From an uncultured Actinomycetes bacterium (GTDB lineage: Bacteria; Actinomycetota; Thermoleophilia; UBA2241): a DNA stretch of 64,000 nucleotides. Location of the stretch: assembly GCA_963767005.1 (NCBI GenBank), contig CAVYCN010000011.1, positions 32,001 through 96,000 of the forward strand, written 5' to 3'. The translations under genes were made by a program, and so were the position numbers. Positions 1 to 64,000 of the stretch are shown piece by piece; the first letter of the stretch is position 1, and each line of letters begins with the position of its first letter. The notes under the pieces were generated by a model. It was not told the origin of the DNA. It saw only the letters and a list, made by a program, of their open reading frames with translations, and ran no database searches.

Positions 1-67
1 CGCCGATGCGACGGATCACGCCCATGTCCACGCATACCCGCGGCTGCGGGAGAGCAAGCGGAGGACG

Positions 68-1474
68 TCAGGTGCGCCGGCGCGAGCGCTTGGTGGCGTA
101 CATGCGGCGGTCGGCCTCGCGCAGCAGGTCGCCCAGGTCGGCGCCGCCGGCGCTGTGCAGGCCCATGCTCGCCGAAAGACGCTCGGCGACAGGCGCCGTC
201 TCGTTGTGGCGGGCGATCGCCTCGTCGACCTTGCCCCCCACCCGGCGGGCGCCGTCGGCGTCGGTGCCGGGCATGAGCACCACGAACTCGTCGCCACCGT
301 ACCGCGCCACGACGTCGGTCTCGCGGCAGCTCTCGACGAGCAGGCCGGCGAGCCTGCGCAGCAGCGTGTCGCCGGCCTCGTGACCGTAGCCGTCGTTGAC
401 CTGCTTCATGCCGTCGAGGTCGAGGAACAGCACGCTGGCGACGCCACCGTTGCGGCGCACCTCCTTGGTGGTGCGCGACAGCGCGAGCTCGAGGTAGCTG
501 CGGTTGTAGACGCCGGTCAGGCCGTCGCGCACCGCCATCTCGTCTTTCTCGCGGATCAGGCGGCGGTTGTCGAGGGCGATCGTGGCGTGCGCGGCGAACG
601 TGCGGAACACGGTCTTCTGGTGGTCGCGGTAGCGCCGCGGGCGGGTCGAGAAGACACACAGCGCCCCGTAGGTGCCGCGATAGCTCTGCAGCGGCGTGGC
701 GAGCAGTGTGCGCCAGCCGGCGGCGGCGAGCGCGCCGCCGGCGGTCGGGTCGCGCCCGTCGACCGCGACCGTCTCGCCGCTCAGCACGGCGCGTCCGAAC
801 ACCGAGTCTTCGAGCGGCACGACGAACAGCCGTGCCGTGCGCTCGTCGAGGCCGTAGGCTTCGCTCGCGACCAGCACGTCGCCGCGCAGCACGAGCAGGA
901 CCGCCTGCCGGGCGTCGAGCAGGCGCGCCGCCTCGGCCAGGATCGTGGTCTCGAGCGAGCCCGACACGACGCTGCGGGCCACCGTCTCGACGGCGGCCAG
1001 CAGACGCTGCTGAAGGTCGAGGTGGTCGAGCTGCTCGCGCAGGCGCACGGTCTGCTCGACCCTGCCGGCCAGCCGGTCGCACGCGGCCTCGGCCTGGGCC
1101 AGGCGTTCGCCGGAGCACGCCGCGGCGGCCTCGCCGAACGAGACGGCGACGCCGAAGACGCCGCGCTCGGTCCGCAACGGAAGAGCGAGCAGCGCCGCGC
1201 CGGCATCGGGGGCGGCCGGCGCTGCCGCGCCGGCCGCGGCATGCCAGGCCACGGCGCGGCGGGTGGTGAAGGCCTCGCCGGCGGGCCCTTCGTCGGTGCG
1301 AGCGCCTTCGACGACCGCCGCGAGCTCGTCGACCAGACCGCGCCGGCAGGCCAACTCGAAGACCGGTCCGTCGCTGAGCGCGATCCAGCCGGCGTCGCCA
1401 TGGGTCAGCGCGAGGATCTCGTCGAGGCCCGCGACGAGGGCGGCGTCGAGGTCGAGCGGCGAGGCTGCGGGCAG
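68..1474 (-). CDS. GAF-domain diguanylate cyclase
   Basis: C-terminal DGLTGVYNR...FLDLDGMKQVNDGYGHEAGD...RETDVVARYGGDEF (intact GGDEF and RxxD I-site) with two GAF-like segments upstream. Start uncertain: the ORF track extends to 1894 inside the upstream gene; best candidate is CTG at 1474 with GGAG 8 nt upstream. Confidence 0.88.
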   Translation of the reverse strand: MPAASPLDLDAALVAGLDEILALTHGDAGWIALSDGPVFELACRRGLVDELAAVVEGARTDEGPAGEAFTTRRAVAWHAAAGAAAPAAPDAGAALLALPLRTERGVFGVAVSFGEAAAACSGERLAQAEAACDRLAGRVEQTVRLREQLDHLDLQQRLLAAVETVARSVVSGSLETTILAEAARLLDARQAVLLVLRGDVLVASEAYGLDERTARLFVVPLEDSVFGRAVLSGETVAVDGRDPTAGGALAAAGWRTLLATPLQSYRGTYGALCVFSTRPRRYRDHQKTVFRTFAAHATIALDNRRLIREKDEMAVRDGLTGVYNRSYLELALSRTTKEVRRNGGVASVLFLDLDGMKQVNDGYGHEAGDTLLRRLAGLLVESCRETDVVARYGGDEFVVLMPGTDADGARRVGGKVDEAIARHNETAPVAERLSASMGLHSAGGADLGDLLREADRRMYATKRSRRRT

Positions 1475-1478
1475 AACG

Positions 1479-3206
1479 TCAGCTCCAGTGGTGCCCGGAG
1501 CCCGAGTGTCGCGAGCGACCGCCGTGCCGGCCGCCGCCGCCCTCGTGACCACCGTTCCCGCCGCCGTGACCACCGTTCCCGCCGCCCCAGTGATGGCCGA
1601 TCGACGGACCCGAGCGACCGCCGGCCTGGCCGTGCGACCAGCCCCCACGCGACTGCCGCGACGCGTGCCGGCCGCCCTCGTGAGACCTGGCGTGCCGGCG
1701 CGCGGCCGATGACCCGGCGGGCTCGCCGCCGTTGCGGCCGCGGTGGCGGTCGCCGTGGCGTGAGCCGCTCGACTCGTGACTCCGTGACCAGCTCTTGTGA
1801 GTGGGGCCGATCCGGTGAGCGAGCAGGGCCACCGGCGTGGTGGACCAGCTCCACAGCGACTCGCCGCCGGCGTGACGGCCGCCGCCCGAGCCATGACCGC
1901 CCAGCGCCGAGCCGCCCGCGCCGCCGCCCGACGCGCCGCCGCCGGAGCCGCTCGACGAGCCGTTCGATGCTGACGCGCCGCCCGAGGCCGACGTGCCGCC
2001 GGGATCCGCCGTGGACGAGCTCGTCCTGACCAGGCTCACGGTGCGCACGACGGCGACGGCCGGTCCGCTCGAGGTGCCCGCGCCGCTCGTTGCCGCGGTC
2101 TGTGAGCCGGTGCCCTGGGAGCGGGACGTGCTCGCCGCGGGACGGCGCGAGGAGGCCGGAGTGGGGACCTGAGCGGTCGGCGAGTGCGACGCCGCCGCCG
2201 ACGGTGCCGGTGGTGTGGCCGGCCGCAGATCGAGCTGTGAGACGTAGGCCGCCATGCCGGCGACGGCCACGAGGCAGGCCGCCGCGACGGTGTAGGCAGC
2301 GGCCCTGCTCGCCAGGGCGCGGCCGACCCTGGTCATGACGAGCGTCACGGCGGCAAGCGCCCCGCCCGTGGCGAGCGCCGAGCGCGCGCCCGGGGCCGCC
2401 TCGCGTCGTGGGGCGGCGACCGGTACGAACACCGGCGGTACCCGCAGAGCGGCAGGCAACGGGGCTGGAGCCGCCACGAGGGCGAGGCCGAAAGGCCCGG
2501 CCGGCCACGAGCGGGTGACTTTGCGGCAGACCCTGCAGTACGAGGCGTGCTCGTGGAGCCTGCGATCCTCGTCGCCGTCGCCCGCGGGGCGGCCGACGCC
2601 GCCGGCGGCGACCTGCTCGGCGAGCCGGCAGGCCGCCGGTCGCTCGGGCTCGGTCGCTTCGAAGGCCGCGAGGAACGCCTCGCGCGCCTTGAACAGGAGC
2701 GCCCTGGCGGCATCGACCGACAGGCCGAACACCTGGGCGAGCGCCTGGGGACGAAGACCGTGGATGTCGTGCAGCAGGAGAGCGACCGCGAGAGGCTCGT
2801 CGACCGTACGCAGCGCCTGCCCGAACCGGCGGCCGAGATCGGTGTCGTCGCTCAGGGCGAGCGCGCCGGCGGGCAGCGCCTCGCCTCGCGAGCCGGCGGG
2901 CGCCGCGTGCTCGCGGCAGGCGGCGAGGGCGGCGCGGTAGAGCCGCGCCTCGAGGTCGACGGCGCCGTCGTCGAGCAGGATCTGCCGGTAGGCGACGACG
3001 AAGGTCTCGTTCACGACGGCGGCGGCCTCGTCGGCGGGCACCAGGCAGCGTACCAGGCCGAACACCGAGAGCCGGTGGGTTTCGAAGAAGCGGATGAACG
3101 CGTCGCGTTCGCCGGAACGCAGAAGGGTCACGAAGGCGTCGGGGGGCTGGCCGGCGTTGCCGCCGGGCAGATCGCGTTCGCCGGGGGGTTCGAACGGTCT
3201 AGCCAT
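1479..3206 (-). CDS. ECF-type sigma factor fused to zinc anti-sigma (HxxxCxxC) motif, TM helix and Gly/Ser/His-rich tail
   Basis: Region 2-like (AFIRFFETHRLSVFGLVRCLV...WLYRAA-like) and region 4-like (ALLLHDIHGLRPQALAQVFGLSVDAARALLFKARE) segments, then HASYCRVC, hydrophobic AAAYTVAAACLVAVAGMAAYV and a low-complexity tail. Confidence 0.75.
   Translation of the reverse strand: MARPFEPPGERDLPGGNAGQPPDAFVTLLRSGERDAFIRFFETHRLSVFGLVRCLVPADEAAAVVNETFVVAYRQILLDDGAVDLEARLYRAALAACREHAAPAGSRGEALPAGALALSDDTDLGRRFGQALRTVDEPLAVALLLHDIHGLRPQALAQVFGLSVDAARALLFKAREAFLAAFEATEPERPAACRLAEQVAAGGVGRPAGDGDEDRRLHEHASYCRVCRKVTRSWPAGPFGLALVAAPAPLPAALRVPPVFVPVAAPRREAAPGARSALATGGALAAVTLVMTRVGRALASRAAAYTVAAACLVAVAGMAAYVSQLDLRPATPPAPSAAASHSPTAQVPTPASSRRPAASTSRSQGTGSQTAATSGAGTSSGPAVAVVRTVSLVRTSSSTADPGGTSASGGASASNGSSSGSGGGASGGGAGGSALGGHGSGGGRHAGGESLWSWSTTPVALLAHRIGPTHKSWSRSHESSGSRHGDRHRGRNGGEPAGSSAARRHARSHEGGRHASRQSRGGWSHGQAGGRSGPSIGHHWGGGNGGHGGGNGGHEGGGGRHGGRSRHSGSGHHWS
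1545..1586. repeat. 21-bp tandem repeat x2 (GGGNGGH in the sigma tail)
   Basis: gtgaccaccgttcccgccgcc at 1545-1565 and 1566-1586. Confidence 0.85.
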
Positions 3207-3284
3207 GCAACCTCTCTATCGGCAGCGGCGTCGCCGACATGAGCGTTTCGTTAGCGCTCCGCGACGCACCACCGACAGTTTTTG

Positions 3285-3290
3285 ATTATA
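3285..3290 (-). promoter_or_regulatory. candidate -10 element for the sigma gene
   Basis: Perfect TATAAT on the minus strand in an AT-rich patch about 80 nt upstream of the 3206 start; no clear -35. Confidence 0.5.
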
Positions 3291-3476
3291 CAGAGCGCCC
3301 GAAGCCGCGCATATCGACCGACGGCGCGGCCACCGCGGACCGCGCCGGGCCGGGGGCGACCGCGACCGTTCTCGCGGCGGCACGGATGCTGATAGCCTTG
3401 ACGCGGCCGTCGTCGCGAGCCCCGTTTCGGTGCTCGCGGCGAGGTCGCCTGGGTCGGGCGGACGGGAGTGCGGGCG

Positions 3477-4013
3477 ATGGGTGCGGACCTGAAGGAATGG
3501 TGCGAGCGCGCGGTGGCGATGGGCGCCGGCGCCGCCACGGAGACGGCGACGAGCAGGGTCGTGGTCGCCGAATGGGTGCGACTGAAGTGCCTGTACGGCT
3601 GCGACGAGCCCGGTGTCCACCGTACCTGCCCGCCCCACGCACCGCCGCTCGATCAGACGCGCCGCCTGCTCGGCGAGTTCACGCGCTCCCTCCTGCTCGA
3701 GACCGACCCGATCACCGGCTACGAGCGCAGCGACGACGAGTCACGCCACCTCAACACGGTCGGGCTGGCGCTCGAGCGCGAGCTGTTCCTGGCCGGCTTC
3801 TACCGCGCCTGGTTCATGGGCGCCGGGCCCTGCGACCTCTGCCGTGCCTGCGTGCGCGGCGACGAGTGCCCGACACCCGAGCGGGCGCGCCCTTCGATGG
3901 AGGGCTGCGGCCTCGACGTGTACGCCACGGCGCGTGCCGCCGGCCGCCGGATCGAGGTGGTACGCAGTCACGACGACGTCTATCGTTTCTTCGCACTCGT
4001 GCTGGTCGACTGA
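3477..4013 (+). CDS. DUF2284-family predicted metal-binding protein
   Basis: WVRLKCLYGC...TCPP...AGPCDLCRAC...ECPTPERARPSMEGCGLDV Cys pattern; GGGAG SD before ATG 3477. Confidence 0.8.
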   Translation: MGADLKEWCERAVAMGAGAATETATSRVVVAEWVRLKCLYGCDEPGVHRTCPPHAPPLDQTRRLLGEFTRSLLLETDPITGYERSDDESRHLNTVGLALERELFLAGFYRAWFMGAGPCDLCRACVRGDECPTPERARPSMEGCGLDVYATARAAGRRIEVVRSHDDVYRFFALVLVD

Positions 4014-4031
4014 CGCAGCCCGCACTGCGCC

Positions 4032-4060
4032 TTGACAGCCGTCGTGGCCCTGCCAATACT
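4032..4060 (+). promoter_or_regulatory. sigma70-type promoter
   Basis: TTGACA (4032-4037), 17 nt, AATACT (4055-4060). Confidence 0.65.
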
Positions 4061-4066
4061 GCGCCC

Positions 4067-4177
4067 ATGGAGGACCGACGCAGACTGCTGGCCGAAGGCA
4101 CGCTCGTGAAGAGTTGGGTCGACTCGCTCTACACCGTCACCGTGCCGCCCAGACGCCCGCCGCGCCGGCGCCTCTAG
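4067..4177 (+). CDS. putative leaderless small ORF / leader peptide (36 aa)
   Basis: ATG 6 nt after the -10 box; MEDRRRLLAEGTLVKSWVDSLYTVTVPPRRPPRRRL-TAG. Confidence 0.45.
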   Translation: MEDRRRLLAEGTLVKSWVDSLYTVTVPPRRPPRRRL

Positions 4178-4284
4178 CCGCGTCGATCCCTCCCGCGCCC
4201 GCTTTCACCGACACGGCGCGGGCTACTCGCGCGTTCCTCGAGCGTCATCCACGCGCTGACCGCCGTGCACATGAAGGGGGAGCC

Positions 4285-6105
4285 ATGAGCCACCGCGTTC
4301 GCCGTATCTCACGCCGCCTGCCGCTCCTGCTGGCCGGCGTCCTTCTGGTCGGGCTCGCGCTCGCCGGTCCGGGTGCGGCGCAAAGTCCGAGCCCGACAGC
4401 CGGACAGACCGCGCTCAAGGTCGGCTGGGACATCGAGCCCGACAACCTGAACCCGTTCGCCGGCATCCAGCAGTCGTCGTATGAGATCTACCACCTGGAG
4501 TACGACTTCCTGACCAACTACGGTGCCGCCCACCTCGAGACCGAGCCGGGGCTCGCCACGAGCTGGACCCACTCGGCGAACGGCCTGGTGTGGACGTTCA
4601 AGATCAGGAGCGGCGTGAAGTGGCAGGACGGCGTGCCGCTCACCGCCCACGACGTCGCCTTCACCTATACGTTCATCATGAAGTACAAGCTGCAGGCGTT
4701 CCTGTCGGCGCTGTCCGGCATCAAGACGGCGACGGCGCTTAACGACACCACCGTCGTCATCACCTGCTCGCGACCCAAGGCCGACATCCTGGCCATGTGG
4801 GTGCCGATCCTGCCGCAGCACATCTGGGGCAGGTTGCACAGCTACGAGCAGGCCTTCAACTTCGCCAACAAGCCGCCGATCGTGGGCTCGGGTCCCTTCC
4901 AGGTGGTCCAGTGGGTCCACGGCCAGTACATCCGCTGCGTGGCCAACAAGAGCTACTGGGGCGGGGCTCCCAAGGTCGACCAGCTCTACTTCAACCTCTA
5001 CACCGACCCCACGACCATGGCGAGCGATCTGCGCAGCGGCGCCATCCAGCTCGCCATCGACCTGCCGCCGGCGCAGGTCAAGGGGCTGCAGTCCGTATCC
5101 GGCATCTCGGCCCAGGCCTGCGCACAGAAGGCCTTCGACTACCTGGGGTTCAACTGCTACACCGGTCCATCGGGCGGCAACCCGGTGCTGCGCGACTGGA
5201 AGTTCCGCAACGCGCTCAACTGGGCGGTCGACAAGCAGAAGCTCGTCGACCTCGCCTACAACGACTACGCGACGCCGGGCTCGACGCTCTTCGAGCCGAA
5301 CTTCTACGACCCGAAGCTCGACTGGCACTGGACCCCGCCGGCCAGCGAGGCCTACTCGTTCGACCTGCAGAAGGCGAGCGCCATGCTCACAGCGGCGGGC
5401 TACCCGCTCGTCAACGGCGTGCGCCTGAACAAGCAGGGCAAGCCGATCGTGCTGCGCCTCTGGGCGCGCACCGACTCCGACCCGAGCCAGGTGGCAGGCA
5501 AGCTCATCACGCAGTGGTTCCGCGATCTCGGCCTGAAGATCCAGTACTCGGTGCAGAGCGAGGCGACGCTCACCAACGCCGCCTGGAACTACGTCGGCAA
5601 GGTCTACAAGCCCGACTACGACATGTACCTCTGGTTCTGGCAGCCGAGCGGTTCAGACCCGGCGCGGCGAGTCGGCTACTTCACCACGGACCAGATCCAG
5701 GGCAACAACGACGCCTGCTGGTCCGACGCGCAGTACGACAAGCTGTTCCAGGAGCAGTCGACCACGCTCGACCAGCAACAGCGCAAGCAGATCGTCTGGC
5801 AGATGGAGCGGATCTTCTACGAGCAGACGCCGTATATCGTGCTCGACTATCCCAAGCTGCTCGAGGGCTGGGACGTCGGCACGTGGACCGGCTGGGAGCG
5901 TATCCCGACACCCGACGGCGCCGTCGCCTACATCAGCGACAACGTCGACAACTACCGCCTGGTCGGTCCTAAGCCGGTGACAGCCACAAGCTCGGGCACG
6001 TCGGCCGCGAGCGTCGCGGGCATCGTGATCGTCGTGGTCGCCGTCGTGGCGGTGATCGTGGTCGTGCTCCTGCGCCGGCGGCGCAAGGGCGCGGTCGAGG
6101 TCTGA
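4285..6105 (+). CDS. family 5 (peptide/opine) ABC substrate-binding protein with C-terminal membrane anchor
   Basis: Signal peptide, PGLATSWTHS...WTFKIRSGVKWQDGVPLTAHDVAFT, GSGPFQ, C-terminal TM followed by RRRRK. Confidence 0.92.
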   Translation: MSHRVRRISRRLPLLLAGVLLVGLALAGPGAAQSPSPTAGQTALKVGWDIEPDNLNPFAGIQQSSYEIYHLEYDFLTNYGAAHLETEPGLATSWTHSANGLVWTFKIRSGVKWQDGVPLTAHDVAFTYTFIMKYKLQAFLSALSGIKTATALNDTTVVITCSRPKADILAMWVPILPQHIWGRLHSYEQAFNFANKPPIVGSGPFQVVQWVHGQYIRCVANKSYWGGAPKVDQLYFNLYTDPTTMASDLRSGAIQLAIDLPPAQVKGLQSVSGISAQACAQKAFDYLGFNCYTGPSGGNPVLRDWKFRNALNWAVDKQKLVDLAYNDYATPGSTLFEPNFYDPKLDWHWTPPASEAYSFDLQKASAMLTAAGYPLVNGVRLNKQGKPIVLRLWARTDSDPSQVAGKLITQWFRDLGLKIQYSVQSEATLTNAAWNYVGKVYKPDYDMYLWFWQPSGSDPARRVGYFTTDQIQGNNDACWSDAQYDKLFQEQSTTLDQQQRKQIVWQMERIFYEQTPYIVLDYPKLLEGWDVGTWTGWERIPTPDGAVAYISDNVDNYRLVGPKPVTATSSGTSAASVAGIVIVVVAVVAVIVVVLLRRRRKGAVEV

Positions 6106-6109
6106 GGAG

Positions 6110-7039
6110 GTGGCGGCACAGTACCCGCCGGTCCTCGTCGAGGTATGGCGCGGACCGGCGGTCGAGAGCCTGCACACGCTCGTGGCGAGCCTGGTCGACG
6201 AGGCCGGCCGCGAGGTCGCCCGCTACGGCGACCCCGGCTTCGTGACCTACTGGCGTTCGTCTGCCAAACCGTTCCAGGCGCGCCCCTGGGTCGACGACGG
6301 CACCATCGACCACTTCGGCTGGGGCGACCGTGAGACGGCCATCATCTGCGCGTCGCACGTGGGAGCCGACGAGCACGCGCAGCTCGTACGCCGCATGCTC
6401 GCCGACATCGCTTGCAGCGAGGCCGACCTGCGCTGCGACCACGAGCTCAAGGCACGTCACAACTGCTCGGGCAACCACACCGGCATGCTCGCGGCCTGCG
6501 TGCACCACGGCTGGGAGCTCGCTACCTACCAGCGGCCCGACCACCCCGCACAGCGAGCCGGCGTAGCGGCGGTCTCGGAGGCCTGCGGGCTACCGCCCGA
6601 CGAGATCCCGCGCGGCATCGACGGCTGCGGCATCGTGGTGTGCGCCACGCCGGTCGTCGCCGCCGCGCGCGCCTACGCCACCCTGCCGGGGCTGGCTCCA
6701 CGCATCGCCCGCGCCATGATGGACAACCCGGTCCTGATCGAGGGCGAGGGCGAGCTCGACACGGTGGTCATGCAGTCCTTCCCCGGCGCCGTCTCCAAGG
6801 CCGGCGCCGAGGGCCTGGGCTGTGTAGCGCTGCCCGGCGGAGGCGGCCTCGCGGTGAAGGCGCTCGACGGCGGCGACCGCGCCGTCGGGCCGGCGATGAT
6901 CGCCCTGCTCGTGCGACACCTCGGCCTCGACGGCGTGCCGGCCGGGGCCGAGTCGCAGGCCCGCCCGCCGGTCAGAAACGACGCCGGCGACGTCGTCGGC
7001 GAGCTTGCGGCCCGCCTCCCGGCCGGCCGCGAGGGTTAG
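6110..7039 (+). CDS. class 3 (Rhizobium-type) L-asparaginase family protein
   Basis: RSSAKPFQ, ASHVG, HNCSGNH, IDGCG and KAGAEG motifs. Confidence 0.85.
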   Translation: MAAQYPPVLVEVWRGPAVESLHTLVASLVDEAGREVARYGDPGFVTYWRSSAKPFQARPWVDDGTIDHFGWGDRETAIICASHVGADEHAQLVRRMLADIACSEADLRCDHELKARHNCSGNHTGMLAACVHHGWELATYQRPDHPAQRAGVAAVSEACGLPPDEIPRGIDGCGIVVCATPVVAAARAYATLPGLAPRIARAMMDNPVLIEGEGELDTVVMQSFPGAVSKAGAEGLGCVALPGGGGLAVKALDGGDRAVGPAMIALLVRHLGLDGVPAGAESQARPPVRNDAGDVVGELAARLPAGREG

Positions 7040-7043
7040 CGCC

Positions 7044-7445
7044 GTGAGCGTCGAGAAGATCAACCCACCCGACCTCCACCGGCCAGTCGGCAACATGTAC
7101 GCCCATGTTGTGCGCGCCACGGGGAGGGTCAGCTACCGCATCGGCGGCCAGGTGCCGGTCGACGGGGAAGGCCGCAACCTGTTCCTCGGCGACATGGCGG
7201 CACAGCTGCGTTCCTGCTACGAGCAGGTCACCACCGCCCTGTCTGCCGTGAGACTCGGCTGGCAGGACGTCGTCCACATCTACACCTTCACGACGGACAT
7301 GGACGAGTACGTCCGCGTCGAACCGCCGATCGCGAAGGCGTTCTTCGGCGAGACGCCGCCCGCCTCGACGCTGGTCGAGGTACGTCGCCTGGTCGATCCG
7401 GACTGGCTCGTCGAGGTGCAGGTCGACGCGGTCGCCGATGCCTGA
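7044..7445 (+). CDS. RidA/YjgF family protein
   Basis: YAHVV...IGGQVP...PPASTLVEVRRLVDPDWLVEV. Confidence 0.88.
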   Translation: MSVEKINPPDLHRPVGNMYAHVVRATGRVSYRIGGQVPVDGEGRNLFLGDMAAQLRSCYEQVTTALSAVRLGWQDVVHIYTFTTDMDEYVRVEPPIAKAFFGETPPASTLVEVRRLVDPDWLVEVQVDAVADA

Positions 7446-7457
7446 ACGGCGCCCTCA

Positions 7458-7501
7458 GGCGAAGCGCGGGGAGGCTGGTACCAGCCTCCCCGCGCTTCGC
7501 C
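7458..7501. terminator. perfect 44-bp palindrome, probable terminator
   Basis: ggcgaagcgcggggaggctggt / accagcctccccgcgcttcgcc immediately after the ridA stop. Confidence 0.7.
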
Positions 7502-7605
7502 ACGACCCCTTGCCCCGCCCCGGCGTCCTGCTGGGCATCGGCGTGGCCTCCTTCACCCTCCTCGTGGCCCGGCACCTCGGACCCTAGACCGCGCAGACGG
7601 TGAGC

Positions 7606-9132
7606 ATGGCGAAGACCTACATCGTGGCCCACGACACCGGCACCGGCGGCGACAAGGCCGTGCTGACCGACCTCGAGGGGCGCGTCGTGCGAACGGCCTA
7701 CCGGCCCTACGACGTCCACTACCCGCGCGCCGACTGGGCCGAGCAGGACCCCGACGAGCTCTGGCGGGCCTTCGCCGCGACCACCCGCGAGGTGCTCGCC
7801 GGCGTCGACCCGGCCACCGTGCTCGGTGTGGGCGTCTCGGCCCAGATGTTCAACCTGCTGCCGGTCGACGCGCAGTGCCGGCCCGTCACGCCCATGCTCT
7901 CCTGGCAGGACGTGCGCAGCGTGGCGCAGGCCGACCGCCTGCTCGAGCCCGCCACGCGCGCCTTTCTGTTCGAGCGCACCGCCAACGTGCCGACCGCCAA
8001 GGACGTGATCCCCAAGATCCTCTGGCTCAAGGAGGAGCGCCCCGACCTGTGGGACCGCACCCGCTGGCTGCTCGACTGCAAGGAATACCTCATCTTCAGG
8101 CTCACCGGCGTGGTCGGCATCGACTGGCACGGGGCGAGCGTGTTCTTCTTGTTCGACCCGCGCGGCAAGACCTGGGACCGGGCGGTGTGCGACCGGCTCG
8201 GTATCCCTGTCGAGAAGCTGCCGCCGGCGTACCCGCCGACCGAGGTGATCGGCGCGGTCAGCGCCGAGGCGGCCGCGCAGACCGGCCTCGCGCCCGGCAC
8301 GCCGGTCGTGATCTGCGCCGGCGACGTGGCTGTGGCGCAGTCGGGCTCGGGGGCCAATCGCGAGGGCAAGGCCCACCTGTGCATCGGCACGGCGACCTGG
8401 GTCGGCGTTTCGAGCGCGACCCTGCGCAACGATCCCGACACGCCGTTCTGGGCGCTCAACCACATCGACCCGGGCAAGTGGGTCATCGCCGGCGAGATGG
8501 AGTCGGGCGGCGGCGCCCTGCAGTGGTACCGCAACCTGCTCTGCGCCGACGAAGCCCGCGAGGCCCGCGAGCGAGGCGTGTCGACCTACCGCGTGCTCGA
8601 CGAGCAGGCGGCGGCGGTGCCGGCCGGCAGCGACGATCTCGTCTTCACGCCCTGGCTGGCCGGCGAGCGCGCGCCCGTGCTCGACCACTACGCCCGCGGC
8701 GGCTTCACCGGCCTGTCGCTCGGCCACAGCAAGGGGCACCTGACCCGGGCCGTCATGGAGGGCGTCGCCTACCACATCCGCTGGATCGTCGAGGCGATGG
8801 AGCACACCGGCTTTCGCATCGAAGCGATGCAGGCGATCGGCGGCGGCAGCGCGAGCCCGCTGTGGACGCAGATCATCGCCGACGTCACCGGCCGCCGGCT
8901 GAACGTGGTCGAGCACCCGCTCGAGGCGGGCGCCATGGGCGCCGCCCTGACGGTCGCGGTGGGCCTCGGCGTCTACCCCGGCATGGACACGGTCGACGAC
9001 CTCATCGCCGTCGCCCGCACCGTCGAGCCGCGTGGCGCGAACGAGGCGGTCTACGCCCGCGGCTACCGCACCTTCCGCGACCTCTACGCCACCCTTGCGC
9101 CGATCTACCGCGGCGCAGCGCGCGAGAACTGA
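7606..9132 (+). CDS. FGGY carbohydrate kinase (xylulokinase-like)
   Basis: AHDTGTGGDKA, WAEQDP, SWQDVR, PWLAGERAP, RAVMEGVA and GGGSAS motifs. Confidence 0.92.
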   Translation: MAKTYIVAHDTGTGGDKAVLTDLEGRVVRTAYRPYDVHYPRADWAEQDPDELWRAFAATTREVLAGVDPATVLGVGVSAQMFNLLPVDAQCRPVTPMLSWQDVRSVAQADRLLEPATRAFLFERTANVPTAKDVIPKILWLKEERPDLWDRTRWLLDCKEYLIFRLTGVVGIDWHGASVFFLFDPRGKTWDRAVCDRLGIPVEKLPPAYPPTEVIGAVSAEAAAQTGLAPGTPVVICAGDVAVAQSGSGANREGKAHLCIGTATWVGVSSATLRNDPDTPFWALNHIDPGKWVIAGEMESGGGALQWYRNLLCADEAREARERGVSTYRVLDEQAAAVPAGSDDLVFTPWLAGERAPVLDHYARGGFTGLSLGHSKGHLTRAVMEGVAYHIRWIVEAMEHTGFRIEAMQAIGGGSASPLWTQIIADVTGRRLNVVEHPLEAGAMGAALTVAVGLGVYPGMDTVDDLIAVARTVEPRGANEAVYARGYRTFRDLYATLAPIYRGAAREN

Positions 9133-9200
9133 CGCCCCACACCGGACGGTTCGCCGGACCCCCGTTCCGGAGAAAGTGGGGCCGACGGCAAGGAGGAATC

Positions 9201-9698
9201 ATGCAGACGATGAGCTACTGCCTGTGGTTCGACGGTGTGGCCGAAGAGGCCGCCCGCTTCTACGCCTCGGTGTTCAAGGACTCGCGCATCGTGAACGTGT
9301 CGCGCTACCCCGAGGGCTCACCCGGCACGCCCGGCACGATCATGAGCGTGCAGTTCGTGATGAACGGCCAGGACTTTCTGGCGCTGAACGGCGGACCACA
9401 GTACAGCTTCACGCCGGCCATCTCGTTCGTCGTGACCTGCGATACGCAGGACGAGATCAACGAGCTCTGGGAGCGACTCACCGACGGCGGCCAGGAGGTG
9501 GCCTGCGGCTGGCTGACCGACCGCTTCGGGATCTCCTGGCAGATCGTGCCGCGGGCGCTCGGCGCGATGATGGTCTCGCCCGACAGGGACGCGAGCCAGC
9601 GCGCCTTCTCGGCGATGCTGGAGATGAAGAAGCTCGACCTCACCGCCCTGCGCCGCGCCTTCGAGGGCGCCGACGACGCCGGCGAGGCGGTCGCCTAG
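9201..9698 (+). CDS. VOC/PhnB-like (3-demethylubiquinone-9 3-methyltransferase domain) protein
   Basis: LWFDGVAEEAARFYASVF...ALNGGPQYSFTPAISF...CGWLTDRFGISWQIVP; AGGAGG SD. Confidence 0.92.
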   Translation: MQTMSYCLWFDGVAEEAARFYASVFKDSRIVNVSRYPEGSPGTPGTIMSVQFVMNGQDFLALNGGPQYSFTPAISFVVTCDTQDEINELWERLTDGGQEVACGWLTDRFGISWQIVPRALGAMMVSPDRDASQRAFSAMLEMKKLDLTALRRAFEGADDAGEAVA

Positions 9699-9722
9699 AC
9701 CAGCGCGACCGACGCGCTGGTC
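9698..9722. terminator. hairpin between convergent genes
   Basis: gaccagcgcg-accga-cgcgctggtc, 10-bp stem. Confidence 0.55.
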
Positions 9723-9724
9723 GC

Positions 9725-10312
9725 CTAGGCCCGCGTGACCGACGCGGCCCACGACGTGAGCGCCGGCGCGGCCCGGCGCAGGGCGAGCCAGGCGCGTGGG
9801 GCGGCGCTCAGGGCGGCGAGCGGGCGCTGGGCCTCGTGTCCGGGCGCGTCGAGCACCACGCGCAGCACCGCGAAGGGCGCGTCGCCTGCCGCCGCGGCGA
9901 GCCACACCGACTCCATGTCGGCGCCGAGGACGCCCTGGGTCGCAAGCGCGCGCCGCCGCGACCCGTAGACGACGTGCCTGGTGCTGGCGACGGGTCCCAC
10001 GGCGACACGGTCGAGGCCCAGCACCGTGAGGGCCTCGACAAGCCCCTCGGTCGAGCACAGCAGCGTCCCCTGCGGGCCGCGCACCTCGCTCGCCACGATC
10101 ACGTCGCCGGCGCGCAGGCCGGGGTCGACCGCTCCGCACAGCCCGGCCACGGCAACCGCGCCCGCCGGCGCAACGGCGGCCGCGGCCCTGCGGGCGCGGG
10201 CCGCCCCCATGCCGCAGCGCACCACCCGCACGCCGGGCAGGGCGCGGCGGACGGCGATCCGCTCGACGCGCAGCGGCGTAAAGACGAGCAGCGATCTGTC
10301 GGAGGTCTCCAT
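9725..10312 (-). CDS. nucleoside phosphorylase-fold protein (HpnG-like)
   Basis: RCGMG...AGLCGAVDPGLRAGDVIVASEV...ADMES...VLRVVLD. Confidence 0.75.
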   Translation of the reverse strand: METSDRSLLVFTPLRVERIAVRRALPGVRVVRCGMGAARARRAAAAVAPAGAVAVAGLCGAVDPGLRAGDVIVASEVRGPQGTLLCSTEGLVEALTVLGLDRVAVGPVASTRHVVYGSRRRALATQGVLGADMESVWLAAAAGDAPFAVLRVVLDAPGHEAQRPLAALSAAPRAWLALRRAAPALTSWAASVTRA

Positions 10313-10429
10313 CACGGTTCCTCACCGCGCATCGTATCGCGGCGTAGCGCGGCGGAGGTGGCTCACCACCGAACCTGCCGGGCGGACTGCGGTGGCCCGC
10401 CTTTCAGGCGGGGCGCGACGGCAGGCCGG

Positions 10430-11401
10430 TCAGGCGCGCCGCGCCGCGGCGGCGGGCGCCTGCGCCACCGCCCCCCGACGCCCGTCGGCCGCCACCAGCG
10501 TGATGCCGGCCACGACGACGACCCCGCCCAGTACGAGCCTCAGGCTCGGCGTCTGGCCGGTCACGAAGAGGCTCAGGGCGATCGTCCAGAGCACGTAGGT
10601 GCTGTTGGCCGGCATCGCCCGGGCCGGGCCGAGCAGGTCGAGCGACCGGTAGTAGGCGAGGTAGGCGCCGGCGCCGCAGAGGCTCGCCGCGATCAGGATG
10701 ACGATCGTCGGCGAGGTCACGGTGCGCAGCGTGACGCCGGTCGCGGCGAACAGCGGCAGGACGAGGGAGAGGAAGACCGCGCCCGACACGGCCTCGCGGA
10801 TGTTGAGCGCGGCGAGCGACGGCATGCGCTGAAGGCTGCGGGCGACGAGCACCCCCTCGACCGCCCAGCCCGCCGCCGCCACGATCGCGCACAGGGCGCC
10901 GAGCAGGTAGTGCGGCGAGGCGCCGCCCGCGGGAGCGTACGTCGCGAAGATCGCGCCGGCCACGGCGAGCGCCACGCCGGCCCAGCCGACACGACGCAGG
11001 CGGTCGCCCAGCACGGCGAACCCCAGGGCGGCGCCGAGCGCCGGGTAGAGGGCGGAGATGGCGACCGCGTACGGCGCGCCCGCCCAGGCGATGGCGAGCA
11101 GGTACGCCGACATCGCGACGGGGCCGCCGAGCAGGGCGGCGAAGCACACCACGAGGCCGTCGCGAGTGCGCAGGGCGCGCCAGGCCTCACCCAGCCGCCC
11201 GGCGGCGCGGTCGGCCACCGTCACCCAGACGAAGGCGAAGCAGTCGTGCAGGGCGGCCGCCGCGAGCGGCGCGGCGAAGAGCGCGCCCGCCGCCGAAAGC
11301 GGCGGGCGCGCGAGCGCCTCGCCGAGCACGACGGCGGCGGCGCCCCACAGGGCGCCGCTTGCGAGCGCGAGGGCGATCCCTCTGCTGTGCCGGTCTTTCA
11401 C
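10430..11401 (-). CDS. DMT/EamA transporter, LicB/MttP-like subtype
   Basis: About 10 TM helices; LHD, ALLGGPVAMSAYLLAI, ISALYP and LNIRE motifs. Confidence 0.8.
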   Translation of the reverse strand: MKDRHSRGIALALASGALWGAAAVVLGEALARPPLSAAGALFAAPLAAAALHDCFAFVWVTVADRAAGRLGEAWRALRTRDGLVVCFAALLGGPVAMSAYLLAIAWAGAPYAVAISALYPALGAALGFAVLGDRLRRVGWAGVALAVAGAIFATYAPAGGASPHYLLGALCAIVAAAGWAVEGVLVARSLQRMPSLAALNIREAVSGAVFLSLVLPLFAATGVTLRTVTSPTIVILIAASLCGAGAYLAYYRSLDLLGPARAMPANSTYVLWTIALSLFVTGQTPSLRLVLGGVVVVAGITLVAADGRRGAVAQAPAAAARRA

Positions 11402-11644
11402 GCCCCGCGCTACGCCGTTCGACGTCTGTTCTTTTGGATCAGGACCTGTCTCCCGCGTGCGACCGGCACCGCATCTGCCGACCGGCCGGGCCGCCGCCTC
11501 GCGCGCCCGCCGCGGTGCCCCGCGGACTCTTTCTGCACCCTTCCCCGTCGAGCCGGACCACGACACCTTGCGACATCGCGCCGCTCCCGGCTGCACGCAC
11601 CACGACCGCTACGACGTCCGAAATCGCCCGTCCGCGCCGGACGC

Positions 11645-12496
11645 TCAGCCGGCGCGCAGCAGCGTGAGCGCAGCGACGCCGACGATGATGCAGCCCACAC
11701 CGCCGAGCTGCAGGCGGGTGAGCCGCTCGCGAAAGAGCAGGAACGCGGCCACGCCGGCGACCGCCGCGAACTGCGACGAGAGCACGGCCGTGATCGCGAC
11801 GTCGTGGCGCGCGCCGGCCACGTAGGCGAGAAAGCCGCCCACCTCGGCCAGACCCGACGTCGCCACCAGCGGCAGGGAGCGCCGGGTGATCTCGAGCCGT
11901 CCGGTGACCGCGAGCGGGACGGTCACGACGAGGACGCCGACCAAGCGCGGCGGCAAGGCGGCCCAGCCGGCCGGCAGCGACGCGCCGAGCCGGGCCGTCG
12001 CGTACAGGCCGCAGCCGAACGAGAGGGCGGCCAGCAGCGCGAGCCCGACCGACGGGCGCGGGCGCTCGCCAGGCGCCGGCCGCTCCTCGCGCGCGACGGC
12101 GGCGATCACGATGCCGGCGGCGATCACGCCGAGCAGCGCGGCGGTGTCGGGACCGAGCCGCTCACCGGCGGCGACGGCGAGCAGGGCGGCGACGGCCCCT
12201 TCGGTCGAGACGATCGGCGCGACGAGGCCGACCTTGCCGCGCCGCAGGGCCGTGTAGGCCAGCAGCAGGCCGCCGACGTTCCCGACGCCGGCGACGACCA
12301 TCCAGCCGGCGTCGGCGGCGCTGGGCGCGATCCCTTCGCGGCCGACGGCGATGACGCCGACGTTGGCCGCCAAGCCCACGAGCGCGACCCAGGCGACGAC
12401 CGAGGCCGGCCTGATGAGGCGGCTCGAGCGGGCCGAGCAAAGCGTGCTGACGCCCCAGATGAGCGCCGCGCCAAGGCCGCCGAGAAGCGCGATCAT
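11645..12496 (-). CDS. DMT/EamA transporter
   Basis: Hydrophobic; YTALRRGKVGLVAPIVS and FLLFRERLTRLQLGG. Confidence 0.88.
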   Translation of the reverse strand: MIALLGGLGAALIWGVSTLCSARSSRLIRPASVVAWVALVGLAANVGVIAVGREGIAPSAADAGWMVVAGVGNVGGLLLAYTALRRGKVGLVAPIVSTEGAVAALLAVAAGERLGPDTAALLGVIAAGIVIAAVAREERPAPGERPRPSVGLALLAALSFGCGLYATARLGASLPAGWAALPPRLVGVLVVTVPLAVTGRLEITRRSLPLVATSGLAEVGGFLAYVAGARHDVAITAVLSSQFAAVAGVAAFLLFRERLTRLQLGGVGCIIVGVAALTLLRAG

Positions 12497-12791
12497 CGCG
12501 CGTCGTCGCGCACGCGATGGGACCGCCGTCCTGTGAAGCTCGTGGGTCGTCCGCGGCTCGTGGGCCCTCCTTTGCGCCGTACGGCCGCGCCCTCCAGGCG
12601 CCGCCGCCCGCGGACGATGATATCCCGCCGCTCGCCGCTCGACGCTTGACCTTGCCCCTGGCGCCAAGTCCACAGTCGAGCCGTCATGTCACGGTCAGAC
12701 AGCGGAGCACGACGAAGCCTTCGCGCTGCCGCTGCGCTGACGGACGGTACGGCCTCTGGCGCGGGGGCGGCCGGCGAGGCGCCGGAGCCGA

Positions 12792-13094
12792 TCAGCGGTC
12801 GCGCCGTGCTCGGCGCGCGCGGCGCCGGCTGTCCAGGTCGACGACCTGACCGCCGCCCGTCGGCGGGCGCCCGCCGTCCGCCCGACGGCGGGCGCCGCCT
12901 TGCGAGCGGCCCACCACCGACCGGCACGCGAAGCCGGCGCCCAGGGCGACGAGCGCCACGGCGATCGGCCACAGCCACCAGGGCAGCGGTCCATACGGGG
13001 CGATCCGGCCGGGGCTCGAGAGGGCGTGCCACATCCCGGCGGGGCCGTTCTTCACGGCCAGGGCCACGTCGATCGCAAGCGCCTGCGGCGCCAC
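12792..13094 (-). CDS. small membrane protein, hypothetical
   Basis: One TM (WWLWPIAVALVALGAGF), basic tail with VVDLDSRRR, GGAG before GTG. Confidence 0.45.
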   Translation of the reverse strand: MAPQALAIDVALAVKNGPAGMWHALSSPGRIAPYGPLPWWLWPIAVALVALGAGFACRSVVGRSQGGARRRADGGRPPTGGGQVVDLDSRRRARRARRDR

Positions 13095-13228
13095 CGCTCC
13101 GCCCCCTGCCTGGGTCGCCTCTCATCGCCATCCTAGTCGCGCCGCCGGCCGGCGCAATCGTTGCGGCGCTCGGCGCGTCGGGATCGAGGGCACGTCGGAT
13201 CCGTGCGAGCAAGGGCGCGCGCTCGAGC

Positions 13229-13262
13229 GGCGCTGAGAGGGGCCCGGGCCCCTCTCAGCGCC
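13229..13262. terminator. perfect 34-bp palindrome ending the minus-strand operon
   Basis: ggcgctgagaggggccc / gggcccctctcagcgcc, about 15 nt past the 13277 stop. Confidence 0.7.
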
Positions 13263-13276
13263 TCGCGAGCGTGCGC

Positions 13277-14332
13277 TCAGCGCTCCGCGAGCGCCCGCTC
13301 GAGCAGCGCGAAGCCGGCCGCGGAGGGTACGGTGACCCGCACCGTGCCGGGGCACTCGAGCGCGGCGCCCGGCCGCACGCTCACGCCGCCCCGTTCGAGC
13401 CGGCCGGCGAGGTCGTCGGCGCCGCTGAGCACGAGCACGAAGTTCGTCTGCGAGGGCACCACGGCATAGCCGTGCGCCGCGAAGAGGGCGGCCAGGCGCT
13501 CGCGCCCGGCGCGCACCTGGACGCGGGTGCGCTCGCGCCAGGCCGCGTCGTCGACCGCGGCCTCGGCGGCTGCCTGGTTCAGCGTCCCCACCGAGAACGG
13601 CGGCCGGATGCGGCGCAGGTACTCGACCAGACGGGGGTCGCCGACCAGGTAGCCGACGCGCGCCCCCGCGAGGCCGTAGGCCTTGGACAGGGTGCGTGTG
13701 ACGACGAGGCGGCCGCCGGCCTCGGCGGCCAGGCTCGTGCCGTCGGGGTCGTCGACGAAGTCGATGTAGGCCTCGTCGACGACGACGAGGCGGGCCCGCG
13801 ACGCGGCTACGAAGGCGCGCAGCGCCGCGCGCGAGACGGCCGTGCCGGTAGGGTTGTGGGGGTTGCAGACGAAGGCGACGTCGGCCGCCACGGCCGCCAT
13901 CGCGTCGAGGTCGTGCACCCAGTTCGCCAGGGCGACCCTGGTGACCGCGGCGCCCAGCATGCGCGCGGCGATGTCGTGGATGCGGTACGGCGGGTCGGCG
14001 CAGACGACCGCGCCGCCGCCGGCGGCGTAGGCCATGACGAGCAGGTAGACGAGCTCGTCGGAGCCGTTTGCCACGAGCACCGCGTCGGGGTCGACGCCCA
14101 GGCTGGCGGCGAGCCGGTCACGCAGCCGGCTCGCGAGCGGGTCGGGGTAGCGGTGCAGCCGCGCGACCGCCGCCGGCAGCGCCGCCGCGACCGCCGGCGA
14201 GGCCCCGAACGACGACTCGTTCGACGCCAGGCTGCCGTCCTCGCTGCCGGCCGGCCGGCCCGTGATGTACGGGTGGAGCTCCGTCACCTCGGGCCGCGGC
14301 TCGGGCGCGTCGCCGTAGCCGCCCGCGCCCAC
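13277..14332 (-). CDS. HisC-like class I/II PLP aminotransferase
   Basis: LASNE, HRYPD, ANGSDE, CNPHNPTG, VVDEAY and RTLSKAYGLAGARVGY. Confidence 0.9.
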   Translation of the reverse strand: MGAGGYGDAPEPRPEVTELHPYITGRPAGSEDGSLASNESSFGASPAVAAALPAAVARLHRYPDPLASRLRDRLAASLGVDPDAVLVANGSDELVYLLVMAYAAGGGAVVCADPPYRIHDIAARMLGAAVTRVALANWVHDLDAMAAVAADVAFVCNPHNPTGTAVSRAALRAFVAASRARLVVVDEAYIDFVDDPDGTSLAAEAGGRLVVTRTLSKAYGLAGARVGYLVGDPRLVEYLRRIRPPFSVGTLNQAAAEAAVDDAAWRERTRVQVRAGRERLAALFAAHGYAVVPSQTNFVLVLSGADDLAGRLERGGVSVRPGAALECPGTVRVTVPSAAGFALLERALAER

Positions 14333-14334
14333 CG

Positions 14335-15708
14335 CTAGACCGCCGCGACGGGGCGCTCGCGCTGGACGATCTTCGTGGCGGCGGCGATCACCTCGAGGCT
14401 CGCGTCGACGTCGGCCTGTGTGTGCGCCGTGCTCGCGAAGAACCGCTCGAAGTTGAAGTTGTGGAAGTAGACGCCGCGCGCCTGGCACTCGGCCTGCAGG
14501 CGGCCGAAGAAGTCGGTGTCGCTGGCGCGCGCCTGGCGGTAGCGGGTCACCGGCTCCTCGTGGCCGAAGAACACCTGCCACATGGGCCCCACCTGGTTGA
14601 TGACGGCCGGCACGCCCTGCTCGGCGAAGATCGCGCGCAGGCCGCTCACCATGGCGTCGGCGATCGCGTTCAGGTGGCCGTAGACGCGCTCACGGTCGCC
14701 CATGAGGATGTCGAGCGCGGCGTTCATGCCGGCCAGGGTCATGGGGTTGCCGCTGTAGGTGCCGCCGTGCAGCACGACGCCGTCGGCCTCGAGCTCCATG
14801 ATGTCCTTACGGCCGCCGAAGGCGGCCGCGCCGGGCGTGCCGCCGCCCACCGCCTTGGCGACGCAGGTGATGTCGGGGATCACGCCGTAGAGCTCCTGGG
14901 CGCCGCCCAGCGACACGCGAAAGCCGGTGATCACCTCGTCGAAGATGAGCAGCACGCCGTGCTCGTCGCAGATGCGCCGCAGCCCCTCGAGAAAGCCGGG
15001 TGCCGGCGGGATGATGCCGGCGTCGGCGAGGATCGGCTCGGCCAGTACCGCCGCGAGCTGATCGGCGTTGCGGCGGATGAGCTGCTCGGCGCTGTCCAAG
15101 TCGTTGAAGCAGCCCACGATGACGTTGTCCTCGAAGGTGCGCGGGATGCCGGCCAGCGAAGGCAGCGTGCGCGGGAACTTCTCGGTGCCGGCCGCCTCGA
15201 GCGCCGGCACGTGCGAGAAGGCGTGGCAGTCGAGGAAGCCGTTGTAGCTGCCCTCCCACTTGAGGATCTTGTCCTTGCCGGTGAAGCCGCGGGCCAGGCG
15301 GATGGCCGCCTGCGTGGCCTCGGAGCCCGAGTTGGCGAAGCGGAGCTGCTCGATGCCCGGCACGCAGGCGACGATCTTGCGGCCGACCTCGTAGTCGAGC
15401 TCGTGCGGGAACGTGTAGAGCAGGCCGCGCTCGTTGATCTGCTCGGTGATGGCGTCGACGATGGCCCTGGGCCGGTGGCCGAAGATCATCGGTCCGTAGC
15501 CGATGCACCAGTCGATGTAGGCGTTGCCGTCGACGTCGTAGATGCGGGCGCCCTCGCCGCGGTCCATGACGATGGGGCGCGTGCCGGTGAGGCGCGCGTA
15601 GCTGCTCTCGCCGCCCGACACGACCTCCTTGCAGCGGGCGAACAGCGCGCTCGTGCGCGCGAGACGGCTGTCGTCGATGAGAACGTCGGTCGCGGGGGCG
15701 TCGCTCAT
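14335..15708 (-). CDS. class III PLP aminotransferase (GSA-aminomutase-like)
   Basis: YDVDGNAYID, NSGSEAT, LIFDEVITGFR, AKAVGGG and HGGTYSGNP; YNG in place of the usual YHG suggests it is not HemL itself. Confidence 0.9.
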   Translation of the reverse strand: MSDAPATDVLIDDSRLARTSALFARCKEVVSGGESSYARLTGTRPIVMDRGEGARIYDVDGNAYIDWCIGYGPMIFGHRPRAIVDAITEQINERGLLYTFPHELDYEVGRKIVACVPGIEQLRFANSGSEATQAAIRLARGFTGKDKILKWEGSYNGFLDCHAFSHVPALEAAGTEKFPRTLPSLAGIPRTFEDNVIVGCFNDLDSAEQLIRRNADQLAAVLAEPILADAGIIPPAPGFLEGLRRICDEHGVLLIFDEVITGFRVSLGGAQELYGVIPDITCVAKAVGGGTPGAAAFGGRKDIMELEADGVVLHGGTYSGNPMTLAGMNAALDILMGDRERVYGHLNAIADAMVSGLRAIFAEQGVPAVINQVGPMWQVFFGHEEPVTRYRQARASDTDFFGRLQAECQARGVYFHNFNFERFFASTAHTQADVDASLEVIAAATKIVQRERPVAAV

Positions 15709-15756
15709 GGGGTCCTGCCTCCTTTTGCGGTCCGCCGGGGGTCCCCGGCGTGACGA

Positions 15757-17094
15757 TCAGCCTCGGCGCCTGTCGTCGACGCGGTGGCAGGCGGTCTTGC
15801 CCTGGCCACTCGTCACGCGCGGCAACGAGAAGGGTTCGTGCAGCTCGACCCGGGGGGTGACGCCCGCCGTCGCCTTGGTGGCCGCCGCGATGCGCTTGCC
15901 CAGGACCTCGCGAGCCTCGTCGCTCATCGCCCCGAGGCCGTTGACCTCGACCTGGAGCGTCAGGCGGTCGAGGTTGCTCACGATCTCGACCACCATGCAG
16001 AAGTTGTTGGCCACCTGCTCGAAGCCGACCAGCACCTCTTCGATCTGGCTGGGGAACACGACGAGGCCGCCGATCGACAAGGCGTCGTCGCTGCGGCCGG
16101 TGATGCGGCCGATGCGCGGGTGCGTGCGGCCGCAGGGGCACGGCTCCCAGGTGAGCGACGAGATGTCGTGGCTGCGGTAGCGGATCATCGCCATCGTGTC
16201 GCTCGTGAGCGACGTCCAGACGAGCTCGCCGGGCTCGCCGTCGCCGACCGGCTCGCCGCTGTCGGGGTCGATGCACTCGACGAGCAGGTGGTCGGACCAG
16301 ACGTGCATGCCCTGCTTGACCGGGCACTCGCAGGCCATGCCCGGTCCCAGGAACTCACCCATGCCGTACTCGTTGAAGGCGTCGACGCCGAGCGCGTCGG
16401 CCAGGCGCTGGCGCCCGGCCTCGGGCCATGGCTCGGCGCCGAACAGGCCGACGCGCAGCCTGGAGTCGCGGCTCAGGTCGATGCCGCGCTCGAGCGCCTT
16501 GTCGGCCAGGAAGAGGCCGTACGAGGGCGTCGTGCACACGGCGGTGACGCCGAGGTCGACGATCAGATCGATGAGCAGCTCGTGGCGGCCGATGCCGGCC
16601 GGCACGACGCCGATGCCGGCGTGCTGGGCGCCGTACTGCAGCCCGACGCTCGTGGCCAGGCCGTAGGCGAAGCAGTTCTGCAGCAGGTCGCCGGGGCGCA
16701 GGCCGACCATCCACATGGAGCGGGCGTTGCGCCGCGCCCAGGCGTCCATGTCCTGGCGCGAGGCCCAGATCGGCGTGGGCTTGCCGGTGGTGCCCGAGGT
16801 GCTGTGCACCTCGATCACGTTGTCGAGGCCGCAGGTGCGCAGGCCGTCGGGGTAGGTGTCGCGCAGCGTCGTCTTTTCGAGGAACGGCAGCCGCCTGACG
16901 TCGTCGAGCGTCGCGATGTGGCGCGGCTCGACACCGGCTTCGCGACAGAGCCCGCGGTAGGTCGCGCTGCCCGTGTAGGCCAGCTCGACCTGGCGCACGA
17001 GGCGCTCGAGCTGGTGCGCCCGCAGGGCGTCGGGCGCGAGCAGCTCGGCCGCCGGGTCGAAGCACACGCTGCGGTCGACGGCGGTCGTGGTCAT
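15757..17094 (-). CDS. paaK: phenylacetate-CoA ligase family
   Basis: HSTSGTTGKPT, GLFGAEPW, YGMGEFLGPG, IRYR and GRSDD. Confidence 0.88.
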   Translation of the reverse strand: MTTTAVDRSVCFDPAAELLAPDALRAHQLERLVRQVELAYTGSATYRGLCREAGVEPRHIATLDDVRRLPFLEKTTLRDTYPDGLRTCGLDNVIEVHSTSGTTGKPTPIWASRQDMDAWARRNARSMWMVGLRPGDLLQNCFAYGLATSVGLQYGAQHAGIGVVPAGIGRHELLIDLIVDLGVTAVCTTPSYGLFLADKALERGIDLSRDSRLRVGLFGAEPWPEAGRQRLADALGVDAFNEYGMGEFLGPGMACECPVKQGMHVWSDHLLVECIDPDSGEPVGDGEPGELVWTSLTSDTMAMIRYRSHDISSLTWEPCPCGRTHPRIGRITGRSDDALSIGGLVVFPSQIEEVLVGFEQVANNFCMVVEIVSNLDRLTLQVEVNGLGAMSDEAREVLGKRIAAATKATAGVTPRVELHEPFSLPRVTSGQGKTACHRVDDRRRG

Positions 17095-17738
17095 GCTCCG
17101 GCCTCCCCGGTCGCGGCCACCGGCGCCGCCTCGCCGGCCGCCTCGCGGCCGGTCTGGAACGCCGTCAGGTTCATGCCCAGCCACGCCGCCGGCACGTTGG
17201 CGCGGATCGCCCGCTCCCACGTCTCGGACGCAAACGACAGGCAGCGCGACAGCGCGCCGAGCAGCACGACGCCGGCGACCTTCGCGTCGCCGACCCGCTC
17301 GGCGACGGCGTTGCCGTCGAGGGCGATCACCCGCCGGCCGCCGGCCGAGATGCGCTCGACGGCGTCGAACGGATACGCGAAGTCGCCCTGCGCGGCAAGG
17401 GGCGGCACGATCTGCTGGGTGTTGACGATAGCCACGCCGCCGGGCCGCACCGAGATCGCGTAGCGCAGGCCCTCGGCGGCCTCGAAGGCGAGCAGGTAGT
17501 CGGTCTCGCCGGGGCTGATCGACGGGGCCACGACCGTGCGCCCGATCCTGATGTGCGAGCAGACGCTGCCGCCGCGCTGCGACATGCCGCGCGTCTCGGA
17601 CAGCTTGACGTCGAGGCCGCCGTGGAGCAGCGCCGTGTCGGCGATGACGGCCGCCGCCAGGATCACGCCCTGGCCGCCGACACCGACCACCATGACGTTG
17701 TCGACGAGGCCGTCTGCGTAACGGTCGCGGCCGCTCAC
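17091..17738 (-). CDS. iorB: indolepyruvate:ferredoxin oxidoreductase beta subunit
   Basis: VGVGGQGVIL...SETRGMSQRGGSV; GTGA overlap with iorA. Confidence 0.9.
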   Translation of the reverse strand: MSGRDRYADGLVDNVMVVGVGGQGVILAAAVIADTALLHGGLDVKLSETRGMSQRGGSVCSHIRIGRTVVAPSISPGETDYLLAFEAAEGLRYAISVRPGGVAIVNTQQIVPPLAAQGDFAYPFDAVERISAGGRRVIALDGNAVAERVGDAKVAGVVLLGALSRCLSFASETWERAIRANVPAAWLGMNLTAFQTGREAAGEAAPVAATGEAGA

Positions 17739-19555
17739 GACACACCCGCCGCGGCGATCGCGCCGACCTTGCAGAGCTGAGCGCACAGCGAGCAGCCGCT
17801 GCAGGTGTCGGCGTCGATCGCCACCTTGTGGCGACCGCGGTGCTCGGCCTCGACGTGGCGCAGCGAGGGACAGCCCAGGCGCATGCACTGCTGGCAGGCG
17901 TTGCAGACCTCCTCGTCGACCGCGAAGGCGCCCGCGCCGGCGACCTTGCGCGGGAACAGCATGCAGGGCCGGTTGGTGACGATCACTGCCGGGCCCGTAA
18001 AGGCGAGGGCCGCCTTGAGGGCCGTGAGGCAGGCGTCGTAGTCGTAGGGATCGACGGTCTCGATGTGCTCGACGCCGAGCGCCCGGCAGAGGCCGACGAG
18101 GTCGAGCGGCATGGTCTCTGTCCCCGCCAGGGTGCGCTCGTTGCCGGGGTTGGTCTGGCCGCCGGTCATCGCCGTGATCGTGTTGTTCTGGATGAGCACG
18201 GCGACGTTCGCGCGCTGGTGCACGGCGTTCAGCAGGCCGGTGATGCCGCTGTGCAGGAACGTCGAGTCGCCGATCACGGCGACCGAGCCCTTGGCGCTGC
18301 CCCCGGCGCGCCAGAAACCTTGGTCGATGGGGATGCTCGCCCCCATCTCGAAGGCGCAGTGCATATGGCTCACCGGCGGCAGGCTGGTGAGGTCGTAGCA
18401 GCCGATGTCGCCGTGCACGTCGAGGTCGAGCTTCTTCATGGCGGTCGCCATGCCGCGGTGCGGGCAGCCGGTGCACAGCACCGGCGGCCGCGGGATCACG
18501 GTCGCGTCTTCGGCCTGCTTCTCGGCCGCCCAGCGCGGCACGTCGAGACCGGCGTCGTGGAAGCCGCGCCCCACGCGCACCGGCGTGAGCTCGCCCCAGG
18601 CCGGGAACCAGCGCTTACCTTCGCAGGCGATGCCGGCAGCAAGGACCTGCTCCTCGATGTAGGGCTCGAGCTCCTCGACCACGAACAGCCGATCGACGCC
18701 GGCGGCGAAGCGGCGGATGGCCTCGACCGGCAGCGGGTGGATGATGCCGAGCTTGAGGAACGCGGCGCCGGGCAGCGCCTCTTTGGCGCTCATGTAGGCG
18801 GCGCCGGCGGTCACCACACCGATGCGCGCGACGCCGCCGTCGCGCAGCGGCAGGCGGCCGCCACCGGCGGGCTCCTCGACGCGCGCCAGCGGGCTCGCCT
18901 CGGCGTAGACGCGCAGGCGCTCGAAGCGCTCGAGCAGGCTGCGGTGCAGGGGCCGCGAGAAGCGCGGCAGCATGCAGTACTTCTCGGTGCGCCGGTCGGG
19001 CGGCCGCCGGGGCGGCTCGGGGCGCGCACCGTCGGCGGCCAGCGTGACGACCGATTTCTGGTGCGCCGTCTGGGTGCTCATGCGCACCATGACCGGCACG
19101 TCGAAGGTCTCGCTCAGTTCGTAGGCGAGGCCGACGAACTCGTAGCACTCCTGGCTGTCGGCCGGCTCGAGCATCGGCATGCTCGAGATGCGGCCGAAGT
19201 AGCGGTCGTCCTGCTCGGTCATGCCGCTCGCCATGCCGGGGTCGCCGGCCAGGCAGACGACGAGGCCGGCGTTGACGCCGGTGTAGACCGAGGTGATGAG
19301 CGGGTCGGCGGCGACGCTCGCGCCGGCGCTCTTCATGGCCGTGAGGGCGCGCACGCCGCCCATGGCGGCCCCGAAGGCCACCTCGTAGGCGACCTTCTCG
19401 TTGGTCGACCACTCCGCATAGACGCCCTCGTAGGTGGCAAGACTGGTGACGATCTCGGTGCTCGGCGTGCCGGGATAGGCGGCCGCGACCTGCACGCCCG
19501 CCTCCCAGGCGCCGCGGGCGAGAGCTTCGTTGCCGAGCATGAGTCGAGTCGCCAT
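17735..19555 (-). CDS. iorA: indolepyruvate:ferredoxin oxidoreductase alpha subunit
   Basis: LGNEALARG...YPGTPSTEI...NEKVA, RPPVLCTGCPH, GDIGCY, IGDSTFLHSG and two C-terminal 4Fe-4S motifs. Confidence 0.95.
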   Translation of the reverse strand: MATRLMLGNEALARGAWEAGVQVAAAYPGTPSTEIVTSLATYEGVYAEWSTNEKVAYEVAFGAAMGGVRALTAMKSAGASVAADPLITSVYTGVNAGLVVCLAGDPGMASGMTEQDDRYFGRISSMPMLEPADSQECYEFVGLAYELSETFDVPVMVRMSTQTAHQKSVVTLAADGARPEPPRRPPDRRTEKYCMLPRFSRPLHRSLLERFERLRVYAEASPLARVEEPAGGGRLPLRDGGVARIGVVTAGAAYMSAKEALPGAAFLKLGIIHPLPVEAIRRFAAGVDRLFVVEELEPYIEEQVLAAGIACEGKRWFPAWGELTPVRVGRGFHDAGLDVPRWAAEKQAEDATVIPRPPVLCTGCPHRGMATAMKKLDLDVHGDIGCYDLTSLPPVSHMHCAFEMGASIPIDQGFWRAGGSAKGSVAVIGDSTFLHSGITGLLNAVHQRANVAVLIQNNTITAMTGGQTNPGNERTLAGTETMPLDLVGLCRALGVEHIETVDPYDYDACLTALKAALAFTGPAVIVTNRPCMLFPRKVAGAGAFAVDEEVCNACQQCMRLGCPSLRHVEAEHRGRHKVAIDADTCSGCSLCAQLCKVGAIAAAGVS

Positions 19556-19614
19556 GCTCGTCAGTCAAGCAGGAACGGGGCCGTCAGTTCAAGCGCGGGT
19601 GGCCCCGGCGTGCC

Positions 19615-20736
19615 TCAGGCGCGCACCAGAGCGGCGCCCTCGACGAGCGCCGCGAGCTTCGCCCAGGCGACGCTCGGCGTGACCTGGCCGAGGCCGACGA
19701 AGGTGCCGAAGCCGCAGTCGGTGCCGGCGACGACGCGGCCGGCGCCGACGACCGACACGAAGCGCTCGATGCGCTGCGCCACGAGGCGCGGGTGCTCGAC
19801 GAAGTTCGTGGTCGAGTCGATCACGCCCGGTATCAGGTACTTGTCCGCGGGCAGCGGCCGCTCGGCGAAGAGCTCCCACTCGTGGCCGTGGCGCGGGTTG
19901 CTGGCTTCGACCGACAGGCCGAGCGGCCGGGCCGCCAGCACCACGTCGACGATGTCGGCGAGCGGCACGTCGTGGGTGTGGGGCCCTTCGTAGTTGCCCC
20001 AGCACAGGTGCAGGCGCATGCGCTCGGGCGGGATCGCGCGGGTCGCGTCGTTCAAGGCGGCGACGTTGCGCGCGATCTCGCGCCGGAACTCGTCGCCGCC
20101 CAGGCCGGCGAAGACCGTGTGCGCGCCCGCCGCCAGGTCGGGGCAGTCGAGCTGCAGCGTCACCCCCGCGGCCGCGATCGCCTCGTACTCGGGCCGCATC
20201 GCCTCGGCGAGTGCCCCGAGGTACTGCTCGCGGTCGCCGTAGTGGCGGTCTTCGAAGAACATCGCGATCACGCCCGGCGAGGCCGCCGTCATGAAGAGCC
20301 GGTCGCGCGTCACGCCGGACGCCCGCGCGGCCGCCAGCAGATCGTCGAGGTCGCGCCCGACGGCGCCGTCGTCGCGCCGCGTGACCGGACCGGTGCAGGC
20401 CGGCGCGCTCATGCGGATCTCGGCCAGCGCGCGGCCCATGCGCGGCACGTCGTCGGGAAAGTCGGCGAGCTCGGCCAGCGCGCTCAACGTGCCGGGCTCG
20501 CCTTCGAAGCCGGTCAAGCGGTCCTTCACGTACGTCGAGTAGCCGACCTTGCCCTGCTCGCCGTCGTTCAGCAGATCGAGGCCGATCTCGGCCTGGCGGC
20601 GCACCACCTCGACGACCGCCTCCTCCACGCGCGGCCTCAGGCCGGCGACCGCGATGCCCTCATCGCGCTGGACGATCAGGTCGACGAGGTCGGCGGGACG
20701 CGGCAGGCTGCCGGTGTGCGTGGTGCGAACGGCCAT
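19615..20736 (-). CDS. cobalamin-independent methionine synthase II family protein (single barrel)
   Basis: TTHTGSLPRP, NDGEQGK, LQLDCPDLA, RLHLCWGNYEGPH and GTDCGF. Confidence 0.9.
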   Translation of the reverse strand: MAVRTTHTGSLPRPADLVDLIVQRDEGIAVAGLRPRVEEAVVEVVRRQAEIGLDLLNDGEQGKVGYSTYVKDRLTGFEGEPGTLSALAELADFPDDVPRMGRALAEIRMSAPACTGPVTRRDDGAVGRDLDDLLAAARASGVTRDRLFMTAASPGVIAMFFEDRHYGDREQYLGALAEAMRPEYEAIAAAGVTLQLDCPDLAAGAHTVFAGLGGDEFRREIARNVAALNDATRAIPPERMRLHLCWGNYEGPHTHDVPLADIVDVVLAARPLGLSVEASNPRHGHEWELFAERPLPADKYLIPGVIDSTTNFVEHPRLVAQRIERFVSVVGAGRVVAGTDCGFGTFVGLGQVTPSVAWAKLAALVEGAALVRA

Positions 20737-20831
20737 GGTCCACCTCACCCTGAGAGCCTCGGTCGACGCCGTGCGACTACCCCGCCGCGGTGAGCTCCAA
20801 GCGCGTTTGGGCCGTGGCCGCCTCCGCGGCG

Positions 20832-20918
20832 GCCCGACGGGCGACGGGGCGCCGCATCCGCGCCTGCCCGACGGGCGACGGGGCGCCGCATCCGCGCCTG
20901 CCCGACGGGCGACGGGGC
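20832..20918. repeat. intergenic 34-bp tandem repeat, about 2.6 copies
   Basis: gcccgacgggcgacggggcgccgcatccgcgcct at 20832 and 20866, partial copy at 20900; no spacers. Confidence 0.9.
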
Positions 20919-21000
20919 CGCGCCGGACGGCCGGTTCAGGGGGGCCGGTGCCGGCATACCGGCGCGGCCCCGTCGCCCGCGAGCAAGGAGCGCGCCGCCG

Positions 21001-22014
21001 TCAGCCGGCCTCGAGCACGAGCGGCTTGCCGTCGGCGCCGAACAGGGTGTCGTCGGGCAGATGGCAGGCGCGGCTGGTCGTCGCGTCGACGGCACGATGC
21101 TCGGGCGCGGTCGCCTCGCAGACGGCCATGCGGTAGGCGCAGCGCGGGTGGAACCGGCAGCCGGCCGGCGGGTGCACGGCGCTCGGCACGTCGCCCTCGA
21201 GCGCCTTGAGGCCGTGGCGCCGGTCGGGGTCGGGTGAGGGCACGCTGGCAAGGAGCGCCGCGGTGTAGGGGTGGCGGGGCCGGCGCAAGACCTGCGCCGC
21301 CGGCCCCCGCTCGACGATCTGCCCGAGGTACATGACGGCGACGTCGTCGGCCATCGACTCGACCACGGCCAGGTCGTGGGCGATGAACAGGTAGGCGAGG
21401 CCGAGCCGCTCCTTCAGCTCCTGCAAGAGCACGAGGATGCGGGCCTGCACCGACACGTCGAGCGCCGAGGTGGGCTCGTCGAGGACGACGAGCTCGGGAT
21501 CGAGGGCGAGGGCGCGCGCGATCGCGATCCGCTGGCACTGCCCGCCGCTGAACTCGTGCGGCCGGCGCCACAGGTGCTGCGTGCCCAGGCCGGCCATCTC
21601 GAGCAGCCCCAGGATGCGCTGCTCGAGCTCGCGCCCGCTCAGGCGGAGGTGCGCCCGCAGCGGCTCGGCCACGAGGTCGTGCACCGTCATGCGCGGGTCG
21701 AGCGACGAATAGGGGTCCTGGAAGACGATCTGCACGCGCCGTCGCAGCTCGCGGCGCGCGCGCCCCGCCAGCGTGCCCACGTCGCGGCCGTCGAACACGA
21801 CCGTGCCGGCCGTCGCCCGCGTGAGCTGCATCACGGTCTCGGCGACGGTCGTCTTGCCCGAGCCCGACTCGCCCACCAGGGCGAGGGTCTGGCCGCGGTC
21901 GATGGCGAAGGAGACCCCATCGACCGCGTGCACGACGTCCGAGGAGCTGCGCACGAAGCCGCGCCGGATGCGGAAGTGCACGGTCAGGTCGTCGACGGTC
22001 AGCAGCGGCGTCAC
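21001..22014 (-). CDS. oligopeptide ABC ATPase (OppF/DppF)
   Basis: GESGSGKT, FSGGQCQR, LDEPTSALD and C-terminal GCRFHPRC. Confidence 0.95.
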   Translation of the reverse strand: MTPLLTVDDLTVHFRIRRGFVRSSSDVVHAVDGVSFAIDRGQTLALVGESGSGKTTVAETVMQLTRATAGTVVFDGRDVGTLAGRARRELRRRVQIVFQDPYSSLDPRMTVHDLVAEPLRAHLRLSGRELEQRILGLLEMAGLGTQHLWRRPHEFSGGQCQRIAIARALALDPELVVLDEPTSALDVSVQARILVLLQELKERLGLAYLFIAHDLAVVESMADDVAVMYLGQIVERGPAAQVLRRPRHPYTAALLASVPSPDPDRRHGLKALEGDVPSAVHPPAGCRFHPRCAYRMAVCEATAPEHRAVDATTSRACHLPDDTLFGADGKPLVLEAG

Positions 22015-23054
22015 GAGCCCACCTCGCGGGGCACGCCGGCGAGGCGCCGGGCGACGTCGTGACACGAGACCCAGTGGCCCTCCGCCACCGGCGTCGGCGC
22101 CGGCTTGACGGTCGTGCAGACGTCCATGACCCGCGGGCAGCGCGGATGGTACCGGCAGCCCGGCGGAGGCTCGATCAAGTCTGGCACCGATCCGGGGATC
22201 GTGTGCAGCTCGGCGGCCCTCTTGCCCTGGGGCAGGCATTCGTAGAGGGCGATCGTGTACGGGTGGCAGGGGTGCTTCATGACGCGCGCCGTGGGCCCCT
22301 GCTCCACGACCGTGCCGGCGTACATGACGGCGACCCGGTCGCAGGTCTGGGCGGCTACTCCGACGTTGTGGGTGATCAGCACCTGGGCGACGCCACGTTC
22401 CTCGCGCAGCCGCAGCAGCAGCTTCAGGATCTGGGCCTGGATCGTGACGTCGAGCGCCGTCGTCGGCTCGTCGGCGATGAGCAGCTCCGAGCCGCACGAG
22501 ATCGCCATCGCCATGCAGGCCCGCTGGCGCATGCCGCCGCTCAACTGATGCGGGTAGCTGTGCAGGATCTCGTCGGTCGGCGGCAGGCCGGTGGCAACGA
22601 GGGCCTCGCGCGTCATCTCGCGGGCCGCCCCGCCCGAGACACCGCGATGCAGGCGCACCACTCGGCTGATCTGCTCGCCGATGGTGAAGACCGGGTTGAG
22701 CGAGGCCAGCGGGTCCTGGAAGACCATCGAGATGGCCTTGCCGCGCAGCGCCCGCATCTCGTGCGCGCTCTTGTCGAGCAGATTCTCGCCGCGAAAGACG
22801 ACCTCGCCGCCGGTGTAGCGCGCGATCGGCCGCGGCAGCAGGCCGAGCACGGCAAAGCCGGTGACGGACTTGCCGCAGCCCGACTCGCCGACCAGACCGA
22901 GGATCTCGCGCGGCGCCACGGTCAGATTGACGCCGTCGAGCGCCTTGACCACGCCGCGCATGCTGCGGAACTCGACCTTGAGACCGACGACCTGCAGCAG
23001 GTCGGCGGGCGCGTCGGGCGACGCGGCGGCGGACGGCGGGGCGACGAGGCTCAC
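22011..23054 (-). CDS. oligopeptide ABC ATPase (OppD/DppD)
   Basis: GESGCGKS, YPHQLSGGMRQR and ADEPTTALDVTIQAQ. Confidence 0.95.
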   Translation of the reverse strand: MSLVAPPSAAASPDAPADLLQVVGLKVEFRSMRGVVKALDGVNLTVAPREILGLVGESGCGKSVTGFAVLGLLPRPIARYTGGEVVFRGENLLDKSAHEMRALRGKAISMVFQDPLASLNPVFTIGEQISRVVRLHRGVSGGAAREMTREALVATGLPPTDEILHSYPHQLSGGMRQRACMAMAISCGSELLIADEPTTALDVTIQAQILKLLLRLREERGVAQVLITHNVGVAAQTCDRVAVMYAGTVVEQGPTARVMKHPCHPYTIALYECLPQGKRAAELHTIPGSVPDLIEPPPGCRYHPRCPRVMDVCTTVKPAPTPVAEGHWVSCHDVARRLAGVPREVGS

Positions 23055-23058
23055 GGCG

Positions 23059-23973
23059 CTACCGTCGCATGCGCGGGTCGAGGACGTCACGCAGGCCGTC
23101 GCCCACGAGGTTGAAGGCCAGCACGAGCAGGAAGATCGCAACGCCCGGGAACGTGCCGATCCACCACTGCTGCAAAATGAAGCTCTGCCCGGTCGAGATC
23201 ATGAGGCCCCAGTCGGGCGTCGGCGGCTTGGCCCCGAGGCCGAGGAAGCTCATCGCGGCGACCGCCAGGATCACGGTGCCGACGTCGACCGTCATCTGCA
23301 CGATCACGGGGCCGAACGCGTGCGGCAGGATGTGCCGCAGGATGATGCGCAGGTCGCGCACGCCCATGGTGCGCGCCACCTTGACGAAGGGCCGCTGGCG
23401 CAGCGACACCGCCATGCCACGCACGAGGCGCGTGTACCAGGGCCACCAGGTGACGACGATGGCGATGCCGACGTTGCGCAGGCTGGCGCCGAGGAAGGCC
23501 ACGAGGGCCATCGTCAGGATGAGGCTGGGAAAGGCTAAGAAGACGTCGGTGACGCGCATCACCGCCTCGTCGACCATACCGCCGAAGTAGCCGGCGATGC
23601 CGCCGAGCGGGATGCCGATCAGCAGCACGCCGATCATGGTCACGAAGGGCATGATGAGCGCGATGCGACTGCCGTAGACTACGCGCGAGAGCACGTCGCG
23701 GCCGAGCTCGTCGGTGCCGAACAGGTGGTGCGCGCTGGGCGCCTGCAGCCGGATCGACACGTCGGGCTGACCCTGCCCCTGGGCCGGGTACGGCGCGATC
23801 AGCGGCGCGCCGACGGCGAGGATCACCATGAAGACGATCCAGACCACGGCGATCGCGGCCAACCGGTCGCGCGAGAAGACGCGCACGCTGTGGCGCCACT
23901 CCGAGAGCGAGGCGGCGTGCCGCACTCGCCAGTCGGAGAGGGCCCCGGTGCGCGTCTGTGCCGTCACGCTCAT
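23059..23973 (-). CDS. oligopeptide ABC permease (OppC/DppC)
   Basis: HLFGTDELGRDVLSRVVYG and MSFLGLG...PDWG. Confidence 0.95.
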   Translation of the reverse strand: MSVTAQTRTGALSDWRVRHAASLSEWRHSVRVFSRDRLAAIAVVWIVFMVILAVGAPLIAPYPAQGQGQPDVSIRLQAPSAHHLFGTDELGRDVLSRVVYGSRIALIMPFVTMIGVLLIGIPLGGIAGYFGGMVDEAVMRVTDVFLAFPSLILTMALVAFLGASLRNVGIAIVVTWWPWYTRLVRGMAVSLRQRPFVKVARTMGVRDLRIILRHILPHAFGPVIVQMTVDVGTVILAVAAMSFLGLGAKPPTPDWGLMISTGQSFILQQWWIGTFPGVAIFLLVLAFNLVGDGLRDVLDPRMRR

Positions 23974-23983
23974 CGCCCCCTCC

Positions 23984-25006
23984 CTAGCTCAGCACGATGC
24001 GCGGGTCGAGCCACGCGATCACAAGGTCGACGACGAGGTTGACGATCACATAGACCGAGGCGACGAGGATGGTCACGCCCATGATCGCCGGGTAGTCGAG
24101 GCTCAGGATCGACTGCAGCGCGTACGAGCCCAGGCCGGGCCAGGCGAAGATGAGCTCGATGAAGAACGCGCCGATGATCGAGTAGGCGAACATGAGCCCG
24201 AGCACGGTGAAGACCGGCGCGAGCGAGTTCTTCAGGGCGTAGCGGTAGATGATGACGCGCTCGGGGACGCCCATGGCGTCGGCCATGCGGATGTAGTCCT
24301 GGCCGAGCGCCTCGAGCACCGCCGAACGCGTCATGCGCATCATCACGCCGGTCGGATAGGCGGCAAGCGCCAGGCACGGCAGGATGAAGTGCATGAAGCT
24401 GTCGCGGAAGGCGACGAGGTTGCCGGTCACCAGGGCGTCGACGAGCGGCATGCCGGTGATGTGGGTGATCGGGTTCGCGAACTGCACATCGACGCTCATC
24501 GCACCCGCCACCGGCAACGCGTGCAGCACGCGGAAGAACACGATCTGCAGCATCATGGCCAGCCAGAACGACGGCAGCGAGACGCCGCCGATCGCGAAGA
24601 TGCGCAGCACGAAGTCGACGACGCCGCCCTTCAGGTGCGCGGTGAGCGCGCCGAGCGCGATGCCCACGATGGTCGCGACGATCATGGCGCCGGCGACGAG
24701 CTGCAGCGACAGCGGCGCGAAGCGCACGAGGTCGCCGAGGACCGAGCGGTGCGTGCGCAGCGACGTGCCCCAGTTGCCGTGCACGAGATCCCAGAGGTAG
24801 GCGACGTACTGCACGTAGAGCGGCTTGTCCATGTGCAGCATCTTGCGGGCCGCCGCGATCGCCGGGCCGCGCGCCTGGGGCCCGGCGTACAGGGCGGCCG
24901 GGTCGGCCGGTACCACGCGGGCCAGCAGGAACGTGATGAGCGAGATGCCGATCAGCACGAACACGAGGAGCAGGACGCGTCGCAGCAGGTAGGCGCGGAC
25001 GGTCAC
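23984..25006 (-). CDS. oligopeptide ABC permease (OppB/DppB)
   Basis: YLLRRVL...PADPA, QDYIRMA, YALKNS and FAWPGLG. Confidence 0.95.
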   Translation of the reverse strand: MTVRAYLLRRVLLLVFVLIGISLITFLLARVVPADPAALYAGPQARGPAIAAARKMLHMDKPLYVQYVAYLWDLVHGNWGTSLRTHRSVLGDLVRFAPLSLQLVAGAMIVATIVGIALGALTAHLKGGVVDFVLRIFAIGGVSLPSFWLAMMLQIVFFRVLHALPVAGAMSVDVQFANPITHITGMPLVDALVTGNLVAFRDSFMHFILPCLALAAYPTGVMMRMTRSAVLEALGQDYIRMADAMGVPERVIIYRYALKNSLAPVFTVLGLMFAYSIIGAFFIELIFAWPGLGSYALQSILSLDYPAIMGVTILVASVYVIVNLVVDLVIAWLDPRIVLS

Positions 25007-25121
25007 GAAAACGGCTCCTTCCTCTCCGTGTCGGCCTCTCGGGCGTGGGCGTTGTCGGCGCGCGTGTGGTCGGGCGCGGCCGGGGCGGCGCCTGCGGCGC
25101 CGCCCCGGCCGCGCCCCGCTC

Positions 25122-26741
25122 CTACAGGGTGATGTAGTAGAAGCGGATGACGTTCGGGTAGGGCTGCGAAATGGCGTCGGGCCCTACCTTGAGCTTGGCG
25201 TTGCAGGCATAGACCGCCTTGAGGTCCCAGAGATAGATGATCGGGACCTGGTCGTGGATCATGACCTGGGCCTGGTCGTAGAGCTTCTTGGCGCCCGTGC
25301 GGTCGGTCGCCTCGGTCGTCCAGGCCGTGTCGATCAGCTTGTCGTAGTCGGAGTGGTACCAGTAGCTCAGGTTGAAGATCGGCGAGGCCTCGGAGTGCAG
25401 CTCCTCGGTCAGGCTGTCCTTGCCGTGTGAGTACGCCGGCCACCAGGTGATCGACAGCAGATCCTGGCGCTTGGCGCTGGGCCCCTTGGCCTTCTGCCAG
25501 GCCTGCGCCCAGAGCATGGGCTGCAGGTTGACCGTGATCCCGAGCTTGGCCCACGACTCCTTGATCAGCGTGCCCATGGTCGTGTCGGCCGGGTTCTCCT
25601 CGGTCGGGTAGGTCATGAGCAGGCTGAAGCCGCCGTTCGGGTAGCCCGCCTGGGCCAGGAGCTGTTTGGCCTTGGCGAGGTCGTACGGGTAAGGCGATAT
25701 GCTGTCGTCCCGCGGCCACAGGCCGGCCGGCATCGGGCCGTTGGACTGCGTGCCGAGGTTGTTGATGGCGGCCGCGATGATGTCCGTGTAGGGCGTCGCG
25801 TAGGCGAGCGCCTGGCGCACCAGCGGGTTGTCGAGCGGCTTGTGCTGCGTGTTCAAGTAGAGGATCTGCGACACGAGCGACGGCATCTCGACGACACGGA
25901 TGCCCGACTCGGCAGCCTCCGCCTTGACGGCGTCACGCGCCACCGACTCCTGCAGTTGCACGGCGCCCGACTCGAGCATCTGGCGCTGCGTGTTGGGATC
26001 GGCCGCTACCTGGAGCACGATCTTGCGGAACTGGTTGTTCTTCCAGCCACCCCAATAGTCGGGATCGCGCACGAGCACGATCTGCTGGTTGGGCGAGTAC
26101 GACTGCAGCTCGTAGGGACCGGTGCCGTCCTCGTGGCCCTTGTCCCACCACGACTGCGGCTTGCCGGCCGTCTTGGGGCTGAAGATCCAGGCCGCGTACT
26201 CCGACGAGACGAGCGGCTCGAGCGGCACCGGCTGGTCGAGGACGAGCTGGACGGTGTAGTCGTCGACGACTTTGACCTGCTTGAGGTCGCTCCAGATGTA
26301 GGCGAGACCCAGGCCCATCTTCTTGGTCGCGTCGTAGGAGTACTTGACGGCGGCCGCCGTGAACGGCGTACCGTCGTGGAACTTGACGCCCTGCCGCAGC
26401 TTGAAGGTCCACACCTTGCCGCCCTGCGAGGTCTCCCACGAGGTCGCGAGAGCCGGCGAGTAGGGCTCGGCGCTGCCCGGCGGGTTGGCCCAGATGAGCG
26501 GCTCGTAGAAGTTCCCCAGGACGCGGGACTCCGACGAGGAGCTCGCCCGCGGGTCCCAGGTCGTGATCGCGCCGGTGTCGGCGACGGCGAGGATGTTCGC
26601 CGTGGGCGCCGCGCTCGTCGATCCCGACGAGCCGCCCTTGCTGCCGCACGCGGCGAGCCCGAGCGCGGCGCCGAGCACGGCCAGGCACGCAAGCAGCAGC
26701 AACACCCGTGGTGCGTGCAGTCCGTTCGACCGTCTGCCCAT
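25122..26741 (-). CDS. family 5 ABC substrate-binding lipoprotein (OppA/DppA)
   Basis: Lipobox LAAC, PALATSWE...WTFKLRQGVKFHDG and GTGPY. Confidence 0.95.
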   Translation of the reverse strand: MGRRSNGLHAPRVLLLLACLAVLGAALGLAACGSKGGSSGSTSAAPTANILAVADTGAITTWDPRASSSSESRVLGNFYEPLIWANPPGSAEPYSPALATSWETSQGGKVWTFKLRQGVKFHDGTPFTAAAVKYSYDATKKMGLGLAYIWSDLKQVKVVDDYTVQLVLDQPVPLEPLVSSEYAAWIFSPKTAGKPQSWWDKGHEDGTGPYELQSYSPNQQIVLVRDPDYWGGWKNNQFRKIVLQVAADPNTQRQMLESGAVQLQESVARDAVKAEAAESGIRVVEMPSLVSQILYLNTQHKPLDNPLVRQALAYATPYTDIIAAAINNLGTQSNGPMPAGLWPRDDSISPYPYDLAKAKQLLAQAGYPNGGFSLLMTYPTEENPADTTMGTLIKESWAKLGITVNLQPMLWAQAWQKAKGPSAKRQDLLSITWWPAYSHGKDSLTEELHSEASPIFNLSYWYHSDYDKLIDTAWTTEATDRTGAKKLYDQAQVMIHDQVPIIYLWDLKAVYACNAKLKVGPDAISQPYPNVIRFYYITL

Positions 26742-26993
26742 CTCTCCCCCTGTTCGACGTGGTCTGCTGTCGCGCCGGTTCGGTCCACACCTCGCACGGC
26801 GTGCCGGAAGCCCCCCGAGACGGACCGCGCGGGTCACCGCTCGACGCACCTCGAACAATAGTGAGGCGCGGCGGTCGGGGTCACTCACCCATACGGGGGA
26901 TTTCGCCGGCGGCGCGACGGTGTAGCGTTCGGGGCGGGCGCGGCGGCGGCCGCCGCCGCGCCGCCGACCGCCCCGCCGACCGGGAGGACCAGC

Positions 26994-28229
26994 ATGCCGT
27001 CTCGCACGACCCCGCCCACGGCCGCCGCGCTCGGCCTCATGCAGGGCAGCCGACCGCCGGCCGAGCGTCTCGTCACGCTCGCCAACTGGCAGGACCCGCC
27101 CTTCAGCCGCTGGGCCTTCCAGCACCTGCGCGAGCTCACGCCCACGGCGCCGATCTCGCGAGGCGACGGGCCGGTGGCCGAGCTTGCGCGCGCGCCGCGC
27201 GAGCTGGGCAGCCTGCGGCTGACCACGGCCAGCGGCCGGCGCACTACCCTCGACCGTCTCCTGGCCGCGACGTACACCGACGGCTTCCTCGTCCTGCACC
27301 AGGGCGCCATCGTCTGCGAGCAGTACTTCAACGGCATGACGCCGGCGACCCTGCACCTGCTGCAGTCGGTCTCCAAGTCGATCGTCGGCACGCTGGCCGG
27401 CATCTACGTCGGGCGCGGCCTGCTCGACCCGGCGAGGCCGGTCAGCGGCTACGTGCCCGACCTCGCCGGCACGAGCTTCGAGGGGGCCACCCTGCGCCAG
27501 GTGCTCGACATGCGCACCGGCACGCGGTTCTCCGAGGAGTACACCGACCTGCGGGCCGAGATCAGGCAGTACGAGCAGGTCATCGGCTGGCGCCCGCGGA
27601 CGGACCCGCAGACGGCCGCCGACCTCTGGGAGTACATCTGCCAGCTCGAGAACGCCCGGCCGCACGGCGCGCCCTTCGAGTACCGCTCCATCCTCACCGA
27701 CCTGCTCGGCTGGATCCTCGAGTGCGTCGGCGACGCGCGCCTGGCCGAGCTGCTCGGCCGCGAGCTCTGGTCGCGCCTTGGCGCCGAGCGTGACGCCGAG
27801 ATCTCGCTCGACGGCCACGGCCACCCGGTGGCCGACGGCGGCATCTCGGTCACGCTGCGCGACCTGGCGCGGTTCGGCCAGGCCTACCTGCAGAACGGCT
27901 CGTTCAACGGCGCCCAGGTGGTGCCGGCGGCCTGGGTGCGCGATTGCCGCCGCGGCGACGGCGCAGCCGTCGCCGCCTTCGCCGCCTCGGAGTCGGCCGC
28001 GCGCTACCCGCGTGGCCTGTACCGTGACCAGTGGTGGGTCGTCGACCGCCGCCGCGGCGTGCTGCTGGCCTCGGGCATCCACGGCCAGTCGGTCTACGTC
28101 GACCCGGCCGCGCAGACGGTCGTCGTCAAACTCTCGACCTGGCCCGAGGCCCTCGACCTGGAGCTCGCCGCCGACACGCTGCGCGCCTTCGCGGCGATCG
28201 CCGCCCGGCTGCGCCGCGACGACCGGTAG
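26994..28229 (+). CDS. beta-lactamase-fold serine hydrolase, 6-aminohexanoate-dimer hydrolase (NylB)-like
   Basis: VTLANWQDPPFSRWAFQH N-terminus, SVSK, FEYRS and GIHGQ. Confidence 0.88.
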   Translation: MPSRTTPPTAAALGLMQGSRPPAERLVTLANWQDPPFSRWAFQHLRELTPTAPISRGDGPVAELARAPRELGSLRLTTASGRRTTLDRLLAATYTDGFLVLHQGAIVCEQYFNGMTPATLHLLQSVSKSIVGTLAGIYVGRGLLDPARPVSGYVPDLAGTSFEGATLRQVLDMRTGTRFSEEYTDLRAEIRQYEQVIGWRPRTDPQTAADLWEYICQLENARPHGAPFEYRSILTDLLGWILECVGDARLAELLGRELWSRLGAERDAEISLDGHGHPVADGGISVTLRDLARFGQAYLQNGSFNGAQVVPAAWVRDCRRGDGAAVAAFAASESAARYPRGLYRDQWWVVDRRRGVLLASGIHGQSVYVDPAAQTVVVKLSTWPEALDLELAADTLRAFAAIAARLRRDDR

Positions 28230-28275
28230 CGGGTCACCGGTCGTCAGGCGTCGCCGCCGACCCGGCTGCCGGCCT

Positions 28276-29910
28276 CTAGGCGTCGACGCCGACCCGGCTG
28301 CCGGCGTCGCGGAAGTAGACGTCGATGTCGGCGCCCTCGTGGCCCTCGCGGTACCAGCGGTAACCGAGCACCAGCGCAACCGGCGCGCCGTAGAGCACCG
28401 CCTGCGTGAGCAGCGAGTCACCGAGGTTGTGCGTCTCGGTCAGCGGCTGGAACTGCAGGTAGCGCCAGGCGAGGTACCCGGCAAAGACGGTGAAGGCGAG
28501 CCCCGCGACGCTGATCAGCGGCACGCCGAAGAGCTCGTAGGGCCCGGCCGACGACTCGCGGTAGAGCTCGCGCCGGGCAAACGGAAAAAGCGCGGCGGCC
28601 GCGCAGGTCACCCCGAAGGTGATGACGTTGACCAGGGTGGCGGCGATCAGCAGACGCCAGATGCCGAGCCGCAGCGTCGAGACGACGAGGACCGACGACA
28701 GCGCCGTGAAGCTCACGATGGCCAGCGTGGGAGCGCCGTTCACGGGGTCGAGGCACCCGAGCCAGCGCGGCAGCAGCCGGTCCCACGACATGGCGAGCAG
28801 CACGCGCGAGGCGGCCAGGGTGTGGTTGGGGACCCACAGCCAGAACCAGGCGTTGGCGGCGACCGCGAGGCTGAGCAGTGTCACCCAGGCCAGCCACGGC
28901 GAAGCCGAGGTGCTGAACAGCCGCGGCGCGAGCACCCAGAACGCCGCCGGGTGGTGCACGGCCAGGAACGCGCTCGCCCCGAACAGCTCCTCGCCCATGT
29001 GCGAGATCGGCAGGGGCAGCAGCACGAGGGCGAAGGCCACGCTCACGATCTTGCCGAGCACGATCGTCGCCGACTGCACCGGCAGGCTCGAGGCGCGTCG
29101 CACCTCGCCCGCCTGGAAGGCGATCCAGCCGGGGTAGATCAGGCCGAACGAGACGATCGGCAGGAGCTGGACGGCGGCGCTCAGGCCGCCGAGATGGCCG
29201 GTGCGCAGAAAGCCGTCGTAGTAGGCGCGTAGCAGCACCTCGCTGTAGGCCGAGTTGTTGGTGTCGAGCTTGGTCACCGCGAAGTAGGTGACGAGCACGG
29301 CCAGCGCCGCCCCGCCGGCCACGACGAGCACACGCTGCAGGCGCGCGTAGAAGGCCATGCCGCGCAGGTTGATGAACGCCGACCAGACCGCCGCCGCAAG
29401 GCCGAGGGCGACCAGGCCCAGCGGGGTCAGCACCCAGCGGCCGGCGGCCATCAGGGCGCCGTTGTGGGCGCGCACGCCGAGCAGCAGCAGGAACGGGCCC
29501 ACCGCGACGCGCGAGGCGAACCAGCCGGCGATCGCCATCCACAGGGCGCCGCCGACCACGATGCCGGTCGACCCGAAGACGGCACCGGCCCAGCGCGACA
29601 CGAGCCGCCGTTGAAAGAGGTAGTCCCCGCCGTTGCGCGGCATGCTCGACACCAGGAAGGCGTACACCACGGCCTCGCACAGGCAGAAGCCGCCGCTGAT
29701 GAGGATGGCCAGGGTCATGCTGCTCACGGGGAAGTAAAAGGCGGCGCCGGCGACCAGGAAGATGCCGAACGTCACGGCGACGTTGGTCGTCATGACGTTG
29801 TAGAGGAACGCGTCGAGCGGCGACCAGACGCGCGGCGGGTGGGCGACCTCGCGCAGCCGCACGACGACGCGCGGTGGGTCGTGACGCGGTCGTGCGCCGT
29901 CGGCCGCCAT
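28276..29910 (-). CDS. APC-family amino acid/amine permease
   Basis: SMPRNGGDY and SRVLLAMSWDRLLP; about 12 TM helices. Confidence 0.88.
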   Translation of the reverse strand: MAADGARPRHDPPRVVVRLREVAHPPRVWSPLDAFLYNVMTTNVAVTFGIFLVAGAAFYFPVSSMTLAILISGGFCLCEAVVYAFLVSSMPRNGGDYLFQRRLVSRWAGAVFGSTGIVVGGALWMAIAGWFASRVAVGPFLLLLGVRAHNGALMAAGRWVLTPLGLVALGLAAAVWSAFINLRGMAFYARLQRVLVVAGGAALAVLVTYFAVTKLDTNNSAYSEVLLRAYYDGFLRTGHLGGLSAAVQLLPIVSFGLIYPGWIAFQAGEVRRASSLPVQSATIVLGKIVSVAFALVLLPLPISHMGEELFGASAFLAVHHPAAFWVLAPRLFSTSASPWLAWVTLLSLAVAANAWFWLWVPNHTLAASRVLLAMSWDRLLPRWLGCLDPVNGAPTLAIVSFTALSSVLVVSTLRLGIWRLLIAATLVNVITFGVTCAAAALFPFARRELYRESSAGPYELFGVPLISVAGLAFTVFAGYLAWRYLQFQPLTETHNLGDSLLTQAVLYGAPVALVLGYRWYREGHEGADIDVYFRDAGSRVGVDA

Positions 29911-29987
29911 GTGTGACTCCGTCGCACGCCTGGTCCGCCGATCGACTTCGGCGTCGTCGCTCAGGCTTGTGTGACTTCGTCGCACGC

Positions 29988-30620
29988 CTAGTCGAGCTGT
30001 CCCTGGCGCAGCGCCGCGGCGACCGCGTGCGCGCGCCCGGCCACGCCGAGCTTGCGGTAGATCGTCGCCAGGTGCGTCTTGACCGTCTCGCTGCTCACGA
30101 ACAGGCGCTCGGCGATCTCGCGGTTCTCAGCGCCTGTCGCGACGAGCCGCAGGACCTCGAGCTCGCGGGCGCTGAGCGGCACCGGCGCGACCGGCGCCGG
30201 CGGCTCGCGCAGGATGTCGACGATCTCGGGGCTGAAGTAGAAGCCGCCCTCGGCCGCGGCGGTGATCGCGTCGACCAGCTCCTGGCGCGACGCCTGCTTG
30301 AGCACGTACCCGTGCGCCCCGAGACGCGCCGCGCCCAGCACGAGCTCGCGCTCGTCGTGGATGGTGAGCACCACCACGCGCGGCGGCTCGCGCAGCTTCT
30401 GCAGCTCGCGCAGGACGTCGAGGCCCTGCACGCCCGGCAGGCTCATGTCGAGCAGCACCACGTCGGGCCGGGCGACCGGCACTGTGCGCAGCGCCTGCTC
30501 ACCGTCGCAGGCCTCGCCGGTGATCGCGATGCCCGGGACGCGGGCCAGCATCCGCTTGATGCCCTCGCGCACGACCTCGTGGTCGTCGATCAGGAACACC
30601 CCTATCGCACCGTCGCCTAT
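29988..30620 (-). CDS. NarL/LuxR response regulator
   Basis: IDDHEVVREG, DVVLLDMSLP and LSARELEVL...TVKTH; start uncertain (ATA 30620 or GTG 30599). Confidence 0.92.
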   Translation of the reverse strand: MGDGAIGVFLIDDHEVVREGIKRMLARVPGIAITGEACDGEQALRTVPVARPDVVLLDMSLPGVQGLDVLRELQKLREPPRVVVLTIHDERELVLGAARLGAHGYVLKQASRQELVDAITAAAEGGFYFSPEIVDILREPPAPVAPVPLSARELEVLRLVATGAENREIAERLFVSSETVKTHLATIYRKLGVAGRAHAVAAALRQGQLD

Positions 30621-32662
30621 GGCTGCACCCCCGTCCGTCCGGCCTTCGCCGCCTGCTGCGGCACGACCACCTCGACCGTCGTGCCGCTCTCCGGTCCCGT
30701 CTCGATCAGCAGCTCGCCGCCCACGAGGGCGGCCTGCTCGTCCATCATCGTCAAGCCGAAGTGGTCGTCGCGCTCCGCGACGCCGGGCTGCAGGCCGCGC
30801 CCGTCGTCGCGCACCGACAGGCGCACGACCTCGCCGGCGTCGGGGTCGTCGCCGGGGGCGAGACGCAGCTCGACGCGCCGCGCGCCGGAGTGGCGCAGGG
30901 CGTTGTGGAGCGCCTCGCGGGCGATGACGTACAGGCTGGTCTCGACGGCCGTGCTCAGCTCGGGGACGGTCGCAAGGTCGAGGCGCACCTCGCAGGCGCC
31001 GCCGTCGGCCTGGTCGGCGAGCGACTGCAGGGCGCCCCGCAGGCCCAGGCCGTCCAGAGCCGGCGGCCGCAGGTCGCGGATCACCCGGCGGGTGTCGCCG
31101 ATCGCGGTGCGCAGCAGGCCCGAGACGCGCTCGGCGTCGCTCGCCGTCTCGAGCGGCAACTCCGCCTCCATGCCCTGCACCTGGTAGAGCGCGGCGACCA
31201 TGGTCTGCACGATGTCGTCGTGCAGCACGGTCGCCCACTCCTTGCGCTTCTCCTGACGGAGCGTCGTGAGCCGGCGCAGCAGCCGCCTCGAGCGCTGCTG
31301 GCTGCGCTCGAGGTCGCGGTACAGGCGAGCGTTGCAGATGGCGCTCGCGGCCTGCTCGGCCACGATCTCGGCGCGGGCGACGTCGCGCGACGAGTAGCTG
31401 TCGCGCCGCTCCGACGAGTACAGTAGCAGCGAGCCGATGAGGACGTTGTCGGCGCGGATCGGCACGAAGAGCGCGGAGCGCAGGTGGAGCCGCTTGCGGG
31501 CCTCGGCGTCGATGTGCGTGCCCCAGGCGATGTCCTCGATCACGATGCTGCGGCCGTCCTGCAGGGCCTCGCGCGTGTTCTCCCGACCCTCGAACTTGAG
31601 TGCGACGCCGAGCAGCGGGTCGTCTTCGGGGCCGGAGCAGGCCACGACGATCAGGTCGTCGTCGTCGGGTCGCAGCTCGAGCAGCAGGCAGCGACAGTTG
31701 CCCATCACGCGGGCCGCGCTCGAAGCGATCTGCTGAAAGGTGTGCTCCAGGTCGAGGCTGCCCGAGATGGCGCGCGCGACGGCGCAGGCCGTGTCGAGGA
31801 CCACCTCGCTCAACTCCGACTGGCGCGACATGACGACGTGGTCGAGGGCGAGGCCCGTGCCGTCGGCCACGGCACGCAGAAAGTCGGCCTCGTGACCGGC
31901 GAGCGCCGCGGCGCGCCGGGCACCGAGCGCCAGAAAGCCGCGCAGGCGGTGACCGGCGAAGGCCGGCGCCAGCACCAGGCTGCCGACGGCACGCGGCGAG
32001 AGGTCGCGCAGCGCGGGTGGCAGCTCGGCGAGGGCGGCGCCGCTCAGGGTCACGAGCCCGGGCCGCTGGGCGGCCTCGGCGGCGATCCCTTCGCCGGTCT
32101 CGAGCACCGGGTAAGGGAAGCTCCGACGCCGGGTCGGCCCGAACGCGGCCAGCACCTCGGCGCGGCCGTCGCCGCGCACGCGCAGCACCGCCCCCGTGTC
32201 GGCGCGGACGGTGGCCACGATGTCGGGCAGCACGGCGCGCGCGATGTCGCCCGCCGGCATGTCGCGGTTCAGCAGGGAGGTCACGCGCGCGAGGGCGAGG
32301 CCGGTCGCCTGCAGGTCGTGGAAGTCGCTCAGCAGGTGGCCGTCGGCGTCGCCCTCGTCGAGCGACAGCACCAGGTCGTGGGCCCCAGAGGCGAGCGGCT
32401 CGACGTCGTAGCGCACCGACAGCCACTCTTCGCCCGCCCTCACGGCGACGCGGCCGGACGTCGCCCGATCGCCCGCCAGCGCGTCGCCGATCCGGCCGGC
32501 GCTCGCGCGGTCGATCCGCTCCAGGATCGACGCGAGCTCGACGCCCGGCCGCAGACGCCGGAACGGCCGGGCCCGCGGATCGTTCGCGACCTGGGCCGCG
32601 CCGATCACGCCGAACGCGTCGACCTGCAGGCGCGCCAGCTCGACGACCGCCTCGCCTCCCAC
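30617..32662 (-). CDS. GAF-domain HisKA_3 sensor histidine kinase (cytoplasmic)
   Basis: LHDDIVQ, REALHNALRHS, VRDDGRG and HFGL; GAGGGGG SD before GTG 32662. Confidence 0.9.
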   Translation of the reverse strand: MGGEAVVELARLQVDAFGVIGAAQVANDPRARPFRRLRPGVELASILERIDRASAGRIGDALAGDRATSGRVAVRAGEEWLSVRYDVEPLASGAHDLVLSLDEGDADGHLLSDFHDLQATGLALARVTSLLNRDMPAGDIARAVLPDIVATVRADTGAVLRVRGDGRAEVLAAFGPTRRRSFPYPVLETGEGIAAEAAQRPGLVTLSGAALAELPPALRDLSPRAVGSLVLAPAFAGHRLRGFLALGARRAAALAGHEADFLRAVADGTGLALDHVVMSRQSELSEVVLDTACAVARAISGSLDLEHTFQQIASSAARVMGNCRCLLLELRPDDDDLIVVACSGPEDDPLLGVALKFEGRENTREALQDGRSIVIEDIAWGTHIDAEARKRLHLRSALFVPIRADNVLIGSLLLYSSERRDSYSSRDVARAEIVAEQAASAICNARLYRDLERSQQRSRRLLRRLTTLRQEKRKEWATVLHDDIVQTMVAALYQVQGMEAELPLETASDAERVSGLLRTAIGDTRRVIRDLRPPALDGLGLRGALQSLADQADGGACEVRLDLATVPELSTAVETSLYVIAREALHNALRHSGARRVELRLAPGDDPDAGEVVRLSVRDDGRGLQPGVAERDDHFGLTMMDEQAALVGGELLIETGPESGTTVEVVVPQQAAKAGRTGVQP

Positions 32663-32820
32663 CTGATCCCCCTCTCGGGCGGCCGTCGGTCGGGCCGCCG
32701 CGCTCCGAAGGTAGTGCGTGACCGGCGCGATGGCAAGTGCGGAGCGCTGCGCCGCAACGTCGCGACACGCCGCCGCGCACCCTGCCGTGCGCGGCGCCTG
32801 CAACCCGGGCGGCGCGCCGC

Positions 32821-33702
32821 TTAGCGCCGCACGAAGCCGGTCGCGGCCTCGACCTCGGCCCAGAACGCGTCCTGGGCGGAGCGCGTCACCGGCCCCGGCG
32901 CGTCGGCGAAGACGCGGTCCTCGATGGCGCCGACCGGCTGGACCTCGCGCGCCGCGCTCGCGGCGAACGCCTCGCGACAGGTGAGCAGGTCGTCGCGCGT
33001 GCACACGCGCTCCTCGACCGGCAACCCGCGCAGCAACACGCGCCGCGTGATCGAGTCGAGGATCTCGCCGCTGAGCGGCGGCGTGCACAGCACGCCGTCG
33101 GCGGCGACGCAGAAGAACGACGCGGTCTGCAGCTCGAGCACGCGCCCGTCCGGCGTGACCAGCAGGGCCTCGTCGAAGCCGCGCTCCTGGGCCAGGCGGC
33201 GGGCCAGCATGTTGCCGGCGTACGAGAGTGTCTTGGCGCCGCCGAGCACCAGTCGCGCGGTGTCGACGACGAGCGCCAGGCGCAGCGTGGCGCGCAGGTC
33301 GGGCACGGGCTCGGCCAGCACGAGGCGCTGCCCGCCCCGCGTGAGCACGATGCGCAGGTCGAAGGTCGCCTCGCCCATGGCGGCGAGGAGCGTGCCGACG
33401 TCGCGGCTGAGCGCGGCACGGTCGAGGGGCAGGCGGATGGTCGCGCAGGTCCGTTCGAGCCGGGCGAGGTGCTCGTCGAGCGCGAACGGCCGGCCGCCAT
33501 AGGCGCGCACGACCTCGAAGGCGCCGTCGCCGCGCAGCAGGCCGTCGTCGGCGGCCGGGATCGTCGCCTCGCCGACGGTGCAGCGCCGCCCGCCGACGAC
33601 CGCGGGGAAGTCGCGCGGCTCGCGGCGCGGCGCGCCGCCGGGCTCACGCTCCGGCGCGCCGCGCCGCGACCCGCCGCTCGCCTGCCCGCCGTCTGCGCCC
33701 AC
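32821..33702 (-). CDS. class IV aminotransferase (IlvE/PabC/D-AAT-like)
   Basis: DDGLLRGDGAFE, HLARL, AKTLSY, GFDEAL and ILDSITR. Confidence 0.9.
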   Translation of the reverse strand: MGADGGQASGGSRRGAPEREPGGAPRREPRDFPAVVGGRRCTVGEATIPAADDGLLRGDGAFEVVRAYGGRPFALDEHLARLERTCATIRLPLDRAALSRDVGTLLAAMGEATFDLRIVLTRGGQRLVLAEPVPDLRATLRLALVVDTARLVLGGAKTLSYAGNMLARRLAQERGFDEALLVTPDGRVLELQTASFFCVAADGVLCTPPLSGEILDSITRRVLLRGLPVEERVCTRDDLLTCREAFAASAAREVQPVGAIEDRVFADAPGPVTRSAQDAFWAEVEAATGFVRR

Positions 33703-33976
33703 GTCGCCTCCCGTTCGCGTTGCCGTTCGCTCCTGCGCTCCCGTCCGCGCTCCCGTCCGCCTTCGCGTCCGCGTTCCCGTCCGCCTTCGCGTTCGTCCAG
33801 ATGCTACCGCATCCCCCGCACGCGGCCGCCGTACCATCGGTGCCGTGGACCGGCGGGCGGGGGAAGCTCTGTCTCAGGTGCCGGGCTGCCACGTCCCGTC
33901 AGCCGTGACCGCGGACCGGCTGATATGCTCGCCGCGGAGTCCTGCGGCCCCCGCCGACAATGACGAAAGGACGGAC

Positions 33977-34945
33977 GTGGCCTTGAGTGACTATCCCATC
34001 GACGTTCGCATCGACCAGCTCCCCGAGCAGCGCTCGCGCGGCTGGGCGGCGCTCGGCGTGACGATCATCCTCAAGCTGCTCGCGCTCCTGCCGCACGCCA
34101 TCTGCCTCCTCGTCCTGGGCATCGTGCAGCTCGTGGTGGCCTTCGTCGCCCAGATCGTCGTGGCCGTCACCGGCGAGTATCCGGCCGGCATGTTCGACTT
34201 CGTGGCCGGCGTGCTGCGCTGGAGCACGCGGGTGAGCACGTTCTTCCTGTCGCTCAACGACCGCTACCCGCCCTTCACCCTCCAGCCCGATCCCGGCTAT
34301 CCGAGCGACCTCGTCATCGTGCGGCCGCCTCGCAGCAACCGCCTGTACGCGCTGTTCACCGTGATCGTCGAGGTCGCGGTCGCGATCGGGGTGGTGGCGC
34401 TCATCGTGCACTTCGTGAATACCAGCGGCTCGTCGTTTGCTCCAGGAGGCTCGTCGCTCTCGAACTTCGGCCCGAGAGGGCCGTCGTTCTCGTCGAGCGG
34501 CCTCGTCTTGCGCGACATCGTCGCCCTGCCGCACCTGATCGTGCTGGTCGTCCTGGGTCTGGCCGTCGCCGTCCTGTGGTACGTGGCGCAGTGGGTGATC
34601 CTCGTGACGGGCCGCTACCCGCATAGCTGGTCCGACTTCACCACCGGCGTCGTGCGCTGGCAGGCGCGGGTGTCCGGCTACACTCTGGGACTGGTCGACC
34701 GCTACCCGCCGTTCACCTTCGACCCGTCGATCGCGGCGGCAGGCCCGGCCGGCCCCGGACCGCCGCCCTGGAGCGGCGCTCCCGGCGGCTACGCGCCCTG
34801 GACCGCCCCGGTCGCCCCGACGCCGCCGGCCGGCTGGTACCCCGACCCGGCGCGCCGCCACGAGTACCGCTACTGGAGCGGCGTAGCGTGGACGCCCCAG
34901 GTCGCCGACCACGGACAGGCGAGCGTCGACCCGCTCGGGCCCTGA
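33977..34945 (+). CDS. DUF4389 membrane protein with C-terminal DUF2510
   Basis: Two LPH...TGxYP...RW...DRYPPF units; PAGWYPDP...RYWSGVAWT. Confidence 0.85.
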   Translation: MALSDYPIDVRIDQLPEQRSRGWAALGVTIILKLLALLPHAICLLVLGIVQLVVAFVAQIVVAVTGEYPAGMFDFVAGVLRWSTRVSTFFLSLNDRYPPFTLQPDPGYPSDLVIVRPPRSNRLYALFTVIVEVAVAIGVVALIVHFVNTSGSSFAPGGSSLSNFGPRGPSFSSSGLVLRDIVALPHLIVLVVLGLAVAVLWYVAQWVILVTGRYPHSWSDFTTGVVRWQARVSGYTLGLVDRYPPFTFDPSIAAAGPAGPGPPPWSGAPGGYAPWTAPVAPTPPAGWYPDPARRHEYRYWSGVAWTPQVADHGQASVDPLGP

Positions 34946-34983
34946 CGCCCGCAGCATCCCACAGCGAGACCGAGGAGGCCCCG

Positions 34984-35634
34984 ATGGAGTTGGCAAGCGC
35001 GCTGCGCGAACGCAGGAGCATCCGCAGGTTCCTGCCCCGACCGGTGCCGGACGAGATCGTCCGCGACATCCTGGACCAGGCGCGCTGGTCGCCTTCGTGG
35101 GCCAACACGCAGGCCTGGAACGTCTACGTCGTCGCCGGCGAGAGCCTGCGCCGGATCGCCGAGGCCAACCGCACGGCCGCGGCGAGCGAGGCCCCTGCCG
35201 GCCCCGACTTTCGCATGCCGCGCCAGTGGCCCGAGCACCTGGCGGCTCGCACCCGGCAGCTCGTCGACCTGCGTGCCTCGATCGCGCCGCCGGCCGGCGC
35301 GGCCGCCGACGCCGCCGGGCCCGCCGCGTTCTACGGCGCGCCCTGCGTGCTGTTCGTCGCCGTCGAGCAGGACCTCGAGACCGACTACGCGCTCTTCGAC
35401 AGCGGCCTGCTCGTGCAGTCGCTCTGCCTCGCCGCGCACGACAGGGGCCTGGGCACCTGCATCATGGCGATGGCGGTGCGCGACCCCGACACGCTGCGCG
35501 CGATCCTGCCCCACGCCGCCGACAAACGCTTCGTGATCGGCGTCGCGCTCGGCTACCCCGACCAGGAGGCCGAGATCAACCGCTTCGTCCGCGAGCGCGT
35601 CGCCCTCGAGGATCTCGCGACCTGGGCCGAGTAG
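34984..35634 (+). CDS. nitroreductase
   Basis: RRSIRRF, SPSWANTQAW, GLGTC and ALGYPD. Confidence 0.92.
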   Translation: MELASALRERRSIRRFLPRPVPDEIVRDILDQARWSPSWANTQAWNVYVVAGESLRRIAEANRTAAASEAPAGPDFRMPRQWPEHLAARTRQLVDLRASIAPPAGAAADAAGPAAFYGAPCVLFVAVEQDLETDYALFDSGLLVQSLCLAAHDRGLGTCIMAMAVRDPDTLRAILPHAADKRFVIGVALGYPDQEAEINRFVRERVALEDLATWAE

Positions 35635-35664
35635 GCGCGGCGACGCGATGCCCGGGGACCACGG

Positions 35665-36454
35665 GTGAAGTCAAGCGGCGACCGGCCGGGACCGCCGCAG
35701 GCGCGTGCCGGCCGCCGTCCGATCGGCCTCGACCTGGCGCGCTGCGCCGCCGTGTCGCTGGTCGTGCTCGCCCACATCGGCCAGACGACCGGCAGCCCGC
35801 TCGGCGCCTTCGTCGGCATCAGGGCCGGGCGTCGCTGTGGCCCAGCCTGCACGCGCTCGACGTGTTCCTCACACTGACCGGCACCTACGCCTTCGCCGGC
35901 CGCTGGGGCGGCCCGTTCCTGAACACGAGCTGGTTCATCGGCCTGATCTTCGTGCTGTACCTGGTCTTTCCGTGGCTGTCGCGCGCCATCTCGGCGCGGC
36001 CGGCGCTCACCATGGCCGCCCTGCTCGCGCTGAGCCTCGCGTCGCGTGCCCTGCTGGGCCGTTACGGCTGGCTGCCGGGCCGTCCGCTCGACTGGTTCCC
36101 GCCCTGCCGGGTGTTCGAGTTCGGCCTCGGCATCTGGCTGGCCGGCGCCTACTCCAGGGCCTCACTGCGGCCGCTGTCCCTCGGCCGCCTCGACCCCCTG
36201 ATCATCGCCGCTGCCGCCCTGTCGTTTCCCGCTTCCTGGTCCACTACCCGCTGCTGCCGCTCATCCCGCGGCTGGTCGCGCGCGGCCTGAACGTCGTACC
36301 GGCGAGCGCGCCGTCCGTGCTCTTCTCGGTCGCGCTCGCCTGGGTCGTCCTGGTCGTCGACCGGGCGCTGCGCCGCCGGTTGCCGGCGCCGCTGATAGAC
36401 TCGCCGCCATGCACCGCGTCGACGGCGACTGGACAAGGGAGCAGAGGACGATGA
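35665..36454 (+). pseudogene. acyltransferase-3 (OafA-like) gene, frameshifted
   Basis: GLDLARCAAVSLVVLAH, WFIGLIFVLYLVFP...RVFEFGLG and FLVHYP motifs lie in three different frames. Confidence 0.7.
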
Positions 36455-36867
36455 GCGACACCGACAAGCGCCCCGCCTACGTGGCGGCGCACATCGACGA
36501 CATCCCGTTCGAGGACGGCGAGGCGCCGAAGGCCGAATGGAAGCCGATCCGGCGCTTCTTCGGCATCGGCTCGTTCGGCGTCAACCTCGCCCGCGCCGTG
36601 CGCGCGGGCGACGAGCTCACCCACGACCACGACGAGACCGACACGGGCCACGAGGAGCTGTTCCTGGTCACCGCCGGCCACGCCACCTACCGGGTAGCCG
36701 GCGACGAGATCGACGCCCCCGCCGGCACGTTCCTCTACGTGCCCGACCCGACCACGGTGCGCGGCGCCGTCGCACGCACGGCCGGCACCGTCATGCTGGT
36801 CGTCGGGGCCGAGCCCGGCGTCGTCTTCGCGCCGTCTGAGTGGGACACCGAGCCGCTGCCCGAGTAG
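36451..36867 (+). CDS. cupin domain protein
   Basis: RRFFGIGSFGVN...HDH...HEELFLV..G...PAGT. Confidence 0.85.
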   Translation: MSDTDKRPAYVAAHIDDIPFEDGEAPKAEWKPIRRFFGIGSFGVNLARAVRAGDELTHDHDETDTGHEELFLVTAGHATYRVAGDEIDAPAGTFLYVPDPTTVRGAVARTAGTVMLVVGAEPGVVFAPSEWDTEPLPE

Positions 36868-36971
36868 CCGGTCGCCTGCCGAGCCACGCGCGGCGAGGGA
36901 GGCGGCCTACGGCCGCCTCCCTCGCCGCGCGTCCCGCTGCGGGCACGATCAGGGCCCCGCTGCAGGCCCGA

Positions 36972-37376
36972 TCAGGGCACTGTGAAATCGATGCCGCTCG
37001 ACGTGTGGCCCACCAGGCGGAAGGTGCCGCTCGCCGGGATCGTGTAGGTGTAGTCGCCCACCGCCGAGCTGTCCTTCATGAGGACGTTGGTGAAGGGGTT
37101 CTTGGGCCAGGCGTCGACGTACGGAGCGCCGGATGGGTCGACCAGAGTCGAGCTGTTGGCGACCGCCGTGGGAAAGGTGTCGTTGTTGTCGATCGCGTAA
37201 CTCTGGATGCCGACCTGGATCGAGTGGATCCCTTCCTTGACCGCCGCGTCCTTGGCCTTGTTGCGCTGGTTCAGGAACATGGGGATGGCGATCGCGGCGA
37301 GGATCCCGATGATGATAATGACGATCAGCAGCTCGATGAGCGTGAATCCGCTCTGCCTTTCGCGCGAACCGTTCAT
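36972..37376 (-). CDS. type IV pilin / pseudopilin
   Basis: Class III signal SG/FTLIELLIVIIIIGILAAIAIP; GGGAGG SD. Confidence 0.93.
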   Translation of the reverse strand: MNGSRERQSGFTLIELLIVIIIIGILAAIAIPMFLNQRNKAKDAAVKEGIHSIQVGIQSYAIDNNDTFPTAVANSSTLVDPSGAPYVDAWPKNPFTNVLMKDSSAVGDYTYTIPASGTFRLVGHTSSGIDFTVP

Positions 37377-37391
37377 GTGCCCTCCCTTTCT

Positions 37392-37498
37392 GGCGGCAGA
37401 GCCGCCGACCGCACCAGGGGTCGCACTGGAACGGGGCCTCTGGTCTTGCACCTTTGAACTCAGGCTGCCGCCGGAACGGATTGCTACCCGCCGATCGG
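37392..37498 (-). ncRNA. candidate structured 5' leader of the pilin gene
   Basis: Closing stem CCGAUCG/CGGUCGG, three internal hairpins, and an alternative GGCGGCAG/CUGCCGCC pairing next to the SD. Confidence 0.35.
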
Positions 37499-37505
37499 AC
37501 GCTTC

Positions 37506-37532
37506 GTAACCGCTCTGTAACAGAGGCTTAAC
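37506..37532. promoter_or_regulatory. triple direct repeat GTAAC-N6-GTAAC-N6-TTAAC (OmpR-family-type site)
   Basis: Half-sites at 37506, 37517 and 37528 (11-bp phase) in the divergent pilin/cupin intergenic region. Confidence 0.5.
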
Positions 37533-37675
37533 AAGCGCCTGCCAGAACGGGTGCAAGCGAGCCTGCAGGCGGGAGACGACGCTCCGACAGGCTGTCTTCG
37601 CCGTTGCCCGGCGGCGCCGCGGACCTCAGAATGAGGCAAGCACACACCCCGTCAGCTCTCTCGGAAAGGCCAGCC

Positions 37676-38068
37676 ATGAGCTCGTACACGATCCTGAACC
37701 TCCTCGAGGTCGAAGACAGCGTCGCCGGTCGCATGCCGGGCCTCGAGGGCCGCTTCGCGCGGGCCCGGCTCGACTCGCGCGACCTGGGCGTGAGTCACTT
37801 CCGCTACGCGCCCAACCTGCGTGGTGCCAAAGGCCACCGCCACGGCGTGCAGGAAGAGGCCTACATCGTGGTCGGCGGCTCGGGGCAGGCCTTGCTCGAC
37901 GGCGAGATCCACGAGCTGCGCCAGTGGGACGTCGTGCGCGTCGGCCCCGAGGTCGTGCGCGCCTTCGGCGCAGGGCCCGAGGGTCTCGAGCTCATCGTGA
38001 TCGGCGGTCCCAAGCCCGAGAGCGGCGACGGCGAGATGCTCGACGTCTCCTGGCCCGATCAGGGCTGA
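37676..38068 (+). CDS. cupin domain protein
   Basis: GHRHGVQEEAYIVVGGSG...WDVVRVGPEVVRAF. Confidence 0.87.
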   Translation: MSSYTILNLLEVEDSVAGRMPGLEGRFARARLDSRDLGVSHFRYAPNLRGAKGHRHGVQEEAYIVVGGSGQALLDGEIHELRQWDVVRVGPEVVRAFGAGPEGLELIVIGGPKPESGDGEMLDVSWPDQG

Positions 38069-38089
38069 CCGCCGCCGCAGGATAGGGCC

Positions 38090-38647
38090 ATCGACACCGT
38101 CGACACCGCCTCAGGACCCGGCCCGACCGACGACGTCCGCGCCCGCCTGGCCGTCGTCGAGGGCGACATCACGCGGCTCGCCGTCGACGCCATCGTCAAT
38201 GCCGCCAACCGCACGCTGCTCGGCGGCGGCGGGGTCGACGGCGCCATCCATCGCGCCGCCGGTCCCGAGCTGCTTGCCGAGTGCCGTACCCTGGGCGGCT
38301 GTGCCACCGGCGAGGCGCGCATGACCGGCGGCTACCGGCTGGCGGCCCGCGCGGTGATCCACACGGTGGGACCGGTCTGGCGCGGCGGCGGCGCGGGCGA
38401 GGCGGAGCTCCTGCGCTCCTGCTACCTCGAGTCGCTACGCCTGGCGAGCGCGGCCGGCCTGGCGACCATCGCCTTTCCCGCCATCTCGACCGGCGTCTAC
38501 GGCTATCCCAAGGACCGGGCCTGCGCGGTCGCGGTCGCGGCCGTGACCGAGTTCCTCGCCAACCACGAGCTGCCGCGCACCGTCACCTTCTGCTGCTTCG
38601 ACCCAGCCGACGCGCGCCTGTACCGGGCGCGGCTCGGCGCAGACTGA
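38090..38647 (+). CDS. macro-domain O-acetyl-ADP-ribose deacetylase (YmdB-like)
   Basis: Frame upstream of the listed ORF reads [35 protein letters not shown], then VIHTVGPVW and [12 protein letters not shown]; no canonical start (ATC 38090 assumed). Confidence 0.88.
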
Positions 38648-38685
38648 AGATCGACACGAGACCACCGACCGAAGGGCGCGAAGAG

Positions 38686-39960
38686 ATGATCGAGTACGTG
38701 AAGAAGGCGCCGCCCCGGCCCGAGGCCGACACGGCGCGGGTCCGCGAGGCTGTGGCCGGCATCCTGCGCGACGTGCGCACCCGCGGCCTCGAAGCGGTGC
38801 GCCACTTCTCGCGCACCTTCGACGGCTGGGACCCGCCCTCGTTCAAGGTCACCGCCGACGACATCGAGCGGGCCAGGGCCGCGGTCGCGCCCGACGTGCT
38901 GGCGTCGCTCGACTTCGCCCACGCGCAGATCGCCGAGTTCGCCCGGCGCCAGCGCGCGACCCTGGTCGACCTCGAGGTCGAGACCCTGCCCGGCGTGTTC
39001 CTGGGCCAGCGCCAGATCCCGGTCGCCAGCGTCGGCGCCTACGTGCCCGGCGGCAAGTACCCGATGCTCATGTCGGCGCAGATGACGATCCTCACGGCGA
39101 AGGTCGCCGGGGTCGAGCGCGTGGTGGCCTGCGCGCCGCCCTACGAGAGCCGCGGCCTCTTCCCCGAGATGCTCTGGTCGATGGCCCTCGCCGGCGCCGA
39201 CGAGATCTGGTGCCTGGGCGGCGTGCAGGCGCTGGCCCTCATGGCCTACGGCGCCGAGGGCTACGAGCCGGTCGACTTCATCGCCGGCCCCGGCAACATG
39301 TACGTCGCCGAGGCCAAGCGGCAACTCTTCGGCGACGTGGGCATCGACCTGCTGGCCGGCCCGACCGAGATCCTCGTGATCGCCGACGCGACCGCCGACC
39401 CGGCGATCGTCGCTGCCGACCTGCTCGGCCAGGCCGAGCACGGACCGACCTCGCCGGCGATCCTCGTGAGCCTCTCACGTGAGCTCGCCGCGGCGGCGCT
39501 CGCCGAGGTCGACCGGCAGTTGCGCGAGCTGCCCACCCGCGACGTCGCCGGACGAGCCTGGGCCGACTGCGGCGAGGTCGTCGTGGTCGAGGAGCCCGAC
39601 GAGGCCGTGCGCGTGGCCGACGAGTACGCCCCCGAGCACCTCGAGGTGCAGACCGCCGACCCCGACTGGTACGCCGCGCACCTGCGCAACTACGGCACGC
39701 TCTGCGTCGGTGAGGAGGCGACGATCACCTTCTCGGACAAGGTGATCGGCACCAACCACACGCTGCCCACCGGCCGGGCCGCGCGCTACACCGGCGGCCT
39801 CTGGGTCGGCAAGTTCCTGAAGACCGTGACCTGGCAGCGCTGCACGCGCGAGGGCGCCCTCGCGGTCGCGCCCCACGCCGCCCGGCTCGCCAGGGCCGAG
39901 CACATGCTCGGCCACGCCGTGACGGCCGATGTCCGCATCGACAAGTACGGCGGGCGATAG
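38686..39960 (+). CDS. histidinol dehydrogenase-family paralog (HpsN-like branch)
   Basis: YVPGGKYP, GPGN, GIDLLAGPTE, GQAEHGP and DKVIGTNHTLPT...YTGGLWV. Confidence 0.85.
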   Translation: MIEYVKKAPPRPEADTARVREAVAGILRDVRTRGLEAVRHFSRTFDGWDPPSFKVTADDIERARAAVAPDVLASLDFAHAQIAEFARRQRATLVDLEVETLPGVFLGQRQIPVASVGAYVPGGKYPMLMSAQMTILTAKVAGVERVVACAPPYESRGLFPEMLWSMALAGADEIWCLGGVQALALMAYGAEGYEPVDFIAGPGNMYVAEAKRQLFGDVGIDLLAGPTEILVIADATADPAIVAADLLGQAEHGPTSPAILVSLSRELAAAALAEVDRQLRELPTRDVAGRAWADCGEVVVVEEPDEAVRVADEYAPEHLEVQTADPDWYAAHLRNYGTLCVGEEATITFSDKVIGTNHTLPTGRAARYTGGLWVGKFLKTVTWQRCTREGALAVAPHAARLARAEHMLGHAVTADVRIDKYGGR

Positions 39961-40072
39961 CGAGGCCGGCGTCCCGGGCGACAGCAACAGGCAGACCGCG
40001 TCCAATGGCGACAGGCGCCGCGGGCGATAGACTGGCGGCGTCAACGCGCGCCGTCGCGCCGTCGAACGGGGG

Positions 40073-41053
40073 GTGTCCATCTCCGCGGTCTTTCTTGCCT
40101 GGGTAGGCGTCGCCTTTCTGGCCGCGGCCTGCTGGGGCGCGACCGTCATCCTCAACAAGTGGGTCCTCGACGACGTCGCCCCCGTCGCGGTGAACTTCTT
40201 CGTCGTGGCGGTCTCGACCGTGACGCTCGCCGCCGTCGCGGTGCCGCTCAGCCTCCTGCACCTGTGGCCGCTCGGACTGGGGATGACGTGGCGGGCGACC
40301 GGCTACATCTGCATCAGCGCGCCGGTCATGTGGCTCGTCGCCTTCAACGCCTACTTCTACGCGCTGCGCTCGGGTCGGGTCGGCGTCGTCGGGCCACTCT
40401 CGACCACCGACCCCCTGTTCACCGCCCTCTTCGCCACCCTGATCGTCGGCGCCACGCTCGGCCGGTTCGTCGTCGCCGGCCTGATCGTCACGGTCTGCGG
40501 CGTGATGCTGATCTCGCGCTGGATGGACGCCGAGCCGGACCCCAGCGCCCACCTGCTCGAAGCCGCCGTCGCCCCGGCGGGGACGGCGACCGCCGTCACC
40601 GTCGGGACCGGCGCCGTCGTGGGCCTCTCGCTGGTGACCGCCGCCGGCTGGGGTTTCTCGCCCGTGCTCGTGCAGCTCGCCGAGCGCTCGACCGGCGGCG
40701 CCACGACCACCCTCGTGCTCCTGGGCGAGGCGCTCGGCGTGGCGCTGCTCGCGCCCTTCGTGATCGCCCGGCGCGGCAGGCTCTTCGCGGCCGGCAGCCG
40801 CAGCCGCCGCGGCCGCATCGTCGTCCTGCTGGTCGGCGCCGGCCTGCTGAACGCCGTCTTCTCGGTCCTCTACTACGTGCTGATCGCCGAGATCGGCCCC
40901 GTGCTCACCATGCTGATCACGGCGAGCGCGCCGGTGTTCGCCATCGCCGGCGGCGTGCTGTTCCTGCACGAACGCCTGGGTCGCCGCCTGGCGCTGGGCG
41001 TGGCGGTCACCCTGACCGGCGTCTTCCTGGCGACCCTGCAGAACGTGCGATAG
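40073..41053 (+). CDS. DMT/EamA transporter
   Basis: Two EamA-like halves; FLHERLGRR. Confidence 0.85.
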   Translation: MSISAVFLAWVGVAFLAAACWGATVILNKWVLDDVAPVAVNFFVVAVSTVTLAAVAVPLSLLHLWPLGLGMTWRATGYICISAPVMWLVAFNAYFYALRSGRVGVVGPLSTTDPLFTALFATLIVGATLGRFVVAGLIVTVCGVMLISRWMDAEPDPSAHLLEAAVAPAGTATAVTVGTGAVVGLSLVTAAGWGFSPVLVQLAERSTGGATTTLVLLGEALGVALLAPFVIARRGRLFAAGSRSRRGRIVVLLVGAGLLNAVFSVLYYVLIAEIGPVLTMLITASAPVFAIAGGVLFLHERLGRRLALGVAVTLTGVFLATLQNVR

Positions 41054-41227
41054 GGGCGCCGCGGCCCGGCCAGCCAGAGCGGCGCCCGGTCGCACGTTAC
41101 CAGGGCAGGCGGCGCCCCAGCCCCCACGCCGGATGGATTCGCGGGACCTCCTCAGCAGACCCACAGTAAGCCCACAGACGGCGTCTCTAGCATGAGGCAA
41201 CGAACGCCATCACAGGAGGGAGTCGCG

Positions 41228-42718
41228 ATGCGACGTCGTCGTCTTGTCCTGGCCGTGGCGAGCCTCACGCTCGCCGCGGCCGTCACACTGGGAGCCTGCG
41301 GCGCGAGCGCCAAGAGCTCGGGCTCCAGCCCCGTCTCGAGCGCCTCGCCCCGGGCCCACGCGTCGGGGGCTCCGGCGGCGGCCCCGTCACCCGGGAGTAA
41401 ACCGCCCGGGTCCTCGGGCTCGGGCGGCGCGCCGCAGAAGCCGCCGAGCGGCGGCTCGGGCGGCGCGCCCGGCGGCTCCAGCGGCGCGCCCGGCGGCACA
41501 AGCACGACCGCGCAGTACTCGCCGACCGGCGCCTCCACGGTCACCAGCGGCTCCGCCAGCCGGTCGGGCACGATCACGGCCACGGCCGACGACGAATCCG
41601 GCGTGCTCGTCAAGGGCGGCTCCCTCACCCTGACGAAGGCCGCGGTGACCACATCCGGCGCCAGCAAGTCAAGCGACGAGAGCAGCTTCTACGGCCTGAA
41701 CGCCGGCGTGCTCGTCACCAGCGGCAAGCTCACCATGACCGGCGACTCGGTGACCACGAGCGGAGCGGGCGCGAACGGCGTCTTCGCCTACGGCAGCGGC
41801 AGCGCGATCAGCCTGTCCGGCACGAAGATCAGCGCCACCGGCCAGTACGCCCACGGCATCATGGCGAGCGGCGGCGGCACGATCCGCGCCAGCGGCCTGA
41901 CCGTGTCGACCGCCGGCGGCAGCTCGGCGCCGATCGCCACCGACCGCGGCGGCGGCACCATCAGCGTGACGGGCGGCACCTTCCGCAGCAGCGGCGGGAA
42001 CTCGCCCGGCATCTACTCGACCGGCAAGATCACGGCCACCAAGGCGAGCTTCGTCTCAACCGGCTCCGAGGCCGTCGTGATCGAGGGCGCGAACTCCGCG
42101 ACGCTCAAGGACTGCCGCCTCGCGACGACCATCGCCGGCAAGTGGGGCGTCATGATCTACCAGTCGATGTCGGGCGACGCCGCGGGTGTGAAGGGCCTCT
42201 ACACCCAGACCGGCGGCTCACTGACCGTGAGCGGCAAGGGCAGCCCGCTCTTCTACGTCACCAACTCGACCGGCGTGATCGACCTCGCCCGTGTGAAGCT
42301 GAGCGAGGCGAGCGGCGTGCTCGTGAAGGCCGCGGCCGGGCAGTGGGGCACGAGCGGCGCGAACGGCGGCACCGTCGCGCTCATCGCGAGCGACCAGAAG
42401 CTGAGCGGCGCGCTCGTCGCCGACAAGTTGAGCGCGATCAGCGTGACGCTCGAGGACGGCTCGGTCCTGACCTCGACCGTGAACGGAGCAGGGACCGCCA
42501 AGTCGATCAGCCTCACGCTCGGCTCCTCGAGTGTCTGGAAGGTGAGCGGCGACTCGCATCTGACGGCCCTGACCGGCGCCCGCATCAGCGGCTCAACGAT
42601 CACCAACATCGTCGGCAACGGTCACACGGTCACCTACTCGAAGAGCGCGAGCGCGAACAGCTACCTGGGCGGTAAGACCTACAAGCTGGCCGGCGGCGGC
42701 ACGCTGAAGCCGCGCTGA
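41228..42718 (+). CDS. surface lipoprotein with beta-helix-like Ser/Gly/Thr-rich domain
   Basis: Lipobox LGAC, PP-rich linker, SSFYGLNAG, IATDRGGG and GIYSTG; AGGAGG SD. Confidence 0.8.
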   Translation: MRRRRLVLAVASLTLAAAVTLGACGASAKSSGSSPVSSASPRAHASGAPAAAPSPGSKPPGSSGSGGAPQKPPSGGSGGAPGGSSGAPGGTSTTAQYSPTGASTVTSGSASRSGTITATADDESGVLVKGGSLTLTKAAVTTSGASKSSDESSFYGLNAGVLVTSGKLTMTGDSVTTSGAGANGVFAYGSGSAISLSGTKISATGQYAHGIMASGGGTIRASGLTVSTAGGSSAPIATDRGGGTISVTGGTFRSSGGNSPGIYSTGKITATKASFVSTGSEAVVIEGANSATLKDCRLATTIAGKWGVMIYQSMSGDAAGVKGLYTQTGGSLTVSGKGSPLFYVTNSTGVIDLARVKLSEASGVLVKAAAGQWGTSGANGGTVALIASDQKLSGALVADKLSAISVTLEDGSVLTSTVNGAGTAKSISLTLGSSSVWKVSGDSHLTALTGARISGSTITNIVGNGHTVTYSKSASANSYLGGKTYKLAGGGTLKPR

Positions 42719-42741
42719 GCGACCGACCTGAGCAACGGGTG

Positions 42742-42774
42742 GCCCGGGCCGGACGACGAGTGACCGGCCCGGGC
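42742..42774. terminator. hairpin between convergent genes
   Basis: gcccgggccgg-N11-ccggcccgggc. Confidence 0.55.
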
Positions 42775-42799
42775 TGTGAGTGGCCCGGGCGCGTGCCTC

Positions 42800-44392
42800 T
42801 CAGGCCTCGTCCACCGGCGACCCCGCCGTCGCGCCCACGGGGGCGGCGACGCCCGGCCCGATGGCCGCATCGGCGTCAATGGCGAGCAGGTCGCTCTCCT
42901 GTACGGCCTGGCGCGCCAGGTTGCGCTTGCCGATCAGCCAGAACACGACGCCGGTGACGATGAAGAAGGCGAGGGTGCCCAGGGTGACGGCCTCGAAGAA
43001 CACGCGCGAGACACCCCACGTCGACTCGATGTCGTAGCTCATACCAAGCATGTGGTCGAGCAGGCCGGGCCACAGCAGGGTGATCGCCGTGAGCACGATG
43101 ACCGTCTCGGCGAGCACCACGCAGACCCACAGGCCGACGGTGCCGCCCGGCACGCGGTACGGGCGCGGCCGGTCCGGATACCTGCGGCGCAGCGGGATCA
43201 CGGACGGCAGCATGAAGAAGTACATGAGCGCCGTCAGCGAGATGACCAGCGTCACCATCACGGTGAAGAAGTTCGCCAAGCTGCCGCTCGTGAGCTCGAA
43301 CACCAGCACGACGAAGACCGAGCCGATGATCGCCGAGACGACGTTCATGATCACCGGCGTGCCGGTGCGCTTCGAGAACCTGCCGAGCCACAGCGGGCCG
43401 GCGCCGTCGAGACCCGCTACCGCCTGCACGCGCACCGCGCCTTGCAGCCAGACGCCGCCGGCGCTGATCACGGTCAGGATGATGAGCACGCCGATCAGGT
43501 CGCTGAGCCCCTTGTTCACGCTGCCGTGCAGCACGCCGGCGGCCGCGAAGTACGCATCCGCGAAGCCGCTGACGTTGCCGATGCCCTTCAGCGGGATGAC
43601 GAGCAGCACGCCGAGGATCAGCGAGCCGGTGACCAGGCAGGCGACGATGCCGGAGCGTACGATCATGACCGGCACGTCGCGCTGGGCGTGCTTCATCTCC
43701 TCGGCGGCGCCGTTGGCGAGCTCGAAGCCGACAAACAGGAACTGCAGCAGCCCGATGAGGGCGAGGAAGCCGGTGACGGACGGCTTGACCGACGACAGCG
43801 TCGCAGTGCCGGCCGGCTTGCCGTGGCTCACCAGGAAGGCGACGACGAGCGCCAGGAAGATGACCAGCATCAGCAGGCGCACGATCGTGCCGAGTATGCC
43901 GGTCCACTTGCCCCACTTGAGCTCGACAAGCGAGAGGCCGACGATCGACCACACGACAGCGACGCCAACGACGATCGAGGGCAGCGTGCCCATCGGGTTC
44001 TTCAGGTAGAAGGTGTTGATCGTCGTCACGACGGCGGCCGCCAGGGTGCCGCCCATCCACACAGGGTTGCTCATCCAGTAGAAGACCGAGGTGAGCGCGC
44101 CGGCCAGGCGGCCGAACGCCATGCGCGGCCACACGTAGGGCCCGCCCTCGACCGGAAACGTCGAGCCAAGCTCGGCGACGATCATGCCGTAGGGCAGCAG
44201 CCAGACCAGCAGCACGACGATCAGCCAGAAGAACGTCTGGCCGGCGCCGTAGGCGGCGGTCAGGGCGATCGTGTCGAGGCTGATGAACGCGGCGATCGTG
44301 AAGAAGACGATGTCGAAGCGCGTCAGGACCTTGCGCATCTTGGTGCGCTCCCGGCCCATCGCTCCGGCCGGGTTCTGCTCGAGCGTGCTCAT
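42800..44392 (-). CDS. APC-family permease, candidate methylamine importer
   Basis: AELGSTFPVEGGPYVW, FVGFE and RPYRVP; starts 16 nt after the mttB stop. Confidence 0.9.
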   Translation of the reverse strand: MSTLEQNPAGAMGRERTKMRKVLTRFDIVFFTIAAFISLDTIALTAAYGAGQTFFWLIVVLLVWLLPYGMIVAELGSTFPVEGGPYVWPRMAFGRLAGALTSVFYWMSNPVWMGGTLAAAVVTTINTFYLKNPMGTLPSIVVGVAVVWSIVGLSLVELKWGKWTGILGTIVRLLMLVIFLALVVAFLVSHGKPAGTATLSSVKPSVTGFLALIGLLQFLFVGFELANGAAEEMKHAQRDVPVMIVRSGIVACLVTGSLILGVLLVIPLKGIGNVSGFADAYFAAAGVLHGSVNKGLSDLIGVLIILTVISAGGVWLQGAVRVQAVAGLDGAGPLWLGRFSKRTGTPVIMNVVSAIIGSVFVVLVFELTSGSLANFFTVMVTLVISLTALMYFFMLPSVIPLRRRYPDRPRPYRVPGGTVGLWVCVVLAETVIVLTAITLLWPGLLDHMLGMSYDIESTWGVSRVFFEAVTLGTLAFFIVTGVVFWLIGKRNLARQAVQESDLLAIDADAAIGPGVAAPVGATAGSPVDEA

Positions 44393-44408
44393 CTGCTCCC
44401 CCCTTGTC

Positions 44409-45878
44409 TCAGGCGACGCCGACCAGGCGGTCGGTGCGCTCGACGATCGCGTGGACGCGCGCGGCGATGTCCGCCGGCACGGGCTCGGGCCGGTACTCGC
44501 GCACGACCTCGCGGGCCTTCTCGACGCACGAGGCGTAGAGCTCCCGCGCGCCGCGCTGCTCCCACTCCTCGCGCACGCGGCGGTCGAGCACTTCCGGCTG
44601 TGAGAGCTCGCGCATGTGGCGCAGGGTGGCGTCGAGCGACAGGAAGTCGCCGAAGCTGCCCACGCCGATGATGTCGTCGACCGCCAGGCTCTCGTCGTCG
44701 ACGCGCATGCCGCCGATCAGATGCTTGATCATGCGGGCGAACTCGTTGTCCATGACGAACTGCCCGCAATCGAAGGTGACGCCCGATTCGATCATCCCCG
44801 CACCGTAGATCAGGTTGGCCCCTGCCAACGCTGCCGTCAGTCCGGTGAGGGTCTTCTCGTGACCGACCTGCGCGTCACCGAGCTTGGCATCCGTCTACAA
44901 CCCGGCAACGAAGCTCGGCAACAGGTAGCGGCGCGCCATCTGCGCCACCGCCGCGCTGATCAGGGCGATCTCGGGCGAGCCGACCGAGGCGGCCGCGAGC
45001 TTCAGGTCCATGGCCGTGGTCGACGAGCCGTACATGACCGGGCAGCCGCGCTCGGTGAGCTGCGCCAGCGTGATGCCCGACAGCACCTCGGCGTTATGGG
45101 TGACGAGGGTGCCGGCCAGCGTGACCGGCGAGGAGCCGCCGGCCATCGCCATGCTCAGGATGTTGTCGGGGATCCACCAGCGCGAGGATTCGATGATGAC
45201 CTCGGTCGCGTCGCGCGGGAGCTTCAGCGGACTCACCGGGCAGACGCCGCTGTAGAGGATCGGGCGCCGGCGGAGCTCGTCGGCGCCGCCGACGATCTCC
45301 GCCGCCATCTCGAAGATGGCGACGGTCTCGGCGCGCGACAGCGGACCGACGCCGATCGGCTTGGTCGTGTTCAAGAGCTGGACCTCGGTGTTGTGCACCG
45401 CGGCCGTCTCGGGCGGCACGTCTTTGGCGCCGACCGCGATCTCGTGGGTGTCGAACTCGGAGAGGTAGTCGTTCAGGCGGGCGATGTCGGCGACGTCCTG
45501 CTTGGTCGAGTCGCGGTACTCGCCGGTCTCGACGTCGATCACGCGGATGCCCTCGCTGAAGTTCGTGAAGGCGACGCGGCCCGGCTCCATCACGAAGTCG
45601 TTCTCGGGGATGCGCCCGTAGAGCGTGTAGCGGCTGGGTGCCGACGCAATCGCGTCCTCCGCCACATGCGGCGGGATGCGCACCATGTGCGTCTCGCGGT
45701 CCGCGACGCAGCCGCCGTCGGAGAAGATGTCGAGCGCCTCGTCGTCTTCGACGAACACGCCGGCGCGCTCAAGCACCTCGAGGCTCGCGAAGTGGATCTC
45801 CTCGACCTCAGACTCGGTGAAGACGCTGACGTGAAGACCGCCGCTGCGAGGCCGCCCGACGGACCGATTGCGCTTCAC
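44409..45878 (-). CDS. mttB: pyrrolysine-containing trimethylamine:corrinoid methyltransferase (in-frame TAG at 44895-44897)
   Basis: ORFs 44895-45884 and 44409-44828 are one frame: ...[49 protein letters not shown]..., matching the MttB Pyl context; also PVSPL, SMAMAGGSSPVTLAGTLV and GSPE; 489 aa with amber at codon 328. Confidence 0.95.
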
Positions 45879-45900
45879 ACGCACCCCCTCGCATCTGTTG

Positions 45901-45918
45901 CTTAGTCAGATAACTAAG
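45901..45918. promoter_or_regulatory. palindromic operator CTTAGT-N6-ACTAAG (copy 1)
   Basis: cttagtcagataactaag; 22 bp (45897-45918) identical to 49633-49654. Confidence 0.88.
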
Positions 45919-45924
45919 TCTGGT

Positions 45925-45952
45925 ACACTAGCAGGTGCGACCCCCCTGTCAA
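45925..45952 (-). promoter_or_regulatory. mttB promoter
   Basis: TTGACA, 16 nt ending TGC (extended -10), TAGTGT. Confidence 0.75.
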
Positions 45953-46064
45953 GCAGTGGGCGGCGCTCGGGACGACGGCAGGGGCGGCCGCCGGCAGGCA
46001 GGCTGGAGCCGGCGGCCCCCAAGGGCAGTGGCAGGCGCAGAGGCGGCCAGATATCCTCACGCAC

Positions 46065-46697
46065 GTGGCGAGGTACGAGATCCCGATCGAAGACCCGACG
46101 CCGCACCTGGCGCCGACGGCGGCGCGCATCCTCGAAGCCGCTCGGCGCATCCTGGCGCGCGACGGCTTTCGCGCGCTCACCTTCGCCAACATCGCCGCCG
46201 AGGCACAAGAGAACAACGCGCTGATCCGCTACCACTTCGGCAGCAAGGCCGGCCTGCTCGCCACGCTCATCGACTCGGTGCTCTACCTCGAGAGCGTCGA
46301 GCTGATCGAGGAGCTCGCGAGCGTGCCGCCCGGCGACGAGCGTCGTCGAGCGCTCTTCGGCCTGCACGAGACCTACGTCAAAGACATCGACGGCTACCAG
46401 ATGTTCTACGAGCTCATCCCGCACATGCTGCGCGACCCAGAGCTGCGGCCCCGCCTCGCCAAGCTCTTCGACTGGTACCGCAAGCTCGACGCCTGGGCCC
46501 TGGGCGCGCAACCGGGCCCCGAGCACCCCACCGAGCTCGAGCCGCTCGCCCTGCTCACGGTGGCGATCGCCGACGGCGTTGCCCTACAGGTGCAGGCCGA
46601 CCCCGAGCTCGACGTGCGGCCCGCCTTTCGCATCTGGCACCAGCTCATCCTGAGCTACCTCGACGACCACCGCCCCGGCGAGGGGCCGCAGAGCTAG
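46065..46697 (+). CDS. TetR-family regulator
   Basis: RILEAARRILARDGFRALTFANIAAEA...IRYHFGSKAGLL HTH; divergent from mttB. Confidence 0.93.
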   Translation: MARYEIPIEDPTPHLAPTAARILEAARRILARDGFRALTFANIAAEAQENNALIRYHFGSKAGLLATLIDSVLYLESVELIEELASVPPGDERRRALFGLHETYVKDIDGYQMFYELIPHMLRDPELRPRLAKLFDWYRKLDAWALGAQPGPEHPTELEPLALLTVAIADGVALQVQADPELDVRPAFRIWHQLILSYLDDHRPGEGPQS

Positions 46698-46754
46698 CCG
46701 CGTCGCGGCGGCTGCGGCTCAGAGCAGCGTCGTGCCGGTTGCCGCGGCGATGAG

Positions 46755-48224
46755 CTAGCCGCGCAACTCCGCGTCGGCCGCGGCGACGATGCGGCGCAGC
46801 TCGGCCGCCTTGTCGGGGGCGAGTGGTGCCGGCTCATAGTGGTCGAGGATGTCGCGGCCGCGCTCGCGCGCCACCTCGACGGGGTCGCGGTAGTGGGCGC
46901 CGTCAGGGCCGATCTCCTGGCCGATCGAGCGCTCGACCGTCTCCTTCATGTGCCGGCGCGTGTGCGGCTGCCCCAGGAAGTGCCCGCCCGGTCCGACCGC
47001 GTCGATCACCTCGAGCGCGAGGGTCTCCTCGTCGAGCTCGACGTCCCTGAAGACGCTGGCGGCGCGGTGGTAGAGGTCGTCGTCGAGCAGCATGTGCTCG
47101 GGCGTGAAGAGCTGGTAGCGGTTGGTGAGCCCGATCGTCGTCATGAGCTCGGAGCCGACGACGCCGGCGGTCATCAGCGTGTGGGCGGTCTCGGCGGCGG
47201 CCAGCCAGGTGCCGGGCAGGTCGTCGTCGGTGCCGGCGTAGCCGGTCATCGCCGGCAGGCCGAAGTGGTGGACGAGCTCGCCCGGCAGAAAGAGGCCGCG
47301 GTGGTTGAGGGGCGCCGTGATCAGGGCCGCCGTGCGCGGGTCGGCGTGCACCGGCAGCGGGAAGAGGATCACCGGGCAGCCGGGATGGGCGAGCTGCAGC
47401 AGCACCGTGGCGCTGATCAGCTCGGCGAAGCCCATGACGTAGGCCCCGGCCTTGGTGGCCGGCGCGGTGGTGCCGAAGGTCGGCATCGTCACGAAGCAGA
47501 CTGGCACGCCCGCTGCGGCGAACACCAGGGCCGCCTCGACACCGTCTCTGTCGTTGACGAGGGGCTGCACGGTGCCGATCAGCGCGCTGAGCGGGGAGCG
47601 GCGGCGGAGCTCGCCGGCAGAGCCGGCGACGACCGCCGCCATCTCGACCGCATACCGAGCTGCCCGCTCGCCCTGCACCATGCCCTGCAGGTGCTTGGCG
47701 GTGTTGTTCCAGCCCGCCTCGAGCTCGTGGAGCGTATGCGTGTCGCCGCACTCCGAGGCCGCCACGTTGGGCCACCAGAACTGCACCGAGCCCAGGTAGT
47801 CGATCAGGCGGGTGATGGCTTCGAGGTCAGCCTTGGTCGACTGGCGACGCTCGCCGGTGTGCCAGTCGACCACCTCGGTGCCGCAGCCGTTCGTCGTGTT
47901 GAAGGTGGCGCCGCTCGCAAGGTCGAGGTCGCGGTCGCGGTCGCGAGAGCCGAGCCAGAACCGGCGCGGCGCGCGGCCGAGCGCTGCCATGACCAGGCCG
48001 GGGGCGAAGCGCACGACCTGCGTGGCGCGCTCCACCCGCGCGCCGTGCTCCTCGAGGATGTCGAGCGCCTTGGGCGAAGCGAACCGCACGCCGGTGTGCT
48101 CGAGCACGTGCAGCACCGCATCGCGGTAGCGATCGAGGCGCTCGGGCGCGTAGAAGGTGACGGCAAAGTCGGAGCGCAGCGGCAGCAGCGGCTGCGGCAC
48201 GCTCAGGTCGAGCTGCGAGCTCAT
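46755..48224 (-). CDS. non-pyrrolysine MttB-superfamily methyltransferase
   Basis: VLEHTGVRF...KALDILEEHGA, QPL, GTTAPAT and VGPGGHFLGQPHT; FGLPAMTGYAG-TD places Gly at the Pyl position; ATGA overlap with mtbB. Confidence 0.9.
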   Translation of the reverse strand: MSSQLDLSVPQPLLPLRSDFAVTFYAPERLDRYRDAVLHVLEHTGVRFASPKALDILEEHGARVERATQVVRFAPGLVMAALGRAPRRFWLGSRDRDRDLDLASGATFNTTNGCGTEVVDWHTGERRQSTKADLEAITRLIDYLGSVQFWWPNVAASECGDTHTLHELEAGWNNTAKHLQGMVQGERAARYAVEMAAVVAGSAGELRRRSPLSALIGTVQPLVNDRDGVEAALVFAAAGVPVCFVTMPTFGTTAPATKAGAYVMGFAELISATVLLQLAHPGCPVILFPLPVHADPRTAALITAPLNHRGLFLPGELVHHFGLPAMTGYAGTDDDLPGTWLAAAETAHTLMTAGVVGSELMTTIGLTNRYQLFTPEHMLLDDDLYHRAASVFRDVELDEETLALEVIDAVGPGGHFLGQPHTRRHMKETVERSIGQEIGPDGAHYRDPVEVARERGRDILDHYEPAPLAPDKAAELRRIVAAADAELRG

Positions 48225-49618
48225 GTCCTTTCCCTCGCTCTCACGTGACGCCGGAAACATTCGACCGAGTTGACCGGGATGTCCAGCGTCTCGGCGACGT
48301 GGAACTTGGCCTCGATCGCGCCGGGCTCGTCGGGGTACGTCAGGTCCTGTACCTGCAGGCGGCCGAGGCCGAGGTCGCGGCGCAGGTCGTGCATGGCGAC
48401 CGGGTCGCTCAAGTCGTCCAGCGAGCAACCGAGCTTGTCGGCGACGTAGCGCTTGGCCTGCGGGAGGCGCAGGCCCCGGGTGATCTGCATGCGGGCCACC
48501 AGATCTCCGGCGGTCCGCATCCCGCCCATCCCCGAGGCGAGCGCGTGGGTGGAGGCCATCCCCAAGGGATCCCCCACGCCGACCTACAAGCCGTCGAGCT
48601 TGAGGATGTCCACGAGCGCGCGCGAGGCGCGTGAGGTGGCGTCGACCGGCGGGTAGGGCGTCATCGGCACACCGCCGACGCCCATGCCGGCGTTCATGTG
48701 GACTGGGATGGTCGACTCGGCGGTCACCGGCTTGACGAGGGCACAGGCGCGCGCCGTGTTCCAGGCGAGCGACTTCGTCGTATTGACGTTGACCGCGGGA
48801 CCGAAGATGGTGGCGCCCGCCGCGGTCACCACCCGGAGCTGGTCGAGCGGCCACATGCCGGCCAGACGGCGGCCCTCGTAGGCGAGCTCGCCGTGCATGC
48901 CGAGCACGAGCTCGGCCGCCTGCCCGACCTCGACGCCGATGTCGGGCCAGCGACTTCGCACCTCACGCACGACGTGCAGCGTGGCCAGCAGGTCGGCGTC
49001 GCCGGCGGCGCCGGCGGTGTCGAAGTCGAGGCCGTCGGCGCCGGCCGCGATCATGGTCTCGGCGACGACCAGCATGTCGCGCTCGAGCAGCGGCATGGCC
49101 TCTTCCTGGGCCGCGCGCGCCTCGTCGATCCTGCCGAGCGGCAGGAGCTGCGACCAGTTGCCGACCGGACCGTCGGGCTGCGAGTAGCGGCCCAGGTCAG
49201 GCATCGCACCGTAGTTGAGCGGCACGACGGTCTGAAGCTGGGCCTCCTTCATCATCTGGGCCTGGAACGACAGGACGGTGCGCACCGCCTTGTAGGAGTA
49301 GTCGTGGTGCCAGAGCTCGACCGAATCGGCGCCGTGGTGGTTCTGGTAGACGACCTGCTCCATCACGGGAAAGCCGATGTCGCCGTTGCCGGCGCCGTCA
49401 AAGCTGAGCACGACCTCGTCGCCGCAGTCGACCGAGCTGAACTTCGCCGGCGAGGTGAAGATGTCGAGCAGGTGGGCGATCTCGTCGGCGGCGAGCGGCG
49501 GCACCTTCGCGCGGCGCACCGCGGCCTCGACACCCGCGTTCAAGTCGGCTTCGATCTCGGCCGCGGTCAGCGCCACGCGAGAGCCGTCCCCGAGCCGCGT
49601 AGCAAAGCGCTGTGCCAT
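48221..49618 (-). CDS. mtbB: pyrrolysine-containing dimethylamine:corrinoid methyltransferase (in-frame TAG at 48584-48586)
   Basis: TRLGDG, DYSYK, YGAMPDLG, FDTAGAAGDAD, HMNAGMGVGGVPM...VDATSRAS...KLDGL-TAG-VGVGDPLGM...GMRTAGDLVARMQ...AKRYVADKL; 465 aa with amber at codon 345; GGAGG SD. Confidence 0.95.
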
Positions 49619-49636
49619 GACCGCCTCCGGGAGTTG

Positions 49637-49654
49637 CTTAGTCAGATAACTAAG
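49637..49654. promoter_or_regulatory. palindromic operator CTTAGT-N6-ACTAAG (copy 2)
   Basis: Identical to 45901-45918; lies between the promoter and SD of mtbB. Confidence 0.88.
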
Positions 49655-49662
49655 ACCTGGGG

Positions 49663-49692
49663 AACTTAGCCGGACGGCGGGCGGGTTGTCAA
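49663..49692 (-). promoter_or_regulatory. mtbB promoter
   Basis: TTGACA, 18 nt, TAAGTT. Confidence 0.72.
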
Positions 49693-49746
49693 GGGTGACG
49701 GCGCCGGGGTCGGTGACTGTCGCCGGCCAGACCCCGTCGCCCTTGT

Positions 49747-50406
49747 CTACGCCAGCACGACGATGCCCTTGGTCGTGTAGATCGTGCCGATCGCGCCGAA
49801 CAGGATCAGCAGGATGGGGCGTTGATGGACGGTCAGCCAGGCCTTGGCCCGGAGCATGGCGAGCGCCACGCGGCGGCGCGCCGCGATCGAGGCCAGCACG
49901 ATCGCCACGGGGATCGAGCAGGCCACGGCGACGAAGACGGCGAGGGCGACGAAGGCATCGGCGCGCGACAGGTCGCCGCCCAGGATGTCCATCATGGCCG
50001 GCGCCTGCATCTCGTAATTGACGAGGAGCAGACCGACGCCCGCGGCGCCGCCGGGCCCCATGGCGGTGATGATGCGCATCCAGCGCGGCTCGTGCTCGCC
50101 GGCGTCGGGCGCGGGCTTGCGCAGCCAGAGCACGAGAAAGGCGGCAAGAAAGCCGAGGCCGACGAGCAGCCAGGCCACGCGGATCAGGTAGGCGACGTCG
50201 CCGCCAGAGGTGAAGGCGGCATCGTGGAACAGCAGGAGCACGACCGTCCCGAGCACGGCCATGATGAGAGCCAGGACGACGACGTAGGTGAGACCGTTCA
50301 GGACCGGCCGCCGCGTGGCCGTCATGAGCAGCGCGGCGATGATCGGCACCGGGTTGACGGTGATGGCGACCGCCACGGGCAGGATCTGCAGCAGCACCGC
50401 GTTCAT
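49747..50406 (-). CDS. GAP/Sap-family (LysE superfamily) membrane protein
   Basis: LPVAVAITVNPVPII...EPRWM...KAWLTVH; about 6 TM helices. Confidence 0.75.
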   Translation of the reverse strand: MNAVLLQILPVAVAITVNPVPIIAALLMTATRRPVLNGLTYVVVLALIMAVLGTVVLLLFHDAAFTSGGDVAYLIRVAWLLVGLGFLAAFLVLWLRKPAPDAGEHEPRWMRIITAMGPGGAAGVGLLLVNYEMQAPAMMDILGGDLSRADAFVALAVFVAVACSIPVAIVLASIAARRRVALAMLRAKAWLTVHQRPILLILFGAIGTIYTTKGIVVLA

Positions 50407-50546
50407 GGCCCTCCAGGTCCTGGGCAGCGGGGGCCGCGTCGGGCCGACCGCCAGAGCATCGTCGGCTCCCTCGTCGTCGGGGGACGATGTGCATGATAGC
50501 GCGCCGCGGCCGCCCGAGGGCGCCGCGACCGTCTACCCCGCGCGAC

Positions 50547-51029
50547 TCACGAAGCAAGCAGCTCGGCGAACCAGGGCTCGCCGCGCACCGGGGCGAGGTC
50601 GGGGTCGGTGCGTAACTGGGCGGCAGGCGGCAGGTGCAGCTCGGTCTTGGCCCGCTCGAGCCAGGTGCGGCAACCGTCGGTGTCGCCCTCGAGCGCACAG
50701 GCGCAGGCCAGGTTGTAGGCGGCCGCCTTGCCCCAGAGGATCTCGGCCCGCAGCAGCTCCTGGCGGGCCCGCTTGAGGAGATCGTCGCGCTCGCGGATGT
50801 CGATCGTGCGGCTCGCCATGGCGAGGTGGACGCAACCCAGGCCCACGAGCGCCTCGCCCATGTCCGGCGCGAGCTGCAGGGCCTCTTCGTAGGTCATACA
50901 GGCCGCCCGCAACATCGTGTCGGCCGACCGGCCCCGCATGGTCCGTGCCTCGCCCAGCAGCACGTTGCCCATGTGGTTGAGGCGCCTGCTGCGGCGCGCG
51001 TCGTCTCCCTGCGGTGGTCTCTGGTCCAT
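50547..51029 (-). CDS. TPR-like protein
   Basis: YEEALQLAPD, AAYNLACACALEG and DPDLAPVR.EPWF. Confidence 0.75.
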   Translation of the reverse strand: MDQRPPQGDDARRSRRLNHMGNVLLGEARTMRGRSADTMLRAACMTYEEALQLAPDMGEALVGLGCVHLAMASRTIDIRERDDLLKRARQELLRAEILWGKAAAYNLACACALEGDTDGCRTWLERAKTELHLPPAAQLRTDPDLAPVRGEPWFAELLAS

Positions 51030-51127
51030 CAGTGCCCTCTCCCGTGACACTCGCGGCCAAGATGCTGCCGATCACTCAGCGCGTACTATCGACCAGACGA
51101 CAGCGCCTGGACAGTGCCTAGATGTCT

Positions 51128-51182
51128 AGGCGTCGCGCCCCGAGGTCGACGTGTCGAGGCGTCGCGCCCCGAGGTCGACGTG
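51128..51182. repeat. 29-bp-period tandem duplication
   Basis: aggcgtcgcgccccgaggtcgacgtg at 51128 and 51157. Confidence 0.85.
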
Positions 51183-51289
51183 GCGGCGCAGCATGTGCCG
51201 GTCGAACTGCGGCACTGTGAAGGCGGCGTAGACGTAGGGGTTCATCCTGCCGCGATAAGGTCCGTCTAGGTTGTCAATCTCCCGGCGTC

Positions 51290-52828
51290 TCAATCCTGGT
51301 GCGCAGAGAGGACGCCGTCCGCCACCCGCACCCGGACCGCAAAGGTGGCGCCGCAGCCGGCGGCGCTCGTCACGCTCACGCTGCCGCCCATCGCCTCTGC
51401 CAGCTCCTTGACGATCGCGAGGCCGAGCCCTGTGCCGACATCCGGTCCGCTGTACTTGCGGTGCAGGTAGAAGCGTTCAAAGGCATGCTCGACGTCCTCG
51501 TCGGTGAGCCCCGGGCCGGAGTCGCTCACCTCGACCAGGCCGGGTCCGGCGATCACGCGCACGACGCCGCCCGATGGCGTGACGCGCAGCGCGTTCTCGA
51601 CCAGGTTCGAGGCGATCTGCAGCAGCCGTCCGCGGTCGCCACGCGCGGGAAACGGGCCGGCCCCCGCCACCTCGAGCTTCACGCCCAGGGTCATGGCGAG
51701 GGCCGAGTAGCGCGCCGCGACGTCGGCGGCCGTCACGGCGAGATCGACCGGCTCGTCGACCACGCTGAACTCGGAGCGGTCGATGCGCGCCAGGTCGAGG
51801 AGATCGCCGACGAGGCGCCGCAGCCGAGCCGACTCGTCGGTGAGCACGTCGGCGACCTGCCCGGCGTCGACCGCACCGTCGGCGAGCAGCTCGGCGTAAC
51901 CGTCGATCGCGGTGAGCGGCGTCTTGAGCTCGTGGCCGACCGACATGAGGAACTCGCGCTCGGTGTCCTGCGCGCGGCGCAGCTTGGCGGCCATGCGGTT
52001 GAACGAGTCGGCCAGGACGGAGAGCTCGCGCGGCGCCCTGGTCGGGATCTCCATCGGCTGCCCGCCGTCGGCGAGCACGACGCTCGCCTCCGACACCTGC
52101 CGCACCGGCTTGACGATGCGGCGGTTGAGGACCCAGGCCGCGACCGCCGCGACCGGCGAGAGGATCGCGATGCCGAAGATGAGCGTCCAGAGTGTATCGG
52201 CAGCAGGCCCCAATACCACGGCGAGGGCGCGCCGAAGTAGTAGACGGCGTCGTGCTTGGAGGTGCGCCAGGCGACGTAGTGCTGGAGCCTGCCCGTCGAT
52301 CCGAGCGTTGCCTGATGGCCCAGCCCCGCCCGCGCAGCAACGAGATCGCCTGCGCCGGCAGCTCTGACGCGGCGGCCTGGTCGGGGTCGTTCAGGCTCGA
52401 GGTACCCGCTTCCGCCGGAGTCGGCCTCCACGACGCTGCCGCAGCGCGGCTTCCAAGGCGGCCTCTGCTTGCGGCGTCTGCAGGCCGGCCGGGATTGCCG
52501 GCGCCGGCTGCGGCCCGATGATGCCGCGGTGCCGAGCGCGATCTCGAGCTGGCTCATCGCCTGACTGTTCTGGAAGGACTCTGATCGTCGAAGTTGTGCG
52601 TGATGTCGACGAGCAGCGGCACGAAGATGACGAGCAGCGCGACGAGCACCGTTTTGAACAGGACGCTGCCGCAGCGTGGGACGCTCTTTCCCGGACTCTT
52701 CGCCCCGCAGACCAGCGCGGAACCCACGAACGAAGCGTAGTACGCCGGTGACGATCAGATAGAGCGCGAATGCGATCGCCGCGACAGAACAGGGCGAGCC
52801 AGAGCGAGAGGCCGACCGACACGGACAT
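51290..52828 (-). pseudogene. HAMP-HisKA sensor kinase with a multiply frameshifted 5' sensor region
   Basis: Intact HAMP, GHELKTPL, NLVENA and GTGLGL in 51290-52219; TM and sensor segments upstream switch frame repeatedly. Confidence 0.7.
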
Positions 52829-52834
52829 GGCCCC

Positions 52835-53500
52835 TCACCCCCTCGCGGCGCGATAGCCGGCGCCGCGGATGGTCTCGATCAGCTCCGGCCGGCCCAGCTT
52901 GGCGCGCAGTTGCGCGACGTGCTGGTCGACCGTGCGCGTGCCGCCCGGGAACTCGATGCCCCAGACGCGCTCGAGCAGGGCGTCGCGGCTGAACAGCAGG
53001 CCGGGGTGCTCCATGAGGTAGGCGAGCAGCTCGAACTCGGTGGCCGTCAGGTCGACGGGCCGGCCGGCGACGGCGACCTCGTGGCGCGGGCGCGACAGGG
53101 TGACGTCGGCGACGCAGAGGTCGGCCGCCTGGTGCGGCTCGGTGCTGCGGCGCAGCACCGCTTTCACCCGCGCGGCCAGCTCGCGCGGGCTGAACGGCTT
53201 GGCCACGTAGTCGTCGGCGCCGAGCTCGAGGCCGGCGACGCGGTCGGCCTCCTCATCGCGCGCCGTGAGCATGATCACCGGCAGGCGCGAGCCGGCGCGG
53301 ATGCGGCGGCAGACCTCGAGGCCGTCGATGCCGGGCAGGCCGATGTCGAGCACGACGAGGGCGATCTGGTGGCGCGGCAGCTCGGCGAGCCCCTCTTCGC
53401 CGGTGCGCACCGCGATGACGCGATGCCCGTCGCGCTCGAGCGCGATGCGGACGAGATCGGCGATGTGCCGCTCGTCTTCGATCACAAGTACCGTCGCCAC
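52835..53500 (-). CDS. OmpR-family response regulator
   Basis: VIEDE, LDIGLP, GADDYVAKPF, RTVDQH and TIRGAGY. Confidence 0.95.
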   Translation of the reverse strand: MATVLVIEDERHIADLVRIALERDGHRVIAVRTGEEGLAELPRHQIALVVLDIGLPGIDGLEVCRRIRAGSRLPVIMLTARDEEADRVAGLELGADDYVAKPFSPRELAARVKAVLRRSTEPHQAADLCVADVTLSRPRHEVAVAGRPVDLTATEFELLAYLMEHPGLLFSRDALLERVWGIEFPGGTRTVDQHVAQLRAKLGRPELIETIRGAGYRAARG

Positions 53501-53654
53501 CCCTGCCTCCCTCCGACTCCGCCATGCTACCAACAGCCCGGAGTCTCGGCACCGCCGGTCGGCGGGTCGTCAGAGCCTTGTCAGAGGCAGGTAAATCGCT
53601 GGCGGGTGCGGATCGCGAACGGCGGCGCAAGACGTCCGCAGCAACGCCCTGCAG

Positions 53655-53975
53655 TCAGGCCGGCACGCGCTCCTCGGCGTCGATCGCGACGCAGCCCTCG
53701 CGAAGCAGGCGCTCCGCGCACAGCGGGCACGCCAGCAGCAACTCTTCGCCCCGATATACAAGGCGAGCCCGCTCGCCGAGCAGCAGCTCGCGTCCGCAGG
53801 CGTCGCAGTGTTCCGGCTGCTCGCTCCACAGCGGCATGCCGCGAACGAGCAGTTGCCTGAGACACTGCTCGCGCAGTTCGGGCGCGGACAGCGAGGCCGC
53901 GCGCCGGTCGGCCCCTTGAACGGCCGACCGCGACGCCCGGGCCACGATCCTGCGCCACCGTTCGACGACGTCCAT
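53655..53975 (-). CDS. small putative zinc-binding protein
   Basis: CDACGRELLLGE...ACPLC; GAGGAG SD. Confidence 0.6.
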   Translation of the reverse strand: MDVVERWRRIVARASRSAVQGADRRAASLSAPELREQCLRQLLVRGMPLWSEQPEHCDACGRELLLGERARLVYRGEELLLACPLCAERLLREGCVAIDAEERVPA

Positions 53976-54106
53976 CCCATGCTCCTCAGTTCGACGGCGT
54001 GATCGAACACGAGGCTACCCGAAGCGGCTGAGGAGTCGCTGGGGCGACGGTGAGAAGCGGCCGTGAGGAGTCGCGGGGCGGGCGATCGAGGCAAAGAGAG
54101 CAGTAA

Positions 54107-55195
<1,089 letters not shown>

Positions 55196-55277
55196 CCGGC
55201 GGGTACGACGGGAACTCCTCCTGCACCAGCGCGACCTGAGGCGACCAGGTCGCCGACGACGAAGCGAGGGAGACAGC

Positions 55278-56309
55278 ATGCGTGCAGCGATCATGTTCGG
55301 CGCCGGCGACGTCCGCGTTGAGACCGTCCCCGACGCTCGTCTGGTCGAGCCGACCGACGCCCTCGTGCGCGTCACGAGTGCCTGCATCTGCGGCAGCGAC
55401 CTGTGGCCCTACAAGAGCATGGACCAGAGCGAGTCGGGCCGCCGCATGGGCCACGAGGCCGTGGGCATCGTCGAGGAGGTCGGCGCCGAGGTCCGCACGC
55501 TGCGCGTCGGTGACCTCGTCGTCATGCCGTTCGCCTACTCGGACGGCACCTGCCCCTTCTGCCACGAAGGGCTGCAGACCGCGTGCCTGCACGGCGGCTT
55601 CTTCGGCACCGGCCGGGCCGACGGGGCGCAGGCTGAGGCGCTCCGCGTGCCCCAGGCGGACGGCACGCTCGTGGCGCTGCCGGTCGGCCCCGACGACGCG
55701 CTGCTGCCCTCGCTGCTCACCCTCTCGGACGTGATGGGCACGGGCCACCACGCCGCCGTGACCGCCAGGGTCGGGCCCGGCAGGACCGCCGCCGTCGTCG
55801 GCGACGGCGCCGTCGGCCTGTGCGGCGTGATCGCCGCCAAGCGTCTCGGCGCGGAGCGGATCATCCAGCTCGGCCGTCACCCCGACCGCATCGCCCTCGC
55901 CCGCCGGTTCGGCGCCACCGACGTCGTCGGCGAGCGCGGCGACGAGGCGATCGAGCGGGTGCGCGAGCTCACCGGCGGCGTCGGGGTGCACGCGGTGCTG
56001 GAGTGCGTCGGTCTCGAGGAGTCGCTGCGCACTTCGGTGGGCATCACTCGGCCGGGCGGCGCGATCGGCCGTGTCGGTGTGCCCCAGCACGAGACGATGC
56101 CGGCGCGACTCACCTTCTTCGGCAACATCACGGTGAGCGGCGGCCCGGCCCCGGTGCGCGCCTACATCGGGGAGCTGCTGCCGGACATCCTCGAGGGCAG
56201 GATCGAGCCCGGCCTCGTCTTCGACCGGGTCGCGAGCCTCGACGAGGTCCCCGACGGCTACCGCGCGATGAACGAGCGCGAGGCGATCAAGGTGATGGTC
56301 AAGCCCTGA
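55278..56309 (+). CDS. zinc-dependent alcohol dehydrogenase (MDR)
   Basis: ICGSD, GHE, CPFC...C and GDGAVG. Confidence 0.95.
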   Translation: MRAAIMFGAGDVRVETVPDARLVEPTDALVRVTSACICGSDLWPYKSMDQSESGRRMGHEAVGIVEEVGAEVRTLRVGDLVVMPFAYSDGTCPFCHEGLQTACLHGGFFGTGRADGAQAEALRVPQADGTLVALPVGPDDALLPSLLTLSDVMGTGHHAAVTARVGPGRTAAVVGDGAVGLCGVIAAKRLGAERIIQLGRHPDRIALARRFGATDVVGERGDEAIERVRELTGGVGVHAVLECVGLEESLRTSVGITRPGGAIGRVGVPQHETMPARLTFFGNITVSGGPAPVRAYIGELLPDILEGRIEPGLVFDRVASLDEVPDGYRAMNEREAIKVMVKP

Positions 56310-56319
56310 CGCTGGACAC

Positions 56320-57681
56320 TCACCCGGCGGCTCCACCGTCCAGACGCCGGACGGCGGGAGCGAGGGCCGCGACCGCGGCCGTCGCTCCCGTGAGCGCCGC
56401 GCAGACGATCAGCGCTTCGTTCAGACCGAGCAGTCCGCTCAGGAGAGGGGCGAGCACGAAGCCGACGGGCAGGCCGGCGAGCGAGCCGACGGCGTCGAAC
56501 GACAGGACCCGGGCGAGCACCGCGCCGGGTACGTGCCGCTGCAGGGCCGTGCTCCACACGGCCTCGAAGTAGGCGACCGAGAAACCGGCGCCGGCGGCGG
56601 CCGCACACTGGGCGGCGAACGCCACCCGCCACGTGAGCAGCGCCAGGAAGAGCGAGTAGAGCGGCGTGAGCAGGCAGGCGGCGAGGAGCGCCCGCCGTGG
56701 CCGCAGCCAGAGGGCCCCGGCGCCGCCGACGAGCTCACCGGCGCCCATGCTCGCCAGCACGAAGCCCCACGCCTCGGCGCCGCCCAGGCTGGTGCGCGCG
56801 ACGAGTGGTCCGAGTACATAGGTGGGGGCCACCGCGAAGGTCATGAAGACCAGGTCCAGGGCGATGATCACCATGACCCACGATCGCGCCCTGACGGCCT
56901 GCCAGCCCTCGCGCAGCTCGTCGAGCACGCTCGACGGCCGTCGAGCCTCTCGCTCGCCGCGCCTCGGTCCGGGCACGCGCATCGCGACGAGGAATGCGGC
57001 GCTGATCAGGTACGTGGCCGCGTTGACCTGCAGGGCCCAGGCAGCGCCCGCGCTGGCCACGAGGACACCTCCGAGGACCGGACCGGCGAGAGAACCGGCG
57101 CTCTGCGCGAGCCCGCGCAGCGCGTTTGCCTGCTGCAGCTGGTCCGGCTCGACCGTCGCGGGGATGAGACTTCCGGCCGCCGGCGTGAAGAAGGCCTCGG
57201 CCACGCCCTTGCCGGCCTGGAGTGCAAGCAGGGCGGGGAGCGTGAGATGCCCCGTCATGAGGAGCGCGCCGAGCGACGCCTGCACGGTAAAGCGGGCGAC
57301 GTCGCAGCACAGCATGATGCGCTGCCGCGGCAGCCGGTCGCCCCAGACGCCGCCGACGAGCAGGAACAGAAGAAGGGGGACGACCTGCGCGGCGAGGGCG
57401 AGGCTCAGCGTCGAGATGGGCGCGCCGGACGCGAGGAGGGCGAAGCTGAGGGCCACCGGGCCCGCGCCGCTGCCCAGCAGCGAGACCGATTGGCCGAGAA
57501 ACAGGAGACGGAACTCGCGCGAGGCGAGGGGCGCGACGAAGCGGCGGTGGCTCGGGGACCGAAGCGGCGGGGGCGGGGATCCTCCAGACGATGATCCCCG
57601 CCCCCGCCGCTTGGCGCCGACGTTCAGCTCCGGCGTCGACTCAGCCGCCCCACTTCTTGGCGTAACGCATGTCGTACTCAC
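56320..57681 (-). CDS. MFS transporter (macrolide-efflux-like)
   Basis: FRLLFLGQSVSLLG, GGVWGDRLPR and ELREGW; start uncertain. Confidence 0.88.
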   Translation of the reverse strand: MSTTCVTPRSGAAESTPELNVGAKRRGRGSSSGGSPPPPLRSPSHRRFVAPLASREFRLLFLGQSVSLLGSGAGPVALSFALLASGAPISTLSLALAAQVVPLLLFLLVGGVWGDRLPRQRIMLCCDVARFTVQASLGALLMTGHLTLPALLALQAGKGVAEAFFTPAAGSLIPATVEPDQLQQANALRGLAQSAGSLAGPVLGGVLVASAGAAWALQVNAATYLISAAFLVAMRVPGPRRGEREARRPSSVLDELREGWQAVRARSWVMVIIALDLVFMTFAVAPTYVLGPLVARTSLGGAEAWGFVLASMGAGELVGGAGALWLRPRRALLAACLLTPLYSLFLALLTWRVAFAAQCAAAAGAGFSVAYFEAVWSTALQRHVPGAVLARVLSFDAVGSLAGLPVGFVLAPLLSGLLGLNEALIVCAALTGATAAVAALAPAVRRLDGGAAG

Positions 57682-57798
57682 CCCCTTCGCTCCCTCTGCG
57701 GGAATCCGAGACCCGTGCGACCCGCCTCGTGGACCGAGGCGACCGCGGCGGTGAACCGACCACAGCATGCCCGGCGGGCCCGCCACCGGCTACAAAAG

Positions 57799-57814
57799 TC
57801 TATCCCGAGATAGA
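57799..57814. promoter_or_regulatory. near-perfect palindrome TCTATC-N4-GATAGA upstream of the MFS gene
   Basis: tctatcccgagataga, plus further GATAGA half-sites nearby. Confidence 0.4.
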
Positions 57815-58004
57815 GGCCGGGGGGATCGGGTGAGTGCCGCGCCGGCGGGCGATAGACGGACGGGGCCGCACAAGGCAGGCGATAGACGGGGCCGGATGGG
57901 GCAGGCCGATGGACGGACGGGGGCCGGATGGGGCCCCGGACGGCTCGCAGTCGATGCTGCCACGCTGCGGCGCCGGGTGTCCGCCGGAAGCACGGCGGGA
58001 GCGG

Positions 58005-60839
58005 TCAGTCGTTCAGGCCGAGGCGTTCCCTGTAGAGCAGCCCGGCTCGGCGCCGGTCGGCGACCGAGAGCTTTGTGAGGATGCGGTGGACGTGGGTCTT
58101 GACCGTGCCGGGCGACAGCACGAGGGCGGCGGCGATGTCGTCGTTGCTCTCGCCCGCCGAAAGCAGGGCGAGGATCTCCAGCTCGCGTGGCGTGAGCTCC
58201 GGAAACCGGTCCGAATCGCCTTGATCGGCGGCCGCCAGACCGGCCGCGAGGCGTCGGACCTCGGCCGACGGGTGACGGCGCGCCCGGGCGGCCAGGAGGG
58301 CGAGTTGAACGACGTCCAGTCCCGCCGAACACGAGAGCGCCTGCAGCGCCACCTCTTCCCGGGCCAGCGCGAGCGAAAGCAGCCGCCCACCGTCGACGTG
58401 TCGCGCCAGGGCGCCGAGCACGGCCGCGGTGAGCCCGGCGTCGTCTTCGGTCATGAGGTAGTCGCGCAGGACGTCGCGCCGCAGCGAGAGCTCCCATAGG
58501 ACGAAGTTGCGGTGGCCGAGATCGAGGAGGGCGCGAAGAGCTCGACCGAGCTGCGCTGCCGGCGGCTCACCGGGCTGCGCGTGCCCCCCGGCCGGCCGCT
58601 CCGCGGCCTGGGGACGCCCCCACTCCAGTAGCGCGGCGAAGACGCGTGCCTTGGCGCACTGGAACTGCAGACCATGCTCGCCGGCCTCGTCGGCCAGCCG
58701 GCGCAGGTCGATCGCTTCTCGTGCCGTGACGCCGTCGTCGACCTGGGCTGAGGCGAACGCCCGTCCGATGGCGGCGTTGAAGCGCTCGTAGCCGGCGGTG
58801 TCCGCGCAGGCCGTCTCGGCGCGCCGGTAGAACTCGAGCGACGAGGCGACGTCGCCGCTGCGCCGCAGAGTCGTGCCCAGGTGCAGGTCCACGTTGGCCG
58901 CAAGGACAGGGTCTGCCACGGCCGCGGCGGCCGCGGCGCATTCCCGCAGCAGTCCGAGCGCCTGCTTGAAGTCCCCCTGAGAGGCCAGCAGGAACGCCTT
59001 CGTATCGAGGAGATTGGGAAGCTGGACGGACGCCACGTGCCGTTCGCAGTGGGCCAACCCGGCTTCGATCGCCGCCGCGGCGGCGGGGTAGTCGGCGAGG
59101 TAGACGTGTAGCATGCCGAGCAGGCTCTGGAACCCCGCCAGCGACCGGGCCGGCATGAACTCAGCCACCGCGGCGGCCGCGAGTCTGCTGTCGGCGGCCG
59201 CCTTGGCCACCTCCCCCATGTCGACCAGTGCCGTGACTCGTGCCGCCCTCGCGAGGGCGAGCGCCGCAGGGTCGGCGCCGGCCTGGCGCTCGAGCGACTC
59301 CAGGGCTTCCTGCGCCTGGCCCCAGTCGAGCGCGTACACCGAGGAGAGCACCTGGAGCCGGAGCGCGTCGGCGAGCGGCTCGTCGTCGTGAGCCAGGCGA
59401 GCAGCGCTCGCCGACTCGGTCAGCATGGTCGCGTAGTCGGCCCGTCTGCAGGCGGCGATCGAGCAGATGGTGTGGGCCACGAAAGCCGCCGGCTCATCGC
59501 CGCAAGCGGCGAAGTCGTCGGCGGCGGCCGCGATCTCCGACGAAGGCATGGGCGACTCCGCCAGCCGGCTCGCGATCTCTCCGCGCACCACCGCCAGCCA
59601 GCTTCCGTAGGCGGGGCCGGCCACATCGAGCGCCAAAGCGAGCCGTTCGAGGAGGGGCCGGCCGCACACGAACAGGGCGCGCCCCCACGTCTGGCGGATG
59701 AGCCCCAGGACCCCGGCGAGGTCGCCGGCGTCGAGCGAGGCGGCCACGGCGAGCTGATGCTCACCCTCGGCCGCGAGCGCGGCCGCCGTCGCCGTCATCA
59801 GCTCGCGCAGGGCCGCCTCCCCGCCGCGCATCCGCACCCGGTCGCGCAGATACCTGGCGAAGAGATCGTGGTACTGGTAGCTCTCGCGACGCTCATCGGA
59901 CGCGATGAAGACCCCGTCGTCGACCAGTTCGTCCAGGATACGCTTGGACCCGGTCCCACCCCTGAGACGGTCGGCGATACCGGGGGTGACGTGGCGCAGG
60001 CAGCAGGTACGCTCGAGCAGCAGCACCGCCGGCGCCGGAAGGCGCCGCACGACCTCTTCCGTCAGATAGTCGTAGACATCGGATGTCGTCGCGCTGAGGA
60101 CGGCGTCGTCGACGGCGCGCACGGCGCCGGTCAGTCCGGCCAGCTTGCCGGCGAGCACGACACCGGCGGCCCAGCCGTCGGTCGATTCCAGCAGAAGGTC
60201 GAGGTCTTCGGCGGAGGGCCCGGAGCCAAGGGCCTGAAGCGCGGCTTCGGCCTGCCGCCGCGTGAAGCGCAGGTCGACGGGACCCAGGACGCGCAGGTCG
60301 TCCGCGGCGCGCAGCTTCCCCGTGGAGAACCCGGGTCGCGAACGGCTGGCCAGGATGAGGTGGGCCCGCGGTGGGAGATCGAGCAGCAGGAGGTCGATGA
60401 GCTCGTTGACGTCGGCGCGATCGGCCACCTCGTGATAGTCGTCGAGGACAAGGTACACGTCGTGCCGGCCGATGCTCTCGAGCTCCTTGAGAAAGCCGGC
60501 GGCAAGGCGGGTCGGGGGCGCCGGCTCCTCGCCCGAGAGCAGCGCGCGCAGCGATGCTCCGAACGAGGGAGCCATCCGTCGCAACGACTCGGTCAACCCG
60601 GCGACGAGCGCGACGGGGTCGGCGTCGAGGGCGTCGAAGCGATACCACGCGTGCTCCCAGCCCAGCCGTCGTGCCGCCTCGGCGAGCAGCGTCGTCTTGC
60701 CGTAGCCGGCCGGCGCCCGCACGTACAGGACCTTGGCGCGGGCGCCCTCCTCGACGGCCTTCATCTGGCCGCGGCGCACGACGGCGTGCGCCAGTCTCGG
60801 CGGCACCAGCTTGGCGGCAAGCACGGTCGGCAGTGGCAT
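58005..60839 (-). CDS. MalT-like large ATP-binding LuxR regulator
   Basis: KLVPP, APAGYGKTT, LVLDDYH, TDGWAAG and C-terminal LuxR HTH. Confidence 0.92.
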   Translation of the reverse strand: MPLPTVLAAKLVPPRLAHAVVRRGQMKAVEEGARAKVLYVRAPAGYGKTTLLAEAARRLGWEHAWYRFDALDADPVALVAGLTESLRRMAPSFGASLRALLSGEEPAPPTRLAAGFLKELESIGRHDVYLVLDDYHEVADRADVNELIDLLLLDLPPRAHLILASRSRPGFSTGKLRAADDLRVLGPVDLRFTRRQAEAALQALGSGPSAEDLDLLLESTDGWAAGVVLAGKLAGLTGAVRAVDDAVLSATTSDVYDYLTEEVVRRLPAPAVLLLERTCCLRHVTPGIADRLRGGTGSKRILDELVDDGVFIASDERRESYQYHDLFARYLRDRVRMRGGEAALRELMTATAAALAAEGEHQLAVAASLDAGDLAGVLGLIRQTWGRALFVCGRPLLERLALALDVAGPAYGSWLAVVRGEIASRLAESPMPSSEIAAAADDFAACGDEPAAFVAHTICSIAACRRADYATMLTESASAARLAHDDEPLADALRLQVLSSVYALDWGQAQEALESLERQAGADPAALALARAARVTALVDMGEVAKAAADSRLAAAAVAEFMPARSLAGFQSLLGMLHVYLADYPAAAAAIEAGLAHCERHVASVQLPNLLDTKAFLLASQGDFKQALGLLRECAAAAAAVADPVLAANVDLHLGTTLRRSGDVASSLEFYRRAETACADTAGYERFNAAIGRAFASAQVDDGVTAREAIDLRRLADEAGEHGLQFQCAKARVFAALLEWGRPQAAERPAGGHAQPGEPPAAQLGRALRALLDLGHRNFVLWELSLRRDVLRDYLMTEDDAGLTAAVLGALARHVDGGRLLSLALAREEVALQALSCSAGLDVVQLALLAARARRHPSAEVRRLAAGLAAADQGDSDRFPELTPRELEILALLSAGESNDDIAAALVLSPGTVKTHVHRILTKLSVADRRRAGLLYRERLGLND

Positions 60840-60893
60840 CGCGCGATCTGCTCTCCGGTCGACGAGTGCGCGGCCCACCCGCAGCCGCGGCGG

Positions 60894-62081
<1,188 letters not shown>

Positions 62082-62128
62082 GCCAGCCTCCTAGTGTCGA
62101 CGGCCGCGCGCCGGCCGCCACGAACCCA

Positions 62129-62980
62129 TCATTTGCCCATGCCGAGGGTCAGGCCCCTGATCAGGTACCGCTGGAAGATTAGGTACACAACGATCGCGGG
62201 CAGGGCCGACAGGAACGAGCCGCCGAGCAGCGCCGGGATGCTCGTCGTGCGCCCCGCGGCGATGGCGGCGAGACCGACCGTGATCGTGCGCTGCTGCGGG
62301 TTCTGCAGAAAGAGCAGGCCCACGAGCAGGTCGTCCCAGATCTGGATGAACTGCAGCACGGCGACGGTCGCCATGGCCGGCACCGACAGCGGGATGGCGA
62401 TCCGCAGGAAGGTGCGGAAGTAGCCGAGCCCGTCGATCACCGCCGCCTCGATCAGCTCGTTCGAGATGCCGCGGTAGTGGGTCGCCATGAGGAACGTGGC
62501 GAAGGGCGTGCCGAGCGCCGCGTACACGAGGATGGCGCCGAAGTAGCTGTTGACCAGGCCGAAGCGACCCAGGTTGACGTACTCGGGGATGATGATCGAC
62601 TGCAGCGGCACCATCATGGCCGCGACGACGCCCAAGAAGATGAGCTCGCTGCCCCGGTAGCGCAGCTTGGCGAAGGCGAAGCCCGCGGTCGTGCTCACGA
62701 ACAGGATGATGAGGATGGCGACGAGGCAGATCAGCGTCGAGTTGAGCAGCTCGCGGGCGACCGGCAGGTCGGCGAACAGCCGCGACCAGCTCGCCGCCGA
62801 GTGCCCGCTCTGCTGATCGAACTGGGGCGCCGTGCGAAAGGCGTTGTTGAGCATGTAGTAGAAGGGGTAGAGCATGACGATCGCCACGACGACCATGAGC
62901 ACGAAGAGCGCCACGCGTGACGCCTTGCGGCGGGCCCGGGCGCCGCTCATGGCGGGACGCGCTGTCGTGTCGAGTGTCAC
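62129..62980 (-). CDS. carbohydrate ABC permease (MalG-like)
   Basis: AGFAFAK and ELIEAAVIDG; GTGA overlap with the upstream permease. Confidence 0.92.
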   Translation of the reverse strand: MTLDTTARPAMSGARARRKASRVALFVLMVVVAIVMLYPFYYMLNNAFRTAPQFDQQSGHSAASWSRLFADLPVARELLNSTLICLVAILIILFVSTTAGFAFAKLRYRGSELIFLGVVAAMMVPLQSIIIPEYVNLGRFGLVNSYFGAILVYAALGTPFATFLMATHYRGISNELIEAAVIDGLGYFRTFLRIAIPLSVPAMATVAVLQFIQIWDDLLVGLLFLQNPQQRTITVGLAAIAAGRTTSIPALLGGSFLSALPAIVVYLIFQRYLIRGLTLGMGK

Positions 62981-63918
62981 CAGCCGCCCTCGTCGTCGGG
63001 CCTGATCACCTTGAGCTGCACCAGGCCGACCGCCAGCATGACCACGAACAGGATGATGCCGTAGAGCGCGGCGGTGCCGAACTGGCCGAGCGAGAAGGCC
63101 GACTGGTACACGAAGAACTCGAGGGTGGTCGTGCCGTAACCCGGGCCGCCGTTCGTCATCACGAAGATCAGGCTGAAGAGCGCCGAGAAGGCGCTGATCA
63201 CCGTGATCACGAACGAGAACTGCACGAAGCGCTTGAGCAGCGGCAGCGTCACGTGAAAGAAGACCTGGCGGCTGTTCAGGCCGTCGACCCGGGCCGCCTC
63301 GATGAGCGACGGGTCGAGCGTCGCCATGCCGGTCAGGAAGATGATCGTGTTGGTGCCCACCATCGACCAGACGAACGTCACGGCGAGCGCGAGCAGCGCC
63401 GTGCGCTGGCCCGACAGGAAGTCGGTCTTGATCGAGCCCAGGCCGATGTCGGCAAGCAGCGAGTTCAGCAGGCCGTTCAGGGCGAAGAACTGCACGGCGA
63501 CGACGCCGATCACGACCCACGAGATGGCGGTCGGCAGAAAGTAGACCGAGCGAAAGACGCGCCAGCCGCGGACGTGCTCGTTCAGCAGCGTGGCGATGAT
63601 GAGCGGGATGCCGATCGCGAACGGCACCGCCAGCAGCAGCAGGGCGTTGTTCTCGACGACGCGCCAGAAGGTCGGGTCGCGCAGGACGGTGACGTAGGCG
63701 TGCGGCCCGATCCAGGTCGAGGTGATGCCGTTCCAGTCCGTCATCGAGTAGTAGACGGCCTGGCCGATCGGGATCACGAGCAGGCCGACGACCACGGCGA
63801 CCGCCGGGATCGACATCAGGATGCCGGCCCGGCGCCGGCGGCGGGCGAGAGGGCTCGCTCGCCGACGGCGACCGAGACCGGCCGGTGAGCCCGACGCGCG
63901 TGCGGCTTCTACCGACAC
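62977..63918 (-). CDS. carbohydrate ABC permease (MalF-like)
   Basis: SLIEAARVDG and GGPGYGTTT. Confidence 0.92.
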   Translation of the reverse strand: MSVEAARASGSPAGLGRRRRASPLARRRRRAGILMSIPAVAVVVGLLVIPIGQAVYYSMTDWNGITSTWIGPHAYVTVLRDPTFWRVVENNALLLLAVPFAIGIPLIIATLLNEHVRGWRVFRSVYFLPTAISWVVIGVVAVQFFALNGLLNSLLADIGLGSIKTDFLSGQRTALLALAVTFVWSMVGTNTIIFLTGMATLDPSLIEAARVDGLNSRQVFFHVTLPLLKRFVQFSFVITVISAFSALFSLIFVMTNGGPGYGTTTLEFFVYQSAFSLGQFGTAALYGIILFVVMLAVGLVQLKVIRPDDEGGW

Positions 63919-63951
63919 TCTCTTGCTACCACCTGTTCTCGTGTCTGCGGG

Positions 63952-63996
63952 ACGGTCCGCCGCGGCGGCTCCGCAGGAGCCGCCGCGACGGACCGT
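63952..63996. other. intergenic hairpin upstream of the permease
   Basis: acggtccg-c-cgcggcggctcc-gca-ggagccgccgcg-a-cggaccgt. Confidence 0.6.
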
Positions 63997-64000
63997 GGAC

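Follow-up and report, generated by a model that had tools for sequence, protein, structure and literature searches.

Peatland Actinobacteriota are reported to express the pyrrolysine (Pyl)-type methyltransferase genes mttB and mtbB (PMC10805028), and the timing of methylamine methyltransferases in pyrrolysine-encoding bacteria is poorly defined. A literature search for a TetR repressor of Pyl methylamine methyltransferase genes returned no paper. In a 64,000-nt stretch of DNA from an uncultured Actinomycetes bacterium of the class Thermoleophilia (referred to below as the window), two such genes are preceded by the same short palindromic box, and a TetR-family gene lies divergently next to one of them (Table 1). 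Here, we addressed which protein this box may serve, which genes are subjected to its control and which compound may relieve it.

Table 1. Features of the locus; positions refer to the window
Feature	Position	Strand	Remarks
APC-family permease	42800..44392	-	PF13520; same neighbour in orthologous loci
mttB, Pyl-type trimethylamine methyltransferase	44409..45884	-	PF06253; TAG 44895-44897
Operator 1 (putative), 22 bp	45897..45918	.	over predicted ~+1 to +22 of the Pyl-mttB/permease transcript
Possible -10 for tetR, TACACT	45924..45929	+	faces opposite way; the matching -35 would be located within operator 1
Predicted promoter 1	45925..45952	-	TTGACA 45947-45952, spacer 16, TG-extended TAGTGT 45925-45930; conserved in homologous loci
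TetR-family regulator, 210 aa	46065..46697	+	recognition helix ENNALIRYHFG; Pfam TetR_N; BetI-type C-terminal fold
Non-pyrrolysine MttB-superfamily methyltransferase	46755..48242	-	PF06253; no internal stop; overlaps mtbB end
mtbB, Pyl-type dimethylamine methyltransferase	48221..49618	-	PF09505, E 1.4e-160 with TAG read through; TAG 48584-48586
Operator 2 (putative), same 22 bp	49633..49654	.	predicted ~+3 to +24 of the Pyl-mtbB/non-Pyl mttB transcript
Predicted promoter 2	49663..49692	-	TTGACA 49687-49692, spacer 18, TAAGTT 49663-49668; conserved in homologous loci

As the preliminary description of this DNA had it, both genes directly behind the box contain an amber codon: there is one in-frame TAG in each, and in an alignment with PDB 7XCL that of mttB coincides with the X (pyrrolysine) residue. 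Along with the PF09505 match running through the TAG of mtbB and the Pyl machinery found in the same genome (pylS, pylB and pylC above cut-off, and tRNA-Pyl), this assigns both products to Pyl methyltransferases. Judging by ribosome-site spacing and by orthologs, the true start of mttB is probably 45878, and the permease, separated from it by 17 nt, is probably co-transcribed.

Both copies of the 22-mer are exact, and its core CTTAGT-N6-ACTAAG, which had not been noticed elsewhere in the window, gives these 2 matches there even with 2 mismatches allowed, against a mean of 0.16 in shuffles. The whole genome (3,436,494 bases) contains 2 exact matches to the core and none with any other spacer from 0 to 14 between the half-sites; the complete 22-mer is likewise present in two genomic copies only, neither of them more than 3.6 kb away from where tetR starts. 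Since the DNA around the two copies is dissimilar, a duplicated promoter is ruled out as their origin. A profile trained on 8 sites from four relatives scores both window sites at 32.8 bits, with the next-best site in the genome at no more than 14.1, and a further genome-wide profile scan yielded no other site of at least 10 bits.

The copies lie 6 and 8 nt below the predicted -10 boxes of TTGACA promoters, in accordance with what had been described. A strict sigma-70 scan scored neither promoter (0 found), so the promoter calls rest on conservation: homologous sites carry an upstream TTGAC or TTGAA in 39/41 and 29/31 cases, and TANNNT in the same proportions (39/41 and 29/31). Occupation of the box would repress through occlusion of the start site. 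Operator 1 may additionally overlap the tetR promoter and confer autoregulation, as a two-way TANNNTA is found in 35/41 of the tetR-side promoters versus 0/31 of those at the second site; this step is weakened by another candidate tetR -10 located in the window directly before the tetR start codon.

The palindrome CTTAGT-N6-ACTAAG is indeed present, but its notation as 6-N6-6 understates the symmetry, which is 8-2-8 with a one-sided 4-nt extension. Comparison of 72 sites (consensus GTTAGTTATGTGACTAACTAAT) resolved the box into a pair of 16-bp inverted repeats, shifted by 4 bp against each other and kept in 69/72 and 63/72 sites, respectively, the units flanking the two repeats fitting in 13/72 and 0/72; in the window copies the outer repeat is degenerate, its last unit being GCAA, with 2 mismatches. 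The same five-unit layout is displayed by the FadR operator of Bacillus halodurans, described in PMC5397183 as two consecutive 16-bp pseudo-inverted repeats with 4-bp offset, composing a 21-22-bp site bound by two dimers. FadR itself differs from the window TetR in sequence, helix, targets and inferred ligand (17% identity over the Foldseek alignment to 5GPC). Overlapping inverted repeats, the 4-bp offset and the ~22-bp length thus correspond to the QacR/FadR type of site, albeit with the outer repeat degenerate in the window, and place the system beside the dimer-of-dimers subclass of QacR, CgmR, CprB, SlmA, Ms6564 and FadR, the stoichiometry here being predicted. Each TetR dimer would read TTA[G/T]-N8-CTAA, and two dimers would be placed 4 bp apart.

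An element at the very 5′ end of a transcript might also act as an RNA hairpin affecting stability or protein binding rather than as a DNA operator, and its single orientation relative to the transcript at local sites conforms to this possibility, as does one mirror pair alternating between U-A and U-G in 70/72 sites. The other mirror pairs, however, are often broken (paired in 51/72, 50/72 and 46/72 sites), and it is the sequence and not the pairing that is conserved; at the distal site of two relatives (G131 and G134) the best match has the inverted orientation, and the 4-nt periodic layout, together with the helix co-variation considered below, fits a protein–DNA contact. We therefore regard a hairpin as very improbable.

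The candidate for reading the DNA operator is the adjacent regulator. Its membership in the TetR family follows from the helix-turn-helix (PF00440, 41.8 bits versus a cut-off of 24) and an all-helical C-terminal domain; the predicted structure comprises nine helices (pLDDT 85.8), and the matches of a fold search with this model were filled by TetR-family proteins. The palindrome overlaps the predicted promoter or start site of an adjacent divergent target, as in TetR systems, and the recognition helix of this protein occurs in no other TetR paralog found in the genome.

A strong, though indirect, argument comes from relatives. In 79 loci, less 4 used for training and 1 without upstream DNA, the box was sought within 500 bp upstream of tetR and found in 37/37 loci encoding the helix EN[P/N/A/G]ALIRY and in 0/37 loci with another helix; the cut-off of 19 bits was chosen after the scores had been seen, the lowest positive being 20.6 and the highest negative 17.6. 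A second copy accompanies 31/41 loci of the first helix type. TetRs with the helix ENKASIRY have at the same place a box of their own, of the type GTYATCCR-NN-YGGATRA, those with ESKASIGY have TTTGTCCGGACGGACAAA, and over at least five helix classes the type of box switches with the type of helix, including the sister proteins L084 and L085. The box remains beside the TetR whether mtbB, a gene of a different mttB clade (L054) or a gene encoding no methyltransferase (L077, L080, L082 and L083) lies downstream, and it is missing at mttB genes 74-83% identical to that of the window which neighbour ENKASIRY or ENRASIRY TetRs. Conservation upstream of orthologs, the check named in the preliminary description, is thereby established, and in combination with the co-variation with the recognition helix it makes the proposed role of the box as operator of the adjacent TetR very likely.

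That the reader of the box is some other regulator, with its gene at another place, and that the box simply accompanies tetR appears quite unlikely. Few independent events underlie the helix–box match, the tree of C-terminal domains showing 2 changes, and a related weaker box at a distant permease suggests that other paralogs may read similar sequences; opposed to this are the switching of box with helix down to a pair of sister proteins and the proximity of both genomic sites to the tetR start. Based on these comparisons of sequence, we estimate at roughly 85% the probability that the box is the operator of the adjacent TetR, bound as two dimers and blocking both methyltransferase operons until a methylated amine releases the protein.

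As for the inducer, we consider trimethylamine or dimethylamine slightly better than an even guess. Methylamine induction is plausible in view of the regulated genes and of a weak match (~22% identity, E ~2e-8) to the TetR of Saccharomonospora viridis, which accounts for the top four PDB sequence matches and was crystallised with trimethylamine (4NEL), choline (4KWA) and benzamidine (4JNN), the fourth entry being 4ICH; a search for a paper on the TetR of 4NEL/4KWA found none. Foldseek placed an uncharacterised TetR first and the S. viridis protein second, with the multidrug binder EbrR near them in the ranking. The Trp/Tyr positions of the S. viridis TetR align with Y111, F114, W137 and Y138, each kept in 35/35 orthologs.

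The same operator and repressor could respond instead to the compound on which the non-Pyl MttB acts, be it a quaternary amine or some other N-methyl compound, or to a pathway product, which we hold for a sizeable, though minority, possibility. Behind mtbB, nearly all orthologous loci have a non-Pyl mttB, the binding of choline and benzamidine by the nearest solved homolog points in the same direction, and the 41 MttB-family matches and 17 matches to the window TetR in this genome suggest division by substrate. Moreover, the helix and the box recur with four distant TetRs, which adjoin hydantoinase, amidohydrolase and solute-binding genes and belong to genomes that yielded no pylB, so the box alone implies no methylamine ligand. 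Against this, the first gene behind each box encodes a Pyl enzyme, specific for tri- or dimethylamine according to PMC10805028, and all five TetR groups linked to methyltransferases retain H101, W137 and D142, which are replaced in carbamoyltransferase-linked paralogs.

The expectation that the motif would lead to pyl, corrinoid or ramA genes did not hold: genome-wide profile scans give the two window sites only, with none of at least 10 bits at pylS, tRNA-Pyl or the pylBCD region of this genome and, across 27 loci of 24 relatives, none up to 1.5 kb away from pylB. Outside the locus the motif pointed to a single distal candidate, a permease gene, and this in some relatives only. A TetR acting through the box as master regulator of the whole pyrrolysine system (pylTSBCD, corrinoid and ramA genes) is contradicted at the level of sequence and seems highly unlikely, even though trimethylamine upregulates pyl genes in Methanosarcina acetivorans (PMC12626013) and pylB shares its contig with a weaker box 21-25 kb away in five relatives. 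This distal box precedes a permease or an lrp-permease unit, an opposite-strand gene stands between it and pylB in both regions annotated, and in many relatives pylB is equipped with a promoter-like sequence of its own that lacks the box. The regulon would hence comprise two operons, Pyl-mttB with the permease and Pyl-mtbB with the non-Pyl mttB, leaving the pyl genes outside, which suggests control imposed on the enzymes rather than on the amber-decoding machinery.

It may further be supposed, with odds somewhat short of even, that this TetR is the founding member of an expanded subfamily of Thermoleophilia repressors that sense methylamines; every member would have a helix/operator code of its own, and together they would ration the costly Pyl enzymes operon by operon with pyl genes unregulated. 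If so, it would provide the first defined transcription factor–operator pair for bacterial pyrrolysine methyltransferases and a ready-made orthogonal set of trimethylamine/dimethylamine biosensors. The helix and box variants that occur in nature constitute a useful dataset for TetR specificity, and with a defined protein, a site of 22 bp and few candidate ligands, tests are possible in E. coli with no need to culture the organism.

The system amounts to a local switch of a known, textbook type on an unusual pathway, with a candidate amine sensor. It resembles the choline-responsive repressor BetI in family and in the context of amine catabolism, and the Atlas look-alikes of the window TetR are BetI-type C-terminal clusters; it differs in adjoining corrinoid methyltransferases and a permease, not bet genes, and identity with BetI was rejected (TIGR03384, 28.3 versus a cut-off of 201.3 bits, N-terminal region only; PRK00767, 23.7 versus 118). 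Another parallel is mycobacterial BkaR, likewise an actinobacterial TetR, which, according to PMC3920632, represses an adjacent divergent operon of keto-acid metabolism through an AT-rich palindrome bounded by GTTA...TAAC; its core GTTA(N)T(N4)A(N)TAAC covers 16 bp, two shorter than the 18-bp GTTAGTTA-NN-TRACTAAC here.

The two identical 22-bp boxes placed in the window by the preliminary description were recovered at the positions claimed, and the motif is indeed absent elsewhere in the window, the core palindrome CTTAGT-N6-ACTAAG matching twice against 0.16 expected; in the whole 3.44-Mb genome the exact core also occurs twice, and the DNA flanking box 1 is dissimilar to that flanking box 2. 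As for their assignment to the region just downstream of a -10 element, both copies start 6 or 8 nt downstream of TANNNT on the minus strand, following TTGACA at a spacing of 16 or 18 nt, while the promoters remain predictions that a strict promoter scan did not score in either case. Upstream of homologous sites TTGAC or TTGAA is found in 39/41 and 29/31 cases. The TAG of mttB behind box 1 aligns with the pyrrolysine (Pyl) position of PDB 7XCL, and pylS, pylB, pylC and tRNA-Pyl are present in the genome on a different contig from the boxes.

Location of the boxes, neighboring genes and related features (window positions, or contigs C3, C5 and C13 of the same genome)
Feature	Position	Arrangement
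Box 1	45897-45918	followed by Pyl-type mttB, then APC permease
TetR gene	46065-46697	between the operons of the two boxes, divergent from mttB
Box 2	49633-49654	followed by Pyl-type mtbB, then non-Pyl mttB
Paralogous module	C3:156184-162300 (L037:6185-12295)	ENKASIRY TetR divergent from Pyl-mtbB, Pyl-mttB, corrinoid protein, non-Pyl mttB
Box of this module	C3:157004	own single 22-bp box, before mtbB-mttB pair
pylS	C3:236183-236905	
tRNA-Pyl	C3:242986-243058	
pylB	about C3:245237-246496	
ORFs of 270 and 310 aa	C3:257254-259106 (L176:13255-15107)	behind lrp-permease unit
Other AT-rich sequence	C5:50876-50917; C13:33427-33468	AGTTGACA...TGTCAACT symmetry, opposite orientations

The box was expected upstream of orthologs, and two copies in the same positions were found in each of the four loci whose TetRs are most similar to that of the window (65-89% identity). 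A profile trained on these 8 sites gives 32.8 bits for both window sites and at most 14.1 for the rest of the genome; ten column-shuffled profiles produced 0-1 hits at ≥20 bits. A scan of the genome collection supplied 79 loci for comparison. Where the recognition helix reads EN[PNAG]ALIRY, the 500 bp ahead of tetR contained the box in 37/37 loci, versus 0/37 for other helices. These counts omit the four training loci and one locus lacking upstream DNA, and they depend on a 19-bit cut chosen after the scores were known (lowest positive 20.6, highest negative 17.6). They are also inflated by kinship, since only 2 changes of the box label are required on a C-terminal-domain tree (79 rows, without L118). 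The sister pair L084/L085 provides one clean helix-box contrast. A second copy is carried by 31 of the 41 loci with this helix, 30 before mtbB and one ahead of a solute-binding gene; the remaining ten comprise five whose contigs end too early, one lacking the operon and four with no methyltransferase in the vicinity.

At this position, TetRs with other helices have boxes of their own: GTYATCCR-NN-YGGATRA-like for ENKASIRY, TTTGTCCGGACGGACAAA for ESKASIGY and TTGA-type for ENKALI[AG]Y. The box stays beside its TetR even if the downstream mttB belongs to another clade (L054) or the downstream genes are solute-binding or amidohydrolase ones (L080, L082, L083), and no such box was found at mttB genes 74-83% identical to that of the window but adjoining TetRs with other helices. 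We consider the box real and its predicted pairing with the TetR well supported. The same helix and box accompany distant TetRs (44-53% identity) in L077, L080, L082 and L083, neighbored by hydantoinase/oxoprolinase, amidohydrolase and solute-binding genes, and a search for pylB in these four genomes found none. Paralogs with ESKASIGY or EPKASIAY helices and their own 4-nt periodic boxes (L097, L110, L112 and related loci) are flanked by carbamoyltransferase (plus carbamate kinase in L097) and histone-deacetylase-family genes, a context that suggests polyamine or agmatine catabolism.

Read along transcription, 72 sites yield the consensus GTTAGTTATGTGACTAACTAAT, in which the units TTAG and TTAT are separated by a variable middle from two CTAA units. 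Units 1 and 4 are retained in 69/72 sites and units 2 and 5 in 63/72, while flanking units beyond the site fit in only 13/72 and 0/72. The site consists of two inverted repeats of 16 bp, shifted by 4 bp against each other; this accounts for the window copies being identical for 4 nt beyond the palindrome on one side only. Their last unit is degenerate (GCAA). Two dimers of B. halodurans FadR bind an operator with this offset-repeat layout, according to the accessible part of PMC5397183, and the accessible part of PMC6449355 gives the same mode for QacR-type proteins; by analogy, the box is predicted to be bound by two TetR dimers.

Regulation of tetR itself may employ the same element. A two-way -10 (TANNNTA) is present in 35/41 tetR-side promoters versus 0/31 second-site ones, which suggests that the tetR -35 is overlapped by the same box; autoregulation is nevertheless uncertain because in the window a further candidate -10 immediately precedes the tetR start.

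The top PDB sequence matches of the window TetR are four entries of one Saccharomonospora viridis TetR, with trimethylamine (TMA), choline and benzamidine among the ligands in their titles. The likeness amounts to about 22% identity in the alignment, and in fold comparison other TetRs rank alike with this protein. Its Trp/Tyr residues line up, by our count on the alignment, with Y111, F114, W137 and Y138, which together with H101 and D142 are conserved in 35/35 orthologs; H101, W137 and D142 are substituted in the carbamoyltransferase-linked paralogs. Such a set would suit the binding of a methylammonium ion in an aromatic cage that includes an acidic residue. Distant TetRs with the same box serve unrelated genes. 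We judge TMA or dimethylamine to be the probable inducer at slightly better than even odds. Identity with BetI was considered and rejected.

The literature covered, which falls short of most subscription papers, yielded no paper describing TetR control of Pyl methyltransferases in bacteria; PMC3639795, in its accessible part, concerns a Pyl-containing TetR of M. acetivorans, and Actinobacteriota are already reported to express Pyl mttB and mtbB (accessible part of PMC10805028). New here are the predicted two-dimer layout, the series of helix-box pairs, the failure to find the box at pyl genes and the site at the distal permease. Related records mostly carry the names Thermoleophilia or Actinomycetota. 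The window's genome contains 41 matches to the MttB family, 7 of them with one in-frame TAG, along with 7 mtbB-like genes with one in-frame stop apiece, 16 corrinoid-cap matches and 17 matches to the window TetR; its tRNA set includes both pyrrolysine and selenocysteine tRNAs, and its pyl genes are interspersed with unrelated ones.

The anticipated extension of the regulon to pyl, corrinoid and ramA genes fails because profile scans find no such sites: at ≥10 bits the 22-position profile detects in this genome the two local sites alone (with their shifted or reverse overlaps) and none in the pyl region, nor any within 1.5 kb of pylB at 27 loci of 24 relatives (the 24 of 29 in which pylB was found). 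Corrinoid genes fall under the box only where they are part of the local operon in relatives. In many relatives pylB stands behind a nitroreductase-like gene, and pylB has a promoter-like TTGCC-N17-TACACT that lacks an operator-like box.

A degenerate pattern applied to the same 29 relatives returned local sites and a few extras, five of them 21-25 kb from pylB, directly downstream of a candidate -10 hexamer, TATCGT, and followed by an APC permease or lrp-permease unit. Of the 13 genomes that have this permease copy, 5 carry a distal site of ≥18 bits and 8 a degenerate one; in G131 it is placed before lrp. In the window's genome the permease is best matched by a paralog of 53% identity, which has no box. 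The distal box may belong to the TetR described here or to one of its paralogs. This weaker box (18-28 bits) was noted in L192, L193, L194, L200, L203 and L207 (genomes G136, G134, G130, G133, G121 and G131, respectively), inverted in G131 and G134, and is set in the fhs-folD region, the distance of 21-25 kb applying where one contig carries both. The tabulated 270- and 310-aa ORFs gave no Pfam match over the cut-off; ORFs similar in size and place are present in G131 and G136.
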